A DNA stretch of 20,000 nt from an uncultured virus (IMG/VR IMGVR_UViG_2788500352_000001). Its lineage: Duplodnaviria; Heunggongvirae; Uroviricota; Caudoviricetes. Positions 1-20,000 of the stretch are shown here, one piece after another. The stretch lies in IMG/VR virus record IMGVR_UViG_2788500352_000001; one strand, written 5' to 3'. Below the pieces are notes generated by a model. The model saw only the letters and a program-made list of their open reading frames with translations, searched no databases and had not been told where the DNA came from. The position numbers and the translations under genes were made by a program. Numbering within the stretch: the first letter of the stretch is position 1; each line of letters starts with the position of its first letter.

Positions 1-224
1 GTGCTTTCAATGAGTTCCCAATCGATCTGAGGAAGAATCGCCCGACGGGAAACCTGCCGGCGCGTTGCCTCTTCGAGTTTGCAAGCAAGCGTGACGGACA
101 CACGACGTTCCGGGTGGTTGACGATGTTGTAAAAGTAGTTGAGTTTGATCCCGCACTTTTTGCAAATGGCCTTTTTCTCGACCGACGCAAGGGAGCGGAA
201 ATACTGCGATGCAGAGGGAAGCAT
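1..224 (-). CDS. Cro/YdaS-like HTH regulator (runs off the window edge)
   Basis: Manual translation from ATG 224: MLPSASQYFRSLASVEKKAICKKCGIKLNYFYNIVNHPERRVSVTLACKLEEATRRQVSRRAILPQIDWELIES. GGAG RBS upstream; divergent from the repressor; YdaS-like C-terminal LEEAT..VSR...P..DW pattern. Not in the ORF track. Confidence 0.8.
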   Translation of the reverse strand, partial: MLPSASQYFRSLASVEKKAICKKCGIKLNYFYNIVNHPERRVSVTLACKLEEATRRQVSRRAILPQIDWELIES

Positions 225-262
225 GAGAGCTACTCCGTTTTAGTTCAATTATGGGTACTGGA

Positions 263-292
263 ATACTACCCCATACATTCCCCAAAAGTCAA
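263..292 (-). promoter_or_regulatory. pR-like sigma70 promoter for cro
   Basis: Minus strand TTGACT (292-287), 18-bp spacer, TAGTAT (268-263). Confidence 0.55.
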
Positions 293-376
293 CCAATACG
301 GCGCAAAACTTTCCTAGACTTTGTGCGACAATCTAACCCATAATTTGACCTAGCCGGACTAAGAGGAGGACAAATA

Positions 377-1048
377 ATGGTTGATGATGAACTGACAGCT
401 CGTCGCCGGGTTAATCTGCGACGTATCGCCGATGAGTTAGGTGGAGCCGCTGCTGTTGCCAGAAAGACTCAAAAGAGCGTCCAACAAATAAGCAGTATGC
501 TCAACGGCACCAAGTCCTTTGGCTCAAAGATCGCTCGTGACATAGAACCTAAACTGGGGCTTCCCCTGCAAAGCCTGGATAAGGAAGCGCCAAATTTTGT
601 AGTTGCAGCGGAAACGCCTGAAGCTACGGGGTACGTGCGCATTACAGCGCTTGAGGCGCGGAAAGAGTACAACCTGATGCGCATTCAGGAATTGAGCAAA
701 ATCAGGCTGATGGAGTGCAAAGAAGATTGGCTGTACGAACAAGCTCTTTCCACATCCAAGCCCAGTGCGCTAAAGCTATTCTCTGCGCCATCGGACAACA
801 TGGAGCCAGAAATTCTCCAAGGCGGATCAGTCGTCGTTGACATCTCGCAAAACACTTTCACCGCCAACGGCATATACGCCATGACGTATAAGGGTTCGGC
901 ATTCATATATCGGATACAGATGAACCCTGACGGATCAGTATATTTTTTGTCGGATAATCCAAAATATGAAAAGATGGTAGTGAAGGACACGTCCAACATC
1001 GTGATAGTTGGACGGTGTGTCGGCTGCTGTAACACGCACTCGCTCTAA
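377..1048 (+). CDS. cI: CI-like repressor (N-terminal HTH plus S24 peptidase domain)
   Basis: HTH-like N-terminus (AAAVARKTQKSVQQISSMLNG); S24-like C-terminus (SDNMEPEI..GGSVVVD, SDNPKY, IVGRCV); GAGGAGG RBS; divergent from cro. Confidence 0.88.
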   Translation: MVDDELTARRRVNLRRIADELGGAAAVARKTQKSVQQISSMLNGTKSFGSKIARDIEPKLGLPLQSLDKEAPNFVVAAETPEATGYVRITALEARKEYNLMRIQELSKIRLMECKEDWLYEQALSTSKPSALKLFSAPSDNMEPEILQGGSVVVDISQNTFTANGIYAMTYKGSAFIYRIQMNPDGSVYFLSDNPKYEKMVVKDTSNIVIVGRCVGCCNTHSL

Positions 1049-1074
1049 TAAAATTCCATTGTTCATCAAATCTC

Positions 1075-1099
1075 AAGCCCGCGCACTGCGGGCTTTTTT
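1075..1099 (+). terminator. Rho-independent terminator after cI
   Basis: AAGCCCGC-GCACT-GCGGGCTT followed by a T run. Confidence 0.85.
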
Positions 1100-1166
1100 G
1101 TTGCCTTTTTGACTCCTATCAAAAACCGGTCACCTAACCAGAATACCCTGAAGTCATCTTTTATAG

Positions 1167-1230
1167 TTGACAAGCAGGTTAGTGATGTGGTTTAATTTCG
1201 GGTACGCAGATGAGTAATTCGGACTCATCT
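1167..1230 (+). promoter_or_regulatory. pL-like promoter with leader hairpin or operator
   Basis: TTGACA (1167-1172), 18-bp spacer, TTTAAT (1191-1196) with extended -10 TG; inverted repeat AGATGAGT-N7-ACTCATCT at 1208-1230. Confidence 0.65.
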
Positions 1231-1256
1231 AAACAAAACCACCAGGAGGCAACGAA

Positions 1257-1463
1257 ATGACACAGACGACCATTGTTTTGAACCCCAAGCGGACTGAGTA
1301 CTCGGCTGAGAAGGCTGCAAAGAGGGCAATGACGGTCGCCCAGATGATCGAGGCGCTGAGGCAGTTCCCTGCGGACGCCCGCATCGTGGTGTCGGATTAC
1401 GCCGAATACATGTACGCGCCGGTGACGCTCTCCGATCTGCATGAGCACGTTGAGGAGGAGTAA
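1257..1463 (+). CDS. Early phage hypothetical protein (68 aa)
   Basis: AGGAGG RBS; first ORF after the promoter; MTVAQMIEALRQFPADARIVV pattern typical of small phage proteins. Confidence 0.75.
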   Translation: MTQTTIVLNPKRTEYSAEKAAKRAMTVAQMIEALRQFPADARIVVSDYAEYMYAPVTLSDLHEHVEEE

Positions 1464-1467
1464 CGCC

Positions 1468-1605
1468 ATGACATTGGACTTCGTCTTTCGCATGGGTGAG
1501 TTGGCCGACATTGAAGAAGACCGCTTTTGGTCCCAGGCAAACGTGGTGATCGTCATCGCGGCCGTCACGGGTCTTGTGACGCTTTTGAAGTGGGTGCTGG
1601 CATGA
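1468..1605 (+). CDS. Small membrane peptide (45 aa)
   Basis: GGAG RBS; MTLDFVFRMGELADIEEDRFWSQANVVIVIAAVTGLVTLLKWVLA; ATGA overlap with the next ORF. Confidence 0.6.
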   Translation: MTLDFVFRMGELADIEEDRFWSQANVVIVIAAVTGLVTLLKWVLA

Positions 1606-1685
1606 AGCAGTTCATCGAAAACGTCCTGGCAGCCGCGGCACTCATCCTCACGATGCTCGTGCTGCTATCTCTGCCAGGCTACTAG
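1602..1685 (+). CDS. Small hydrophobic peptide (27 aa)
   Basis: MKQFIENVLAAAALILTMLVLLSLPGY; ATGA coupling to the previous ORF. Confidence 0.5.
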   Translation: MKQFIENVLAAAALILTMLVLLSLPGY

Positions 1686-1687
1686 AA

Positions 1688-1750
1688 ACGAGAAGGGGGG
1701 GGGGTGGCGCCCTGCCTTACGAGAAGGTGGCGCCCTGCCTTAACGGAGAA
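1688..1750. repeat. Tandem direct repeat (~23-bp unit) with a G10 tract
   Basis: GGTGGCGCCCTGCCTTA at 1703-1719 and 1726-1742, each preceded by ACGAGAA; G10 at 1695-1704. Confidence 0.8.
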
Positions 1751-1754
1751 AGAA

Positions 1755-1994
1755 ATGATTGATCTCAGCAAACACAACGAAGATTTGATCCGAGACGCCA
1801 ACACCTGGAAGCCGCTCAACGTCTACCCGCTTGAGCGCGTGATGGTGTTCGAGAGCGGCAGCCAAAGCTACTTCGTCTACACCGAGCTGCATACCGTTTC
1901 AGTGAGCGACGCAAGCCGCAGAGAAGTATCGAACTCCTACGCCTTAACAGAAGACGAGTTCTCCCGCCTGATGGGCGAACTCAACCTCGACTAG
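1755..1994 (+). CDS. Phage hypothetical protein (79 aa)
   Basis: ATG at 1755 with GGAG RBS, in frame with track ORF 1704..1994. Confidence 0.7.
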   Translation: MIDLSKHNEDLIRDANTWKPLNVYPLERVMVFESGSQSYFVYTELHTVSVSDASRREVSNSYALTEDEFSRLMGELNLD

Positions 1995-2002
1995 GAGGCT
2001 AC

Positions 2003-2158
2003 ATGAACGAAGACGACAAGGACCTCGACGCCGAAGAGCTCGAGGACGAAGAAGAGGAAGAAGAGCCGGAAGAGGACGATGGCGACGATGGCTTTGAAGA
2101 TGACGGCTGGATCAATGCCGGCGACTTCTACCACTGGGACCCGTTTAAAGGACAGTAG
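2003..2158 (+). CDS. Very acidic small protein (51 aa), possible DNA mimic
   Basis: AGGAGG RBS; MNEDDKDLDAEELEDEEEEEEPEEDDGDDGFEDDGWINAGDFYHWDPFKGQ; stop 3 nt before the YqaJ start. Confidence 0.7.
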   Translation: MNEDDKDLDAEELEDEEEEEEPEEDDGDDGFEDDGWINAGDFYHWDPFKGQ

Positions 2159-2161
2159 AAA

Positions 2162-3076
2162 ATGACAGCAGTACAGATCTCTCACGAACAATGGCTCAAA
2201 GCCCGACAGACCGGAATCGGCGGTAGCGATGTCGCCCCGATTCTTGGTATTTCCAAATGGACAACGCCGCTGGACGTATACAACGAGAAGGTAGCCGACA
2301 CCCCAACGGAAAAAGACAGCGATTCCATGGAATGGGGGCGCCGCCTGGAACCGGTTATCCGCCAGGCTTACGCGGATAAGACGGGACGCGTCGTGGCCGT
2401 GCCGGAAAAACAGTTCCGCAGCGACGCTCATCCCTTCATGATTGCCAATGTAGACGGTGTTTGCGAAGACCGTCTGTTGGAAATCAAGACCGCACGAACC
2501 GGCGCAGACTGGGGAGAAGAAGGCACGAACGAAATCCCAGACTATTACCTGACGCAGGTCATGCACTACATGATCGTCACAGGATACCGGCTTTGCGACG
2601 TGGCAGTGCTCATCGGCGCTTCCGACTTTCGCATTTACACAGTCGAGTACGACGACGAACTTGCTCAGATGTTGATCGAAGCCGAAGCAAAGTTCTGGAA
2701 GATGGTCGAGAACCGGACGCCCCCGGCTCCTCGTTCGCTTGCAGAAACGAAGGCCGCCTTCCCCTCCTCCGTTCCTTCGAGCATTGAGGCCGACAACAAG
2801 ATAGCCGAGACCATGACCGAACTCGCCAAGGTACGAAACGAAATCAAACAGCTGAAGGACACGGACGACAAATTGACTGCTGTCGTTCAGGCCTTCATGG
2901 GCGAAAGCGAAAAGCTGACTTTCGGAGGCTCAACCCTTGCCACCTGGAAAAGCAGCAAACCAGTAGCCCGACTTGATTCGGCTGCGCTCAAAAAAGCCAT
3001 GCCGGACATCTACGACCAATACACGAAACAAAGCGCGCCGACCCGCCGCTTCATCGTAAAAATTACTGAGGAGTAA
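2162..3076 (+). CDS. YqaJ-like viral recombinase / lambda-exonuclease family nuclease
   Basis: WLKARQTGIGGSD, MEWGRRLEP, ANVDG, LEIKT and YYLTQVMHYM motifs. Confidence 0.92.
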   Translation: MTAVQISHEQWLKARQTGIGGSDVAPILGISKWTTPLDVYNEKVADTPTEKDSDSMEWGRRLEPVIRQAYADKTGRVVAVPEKQFRSDAHPFMIANVDGVCEDRLLEIKTARTGADWGEEGTNEIPDYYLTQVMHYMIVTGYRLCDVAVLIGASDFRIYTVEYDDELAQMLIEAEAKFWKMVENRTPPAPRSLAETKAAFPSSVPSSIEADNKIAETMTELAKVRNEIKQLKDTDDKLTAVVQAFMGESEKLTFGGSTLATWKSSKPVARLDSAALKKAMPDIYDQYTKQSAPTRRFIVKITEE

Positions 3077-3082
3077 ATCATC

Positions 3083-4060
3083 ATGGCAACAGAAATCACC
3101 GTAAACCCCTTCGCCACCCCCGCCCCTGTCGCCAGCCGCGGATCCGCCCCGGCTACAGCAGCCGTTGAAAGTTCTCGCGCCGTGGCTGAAGTGCAGGCCG
3201 CTTTGGCTATCGCCCGCATGAATCCGCGAGATCAACGCGCCGCGATGGACCGAATCTTGAACGCCTGCACGCGGCAAACACTCGCTCAGGCCGCCGTTTA
3301 TTCCTACGCTCGTGGAGGAAGCGAAGTTACAGGTCCGTCGATTCGCCTCGCCGAAGCCGTCGCACAGCAGTGGGGCAATATGCAGTTTGGCATTCGTGAA
3401 CTTTCAAACGCCGGGGGAAAGTCTGAAGTTCAGGCTTTCGCCTGGGACGTAGAAACAAACACCCGCCGCGAAGTGACGTTCTCTGTTCCTCACATTCGTC
3501 ACACGAAGAGAGGCTCCTACAAGCTCGAAGACCCGCGCGACATCTATGAGCTTATTGCCAATCAGGGTAGCCGCCGCCTTCGCGCCTGCATTTTGGCCGT
3601 GATCCCCGGGGACGTGATTGAGGCGGCTGTGTCGCAGTGCCAGATAACGCTTCGCGCCAACGTAGACGTAACGCCGGAAGGCATCAAGAAACTCATTGAT
3701 GCTTTCTCTCAGTTCGGCGTCACCAAAGCGCAGATCGAGAAGTTCTGCCAGTGCCACGTAGAAGCCATCCGACCGGCTCAAATCGTACGGCTTCGAACGA
3801 TCTACACCAGCTTGAAGGACGGCATGGCCGAGCCTGCGGACTTCTTCGAACCGGAGTCCGCCCCTGCCGCTCCTGCCATTGAAAAGCCCGCCGAGAAACA
3901 GACGCTGAAAGAAAGACTCAAGGCGCAGAAAGTTGCTGAAACGACGGAGATTGCCGACGCTGATACGCCGGATGCCGGAGCGGAACCCGCACCGACGGCC
4001 GCGCCCAAAGAACCGCTCCCGGATCTCAATCCGAACGAGCCGGAAGTTCGGGAACCGTGA
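3083..4060 (+). CDS. Putative ssDNA-annealing/recombination protein partnering YqaJ
   Basis: Directly follows the exonuclease; globular N-terminal domain (YSYARGG..VTGPSIRLAE) with an acidic, Pro/Ala-rich tail. Function inferred from position. Confidence 0.6.
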   Translation: MATEITVNPFATPAPVASRGSAPATAAVESSRAVAEVQAALAIARMNPRDQRAAMDRILNACTRQTLAQAAVYSYARGGSEVTGPSIRLAEAVAQQWGNMQFGIRELSNAGGKSEVQAFAWDVETNTRREVTFSVPHIRHTKRGSYKLEDPRDIYELIANQGSRRLRACILAVIPGDVIEAAVSQCQITLRANVDVTPEGIKKLIDAFSQFGVTKAQIEKFCQCHVEAIRPAQIVRLRTIYTSLKDGMAEPADFFEPESAPAAPAIEKPAEKQTLKERLKAQKVAETTEIADADTPDAGAEPAPTAAPKEPLPDLNPNEPEVREP

Positions 4061-4116
4061 AAGATCACCCGTAACACACAACTTTCACTTAGGAAGCACA
4101 AACAGGAGTCCAAAAA

Positions 4117-4230
4117 ATGACCTTTGACGATAAGGCCCTGGCAGCCGGATCGGTGATCGCCGCGGTGTTCATTTTTCTTTGGCTTTGGCTCAGTCCGGGC
4201 GTTTTTCTGGGCTGGTTGATCTGGGGGTAA
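4117..4230 (+). CDS. Small membrane peptide (37 aa)
   Basis: AGGAG RBS; MTFDDKALAAGSVIAAVFIFLWLWLSPGVFLGWLIWG. Confidence 0.55.
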   Translation: MTFDDKALAAGSVIAAVFIFLWLWLSPGVFLGWLIWG

Positions 4231-4233
4231 GAG

Positions 4234-4503
4234 ATGGAAGCACAGGATTTAAAACGCCGCGTCCGGGAGCTGTATGAGCAGGTCTCCTTCAGCCAGGAGG
4301 AGACACGACGGCTTCAGATGATCGAGGACGCGATCACAAAGGGAGCAATCGAGAAGGCGTGCGTGCTCTCGATGATCCTCGCGACAAGCACGCACAAAAA
4401 GGCAAACGCCGCGGCCCGGCTGCGGGATACGCTGAGGAGAGCGAAAGATGGCCAAAAACAGCAAACCGCGCAAGAAGTATCGGCCGAAGCCCGTGAGGTT
4501 TAA
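4234..4503 (+). CDS. Phage hypothetical protein (89 aa, helical)
   Basis: In operon, 3 nt after the previous stop. Confidence 0.6.
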   Translation: MEAQDLKRRVRELYEQVSFSQEETRRLQMIEDAITKGAIEKACVLSMILATSTHKKANAAARLRDTLRRAKDGQKQQTAQEVSAEAREV

Positions 4504-5005
4504 CTGTTGGGAACGCTCAGACATCGAGCACCTGCAGGCCGTGTTTCAGGAATTTGAGCTTATCACTGAGTTCAAATTCCCGACCGGCGAAGCGAACATG
4601 GACGACATGTGCTGTGTCCGGGACGTGCTCAATCTCTGCACCCTCGGGATGGTGACACGGGACTGGCTAGATCGGGACGAGGTCAAGGACTGCACACCGA
4701 TCGTCAACGCGGCCGGAGACGCGATCAAACGATGCGCCGACCGCGCCTGCGACCGCAATCCGGACGCCCCGCGGTTTGTGTTCGCCGGAGACGAACTCAA
4801 GGCAGTCCGGGCAGGAGTCGCGATTGCCGGCCCCTTCATTCGGGACAGTCTGGACGAATCACCAACCCGCCTCATCCTGGAGTTCTACGCGATGCGGCAT
4901 CTGACAAGGGGAAAGGACGGGCGATACGCCTACACGGACGAACAACTGAAAAGAGCAATTGAACAAGAGAACGACAACATTGACTGGAGCCACCGCCATG
5001 GATAA
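4448..5005 (+). CDS. Phage hypothetical protein (185 aa)
   Basis: GAGGAG RBS; basic N-terminus KPRKKYRPKPV; in operon. Confidence 0.7.
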   Translation: MAKNSKPRKKYRPKPVRFNCWERSDIEHLQAVFQEFELITEFKFPTGEANMDDMCCVRDVLNLCTLGMVTRDWLDRDEVKDCTPIVNAAGDAIKRCADRACDRNPDAPRFVFAGDELKAVRAGVAIAGPFIRDSLDESPTRLILEFYAMRHLTRGKDGRYAYTDEQLKRAIEQENDNIDWSHRHG

Positions 5006-5161
5006 CACAACACTTCTGATGGACCAGCGGCCGCAGCCGCCTTCAATGGCCAGTTCGACGATGAGTTCAGCTACGGCCGCGTGCGTTGAAGCCCTCGTTG
5101 GCGGTGTAGTGATGGAGCTTTTCGGCGGGGTGCCGCCGTGTGGATTGTTGGAGGAGTGAAG

Positions 5162-5374
5162 ATGCAGACCAAGTTGCTGACTATTAAGGAAGTCGCCAAG
5201 CGGCTCAATAAGTCTGTGAGCACGATCCGCAGTTGGATTCGCGGTTACTACGACAACGGCGACGGCCCGCGCCTGCGGGGGCGCGAATTTATTAAGCCGA
5301 TCCGAGTCGGCGGCACCCTGCAATTTAAAGAATCCGAGCTCGAACGCTGGATTGCCGAAGGAGCTCAACGTTGA
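5162..5374 (+). CDS. Excisionase / AlpA-HTH_17-like DNA-binding protein
   Basis: GGAGGAG RBS; KLLTIKEVAKRLNKSVSTIRSW...KPIRVGGTLQFKESELERWI. Confidence 0.85.
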   Translation: MQTKLLTIKEVAKRLNKSVSTIRSWIRGYYDNGDGPRLRGREFIKPIRVGGTLQFKESELERWIAEGAQR

Positions 5375-5400
5375 CAAACGCACAAGAATCCGCGCATAAT
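5371..5400 (+). promoter_or_regulatory. sigma70 promoter of the c4 / antirepressor-like operon
   Basis: TTGACA (5371-5376), 18-bp spacer, CATAAT (5395-5400). Confidence 0.75.
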
Positions 5401-5512
5401 GCCCGTGCCTCGTCTACCAAGAGGCACCGGATTGGCGCCCGGAAAGCGAAAGGTGTACAGCCGCCTTACTTCCGTATGAGCGGATTTTTTGTGCATAGCA
5501 GTCTCCCTTTAC

Positions 5513-5591
5513 GGGCGGACTGTATGGGGCATGCTTGCATGCGCCGGTACCCTTTTGCACCGGTACGCCAACCCGTACAGTCTGCCCACCA
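5513..5591 (+). ncRNA. c4: C4 antisense RNA-like (P1/P7 c4; P4 CI-type) cloverleaf
   Basis: 16-bp closing stem 5513-5528/5572-5587 (two G-U pairs) followed by ACCA. Internal hairpins at 5529-5542 and 5543-5564. Unpaired ACGCCAA and CCTTTTGC are complementary to targets upstream (TTGGCG 5432, GCGAAAGG 5446) and downstream (TTGGCGT 5595, GCAAAAGG 5623). Confidence 0.8.
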
Positions 5592-5640
5592 CGATTGGCG
5601 TCGTGAGGGCAGTTCTCAAACTGCAAAAGGAGGACACGCT

Positions 5641-5916
5641 ATGCAAGCGTTCCAAGGTGCTGCTCAAACGCAGCCGTCAACATTCAATCTCCCGTTCGCC
5701 ATCACGGCGCTCATCAAACACCAGCTGACCTCCGGCGAAGCCAAGGACTACGCGATTATGTCGTGTTCCGAAGCCAAGAACATCCTCATCGCCGTAGCCG
5801 ATTCGGCCGAAAGCGATAGCCAGATGCTTTCCACCGCAGGGCTTCTCAGCGTCATCAAATCCGCCGCTTCCATTTTGGAATGCGCAGAACTCCTCGTTAA
5901 TGAGACGGAGAAATGA
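5641..5916 (+). CDS. Small c4-controlled protein (91 aa, icd-like position)
   Basis: AGGAGG RBS overlapping the downstream c4 target; ATGA overlap with the Rha gene. The track's longer TTG start runs through the RNA element. Confidence 0.65.
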   Translation: MQAFQGAAQTQPSTFNLPFAITALIKHQLTSGEAKDYAIMSCSEAKNILIAVADSAESDSQMLSTAGLLSVIKSAASILECAELLVNETEK

Positions 5917-6470
5917 AAATGACTCATACCGCTATCGTTACCCCGCCCGTCGTCCAAGATCATGACGGGCGTCCCATGACCACGAGCTTCCAGGTTGCGA
6001 AGTACTTCAACAAACGTCACGACCACGTCCTCCGTGACATCGACAACCTGATTAAAAAGCGCCCCGATTTAGGTGTGTCCAATTTTGGGGAGTCTTTTGA
6101 AAACAAGGCTTTAGGTACTGTTCAGAACCACAAGGTTCGTTTTTATTACATGGATCAAAAAGGCTTTACTCTGCTCTCCATGGGCTTTACGGGCGACAGG
6201 GCTCTCGGCTTCAAAATCGCTTATATCGACCAATTCGAGGCTATGGCGAAAGCTATTGCCAACGCAAAGACGAACTACCTGCAAGACTACATCAACAAGC
6301 TGACGATGCTGGAGAACAAGAGAGAACGCTCGTCCGTTGCTGGGCAAGCCTTACATGAGTGGAAGACCGAAAAAGGACAACTGGAACTCGAAGTGAAGGA
6401 AGCGGAAAAGAAGGTGCAGCCGGAACTGCCGCTGCAGATCAGCGTTTCCATCGAAAATAAGGAGAAGTAA
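5913..6470 (+). CDS. Rha family phage regulator / antirepressor
   Basis: TTSFQVAKYFNKRHDHVLRDI and GFTLLSMGFTGDRALGFKIAYIDQFEAM, characteristic of the pRha family. Confidence 0.9.
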   Translation: MKMTHTAIVTPPVVQDHDGRPMTTSFQVAKYFNKRHDHVLRDIDNLIKKRPDLGVSNFGESFENKALGTVQNHKVRFYYMDQKGFTLLSMGFTGDRALGFKIAYIDQFEAMAKAIANAKTNYLQDYINKLTMLENKRERSSVAGQALHEWKTEKGQLELEVKEAEKKVQPELPLQISVSIENKEK

Positions 6471-6471
6471 A

Positions 6472-6705
6472 ATGAAACAGATCGACCTCACCCCTATCTA
6501 TAAGGCCGCCGCGAAGGTTATGGCAGAAAACGGTATCGAAGAAATCCGCCTCCGCCTTTTGAAGGATGATGACGGCCCGTCAGCCATCGACTTCGAGATC
6601 AACGGCGCGGGCTATATGTCCAACTTCGAGGAATATATCCCCACCATCAAGGCCGTTGAGTCCGACATGATGAAGTTGGTCATCAGCCGCCCTGACAACG
6701 CGTAA
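6472..6705 (+). CDS. Phage hypothetical protein (77 aa)
   Basis: AAGGAG RBS; last gene of the + strand operon. Confidence 0.7.
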   Translation: MKQIDLTPIYKAAAKVMAENGIEEIRLRLLKDDDGPSAIDFEINGAGYMSNFEEYIPTIKAVESDMMKLVISRPDNA

Positions 6706-6731
6706 CCATCTTCGCGGCGTCACGAAAATGG

Positions 6732-6766
6732 TCCCCGCCAACCGAAGGCTGACGGGGATTGTTTTT
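6732..6766 (+). terminator. Terminator between convergent genes
   Basis: TCCCCG...CGGGGA stem followed by TTGTTTTT. Confidence 0.55.
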
Positions 6767-7262
6767 ATATAAAATCAGTCATTTCATTGATTATATTATC
6801 ATGCGTATCAGGAATTAAACTAACCAATTCGCCAGTTATCGAATCTACGATATTGGTCGGAACATTTCTTTTCTTGGACACATATATATAAACAACACCG
6901 AGAAAGGCCTTAAATTTAAGAGTTTCCGCCAAAGACAATCGCATCAATCCTTGATTATCCAATAATATTTGTTTGAGTGCAAAAAGGAATAGAATTTGAG
7001 CCGCACCGGCAGTCCCATATTTCCTAGAAAAAATCACCATCCGCACCCTAATATCTCTATTTGTATATAGCGACCCCGTAGCTAATTTAGCTACATCATT
7101 CGCAATCTTAGCCGCTTCCTGATTAACACCAACAACGCTGACTATCCTTTCCACTTCTTTATTGATAGAAACCTGACGCGTAGCATTGTTGAAACAGAAG
7201 AGCGCGACGGCCAAAACAATGCCACCAATGACGATCCCGATAATCAGTCCTGAGCTCATCAT
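6765..7262 (-). CDS. Low-GC membrane-anchored accessory protein
   Basis: Likely start MMSSGLIIGIVIGGIVLAVALF (N-terminal TM), ATGA-coupled to the upstream gene; visibly AT-rich. Confidence 0.7.
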   Translation of the reverse strand: MMSSGLIIGIVIGGIVLAVALFCFNNATRQVSINKEVERIVSVVGVNQEAAKIANDVAKLATGSLYTNRDIRVRMVIFSRKYGTAGAAQILFLFALKQILLDNQGLMRLSLAETLKFKAFLGVVYIYVSKKRNVPTNIVDSITGELVSLIPDTHDNIINEMTDFI

Positions 7263-7753
7263 TTTGCACTCCCTCGTTTGACAGCATTCATCACCGTGCA
7301 AAGCAATTGAAGCTCGCTTTCAATTACGGATTGAGGCATAGGATAAAGCCACTCATTTTGGGAAAATTGCTCTGTCACATCGCCCTCTGCAAAATAATCA
7401 CTAAAGCCGATATTGTTTAGCTTTTTTATTCTCCACCCTTTGCAATCAATTTCATTTAAACTTGCTAATGATTTTGTTTGCGGTTGCCCTTTTACACTCG
7501 CGCCTTTTGCGTAGCTAATAATCGACCAGATTTTATTTTCATCATGAACGGGGCCGACAAAAAGAAAAGCGTTTAAATTTTTCAAAAACGTACCGGGGCA
7601 AATTTCACCACGCATCTCCTTTTCAACTAACGAAGAACCTTTTTTCGGAACGGTCATTTTGAACCCGCCGACGACAATTTCTTCCGCCGAAAAAGAAGGC
7701 ACAGACATAGCAATACAAGCCACTCCCGCCAAACAGGCAATAACCCTTTTCAT
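7259..7753 (-). CDS. Secreted/periplasmic accessory protein, surface-adhesin-E-like
   Basis: Signal peptide MKRVIACLAGVACIAMSVPSFS-A; EIDCK...W..P..S......LC pattern; start overlaps the integrase stop. Confidence 0.6.
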   Translation of the reverse strand: MKRVIACLAGVACIAMSVPSFSAEEIVVGGFKMTVPKKGSSLVEKEMRGEICPGTFLKNLNAFLFVGPVHDENKIWSIISYAKGASVKGQPQTKSLASLNEIDCKGWRIKKLNNIGFSDYFAEGDVTEQFSQNEWLYPMPQSVIESELQLLCTVMNAVKRGSAK

Positions 7754-8997
7754 TTGTCCACCTTGCTAAAACAAAAATCCGCCCACGCGGTCATCAATTC
7801 ACGCCGGCGCAGGAATAACGTCTGCCGCTCATACGCACCGTTGTAGCCGTCGTTCAGTTTGTGGTGCAGACAAAGATGCGCCACCCGCACGTCAAACCGC
7901 TTATCGTTTCCCAAACTGTCGTCCTGACTCCAGGTCATAAACGTGGCCCGAGCGATTCCGTGCTGAGTCGGACGTACCGTCTTCCCGCGCTTCAGAGTCT
8001 CGGCCTTGTCCGTCCAATCGCCAGGCGTCAATTTGACAAGCCGCCCGAGCATCGTATCCGTCATCACGTTACCGTAACGATTCGGGAAGATCAGCCCTTC
8101 ATGCGGTCGATCAATGCTTTTCAGAAACTCAATCACCTTCGGGGCCAGCGGCACAATCAATGCGCCGTTGCTGGAGACCTTCAGTTGTTCGGGCGGGACT
8201 GTCCAAATCTTCTCTTCCCAGTCTATCTGATCCCAACGGGCTTCCCGCGCCGTCTGCGAACGCGTCGCCGTCAGAATGGAAAACTCAAAGCACTGTCGGC
8301 TACTGATCTGCTTTTCGGCCATAGAGGCAGCGAAGAAGTCCGGCAACTCGCTTACCGCCAACGCCCCGCGGTTTTGTTTGACGTGTCGATTGTTCGGCAA
8401 AAGAAACTGCAACGCCCCATGACGATCCGCCGGATTGTCCCTGTCGGTGTAGCCCTTCGCCTTCGCCCAGTCGAAGACCTTTTTGGCGAAACCGAGGCAC
8501 CTATCCACAATGTCCGGTTTATCCCAAATAGCCGCCGCAATCTCGGCCACGTCCGCAGGCTTGATCTCGTCAATAAGCTTGTCACCGATTCTCGGCCACA
8601 CGTGACAACGCATCCGGCTTTCGAAAACACGATGAGACTTTGAAAGCTCCTCCCAGTTGCCTACGTCGATATTCCACTGCATGTACTCGTCGCAGACTTT
8701 TCGGAAAGTTTTCTTTGCCACGGACACGGGCTTTTTCTTTTTCGAGGCTTCGATCTCTTTCACAAAATCTTCAGCACCAAGTCCCATCAGCCGGGCAGTC
8801 ATAGCCCGCGCATTCGCCAAAGCGATACTTGCAGCACTGCCCAGACCTACGTCATACCTCTTGCCATTTACCTGACGACGCAGCACCCAAGCCCGTGAGC
8901 CACCTTTAATCACGAGGTACAAACCTTTGGTCAACTCGTCCCGATATACGCCGTCGCCAAGATTTCCCAAGGTTCTTTGTGAGAGTTTGGCTTTCAT
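7750..8997 (-). CDS. int: Tyrosine integrase, P4-like with arm-binding domain (integrase 1)
   Basis: GLYLVIKGGSRAWVLR arm domain; catalytic TATR, HGIAR, LHH, AYER. Confidence 0.93.
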   Translation of the reverse strand: MKAKLSQRTLGNLGDGVYRDELTKGLYLVIKGGSRAWVLRRQVNGKRYDVGLGSAASIALANARAMTARLMGLGAEDFVKEIEASKKKKPVSVAKKTFRKVCDEYMQWNIDVGNWEELSKSHRVFESRMRCHVWPRIGDKLIDEIKPADVAEIAAAIWDKPDIVDRCLGFAKKVFDWAKAKGYTDRDNPADRHGALQFLLPNNRHVKQNRGALAVSELPDFFAASMAEKQISSRQCFEFSILTATRSQTAREARWDQIDWEEKIWTVPPEQLKVSSNGALIVPLAPKVIEFLKSIDRPHEGLIFPNRYGNVMTDTMLGRLVKLTPGDWTDKAETLKRGKTVRPTQHGIARATFMTWSQDDSLGNDKRFDVRVAHLCLHHKLNDGYNGAYERQTLFLRRRELMTAWADFCFSKVDK

Positions 8998-9005
8998 AAA
9001 AACTC

Positions 9006-9105
9006 CTCAACCAGGGAAGATTCTCTTCCCTAGTTTCTTCCCTAGTTGAGGTTAACACAAATTGATAAAGGCGAACACTTGTGAATAGGGAAGAACTAGG
9101 GAAGC
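9006..9105. repeat. Putative arm-type integrase binding sites
   Basis: TCTTCCCTAGTT tandem at 9024-9035 and 9036-9047; near-perfect inverted copies at 9009-9020, 9083-9094 and 9094-9105. Confidence 0.7.
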
Positions 9106-9135
9106 AAGGATGCTTCAAGTCCCGTCATCACTAAC

Positions 9136-9169
9136 GAAAAACCCCTGAAGCCAACGGCGACAGGGGTTC
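9136..9169 (-). terminator. Terminator-like hairpin next to the putative att core
   Basis: Minus strand AACCCCTG...CAGGGGTT followed by a T run. Confidence 0.55.
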
Positions 9170-9190
9170 ACGCGAAAAGCGAAAAAGCAC

Positions 9191-9215
9191 TGGTTGGTAG
9201 GAACTGGGCCTACCA
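9191..9215. other. Putative att core between the two integrases
   Basis: TGGTAGG-AACTGGG-CCTACCA (7-7-7 inverted repeat, 9195-9215); both strands end in tRNA-like ACCA. Confidence 0.45.
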
Positions 9216-9371
9216 TAATTCGAATTTCAGATATTCTCAGATAATCTCCCTCAGTCTCCATTGTTCACCTAATACGATGAATTTAAATGGAAACACTGCC
9301 TACCGTCAGTCTCTGTTGTTCTCTGTCGTTCTATATCAAACTCCCTCCAGCTCGCGAATGATTTCACCCAA

Positions 9372-9439
9372 CTATGCTCCCAATGGGTATGATTTCTTCG
9401 GAATTTTTCATTTTTTCTTCGGAACTTTTGGGAGCATAG
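9372..9439. repeat. Inverted and direct repeats upstream of integrase 2
   Basis: CTATGCTCCCAA (9372-9383) / TTGGGAGCATAG (9428-9439) enclosing two TTTCTTCGGAA copies. Confidence 0.65.
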
Positions 9440-9462
9440 CCTCCAACCCGCAGGAGAGCGGC

Positions 9463-10794
9463 ATGAGAGTAGCTGAACGCCTCACAGCGATACGACTGAA
9501 GACCCTTGAAAAGGACACTGCCTGCGGCGTTGTGCCGGGGCTTTACGTGACTGTCCGGAAGCTCGCCGACGGATCGTTTGCCAAGTATTTTGTTCTCAAA
9601 GATCGAAAACAAAAACGCTCCTACACCATCGGAAAATTTCCGGACATCTCACTCTCAGAAGCATTCACCAAGGCAGCAGAATGGCGAGACCTCATCCTCA
9701 AGGGCGATGACCCTTCCAAACAACTCTTAGAGGCCTCCTCTCCCCAAAAACTGACGTATGAGAATCTCATGTTTCAATGGGTCGAATTCAACAATAAACG
9801 CGGCCGGTGGAAAGATGACAAGAAACCTCGACTCGGCGTGTGGCAAGGATATTTCAGAAACCACATTCCAGACTCGCTGCGCCAGTGTCCGGCCGCTGAA
9901 TTAACGCCCGAGATGTTTGCTGACGCGCTGGCGGAAAAATGGCGGACCATGACCAACACCCCGGAAAAGATTCTTGCTGACACCAGGAATGCCATTGACT
10001 GGGCAATCCGACAAGAAATCATTCCGCCAATGATCAACCCGGCGCGCATTCACGGCGGAAAACTTGGAGACCTACTGCCGTTGAACAGACCGGAAACCGG
10101 CCACGAACCGGCTCTCCCCGTCCAAAAGATGCCGGCATTCTTCAAAATGCTCATGGAATACACCCTTTCGAGCCCTGCCGCCAGATGCTTGGCCTTTGCC
10201 ATCCTGACGGCAGCCAGAAACTCTACCGCTCGAGAGGCCACTTGGAGTGAAATCCAAAAGGACGATGACGGCAACTGGATCCACCTGATTCCGCGTTCAC
10301 GCATGAAGGTCAAGGCCGAAGGCTTGCCGTTTGACCGAAAGACCCCTCTGAGTTCCGTTGCGGTCAGGCTGCTGGAAACCATGCCGAGAGTCAAATATGA
10401 AGGACAGGATTACCTCTTTCCCAGTATCTTTCATCGTAGCCTCAAGCCGATGTCTCCGGAAGCCTTCTCGCGCCTCTTGAAAAGAATGCACGACCGCCAG
10501 CGCAAAATTGACGGTATCGGCTGGGTTGATCCGGAACAAATCCACGGAGCAACGCAGACACCCCGCATTGTGACGCTGCATGGCTGCGCCAGAGCAAGCT
10601 TCAATACCTGGGCCAAGGACGGGAAACGATTTGGACATCCCTTCTTTCCAAAGGATGTCCGGGAGAGCTGCCTCGACCACAGAAATGAGTCTTACCAGTG
10701 TGCCTATGACCGCGACCAAGCCACTGGAGAAATGCGCGATGTCTTTGAGGCCTGGGGACAATTCCTGACACAGGAAATGGATGACTTCAACTAA
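9463..10794 (+). CDS. int: Tyrosine integrase, P4-like (integrase 2)
   Basis: AGGAG RBS before ATG 9463; arm domain (VPGLYVTV..IGKFPDISLSEA); catalytic TAAR, HGCAR, LDH, AYDR. Confidence 0.92.
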   Translation: MRVAERLTAIRLKTLEKDTACGVVPGLYVTVRKLADGSFAKYFVLKDRKQKRSYTIGKFPDISLSEAFTKAAEWRDLILKGDDPSKQLLEASSPQKLTYENLMFQWVEFNNKRGRWKDDKKPRLGVWQGYFRNHIPDSLRQCPAAELTPEMFADALAEKWRTMTNTPEKILADTRNAIDWAIRQEIIPPMINPARIHGGKLGDLLPLNRPETGHEPALPVQKMPAFFKMLMEYTLSSPAARCLAFAILTAARNSTAREATWSEIQKDDDGNWIHLIPRSRMKVKAEGLPFDRKTPLSSVAVRLLETMPRVKYEGQDYLFPSIFHRSLKPMSPEAFSRLLKRMHDRQRKIDGIGWVDPEQIHGATQTPRIVTLHGCARASFNTWAKDGKRFGHPFFPKDVRESCLDHRNESYQCAYDRDQATGEMRDVFEAWGQFLTQEMDDFN

Positions 10795-10827
10795 AAAAAG
10801 GCGCCATAGGGGCGCAGCCCCATGACG

Positions 10828-11277
10828 TCATGGACGATGAAGTATTTCCTTTACTGCTGATCGATCTGATGATAACCGGATGACCAATCGGCTGCCCTCT
10901 TCAGGAGATTCCGCACTCTCAACAAGAAGGCGTCTACATTCTGCGATTCGTCGCTCACAAAGCTTTCCGGAATCGCAGGTGCCGGCGGGCACTCGACCAC
11001 CGCCGGCGGCCGCGCCGCGCAGGCGCTCAACATCCCGCCGCATACCAGCAAGCTGAGAGTCAAGCGCATCGATTTCAGCCTGCTTCTTGTCGACCGCGTC
11101 GGCGAGCTTCTTCGCATTGTCTGTCTCCCTTTTCGTGAGTTCGGCCTGGTACTTCTGAGCCGCGGCCGCGTAGCCGGCTTTAAGGCGCGCGATGTCTGCA
11201 GTGCGCAGGGCGTCCGCAAAGGCGTATCCGGCACTGAAGACGACCACGGCCGCAGCGAGGTAGAGCCACTTGGCCAT
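10828..11277 (-). CDS. Rz-like inner-membrane spanin
   Basis: N-terminal TM (MAKWLYLAAAVVVFSAGYAF), coiled coil, Cys-containing tail; follows the endolysin. Confidence 0.8.
   Translation of the reverse strand: MAKWLYLAAAVVVFSAGYAFADALRTADIARLKAGYAAAAQKYQAELTKRETDNAKKLADAVDKKQAEIDALDSQLAGMRRDVERLRGAAAGGGRVPAGTCDSGKLCERRIAECRRLLVESAESPEEGSRLVIRLSSDRSAVKEILHRP
10851..11069 (-). CDS. Rz1-like outer-membrane lipoprotein spanin, embedded in Rz
   Basis: MRLTLSLLVCGGMLSA-C lipobox, Pro-rich (CPPAPAIP), in an alternative frame inside Rz. Confidence 0.8.
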   Translation of the reverse strand: MRLTLSLLVCGGMLSACAARPPAVVECPPAPAIPESFVSDESQNVDAFLLRVRNLLKRAADWSSGYHQIDQQ

Positions 11278-11279
11278 CT

Positions 11280-11534
11280 TTAAAGCAGCCAACCGCCGGC
11301 AAAGAAGCAGATCATGCCGAAGCCGACACAGACAGGCGCCCAGAAGAGACGGCACTTGCGGCGCATCTCGGTATCGAGCTTGGCCTTCTCGGCCTTGAGT
11401 TTTTCGTAGGCGTCCAGCGTGAGATCTTCGACCTTCACGCCGATTTTCTTAAGCCATTCCTGAAAGTCTTCGCTGTTCATCACATACTCCTTGAAAAATT
11501 TAAAAACGTATTTGATGATTTCTTCTTTGGTCAT
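11280..11534 (-). CDS. Lysis-region protein with C-terminal TM (copy A)
   Basis: 84 aa, hydrophobic C-terminus, between endolysin and spanin. Confidence 0.7.
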   Translation of the reverse strand: MTKEEIIKYVFKFFKEYVMNSEDFQEWLKKIGVKVEDLTLDAYEKLKAEKAKLDTEMRRKCRLFWAPVCVGFGMICFFAGGWLL

Positions 11535-11902
11535 TTTTTGCAGTTGTCCCAGCGCGCCTTGAATCCTCTGGCATCAACATGCACAAAGCTGTCATACAGC
11601 CCCACTCCGCCGTCAGAATTGAGCTCCAAACAGAGATCCTGAAGTGCCGGGAGGTCTTCCTGATGCTCCGGACGAATGTCAGCCGCGAGGCCCCTGACGT
11701 GGTAAGAGTTCTCCACGCCGCCCACGGCGCGATTGTGCTCAGGCGAGCGATAAGCGCTGTTGACAATGATCGGGCGGCCCCATGCCGTACGGATTCGGTT
11801 CAATAAAAAGAGCAGTTCTGATCTGACCTGCTGCTCCCCGAACGGAGAGCGCTGGCCGTCCTTGCTGGCGAGCTCTTTTGTGTCAAAGTATCCGATTTGC
11901 AT
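11531..11902 (-). CDS. Endolysin, peptidase M15A family (copy A)
   Basis: SAYRSPEHN, SYH..GLAADI, FVHVD motifs; start MQIGY matches copy B MKIGY. Confidence 0.9.
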   Translation of the reverse strand: MQIGYFDTKELASKDGQRSPFGEQQVRSELLFLLNRIRTAWGRPIIVNSAYRSPEHNRAVGGVENSYHVRGLAADIRPEHQEDLPALQDLCLELNSDGGVGLYDSFVHVDARGFKARWDNCKK

Positions 11903-12398
11903 TTTTGCCTTCTTTCGGCTTGTCGCCGATCTCTTCAACTGATTCATCCAACCGGGCGTTGATCTGTTTGAGTGCCTTGCGAATAATCGGAGGGATGCAT
12001 CCGCCGAGATCCATGCGATCGAGGTTCTCGATGATGCTCATGAGTTCTGTGAAGCCGTAGGCCGCGATGACAATGCCTTGGAACACAGCGAGATAGCCCA
12101 GCGTGTAGGCAAACTGCACGTCAAGGCCGTGCGCAAAGCCCACGACAACAAACATCAGGCCCTTTTTCAAAAGCCCATGAGACACGATCCGGCTCTCAAA
12201 GTCGCGTTTGACGAACGCGGCCGCCATGCCCGTCACAAGGTCTGCTCCGACAAAGATCGCGAGCCATATGATGAGCGGCTTGGTATCGAGACCGAAGAAA
12301 AACGAAAGAGCGCCGGTGAGGGCGCCCACGGCCGCGGCAAGTATTTTCTCTGTGCCAACAGGCAAAAAGTCCGGCGTCATGTGCATCCTCTCCGGCAT
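11883..12398 (-). CDS. Phage holin (holin_4_1-like), copy A
   Basis: TM segments; DLVTGM, GLLKK, ELMSIIENL...IP motifs. Confidence 0.88.
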   Translation of the reverse strand: MPERMHMTPDFLPVGTEKILAAAVGALTGALSFFFGLDTKPLIIWLAIFVGADLVTGMAAAFVKRDFESRIVSHGLLKKGLMFVVVGFAHGLDVQFAYTLGYLAVFQGIVIAAYGFTELMSIIENLDRMDLGGCIPPIIRKALKQINARLDESVEEIGDKPKEGKNANRIL

Positions 12399-12401
12399 AA
12401 A

Positions 12402-12641
12402 TCACTCCCGCAGATCCGGCGGGAATTGCCGCCGGCCCTTTTCGCTCTTCCACGACTCTTCGCAGTGGTTCTTGTCGAACCACAGCAGGGCATCGATCAG
12501 CCGCTTTGGCCAGAGCCGCTGGCCCGAGCAGTATTCCCGCCAGGCCCGGCTCGACAAACTCTCATCCGGCCACCCGCCGATCAGGGCGTTGGCGAGTTGA
12601 TCCAACGCGATCAGCACGTTCTTGATGTATGCGTACATCAC
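12402..12641 (-). CDS. Phage hypothetical protein (copy A)
   Basis: DQLANALIGGWPDESLSSRAWR..IDALLWF..NHC pattern. Confidence 0.75.
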   Translation of the reverse strand: MMYAYIKNVLIALDQLANALIGGWPDESLSSRAWREYCSGQRLWPKRLIDALLWFDKNHCEESWKSEKGRRQFPPDLRE

Positions 12642-13033
12642 GCGGCCGTAAAGTCGACAGGGACAAACTTGATCTTGATTTTCGCGAGGCCTTCTTTCGT
12701 CTTCGCGTCATCAATCGCGTCTCGCGTCTTCCACTTGTAGTCGTAAGCGGCGAGGCCTGCAGAGATAATTTCCTGATTCAAGACCTGGAGTTGCTCAAGG
12801 TTGAGCGGGTGTTTTACGTTGTTAGCGTCCATAAATTCGACGCCAGCTGCGGTGTAGGTGTTCTGCGCCTCTAAAGCCTCGACAAGGGCGCCGACGTCAG
12901 TTTTCGCACGGTCGTCGCTGTCAGCCTCAAAGCCGAGAGAAGACTTTAAGGTGGCGGCTTCACCGCGCCAGGCAGTAAAGGCACCGTCCAGCTCACGCTT
13001 CTTTTCTTCTTTCAGCTCATCGAGCGTCTTTTC
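12638..13033 (-). CDS. 3' part of the DUF4376-like protein (copy A, cut at the N)
   Basis: Near-identical to 14610-15005. Confidence 0.75.
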   Translation of the reverse strand, partial: EKTLDELKEEKKRELDGAFTAWRGEAATLKSSLGFEADSDDRAKTDVGALVEALEAQNTYTAAGVEFMDANNVKHPLNLEQLQVLNQEIISAGLAAYDYKWKTRDAIDDAKTKEGLAKIKIKFVPVDFTAA

Positions 13034-13034
13034 N

Positions 13035-13242
13035 CGATTTCAGCCTGCTTCTTGTCGACCGCGTCGGCGAGCTTCTTCGCATTGTCTGTCTCCCTTTTCG
13101 TGAGTTCGGCCTGGTACTTCTGAGCCGCGGCCGCGTAGCCGGCTTTAAGGCGCGCGATGTCTGCAGTGCGCAGGGCGTCCGCAAAGGCGTATCCGGCACT
13201 GAAGACGACCACGGCCGCAGCGAGGTAGAGCCACTTGGCCAT
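13035..13242 (-). CDS. 5' part of the Rz-like spanin (copy B, cut at the N)
   Basis: Matches 11070-11277. Confidence 0.75.
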
Positions 13243-13244
13243 CT

Positions 13245-13499
13245 TTAAAGCAGCCAACCGCCGGCAAAGAAGCAGATCATGCCGAAGCCGACACAGACAG
13301 GCGCCCAGAAGAGACGGCACTTGCGGCGCATCTCGGTATCGAGCTTGGCCTTCTCGGCCTTGAGTTTTTCGTAGGCGTCCAGCGTGAGATCTTCGACCTT
13401 CACGCCGATTTTCTTAAGCCATTCCTGAAAGTCTTCGCTGTTCATCACATACTCCTTGAAAAATTTAAAAACGTATTTGATGATTTCTTCTTTGGTCAT
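13245..13499 (-). CDS. Lysis-region TM protein (copy B)
   Basis: Identical protein to 11280-11534. Confidence 0.7.
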   Translation of the reverse strand: MTKEEIIKYVFKFFKEYVMNSEDFQEWLKKIGVKVEDLTLDAYEKLKAEKAKLDTEMRRKCRLFWAPVCVGFGMICFFAGGWLL

Positions 13500-13867
13500 T
13501 TTTTGCAGTTGTCCCAGCGCGCCTTGAATCCTCTGGCATCAACATGCACAAAGCTGTCATACAGCCCCACTCCGCCGTCAGAATTGAGCTCCAAACAAAG
13601 ATCCTGCAGCTCAGGAAGATCCTCCAGGTTCTCCGGCCTGATGTCTGCTGCAAGCCCCTGGACGTGGTAAGAGTTCTCCACGCCGCCCACAGCGCGGTTG
13701 TGCTCTGGCGAGCGATAAGCACTGTTGACAATGATCTGCCGCCCCCATGCCGTCCGGATCCGGTTCAATAAAAAGAGCAGCTCTGATCTGACCTGCTGCT
13801 CCCCGAACGGCGAGTGCTGGCCGTCCTTGCTGGCGAGCTCCTTTGTGTCAAAGTATCCGATTTTCAT
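13496..13867 (-). CDS. Endolysin, peptidase M15A family (copy B)
   Basis: Same motifs; several substitutions relative to copy A. Confidence 0.9.
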   Translation of the reverse strand: MKIGYFDTKELASKDGQHSPFGEQQVRSELLFLLNRIRTAWGRQIIVNSAYRSPEHNRAVGGVENSYHVQGLAADIRPENLEDLPELQDLCLELNSDGGVGLYDSFVHVDARGFKARWDNCKK

Positions 13868-14370
13868 TTTTGTAACGGTCCTTCTTTCGGCTTGTCGCCG
13901 ATCTTTTCCACTGATTCATCTAGCCGGGCGTTGATCTGTTTTAGTGCCTTGCGGATGATCGGAGGGATGCATCCGCCGAGATCCATGCGATCGAGGTTCT
14001 CGATGATGCTCATGAGTTCTGTGAAGCCGTAGGCCGCGATGACAATGCCTTGGAACACAGCGAGATAGCCCAGCGTGTAGGCAAACTGCACGTCAAGGCC
14101 GTGCGCAAAGCCCACGACAACAAACATCAGGCCCTTTTTCAAAAGCCCATGAGACACGATCCGGCTCTCAAAGTCGCGTTTGACGAACGCGGCCGCCATG
14201 CCCGTCACAAGGTCTGCTCCGACAAAGATCGCGAGCCATATGATGAGCGGCTTGGTATCGAGACCGAAGAAAAATGAAAGAGCGCCGGTGAGGGCGCCCA
14301 CGGCCGCGGCAAGTATTTTCTCTGTGCCAACAGGCAAAAAGTCAGGCGCCATGTGCATCCTCTCCGGCAT
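13864..14370 (-). CDS. Phage holin (copy B)
   Basis: As copy A, with a different C-terminus (EGPLQK). Confidence 0.88.
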   Translation of the reverse strand: MPERMHMAPDFLPVGTEKILAAAVGALTGALSFFFGLDTKPLIIWLAIFVGADLVTGMAAAFVKRDFESRIVSHGLLKKGLMFVVVGFAHGLDVQFAYTLGYLAVFQGIVIAAYGFTELMSIIENLDRMDLGGCIPPIIRKALKQINARLDESVEKIGDKPKEGPLQK

Positions 14371-14373
14371 AAA

Positions 14374-14613
14374 TCACTCCCGCAGATCCGGCGGGAATTG
14401 CCGCCGGCCCTTTTCGCTCTTCCACGACTCTTCGCAGTGGTTCTTGTCGAACCACAGCAGGGCATCGATCAGCCGCTTTGGCCAGAGCCGCTGGCCCGAG
14501 CAGTATTCCCGCCAGGCCCGGCTCGACAAACTCTCATCCGGCCACCCGCCGATCAGGGCGTTGGCGAGTTGATCAAACGCGATCAGCACGTTCTTGATGT
14601 ATGCGTACATCAC
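14374..14613 (-). CDS. Phage hypothetical protein (copy B)
   Basis: As 12402-12641. Confidence 0.75.
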   Translation of the reverse strand: MMYAYIKNVLIAFDQLANALIGGWPDESLSSRAWREYCSGQRLWPKRLIDALLWFDKNHCEESWKSEKGRRQFPPDLRE

Positions 14614-15374
14614 GCGGCCGTAAAGTCGACAGGGACAAACTTGATCTTGATTTTCGCGAGGTCTTCTTTCGTCTTCGCGTCATCAATCTCGTCTCGCGTC
14701 TTCCACTTGTAGTCGTAAGCGGCGAGGCCTGCAGTGATAATTTCCTGATTCAAGACCTGAAGTTGCTCAAGGTTGAGCGGGTGTTTTACGTTGTTGGCGT
14801 CCATAAATTCGACGCCAGCTGCGGTGTAGGCGTTCTGCGCCTCTAAAGCCTCGACAAGGGCGCCGACGTCAGTTTTCGCACGGTCGTCGCTGTCAGCCTC
14901 AAAGCCGAGAGAAGACTTTAAGGTGGCGGCTTCACCGCGCCAGGCAGTAAAGGCACCGTCCAGCTCACGCTTCTTTTCTTCTTTCAGCTCATCGAGCGTC
15001 TTTTCCGGAATCTTTTCAACAATCCACTCCAGATCAGGCCCACGTGCGATTCGATGCGTTGTGCTGCCCTCTGTGAGCTTTTGGAACAACTGGCGAAGCT
15101 CATTGCATCTTTGCGTCTGGGACTGATGAGAAACCGCCCCCATCGCAACACAATCTTCTGCCGTCTTTGGTTTCGGTTCCTTAATCCATGAGGACTTATC
15201 GTCCGATAGGCGGTAAAACGACTGGGCCGCAGCCGGATCCTCTGCGGGCGCATCAATCTGCGCCACATCATCCGGAAGCAGCAACTCTCCGTCCGGCATT
15301 TCCATCACCATCTTGAAATCGCAGAAATAGCCGTCCTCATCAACGCAGGGTAAACGAACTAATTTTGATGCCAT
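14610..15374 (-). CDS. DUF4376-like tail-fibre assembly/associated protein
   Basis: KTLDELKEEKKREL, FMDANN...L, YDYKW..R..ID.AKT.E.L..I motifs; GGAG RBS; downstream of the tail-fibre locus. Confidence 0.75.
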   Translation of the reverse strand: MASKLVRLPCVDEDGYFCDFKMVMEMPDGELLLPDDVAQIDAPAEDPAAAQSFYRLSDDKSSWIKEPKPKTAEDCVAMGAVSHQSQTQRCNELRQLFQKLTEGSTTHRIARGPDLEWIVEKIPEKTLDELKEEKKRELDGAFTAWRGEAATLKSSLGFEADSDDRAKTDVGALVEALEAQNAYTAAGVEFMDANNVKHPLNLEQLQVLNQEIITAGLAAYDYKWKTRDEIDDAKTKEDLAKIKIKFVPVDFTAA

Positions 15375-16554
15375 GTTAAAAACTCCAATTACCTCAAAAA
15401 AGTTAGCCGCACTTAAGCCGCGCCAAAAGCGCTACTCAATCGCGGTTGGTTACGGGCTGTCTTTAAAAGTTCAGCCATCAGGCACTAAGTCCTGGGTACT
15501 GCGAATCTGCACACTCGGCCGTGTAGCCGACTTGGCCATCGGCCACTTCCCTGAAATGTCCCTGGCCGAAGCAAAGCAAATCGCCCGCAGAAAGCGGAAA
15601 GAGCTGGGCCAGGAGCCGCCTCTTGGCTACACCCTCAAAGATGCTTTCCACTTATGGTGCAATTTAAAAAAGGGGAGAATCACGAGCTACGCTGACGAAC
15701 GACGAAGGCTCGAGAAGTACGTCATTGGTCCTCTGGGGAATCGCCAAATTGACGAAATCACCGCGCCGCTCATGATCCAAATCGTTCGGCCAATTGAAAC
15801 CGCCGGACACAGAGCAACACTCAAGCGCGTCATCATGCGGGTGCGCGAAATCCTAGACTTAGCGGTATGTGCCGGCTACATTCAGCACAATCCAATTGAT
15901 CGCCTAAACCGCATCTTCGCCCCGCCAGTCACTCGCCCCATGCCGGCCCTTCCATGGCAGGAGCTCGAATCAATCATGGCTGTCATAGCCGCCGCCCCGA
16001 CCAGGCTACAAATCTTGTTTCTTTGGTCGCTATGCTCAATGCTGCGGCCAGGCGAAACTGCAAAGCTCAGGAAAGACTGGATTAAAGACGAAACGCTGAC
16101 CATTCCCGGAGACCAGATGAAAAAGCGCCGGCCTCACAGGGTTCCACTAACAAATTTCATGCTCCGTCTACTGGCGGAGGAACACAAACTCTCACCTCAC
16201 CCGAAAAATGCCTTTGTCTTTTCAGGCATGCGGCCAAACGAGCACATGTCAAGCCAGAAGCTTGCCAAGTACCTTCATCAGACAACCCTTTCAGGAAAAC
16301 TCGTTGCTCACGGACTGCGGTCAATCGCCAGGAGCTGGCTGGCAGACCACGCCATCCCGTTTGAAGTTGCGGAATCATGCCTCTCTCACGTGTCCGGGAG
16401 TCAAGTTTCACGCGCTTACCAAAGGTCTGATTATTTGGAGGCAAGACGCCCCGTCATGGACGCGTGGTGCTCTTATGTATACGGCTGTGCCCTGAGAGCC
16501 GGTCTTCTTCCACACATTATCAGCGCCAATGAGGAGGCCAAAGAAAAGTCTTAG
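15373..16554 (+). CDS. Tyrosine recombinase, putative shufflon invertase
   Basis: P4-integrase-like with arm domain (GLSLKVQPSGTKSWVLR); catalytic LRPGE, HGLR, LSH, AYQR; ends 70 bp from the first CCGGACAT site. Confidence 0.88.
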   Translation: MLKTPITSKKLAALKPRQKRYSIAVGYGLSLKVQPSGTKSWVLRICTLGRVADLAIGHFPEMSLAEAKQIARRKRKELGQEPPLGYTLKDAFHLWCNLKKGRITSYADERRRLEKYVIGPLGNRQIDEITAPLMIQIVRPIETAGHRATLKRVIMRVREILDLAVCAGYIQHNPIDRLNRIFAPPVTRPMPALPWQELESIMAVIAAAPTRLQILFLWSLCSMLRPGETAKLRKDWIKDETLTIPGDQMKKRRPHRVPLTNFMLRLLAEEHKLSPHPKNAFVFSGMRPNEHMSSQKLAKYLHQTTLSGKLVAHGLRSIARSWLADHAIPFEVAESCLSHVSGSQVSRAYQRSDYLEARRPVMDAWCSYVYGCALRAGLLPHIISANEEAKEKS

Positions 16555-16624
16555 CCCAAACCACAGGGGGCAGCCACCAGTATTCAGCCCCCTATCTTCT
16601 GATGATTTATAGACAGTTTGGGCA

Positions 16625-16861
16625 CCGGACATAACAGGATCGATCATCCCAAAAAACACAACAGACGACACCGTAGATGGCTCATTTAACGGCGCTTTCT
16701 ATAAATTATCTAGCGGCGGCAAGGGAGCATGGTCTGTCGATGATTCAGAAAATGCTCAGTATGGGCTCGGCTTCCGAGCTGGGTATTCAGACTCGACTTA
16801 CGGCCAGTCAAGCGGTGTGTCCGTCCCGGCATGCTATGCCTTGATAATCATTAGCGTGTAA
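16625..16861 (+). other. Silent cassette 1
   Basis: PDITGSIIPKNTTDDTVDGSFNGAFYK...YGQSSGVSVPACYALIIISV*; open frame, no start codon. Confidence 0.9.
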
Positions 16862-17073
16862 GCCGCCGGAACAGATACCCCGGAAGTGCGGCCGTAGACA
16901 CTGCTCGAATCGGATGCCGTAAAAACCAGTCGTCCGGGAACAGTCTCAGCCACGCTATCTAAGTGCGATGAATAGGCGTCTTTGGTAGCCTTTTCCACTG
17001 AGAAAACTCCTGTACTTTTGCGTGTAGGCACGTACTCTATGCCTCTGACCTCCGTATACCCGCTGATGTCCGG
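16834..17073 (-). other. Silent cassette 2
   Basis: PDISGYTEVRG...YGRTSGVSVPAAYTLMIIKA*. Confidence 0.9.
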
Positions 17074-17292
17074 CCGGACATCATTGGTGAATTTGACGTT
17101 GGGCACGCTGAATTACAATATACAAGCGGCGCTTTTTCTCTCATAGCCAAAGAGCAATCAAATTACGGTGTAGACAAATATCAACACCGAAAAATTGTTA
17201 AGTTTATGGCTTCTTCCGAAAACTCAATATATGGAAGATCTAACAATGTCAACGTCCCGTCAGCCTACGCCCTGATGATTATCAAAGTGTAA
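17074..17292 (+). other. Silent cassette 3
   Basis: PDIIGEFDVGHAELQYTSGAFSL...YGRSNNVNVPSAYALMIIKV*. Confidence 0.9.
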
Positions 17293-17492
17293 GAAGCGGG
17301 TACTTGCACCGTTGATGAGTTTCCGTAGATGCCATTCGACTTGGAAGCCGAAAAACCTAAAACAGTTGCTCTTATGGAGGAATCTTGGCAATGAGTATCA
17401 GCGTTCCCTTGGGATACTGCATAGAACGCCCCTTTGTGGTCAGTTGTCATTAAGGGATAGCCGCCGATTTGTACAGTGCCAGTTATGTCCGG
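17265..17492 (-). other. Silent cassette 4
   Basis: PDITGTVQIGGYPLMTTDHKGAFY...YGNSSTVQVPASYTLIIIRA*. Confidence 0.9.
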
Positions 17493-17725
17493 ACATAACG
17501 GGCACTGCTAATTATTTATCCGTTGGGTTAACTTTCGATGCTAAGCCTCATCCAACCGGGGCTTTCTATTGTCCCAATGTCTCTGCCAATGGGGGTGTTG
17601 CTGGGGATTCTCTTTGGCGAATGGATAGTTTTCAGTTCGCTGCCAGATGGTCCAGCTCGACATATGGAAACTCCTCAGGTGTTTCTGTTTCCGCTTGTTA
17701 TGCCTTGATAATAATTAAGACATAG
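17489..17725 (+). other. Silent cassette 5
   Basis: PDITGTANYLSV...YGNSSGVSVSACYALIIIKT*. Confidence 0.9.
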
Positions 17726-17946
17726 TAAGCTGGCACAGATACCGTACTGGCACGCCCGAAAATATAGTTACCTTGAGATGCCTCAATATCAATTTTGGCT
17801 CGGTAGTGGCTGCTACCTTTAGAGGCATATTGTGAATACGGATTATTCTCCGCTGCCACAGAATAGGAGCACACGCCACCAGCCCAAAAGATAACGCCAT
17901 TATTTTCTGTATTCGTATCGCAGAGCAATGTACCAGTTATCTGTCC
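17698..17946 (-). other. Silent cassette 6 (degenerate site)
   Basis: GQITGTLLCD...FGRASTVSVPAYYVLIIIKA*; begins GGACAGATAAC rather than CCGGACATAAC. Confidence 0.85.
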
Positions 17947-18168
17947 CCGGACATAACCGGAGAATTTCCGAATAATGACGCCGAGTATGACAAATATTAC
18001 GCAGGAGCTTTTTGGACAGGCACTCCATTTGAAGGAGGTTATTCCGATGACCCTCAATCAAAAGGAAAGACCGGCCGATTTAAAGCATCGTGGGCCAGTT
18101 CCATTTATGGATATAACTCAGACGTTTTGGTTGATGCGCTTTATGTCTTAATAATAATTAAAACGTAA
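17947..18168 (+). other. Silent cassette 7
   Basis: PDITGEFPNNDAEYDKYYAGAFWTG...YGYNSDVLVDALYVLIIIKT*. Confidence 0.9.
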
Positions 18169-18370
18169 ACGGCATCCACGGTTACTCCGGAGTAGATGCG
18201 GCCATAAGTCGCTACTGATCGTGAGGCTCTGAATGACCTCCATAACGAGTGGTATACCCCCGCCTGCATAATTTGACGAACCTTCACCGGAACTATCAGC
18301 AAAAGCCCCGGCTAACGCTCCTGTCTGATTAAGTCCAGATATAAGGCTTCCTGTTATACGTAATGTCCGG
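18141..18370 (-). pseudogene. Cassette 8, frameshifted
   Basis: 230 bp. The CCGGACATTAC site is out of frame with ITGSLISG..GAFADS; a second shift near C5 (18257-18261) leads to ..SFRASRS..YG..GVTVDAVYVLIIIKT*. Confidence 0.8.
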
Positions 18371-18600
18371 ACATCAGTGGAACTTGGGGCTCCGCTTTCG
18401 AAGCCGATAACAGCGGGTGGCAGTCCACAGGGGCCGTGTATTCAGCAAAAACTGGTTCATTGAGTATGGAGATTCCCGGCTTCTCTGAGACGAGAGAATT
18501 TATACGTAGATCTTTTCGTGCCTCTCGTTATAGCGGCTATTACGGAGCATCAGGAGTATCAGTTGATGCCACCTATGTCTTGATGATCATCAAAGCATAG
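18367..18600 (+). other. Silent cassette 9
   Basis: PDISGTWGSAFEADNSGWQSTGAVYS...YGASGVSVDATYVLMIIKA*. Confidence 0.9.
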
Positions 18601-18794
18601 AGAGCATCAACACTAACCCCGTTAGACCGACCGAAGTATCCACTGACCAGGCTTGCGGACAAGTGAATGCCAGGCGTTTTTCCTAAAACAGGCGAATTGA
18701 TGTGGCTGGCGGAATATGACGTTGACGTATACAACGCTCCGGAAGTTTTTTCTGTACCTCCGCTCACAAGGCTAATACTGCCAGTGATGTCCGG
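18573..18794 (-). other. Silent cassette 10
   Basis: PDITGSISLVSGG...FGRSNGVSVDALYALMIIKT*. Confidence 0.9.
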
Positions 18795-19021
18795 ACATAA
18801 GTGGTTATGCAACATCCGGCATTATTTGGAAAAGCGCCTGGAGGACCTACGGTGCCCTCTGGACAGAAGACTCGGGAAACAGTGACAAAAAGTCCGTAGC
18901 GCCCGGGCCGGATCCGATTGTTAACGTCCGGATGCGTGCCGGCGCGTATGACAGTACGTATGGAAGATCGTCATCTGTGTCTGTCGCCGCGGCTTATGTT
19001 CTGATGATAATCAAGGAATAG
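18791..19021 (+). other. Silent cassette 11
   Basis: PDISGYATSGIIWKSAWRTYGALWT...YGRSSSVSVAAAYVLMIIKE*. Confidence 0.9.
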
Positions 19022-19801
19022 GCCGCAGGAACGGAGACAGATGATGAATTTCCGTACACATTATTTGAATAATGGGCGGCAAAATTTAAAGCATAGTCAT
19101 CACCGTAGCGGCCCCATCCGCATGAAAAATCAACCTTTTTTCCACGATTAAAGCAACCGGAATATATAGCACCACTAGAAAAATGAAAGCCACCAGAATC
19201 ACCATTGAAGTTTGGTGAAAAAGAACCCGTGATGTCCGGTAACCCAGCACTTACGTAGCTACCGAGGTTTCCCGTGTTGGTTGTGCCCAACACATGCCTA
19301 CCATTGAAATTAGGCAAATTAAACGTGGTAGAGCCGTTGCCTGATCCATACCGGGTACCAATGGCCGCAAACAACTTGGCATAGGTCGTTCTGGAGACCG
19401 CTGCACCGTTACATAAAAGCCAACCGTCAGGGATCGTGCTGCCGGCAATCATTTTGTAATCACCGGGCTGAGCCCCTTCGCTCACTGTGATGTCAATCAC
19501 CTGATCGACATCACCGTTGTATTCGCCGACCTTTACGCCGTTCACATTGACAGTGAGCTTTTTCTGCTGAATGTCGACTGCGACCGCCTTGCTGCCGTCA
19601 TAATCCCCCAGCTTCGTGCCATTTCTCTTAATCGTCAGTGCATACGGACTCTTGAGGCTCGTCGGAATCTTCGGAAGCGTTACGTTATACGTAGCCTTAT
19701 TGCTCCCGTCATACGTCACCTTCGTCACACCGCCGATCTGCAAAGTAAGCGCCTGAGGATTTTTCAGCGACTTCGGAGTGCCGCTCAAATCCGAATAATT
19801 C
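18994..19801 (-). CDS. Tail fibre with tail-collar domain (5' end lost at N19802); currently fused to cassette 12 (18994-19239)
   Basis: Three LT....G....Y[DN]G repeats; collar motif PDGWLLCNGAAVSRTTYAKLFAAIGTRYGSGNGSTTFNLPN; then GLPDITG...YSLIIIRT*. The frame stays open (NYSDLSGTP) up to the N. Confidence 0.92.
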
Positions 19802-19802
19802 N

Positions 19803-20000
19803 TGGATCGACATCCGGATCGGTGGCCGTGTAGGTCATCACTGCCGGATTTGTGCTTTTCCCGGATACCGGTCGCAGGTTGAAGTCATAACCGCCCGCCT
19901 TTTGCTTGGTTTTCTGTTTCGGGTCCCGGTAGGACACCGTACAGGTGCGGTATGACTCGCTCTGAGCACTCTCAAATTCCCAAGAAATGACCTGCGATGT
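19803..20000 (-). CDS. Internal fragment of a probable baseplate hub / late control D-like protein
   Basis: Open frame TSQVISWEFESAQSESYRTCTVSYRDPKQK...TYTATDPDVDP; resembles gpD-like proteins; bounded by the N and the window edge. Confidence 0.5.

Follow-up and report, generated by a model that had tools for sequence, protein, structure and literature searches.

A gut prophage carries an array of twelve alternative tail-fibre tips which, at roughly four chances in five, is a multiple-inversion system (shufflon) that switches the end of the fibre, with the adjacent tyrosine recombinase as the most likely enzyme. The array lies in the window, the whole stretch of 20,000 nucleotides that was analysed, and the element is a prophage with a P2/Mu-like tail in a gut Sutterella-like bacterium. 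The anatomy of the array is plain, rearrangement has occurred exactly at its sites, varied tips are found on one constant fibre part, and the gene order is conserved among relatives.

Layout of the array and its fibre

The window holds 15 copies of the sequence CCGGACAT where 0.63 would be expected, and none of 200 shuffles reaches 15. Eleven exact copies fall within 16625-19239; with one degenerate copy they form short repeats in both orientations, six on each strand, that bound the segments (Table 1). The array consists of six segments of 419-458 bp, at precisely the coordinates given by the sequence-only reading, and each holds two convergent, start-less tip cassettes that overlap by 28 nt. 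The segment order is that of a single assembly, contig C17 and its duplicate C2. Scans of 14500-19800 came out near chance for both promoters (7 found, 5.4 expected) and terminators (9 found, 5.3 expected).

Table 1. Features of the fibre locus, in window coordinates
Feature	Coordinates	Strand	Details
DUF4376 protein	14610..15374	-	Pfam DUF4376 1.6e-9; divergent from recombinase
Tyrosine recombinase abutting array	15373..16554	+	Pfam Arm-DNA-bind_3 3.9e-13, Phage_int_M 2.4e-14, Phage_integrase 5.7e-17
CCGGACAT sites, + strand	16625, 17074, 17489, 17947, 18367, 18791	+	n=6
CCGGACAT sites, - strand, exact	ending 17073, 17492, 18370, 18794, 19239	-	n=5
Twelfth site, degenerate	17946	-	encodes GQITG, not PDITG
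Segment 1	16625..17073		+ cassette 16625-16861 (78 aa); - cassette 17073-16834 (79 aa)
Segment 2	17074..17492		+ cassette 17074-17292 (72 aa); - cassette 17492-17265 (75 aa)
Segment 3	17489..17946		+ cassette 17489-17725 (78 aa); - cassette 17946-17698 (82 aa), site GQITG
Segment 4	17947..18370		+ cassette 17947-18168 (73 aa); broken - cassette 18370-18141
Segment 5	18367..18794		+ cassette 18367-18600 (77 aa); - cassette 18794-18573 (73 aa)
Segment 6	18791..19239		+ cassette 18791-19021 (76 aa); currently expressed - cassette 19239-18994 (81 aa)
Tail-fibre constant part (collar domain)	19240..19801	-	Pfam Collar 1.9e-22

At each site only the cassette-side arm is conserved. A head-to-head neighbour site was considered as the second arm of each site and rejected, since the spacing of paired sites varies: at one extreme they overlap by 4 bases, at the other they lie 6 bases apart. 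Within any one array the 8-bp core is uniform, and different lineages have different cores (CCGGACAT, CCGAACAT, CCAAACAT, CCGAATAT, CCTGACAT, CCTAATAT and CCTAACAT), as would be expected if the core were an overlap region in which partner sites have to match.

The cassettes encode 72-82 aa each and share the frame PDI(T/S)G ... GAF ... YG.SS.V.V.A.Y.L.IIK at a pairwise identity of 25-49% (median 37%). A fibre tip and eleven further start-less tips on alternating strands had been described from the sequence. A profile built from 11 cassettes returns 12 matches in the window, and 10 of the 12 are open from P-D-I to a stop. Two are crippled: the -18370 cassette is disrupted by 7 additional bases behind its site and by a frameshift (G5, against G4 in a second copy), and the -17946 cassette has the degenerate site. 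At an identity of at least 80%, the -17946 tip is absent from the 116 natural fibre tips examined.

The fibre is read from an ORF at 18994-19788(-) with a Phage Tail Collar domain, and its expressed tip starts at PDI as originally described. A scaffold joint (N at 19802) cuts the gene, leaving only the last 264 codons in the window. In the second copy the complete fibre has 301 aa, with P229-D230-I231 at the crossover and a Pfam Collar match of 4.1e-23. When 41 homologues are aligned, residues 1-233 hardly vary and the remainder is variable. The collar domain has structural matches to 8kec (5.3e-9) and T4 gp12 (1ocy, 0.01); an AlphaFold2 model of the 301-aa fibre, made from the same number of sequences, gave no usable structure (mean pLDDT 38.7). 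Its position after the collar domain makes the tip most likely the receptor-binding end, as judged from these domain matches. The DUF4376 protein is probably the tail-fibre assembly chaperone. Its gene, constant and external to the array, occurs in all 13 viral loci having upstream sequence; the gene at this position in one relative (L026) matches Phage_tail_APC (4.9e-21).

Rearrangement at the sites

It had been proposed to look for inversions exactly at the sites, and contigs of four metagenome runs (three studies) yielded nine alternative joints with every breakpoint at site coordinates; these data are contigs and not reads of a clone, and coexisting strains could explain their variety equally well as on-going switching. 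Strand changes account for three of the joints, skips for four and backward steps for two. The two sides of a joint have 0-11 bases in common, and 8-11 in eight of the nine. For instance, the -17073 cassette is fused to the constant fibre in run X6. Run X1 has the joint 18366>17074 and also places 18367 after the 19239 site, so that the expressed -19239 cassette is internal there. Opposite-strand joints were seen as 16625<>18371 and 17066<>18799, and in foreign contigs other + cassettes adjoin the left flank of 16625.

A second locus in the same genome (contig C20) expresses a 17947-type tip fused at the same site. It has one segment only, an inverted copy of segment 4 that is 95% identical. 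This one-segment copy may be a deletion product, and deletions should be possible since sites in direct repeat exist.

Public proteins hold the same variety. P[DN]I stands 60-100 aa from the C-terminal end in 116 of the best 120 full-length fibre homologues, and in 60 of these 116 the tip matches one of nine different window cassettes with an identity of 80% or higher. Nine of the twelve window tips thus occur on the same constant fibre among these best 120 homologues, and about half of the sampled natural tips have no counterpart in the window array.

Related loci differ in the same manner. The cassette order, which the sequence-only reading had suggested comparing among related phages, is not fixed. 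L019 differs from L020, L022 and L026 by the inversion of one segment of ~440 bp between collinear flanks of 96-99% identity, with the crossover inside CCGAACAT. L017 and L018 have the orders A-B-C and C-B'-A at 99.5-100% identity. Relatives carry from 2 to about 17 cassettes, one of them having 17 sites, so the count of twelve, earlier taken as unusual, is not unique. The order recombinase-cassettes-fibre is kept in 14 of 14 related viral loci. Of the other species genomes in the bacterial family, 21 of 231 also have the recombinase; 13 of 20 loci fetched from those genomes carry cassettes, as do 13 of the 14 genome loci with at least 1 kb downstream of the recombinase. A megablast of the locus against deposited phages gave no match, and a search of genome contigs with the recombinase returned one true relative only, on a contig ending just past the gene.

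These observations are consistent with the following mechanism. A constant fibre part of about 228 aa, including the collar domain, ends at the P-D-I codons (CCGGACAT). Beyond it lie six invertible segments, each with two promoter-less, start-less convergent tips that begin with the same 8 bases. Recombination of the expression-site copy with any oppositely oriented copy would invert the intervening DNA and fuse a new tip in frame, presumably the only tip then made. Repeated inversions would permute the segments, and wrong-facing cassettes would thereby become reachable. Strand exchange, most likely by the adjacent CP4-57/P4-type recombinase, would take place inside the 8-bp core. As the tip is most likely the receptor-binding end, its switch would be expected to change host range. 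In-frame fusion of a new tip by inversion at the expression site, as first put forward, fits every rearrangement seen: the nine joints, C20, the public proteins and the relatives.

The recombinase and competing explanations

The gene abutting the array had been described as a P4-integrase-like tyrosine recombinase with intact catalytic motifs. The Pfam matches, the resemblance of its N-terminus to the arm domain of a CP4-like integrase (3jtz, 4.5e-9) and the intact residues R225, K250, H313-x-x-R316, H339 and Y349 (R-K-H-R-H-Y) agree with this. The enzyme scores 195 bits against NCBIfam PRK09692, under the cut-off of 434, which places it by sequence in a diverged branch of the CP4-57/P4-type integrases. 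Adjacency and conserved synteny make it the most likely agent of the inversions.

The same enzyme might be the prophage integrase, alone or as well, either integrating and shuffling or integrating only while another enzyme shuffles. We consider this improbable. It does have a full integrase architecture with an arm-type domain, its nearest annotated relatives are integrases, and the closest ones in deposited phages are ordinary integrases (at most 33% identity). Moreover, it is the sole PF00589 match, with no second tyrosine recombinase found, in three of five related viral records and on the contigs of three of five chromosomal relatives, and no rve transposase was found in any of five related phage records. 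However, its gene sits within the late region, with the fibre on one side and the chaperone and lysis genes on the other, instead of at an end of the prophage. In the window and in G001, G004 and G192, another integrase-like gene is found past the lysis genes at a distance of 5-6 kb, and the recombinase is always accompanied by cassettes. The window contains no tRNA according to ARAGORN and therefore offers no att clue.

That the array is an evolutionary record and not a working switch, its orders having arisen by rare illegitimate or homologous exchange between strains, is extremely unlikely. The use of contigs and the decay of two cassettes would suit such a history. Against it, all breakpoints fall at the 8-bp core, and three-step permutations separate relatives that are 99.5-100% identical. 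The run contigs end at sites although the repeats are short, below an assembler word length that we take to be 31 bases, which would indicate branching within the sample. The contigs of 6 of 20 relatives likewise stop 166-625 bp past the recombinase. Inversion in trans by some other enzyme, whether a host serine invertase or either of the other two tyrosine recombinases of the window, is very unlikely. Candidates exist, namely two PF00239 genes, the only ones in this genome and both on another contig (C21), and the genes at 7750-8997(-) and 9277-10794(+); recombination in trans has also been discussed for one Bifidobacterium phage locus (PMC6109161). Yet no serine recombinase (PF00239) was found in the five related phage records, and the other two tyrosine recombinases are not kept beside arrays while the adjacent one is, in all 14 viral loci.

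Inversion by the adjacent recombinase thus stays the preferred reading. An unlikely extension of it is that, in about half of the family, which lacks a second recombinase, one arm-domain P4-type integrase was recruited as both integrase and tip invertase; the arm-type domain and putative arm sites would then bias inversion over deletion. The puzzle of directionality between inversion and deletion has been raised for the armless recombinase Rin (PMC6109161).

Relation to known systems

Tail-fibre shufflons with a tyrosine recombinase were first reported from siphophages of Actinobacteria; the present array adds contractile-tail prophages of gut Betaproteobacteria (Sutterella relatives). Its probable invertase comes from the classical arm-bearing integrase lineage and is not Xer-like, which suggests that tail-fibre switches of this type arose more than once. 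With 2 to about 17 tips per array and many sampled natural tips outside the window array, the family supplies a sequence-defined and compact library of putative receptor-binding tips, each of ~75 aa and all on a single scaffold, with which the tracking of variable host surfaces by gut phages can be studied. For assembly and annotation it is a caution, as contigs break at the arrays and cassettes are missed as genes. Literature on shufflons, tail-fibre inversion, tyrosine invertases and Sutterella phages yielded no description of this recombinase-cassette family.

The shufflon of plasmid R64, in which the recombinase Rci acts on pilV, has four segments and seven C-termini. Like the present array, it is a multiple-inversion system of a tyrosine recombinase with convergent alternative C-termini and conservation of the cassette-side site arm only. 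Its target, however, is a conjugative pilus adhesin instead of a phage fibre, and for the present enzyme NCBIfam gave a CP4-57-type integrase model only. Gin (Mu), Cin (P1) and Min (p15B) are serine invertases, and their chaperone gene is inverted together with the tip. These systems also provide alternative fibre C-termini to a myovirus of a Gram-negative host, in the case of Min by multiple inversions, whereas related phages here have no serine recombinase (0 of 5 records) and keep the chaperone constant outside the array. All three systems are described in PMC6109161. BV01-like phages of Phocaeicola vulgatus are gut temperate phages with a recombinase-flanked array over the distal end of the fibre, and their shufflon configurations were detected in reads; unlike the present array, theirs has three cassettes, six isoforms, a 10-bp motif and a Bacteroidota host (preprint PMC13596623).

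Shufflons of phage tail fibres that use a tyrosine recombinase have appeared in the literature since 2018. Of the known systems, the closest is the Rin shufflon, described in prophages of Bifidobacterium breve and longum (Mavrich et al. 2018; PMC6109161) and found in Eggerthella lenta prophages as well (PMC8778435). Rin is likewise encoded by the phage. Its array consists of variable C-terminal cassettes without start codons behind a constant N-terminal receptor-binding-protein gene, a short asymmetric crossover site marks the start of every cassette, the tyrosine recombinase borders the array at its far side, and inversions were seen by comparing prophage and virion (PMC6109161). In the same paper, Rin is XerD-like and without an arm-type domain, which the present enzyme carries, and it serves five tandemly oriented cassettes with an 11-bp site instead of twelve in six convergent pairs with an 8-bp core. 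The Rc/Rv proteins are described as resembling lactococcal-phage RBPs (PMC6109161); the fibre found here is of the collar type, and the proteins of the two systems are probably unrelated. Finally, the present host is Gram-negative and the tail module P2/Mu-like, unlike those of Rin.

Sites, cassettes and their assembly

The window contains 15 copies of the site CCGGACAT, where 0.63 are expected, and 11 of these lie within 16625-19239, confirming the array of sites and cassettes described in the sequence-only reading. Ten cassettes (72-81 aa) are open to their stop when read from the site in the frame CCG GAC AT-. The eleventh (-17946; cassettes are named by strand and site coordinate) comprises 82 aa and has a degenerate site coding GQITG, while the twelfth (-18370) carries 7 extra bases past the site and a further frameshift that is missing in a copy of the locus on contig C20 of the same assembly. 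The tips had been called homologous, highly divergent and start-less, which is borne out by identities of 25-49% and by the lack of a start codon at the site of any cassette. Common to them are PDI(T/S)G, a GAF in the centre and, at the C-terminus, YG.SS.V.V.A.Y.L.IIK.

Each of the six segments has an overlap of exactly 28 nt between its convergent cassettes. This near-palindromic stretch therefore encodes the motif Y-x-L-I/M-I-I-K/R/S on each of its two strands, along with both stop codons. Cassettes overlap in relatives too, but by less. Directly left of the first site, the end of a + strand cassette survives as a relic at 16593-16612 (TATCTTCTGATGAT...; similar to 18995-19008), suggesting a lost thirteenth cassette.

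The window is the final 20 kb of contig C17 in a 2.35-Mb draft of 22 contigs. The draft contains single-N scaffold joints, two of them within the window (13034 and 19802); 13035-19801, which covers the array with its flanks, is a single assembled piece, and 15973-19592 is duplicated on contig C2 at 99.97% identity. On either side of the N at 13034, a lysis module of holin, endolysin and spanin is found twice (11070-13033 and 13035-15005, 97% identity), most likely two prophage copies set in tandem by the scaffolder. The 197 bases past the second joint (19804-20000) have five further copies in the genome at 99.5-100% identity, those on C20 lying inside or beside open frames that match the Phage_GPD hub domain; this stretch may reflect several related tail clusters or assembly redundancy.

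Positions of the fibre, recombinase genes, cassette overlaps and copies of 19804-20000
Feature	Position	Strand	Remarks
Collar-domain tail fibre, 3' part	18994-19788	-	domain match
CP4-57/P4-type tyrosine recombinase	15373-16554	+	arm-type N-terminal domain; catalytic residues intact
Integrase-like gene	7750-8997	-	415 aa; arm-type domain; Phage_integrase score just under Pfam cut-off
Integrase-like gene	9277-10794	+	505 aa; arm-type domain; Phage_integrase score just under Pfam cut-off
28-nt overlap	16834-16861	both	
28-nt overlap	17265-17292	both	
28-nt overlap	17698-17725	both	
28-nt overlap	18141-18168	both	
28-nt overlap	18573-18600	both	
28-nt overlap	18994-19021	both	
Copy of 19804-20000	C17:9286		
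Copy of 19804-20000	C17:10925		
Copy of 19804-20000	C20:12390		
Copy of 19804-20000	C20:14771		
Copy of 19804-20000	C20:15621		

The array rearranges at its sites

The array does rearrange, as four independent lines of evidence attest. Rearrangement at the sites is found in a second copy of the locus, in metagenome contigs, in public fibre proteins and in relatives, which supports the interpretation of the array as an inversion shufflon. The second copy, 95-99% identical, lies on C20 (2991-7061). It has a single segment, the inverted homologue of 17947-18370, and its constant fibre carries a 17947-type tip fused at the same CCGGACAT. In this copy (L009, 3140-3590), the distal junction consists of three overlapping cores (+, -, +) with nothing between them, and may have been left behind when a deletion occurred between sites.

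Logan contigs from four metagenome runs in three studies (indoor, mouse gut and wastewater, according to the records) match the cassettes at mostly 95-100% identity. They yield nine joints, each with its breakpoint at a site: 16624>17489, 16624>17947, 16625<>18371, 17063>19230, 17065<>17954, 17066<>18799, 17073>18791, 18366>17074 and 19239>18367. In eight of these, 8-11 bases fit both sides, with 0 in 19239>18367. Three joints change strand, and in one joint the constant fibre continues into cassette -17073. Many of the metagenome contigs end exactly at a site, and in runs X2 and X3 the depth of the contig that links the left flank with 17489 is 5.5 and 11.1, compared with 20.1 and 19.3 in the left flank alone. 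These ends and depths suggest two or more arrangements within a sample; a mixture of strains would give the same picture.

P[DN]I lies 60-100 aa from the C-end in 116 of the best 120 public full-length fibre homologues. In 60 of these 116 the tip matches one of nine window cassettes at 80% identity or more: -17492 (14), +18791 (14), +18367 (13), +16625 (10), +17074 (3), -18794 (3), -19239 (1), +17489 (1) and -17073 (1). Other tips are present in 55 and one has no match; neither crippled cassette (-17946, -18370) is among the tips of the 116 at this threshold. When 41 of these proteins are aligned, residues 1-233 show almost no variation and the remainder is variable.

Searching with the recombinase yielded 14 foreign viral contigs (59-66% identity), every one of which presents the recombinase, then 2-6 cassettes, then a collar fibre. 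Their cassette order, proposed earlier as a point of comparison, varies. A single 440-bp segment is inverted in locus L019 relative to L020, L022 and L026, between collinear flanks and with the crossover within CCGAACAT; L021 has one additional segment. The order A-B-C in L017 is C-B'-A in L018 at 99.5-100% identity, requiring at least three inversions. Of 231 other species genomes in the bacterial family, 21 have a recombinase orthologue (at least 50% identity). Cassettes were detected at 13 of 20 fetched loci (13, 10, 7, 6, 5, 5, 4, 3, 3, 2, 2, 2 and 2 profile matches); at six the contig stops 166-625 bp past the recombinase, and at one the cassette profile has no match in 6.3 kb downstream of it. 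Locus L054 contains 17 exact CCAAACAT sites (0.35 expected) and L069 contains 10 CCTAATAT sites. Twelve cassettes, a count called unusual in the sequence-only reading, are thus a large number but not a unique one.

The core codes P-(D/N)-I in every array, being the same within an array and different between lineages. Since the distance between head-to-head sites ranges from an overlap of 4 bases to a gap of 6, each site acts independently. Tandem cassette runs instead of convergent pairs are seen in L063 (G219, 4211-5813; + + + + - - -) and L062 (G059, 1316-2005; + + +). In three relatives (L023, G057:C38 and G006:C37), the recombinase gene adjoining the array has a frameshift or in-frame stop; these may be frozen shufflons or sequencing errors.

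The adjacent recombinase and its neighbours

The enzyme beside the array is a P4-integrase-like tyrosine recombinase with its catalytic motifs intact, as originally described, and possesses an arm-type N-terminal domain. Its closest named homologues are from Sutterella wadsworthensis and S. parvirubra (61-64% identity). It is adjoined divergently by a DUF4376 gene, probably a fibre chaperone; in L026 the gene at this position carries Phage_tail_APC. The two start codons overlap in CATG (15372-15375), so each promoter must sit within the other gene; in relatives the genes themselves are separated by 15-20 bp. Holin, endolysin and spanin genes follow, and past them two more integrase-like genes, divergently transcribed, precede an early region coding a CI-like repressor, a RecE-like exonuclease and a Rha-like regulator. 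On C20 the fibre is intact (301 aa), with the P2-type baseplate genes Baseplate_J, Tail_P2_I and Phage_GPD upstream.

The conserved neighbour of the arrays is the adjacent tyrosine recombinase, and Resolvase-domain and rve genes are absent from five related phage records, four of which are 97-100% complete (CheckV). The recombinase could also serve a dual role rather than act purely as a dedicated invertase. Its architecture is that of an integrase, its nearest relatives in deposited phages (at most 33% identity) are annotated as integrases, and a second PF00589 gene was found neither in three of five viral records nor on the contig in three of five chromosomal relatives. Against this, the window and genomes G001, G004 and G192 have a second integrase-like gene past the lysis genes. 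Given the conserved adjacency and the integrase-like features, the adjacent recombinase is judged to be the invertase with a probability of about 0.8, and the dual role is kept as an alternative.

Relation to known shufflons

The array is a real shufflon, rearranged in nature. In Mavrich et al. (2018; PMC6109161), the Rin shufflon of Bifidobacterium prophages is presented as the first tyrosine invertase encoded by a phage. Rin is reported from Eggerthella lenta prophages as well (PMC8778435) and a tail-fibre shufflon from BV01-like Phocaeicola phages (PMC13596623), and a systematic survey counts tail-fibre and tail-collar genes as targets of programmed inversion (PMC9881135). The literature searched held no description of such a system in Sutterella phages. 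Among deposited phages, none matches the recombinase above 33% identity and none matches the fibre over 80% of its length. In Rin, five variable cassettes and an 11-bp site are combined with an armless XerD-like enzyme (PMC6109161), whereas the window recombinase has an arm-type domain. The present system is distinguished by an arm-bearing, integrase-type recombinase, a collar fibre that serves as scaffold for tips of ~75 aa, an antiparallel overlap of 28 nt between paired cassettes, and tip numbers from 2 to about 17 across the family.

Follow-up and report, generated by a model that had tools for sequence, protein, structure and literature searches.

In the prophage tail-fibre shufflon described here, alternative tip cassettes are joined in pairs by a 28-bp stretch of DNA read on both strands, and this joint is probably (at a probability of about 0.7) a true dual-coding overlap that has no separate job at the DNA level. 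The anatomy of the locus, its conservation in relatives, the antisense coupling of the two frames, shuffling at the crossover sites and the lack of extra symmetry in the joint were all observed directly, and the unusually compact layout with shared ends appears to arise from coding itself. The shufflon occupies positions 16625–19239 of the window, the 20-kb stretch of DNA that was analyzed as a whole, without gaps. Seven CCGGACAT crossover sites bound six invertible segments, each composed of a convergent pair of tip cassettes whose overlap is exactly 28 bp; within the 2615 bp, no base is non-coding and 183 are doubly coded. The window lies on contig C17 of a 2.35-Mb genome, in which contig C2 duplicates this region at 99.97%. 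The features are listed by window coordinates.

15373..16554, plus strand: tyrosine recombinase of the P4-integrase type, presumed invertase (Pfam domains, adjacency)
16625..16632, plus strand: leftmost crossover site CCGGACAT, single (joints at 16624/16625 in runs X1 and X2)
16625..16861, plus strand: cassette 1+ (type T10), 78 aa and stop
16834..16861, unstranded: dual-coding overlap 1, 14/28 self-complementary
16834..17073, minus strand: cassette 1- (T05)
17066..17081, unstranded: two abutting opposed half-sites, ATGTCCGG and CCGGACAT (joints at 17063-17074)
17074..17292, plus strand: cassette 2+ (T03)
17265..17292, unstranded: dual-coding overlap 2, 18/28 self-complementary
17265..17492, minus strand: cassette 2- (T02)
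17485..17496, unstranded: palindromic double site ATGTCCGGACAT, common to divergent cassettes 2- and 3+ (joint at 17489)
17489..17725, plus strand: cassette 3+ (T06)
17698..17725, unstranded: dual-coding overlap 3, 20/28 self-complementary
17698..17949, minus strand: cassette 3- (T11), open frame, degenerate site
17943..17954, unstranded: site of cassette 4+, with the 3- half degenerate (joints at 17947/17954)
17947..18168, plus strand: cassette 4+ (T07)
18141..18168, unstranded: dual-coding overlap 4, 22/28 self-complementary
18141..18370, minus strand: cassette 4- (T14, the broken form of T12), frameshifted
18363..18374, unstranded: palindromic double site ATGTCCGGACAT, cassettes 4- and 5+ (joints at 18366-18371)
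18367..18600, plus strand: cassette 5+ (T08)
18573..18600, unstranded: dual-coding overlap 5, 24/28 self-complementary
18573..18794, minus strand: cassette 5- (T09)
18787..18798, unstranded: palindromic double site ATGTCCGGACAT, cassettes 5- and 6+ (joints at 18791/18799)
18791..19021, plus strand: cassette 6+ (T01)
18994..19021, unstranded: dual-coding overlap 6, 16/28 self-complementary
18994..19239, minus strand: cassette 6- (T04), now fused in frame to the constant fibre gene (open frame of 297 codons)
19232..19239, minus strand: site at the end of the constant fibre gene, encoding L-P-D-I (joints at 19230/19239)
19240..19801, minus strand: constant part of the tail-fibre gene, Collar domain (Pfam PF07484); an N at 19802 interrupts

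The 12 cassettes open with P-D-I-[TSI]-G, in frame with the constant L-P-D-I junction, except for the two that are not intact tips: 4- is frameshifted and lies +1 out of frame with its own site, and 3- retains an open frame behind a degenerate site and reads RGQITG. The Collar domain of the constant gene is well supported (E 1.9e-22, 79.4 bits against a cut-off of 24), and the gene also matches PHROG tail and tail-collar families. The neighboring recombinase matches Pfam Arm-DNA-bind_3 (E 3.9e-13), Phage_int_M and Phage_integrase (E 5.7e-17); the models it matches are generic or P4-type integrase models, and its match to NCBIfam PRK09692 falls below that model's cut-off. A homologue with 67–100% identity adjoins the shufflon in 16 of 25 related loci, and adjacency points to this enzyme as the putative invertase. 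By inverting DNA between CCGGACAT sites, the recombinase would fuse one of twelve tip cassettes to the collar-domain fibre gene, the inverting unit being a segment of approximately 430 bp with its two convergent cassettes.

Natural contigs show that the locus is shuffled at these sites. Nine of ten rearrangement joints, in contigs from four runs and four studies, fall at CCGGACAT sites and none at an overlap, as counted in assembled contigs, which drop rare variants. Eleven cassette types were seen fused to the constant gene, including both members of four pairs (T01/T04, T08/T09, T16/T17 and T05/T13). The proposal of the first-pass annotation that one DNA stretch supplies the terminal residues of two tips is thus upheld, both strands having been found in frame with the constant gene. 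Both frames of the overlap are open, conserved and observed as in-frame fusions in the sequence, and both are predicted to be translated.

The overlap comprises the last eight residues and the stop of each tip. As first described, the six 28-mers read Y-x-L-[IM]-I-I-[KRS]-x-stop on both strands, which was found in 6/6, and each stop codon does lie across the partner's Tyr codon, the two having two bases in common. The motif is its own antisense: (ATN)3 stands opposite (ATN)3, that is, Ile/Met codons opposite Ile/Met codons; Leu YTN faces ARN, giving Lys, Arg or Ser; the codons of the last residue and of the partner's second residue stand opposite each other; and Tyr TAY lies against the stop TAR of the partner. 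Read with a shift of one base, the reverse complement spells the same peptide and stop. In 29 of 30 distinct arms the residue-2 codon ends in a pyrimidine, compared with 56% in cassette bodies, which keeps Lys or Arg on the opposite strand; the sole exception is the Ser variant in the window. The result is a clean natural self-antisense peptide motif: the two tips of a pair draw their terminal codons and stops from one stretch, each on its own strand, and a residue in one protein is predictably coupled to a residue or to the stop of the other. This coupling explains motif variation that would otherwise be puzzling (K/R/S, I/M and A/T/V/E). Resemblance of the overlap to a crossover site was considered and rejected, the common part being only the 5-nt arm TGATG/CATCA, with a spacer of 2 bp as opposed to 6 bp in the site.

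The length of the joint is invariant among relatives. When cassette ends were detected on each strand independently in 26 sequence sets, the partner end was located at exactly 28 bp in 60 of 64 pairs, with no other overlap length; the remaining four are also 28 bp and failed the peptide filter only. Altogether there are 65 overlaps with 15 distinct 28-mers, counts that are not independent, the related loci being kin. A distant phage lineage (GC 0.39–0.57) has the same 28-bp joint with Gln CAR opposite a TGA stop, and includes one mixed joint that combines Tyr/TAA with Gln/TGA. With a partner-agnostic pattern, the Gln/TGA form was present in 8/8 real ends on five contigs, and where Gln has become Arg, the partner's stop is lost. 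Among the best 150 of 1376 profile matches, the L-I-I-I-K-x ending is found in 59 of 75 proteins of <=160 aa and in 6 of 75 proteins of >160 aa, most of the longer ones ending in -IKY (23) or -VWRRTA (13). Since any indel and most substitutions in the overlap would damage both tips, the joint would be locked at 28 bp and would move intact with its segment. The first pair itself probably arose by fold-back inverted duplication at the naturally palindromic L-M-I-I-K codons.

Optional roles of the quasi-palindrome at the DNA level, namely as a protein-binding site, an RNA hairpin or a second crossover point, had also been raised by the first-pass annotation and found no support. At overlap positions unconstrained by coding, extra palindromy is absent (3.6 of 8 complementary, against a null of 4.03; p=0.90). 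A stem-loop selected for an RNA function at the 3′ end of the fibre mRNA, such as 3′-end protection, pausing or stopping of transcription before the antisense partner, or slowing of ribosomes at the stop codon, is unlikely, even with a strong hairpin centered on the overlap in 12/12 folds of 68 nt (−16.5 to −33.9 kcal/mol; z from −1.5 to −6.9, with z <= −3 in 11 of the 12). A hairpin of one kind would close the mRNA of any cassette that is expressed. In these hairpins 66.3% of cells pair, far above the 34–40% of slid controls, yet 64.7 +/- 0.8% still pair when partners are shuffled, so that column composition explains the hairpin almost fully. The small excess of partner-specific pairing over the shuffled value was reached by only 12 of 500 shuffles, and the predicted hairpin has no partner-specific covariation, 500/500 shuffles matching or exceeding the observed further pair types. 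Chance-level complementarity at the unconstrained positions likewise argues against an RNA function, as does the lack of a terminator-like site at any of the six overlaps and of a U tract after their stems. None of the nine terminator-like sites in 14500–20000 (5.4 +/- 2.6 expected) is centered on the 28-bp palindrome as a bidirectional intrinsic terminator would be. One of the nine, at 18975–18992 on the plus strand, has a T-rich tail that runs into the start of overlap 6. The long RNA or DNA hairpin around the overlap follows inevitably from the head-to-head meeting of two homologous frames; the stem-loop may still have a role at the mRNA 3′ end, which would be compatible with such an origin.

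A second, low-frequency crossover at the quasi-palindrome, site-specific or hairpin-mediated, would re-pair the halves of segments and thereby multiply the combinations available. The expectation attached to it, that the same cassette has different partners in relatives, holds across diverged relatives and fails among near-identical, actively shuffled copies: the window and two related loci carry one set of six segments, differently ordered and oriented, and the partners stay together in all three. Across loci, 7 of approximately 17 body types are paired with at least two partner types. T01 is paired with T04 in eight loci, T06 in three and one truncated, T10 in two and T23 in one, and T05 with T10 and T13 in four each and T04 in one. 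One identical 28-mer occurs in 15 pairs with different bodies, and comparison of locus L100 with the window and with L094 places each partner switch within about 50 nt that include the overlap. On the strength of these two comparisons, the joint may have some part in re-pairing partners. As a dedicated crossover point, it is very unlikely, given the absence of joints at overlaps and the constancy of partners in shuffled copies. In addition, re-pairing alters a cassette's neighbors and not the tips that can be made, and so adds no coding diversity. The one clear chimera (L096) has its breakpoint 37–40 nt upstream of the overlap, in conserved YGNSS codons, as homologous recombination would give. 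The partner differences among diverged relatives fit rare recombination in the conserved 3′ framework; partners would re-assort only rarely, by ordinary recombination within that framework, overlap included. Recent inverted duplication or arm-to-arm gene conversion was rejected: past the first 15 nt, arms resemble their partners no more than they resemble non-partners, and within those 15 nt only slightly more (0.605 vs 0.557).

That the symmetric AT-rich core binds an accessory DNA-bending or regulatory protein, for example as an inversion enhancer present once per segment, is very improbable: one symmetric element does sit centrally in every invertible segment and 13 of its 28 columns are invariant, but the two reading frames account for every invariant column, the 28-mer has no surplus symmetry, and the distant lineage keeps the geometry while changing the outer bases.

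Returning to the dual-coding joint, a broader reading makes it an evolved design principle of the whole class of collar-type fibre-tip shufflons; all its components taken together, we regard this as possible but doubtful. In this joint reading, cassettes would be welded at both ends by palindromic dual-coded joints, P-[DN]-I-T-G at the site and [YQ]-x-L-I-I-I-K-x-stop at the 3′ end, with zero non-coding bases. The L-I-I-I-K-x ending would owe its form to the requirement that it serve as its own antisense, fixed fibres ending in -IKY or -VWRRTA. The palindrome would further be the birthplace of new segments through a fold-back copy at the L-M-I-I-K codons. In a single step, such a copy would supply a cassette convergent with the original, a crossover site in inverse orientation and, where the Tyr (or Gln) codon is complemented, a stop.

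The terminal residues presumably matter for the structure of the tip. A monomer model of collar and tip had a pLDDT of 46.7, and a tip-only model reached 68.1, with the last 20 residues devoid of secondary structure; a Foldseek search against the PDB gave no match at E <= 0.001. In 9cuy_c, the match of the collar-and-tip profile covers the collar and extends into the tip as far as an F-x-A-S motif (E 5.7e-7); 8kec is matched over the collar (E 1.1e-7) and T4 gp12 only weakly (E 0.02–0.05). The final 24 positions of the profile, the dual-coded tail among them, are unaligned in these solved collar fibres (9cuy, short tail fiber; 8kec, long tail fiber; T4 gp12).

Tyrosine recombinases are already known to drive tail-fibre shufflons in phages, and the window has an adjacent tyrosine recombinase, contiguous segments bounded by short repeats in both orientations, alternative C-termini and breakpoints at the repeats. 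A shufflon wholly free of spacer DNA was not found described in the literature searched. As far as the available part of PMC5430464 describes it, the R64/IncI shufflon (Rci, sfx sites, pilV) has contiguous invertible segments, each with two opposed partial ORFs, that provide alternative C-termini for one constant gene, and an adjacent tyrosine recombinase acts at short conserved repeats. The window has the same segment plan, alternative C-termini and adjacent tyrosine recombinase. It differs in its target, a phage tail fibre rather than a pilus adhesin, in its recombinase's arm-type DNA-binding domain and P4-type integrase matches, and in internal sites that are palindromes common to divergent cassettes. 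The comparison with R64 is by description, and 3′ overlaps are not mentioned in that part of PMC5430464.

The Rin shufflon of Bifidobacterium prophages likewise places a phage tyrosine recombinase beside variable cassettes for the receptor-binding C-terminus and a constant gene for the N-terminal part, according to the portion of PMC6109161 at hand, an arrangement shared with the window. Rin lacks an arm-type domain and uses the asymmetric 11-bp rix repeat TTCCCTAACCC, as given there, whereas the window recombinase carries Arm-DNA-bind_3 and rix has 0 matches in the window with up to one mismatch, which sets the system apart from the Rin type; overlapping cassette ends are not described in that portion of PMC6109161. 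In BV01-like Phocaeicola phages, a recombinase-flanked multi-cassette shufflon lies at the tail-fibre gene's distal end, and its configurations differ between samples (PMC13596623, available sections). Unlike the window, it has three cassettes that give six variants, a directional 10-bp motif between them and differing stop positions, and the same sections of PMC13596623 describe no shared dual-coding tail. Finally, the Gin, Cin and Min inversions of Mu, P1 and p15B swap the C-terminal part of the tail fibre and change host range, Min being multi-segment (PMC6109161, in the part available). These enzymes are serine invertases, whereas in the genome of the window PF00239 (Resolvase family) matches only on another contig, C21, and not on C17, so that no Resolvase-family gene stands beside the segments.

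BLAST of the region against phage genomes returned only unrelated fibres, whose collar part matched at 75–78% over approximately 90 nt, a protein-seeded search of genome contigs only one unrelated collar protein, and a protein-seeded viral search one close relative and collar-only matches. Among 200 related genomes, the single match outside the window's own genome was a chance match with stops in both frames. A loose palindrome with TATG fixed was discarded as a search pattern: of 47 viral loci only 2 were real, the other 45 being AT-rich chance matches (GC 0.19–0.41).

For the receptor-binding tips of this collar-type family, the overlap limits both engineering and evolution. It is also a very specific DNA signature for spotting such switches in metagenomes. 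The degenerate pattern YTAYNNNYTDATNATNATHARNNNRTAR has 6 matches in the window and none in any of 200 dinucleotide shuffles; across the 2.35-Mb genome it occurs at 13 places, 6 in the window, 6 on contig C2 and 1 on C20. With the strict overlap patterns, all 22 loci returned by the metagenome scan were true, as were 3/3 in the viral scan.

The shufflon lies next to a recombinase gene, and two of its cassettes (numbered by segment, signed by strand) differ from the rest.

Features of the shufflon
15373-16554, plus strand: tyrosine recombinase gene (Arm-DNA-bind_3, Phage_int_M and Phage_integrase domains)
16625-19239, both strands: shufflon region, 2615 bp, downstream of the recombinase gene
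17698-17949, minus strand: cassette 3-, with a degenerate site and RGQITG in place of PDITG
18141-18370, minus strand: cassette 4-, frameshifted in the window and +1 out of frame with its own site in every relative

Each base of 16625-19239 lies within at least one cassette, and 183 bases lie in two. Six segments are bounded by seven sites with the core CCGGACAT; this core encodes the P-D-I of L-P-D-I-T-G, the junction in which the constant minus-strand tail-fibre gene (Collar domain, PF07484) ends. Three internal sites are a perfect palindrome, ATGTCCGGACAT, where divergent cassettes have their first codons in common. Cassettes are 72-83 codons long and lie in convergent pairs, one pair per segment; their identity to the expressed cassette is 31-46%, and common to them is the framework PDITG...GAF...F-x-A-S...YG-x-SS-V-x-V-x-A-x-Y-x-L-I-I-I-K-x. 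The constant gene is at present joined to cassette 6-.

According to the available excerpts of the respective papers, multi-inversion shufflons with two opposed partial frames per segment are classical (PMC5430464), phage-encoded tyrosine-recombinase shufflons act on receptor-binding proteins in Rin (PMC6109161) and in BV01-like phages (PMC13596623), and a systematic survey counts tail-fibre and tail-collar genes among the targets of programmed inversion (PMC9881135). Common or overlapping cassette ends go unmentioned in these excerpts, and full-text searches confined to openly accessible papers, a set without the original R64 work, retrieved no description of overlapping ends. Phage tail-fibre shufflons themselves were already known, and this system is a variant of that kind.

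The 28-bp overlaps that the first-pass annotation placed at all six pairs (within 16834-19021) were confirmed on the sequence: each reads Y-x-L-[IM]-I-I-[KRS]-x-stop on both strands (6/6), and each stop codon has two bases in common with the partner's Tyr codon. The corresponding degenerate palindrome has six matches in the window and none in 200 shuffles. Across the 2.35-Mb genome it occurs at 13 places, comprising the window's six, six on contig C2 and one on contig C20. C2 carries a 3.6-kb duplicate of the window region, 99.97% identical and in the same order, which is most likely an assembly duplicate; the C20 match belongs to a second, single-segment copy of the system. The overlap is real and far beyond chance.

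For the relatives, cassette ends were found on each strand separately. A pattern blind to the partner (V-x-V-x-A-x-Y...stop) retrieved 22 metagenome loci and three viral loci, and the partner end gave an overlap of exactly 28 bp in 60 of 64 pairs, other lengths being absent; the remaining four pairs also overlap by 28 bp and failed the peptide filter alone (an I-M-I variant, truncated partners). With C20 included there are 65 overlaps and 15 distinct 28-mers, and a recombinase homologue adjoins the shufflon in 16 of the 25 loci. The element was absent from 200 related genomes, the single match there being a chance one. Eleven cassette types are joined in frame to the constant gene across contigs, including both members of four pairs (body types T01/T04, T08/T09, T16/T17 and T05/T13), so that both strands of one 28-mer end real fibre genes, and the proposal that one stretch of DNA supplies the ends of two tips holds in natural contigs.

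The dual reading follows from base complementarity. With the 28 bases numbered 1-28, plus-frame codons occupy 2-4, 5-7 and so on to 26-28, and minus-frame codons run from 27-25 to 3-1. Complementarity then couples three ATN codons (Ile/Met) to three ATN codons, Leu (YTN) to ARN, the first two bases of the last residue's codon to the partner's residue 2 (pairings seen: A/A, T/V, V/T, E/S and Q/C), and Tyr TAY to stop TAR. Because YTN faces ARN, the K/R/S position mirrors the partner's Leu codon. Met occupies position 4 exactly where ATC encodes the partner's Ile-5. In 29 of 30 distinct arms the residue-2 codon ends in a pyrimidine, compared with 56% when those codon families are counted in cassette bodies (p = 8e-7, only indicative because the arms are related); the sole exception is the window's Ser variant (IIISV). 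As judged from this comparison, the constraint shows at a synonymous site that looks free.

A second lineage bears on the same coupling. With an E-value cut-off of 0.001, a profile of the window's cassettes matched 1376 proteins. Among the best 150 of these, the L-I-I-I-K-x ending is found in 59 of the 75 proteins no longer than 160 aa, which we interpret as silent cassettes annotated as genes (-IRY closes two of these 59, which fit the other class better), and in 6 of 75 longer proteins, which mostly end -IKY (23) or -VWRRTA (13). Gln replaces Tyr in 14 of the short proteins among these 150, and with the same geometry Gln CAR requires a TGA stop opposite. The Gln/TGA DNA pattern occurs at 20 viral loci, of which five are real (GC 0.39-0.57), all with the predicted joint; one joint is mixed, pairing a Tyr/TAA arm with a Gln/TGA arm. 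The remaining 15 loci were rejected as AT-rich chance matches. A partner-agnostic version returned the same five contigs, with TCA at positions 1-3 in 8/8 real ends. At 3925-3952 of locus L129, one arm has Arg (CGG) for Gln, the partner's stop is now CGA and its frame reads through, a natural example of residue-to-stop coupling. Crossover sites of this lineage are also long palindromes, reading I-F-G-P-N-I-T-G in both directions. At 3001-3028 of L122/L137 a fibre gene ends AAQVLMIIKA-stop, and the opposite strand retains only about 23 codons of a partner frame; this gene looks like a fixed fibre derived from a shufflon cassette.

In the mechanism we propose, the recombinase would invert DNA between oppositely oriented CCGGACAT sites, the moving unit being the two-cassette segment, and any cassette whose site is intact could be brought to the constant gene by serial inversions. 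The joint is coding sequence of both cassettes and would be held at 28 bp because any indel and most substitutions strike two proteins. A fold-back inverted duplication around the naturally palindromic L-M-I-I-K codons may have produced the first pair; such an event would yield partner frame, inverted site and stop in a single step, the stop being the complement of Tyr plus the base ahead of it. Pair 5 is nearest to such a state, with 24 of 28 positions symmetric.

Roles of the overlap in DNA or RNA had also been suggested. For an RNA hairpin, 68-nt folds gave a stem-loop centred on the overlap in 12/12 cases (-16.5 to -33.9 kcal/mol, z from -1.5 to -6.9), but its pairing is explained by two homologous frames lying head to head: across 30 distinct pairs 66.3% of cells pair, near the 64.7 +/- 0.8% obtained with shuffled 3' partners (34-40% when slid). 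The observed value is reached in 12 of 500 partner shuffles. Covariation specific to partners is marginal at most. None of the overlaps has a terminator-like site centred on it. A protein-binding palindrome finds no surplus symmetry, with an average of 3.6 of eight motif-free position pairs complementary versus 4.03 for arms from different overlaps (permutation p=0.90). Upstream of the overlap, partner arms are 0.605 identical over the first 15 nt, versus 0.557 for non-partners, and show no excess likeness beyond. A second crossover point finds no support in shuffled copies: the six segments are the same in the window, L092 and L102 but differ in order, orientation and expressed cassette, partners staying unchanged, and none of ten joints, read from contigs of four runs in four studies placed on the region, falls at an overlap, which the contigs span intact. 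Nine joints lie at CCGGACAT sites, with 8-11 letters in common except for 19239 to 18367, which has none; the tenth (17091 with 18986) matches a deletion junction of the L114 lineage. Within the feasible tests, DNA-level roles beyond coding are not supported.

Partners do vary across diverged loci, as the first-pass annotation had proposed to check. T01 is paired with T04 (8 loci), T06 (3, plus one truncated), T10 (2) and T23 (1); T05 with T10 (4), T13 (4) and T04 (1); and T03 with T02 (8) and T15 (3). The same 28-mer, letter for letter, is present in 15 pairs whose bodies differ. Between L100 and either the window or L094 the switch point lies inside about 50 nt that take in the overlap, and in the L096 chimera it lies 37-40 nt upstream, in the YGNSS codons. 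These positions fit infrequent homologous recombination within the best-conserved stretch; a dedicated site, though possible, is not demanded by them. Re-pairing leaves the set of possible tips unaltered.

Two cassettes are unusable in their present form, 4- by frame and 3- by site. Extra bases directly after CCGGACAT, one in C20/L112/L101 and seven in the window, L090 and L107, put 4- +1 out of frame in every relative; a further frameshift is present in the window, L092 and L102, the cassette being open in C20, L090, L101, L107 and L112. If 4- were selected, a truncated fibre would result. RGQITG stands at 3- in 5/5 loci that carry it. Both look like decaying partners. In one lineage (L114 4018-4300, L103, L096 and L098) a deletion links a truncated T01, with 27 codons left, to a truncated T03; the dead partner's 28-mer and about 18 further codons are retained because the living cassette needs them.

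Neighbouring elements
C20:569-4145: second copy of the system, a single invertible segment of pair-4 type with 95% identity to the window's pair
377-1048: S24 repressor-like gene
2162-3076: YqaJ exonuclease gene
7750-8997, minus strand, and 9277-10794, plus strand: integrase-like genes (each Arm-DNA-bind_3, Phage_int_M, Phage_integrase), upstream of the lysis modules
11070-12900 and 13035-14872: direct duplication of a lysis module, 1.84 kb, 96.8% identical, holin-like and spanin-like genes
14610-15374, minus strand: DUF4376 protein gene, abutting the recombinase gene on the other strand

Locus L112 (the same as L008/L048) goes with the second copy, whose recombinase gene is interrupted or rearranged, and the recombinase 3' end is matched again about 1.3 kb downstream. 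An N at 13034 immediately precedes the second lysis-module copy, and the duplication may be real or a scaffolding artefact. The two integrase-like genes, with the S24 repressor-like and YqaJ genes, suggest prophage ends or two adjacent elements. A single N at 19802 breaks the constant fibre gene; the 197 bp past it have 99.5-100% identical copies at five other places on C17, the window's contig, and C20, so that a repeated module is present in the fibre shaft and 19802-20000 is a stretch of uncertain assembly. As the fibre is transcribed, the DUF4376 gene lies downstream of fibre and shufflon, a place that might suit a tail-fibre assembly factor, and such a role is our guess.
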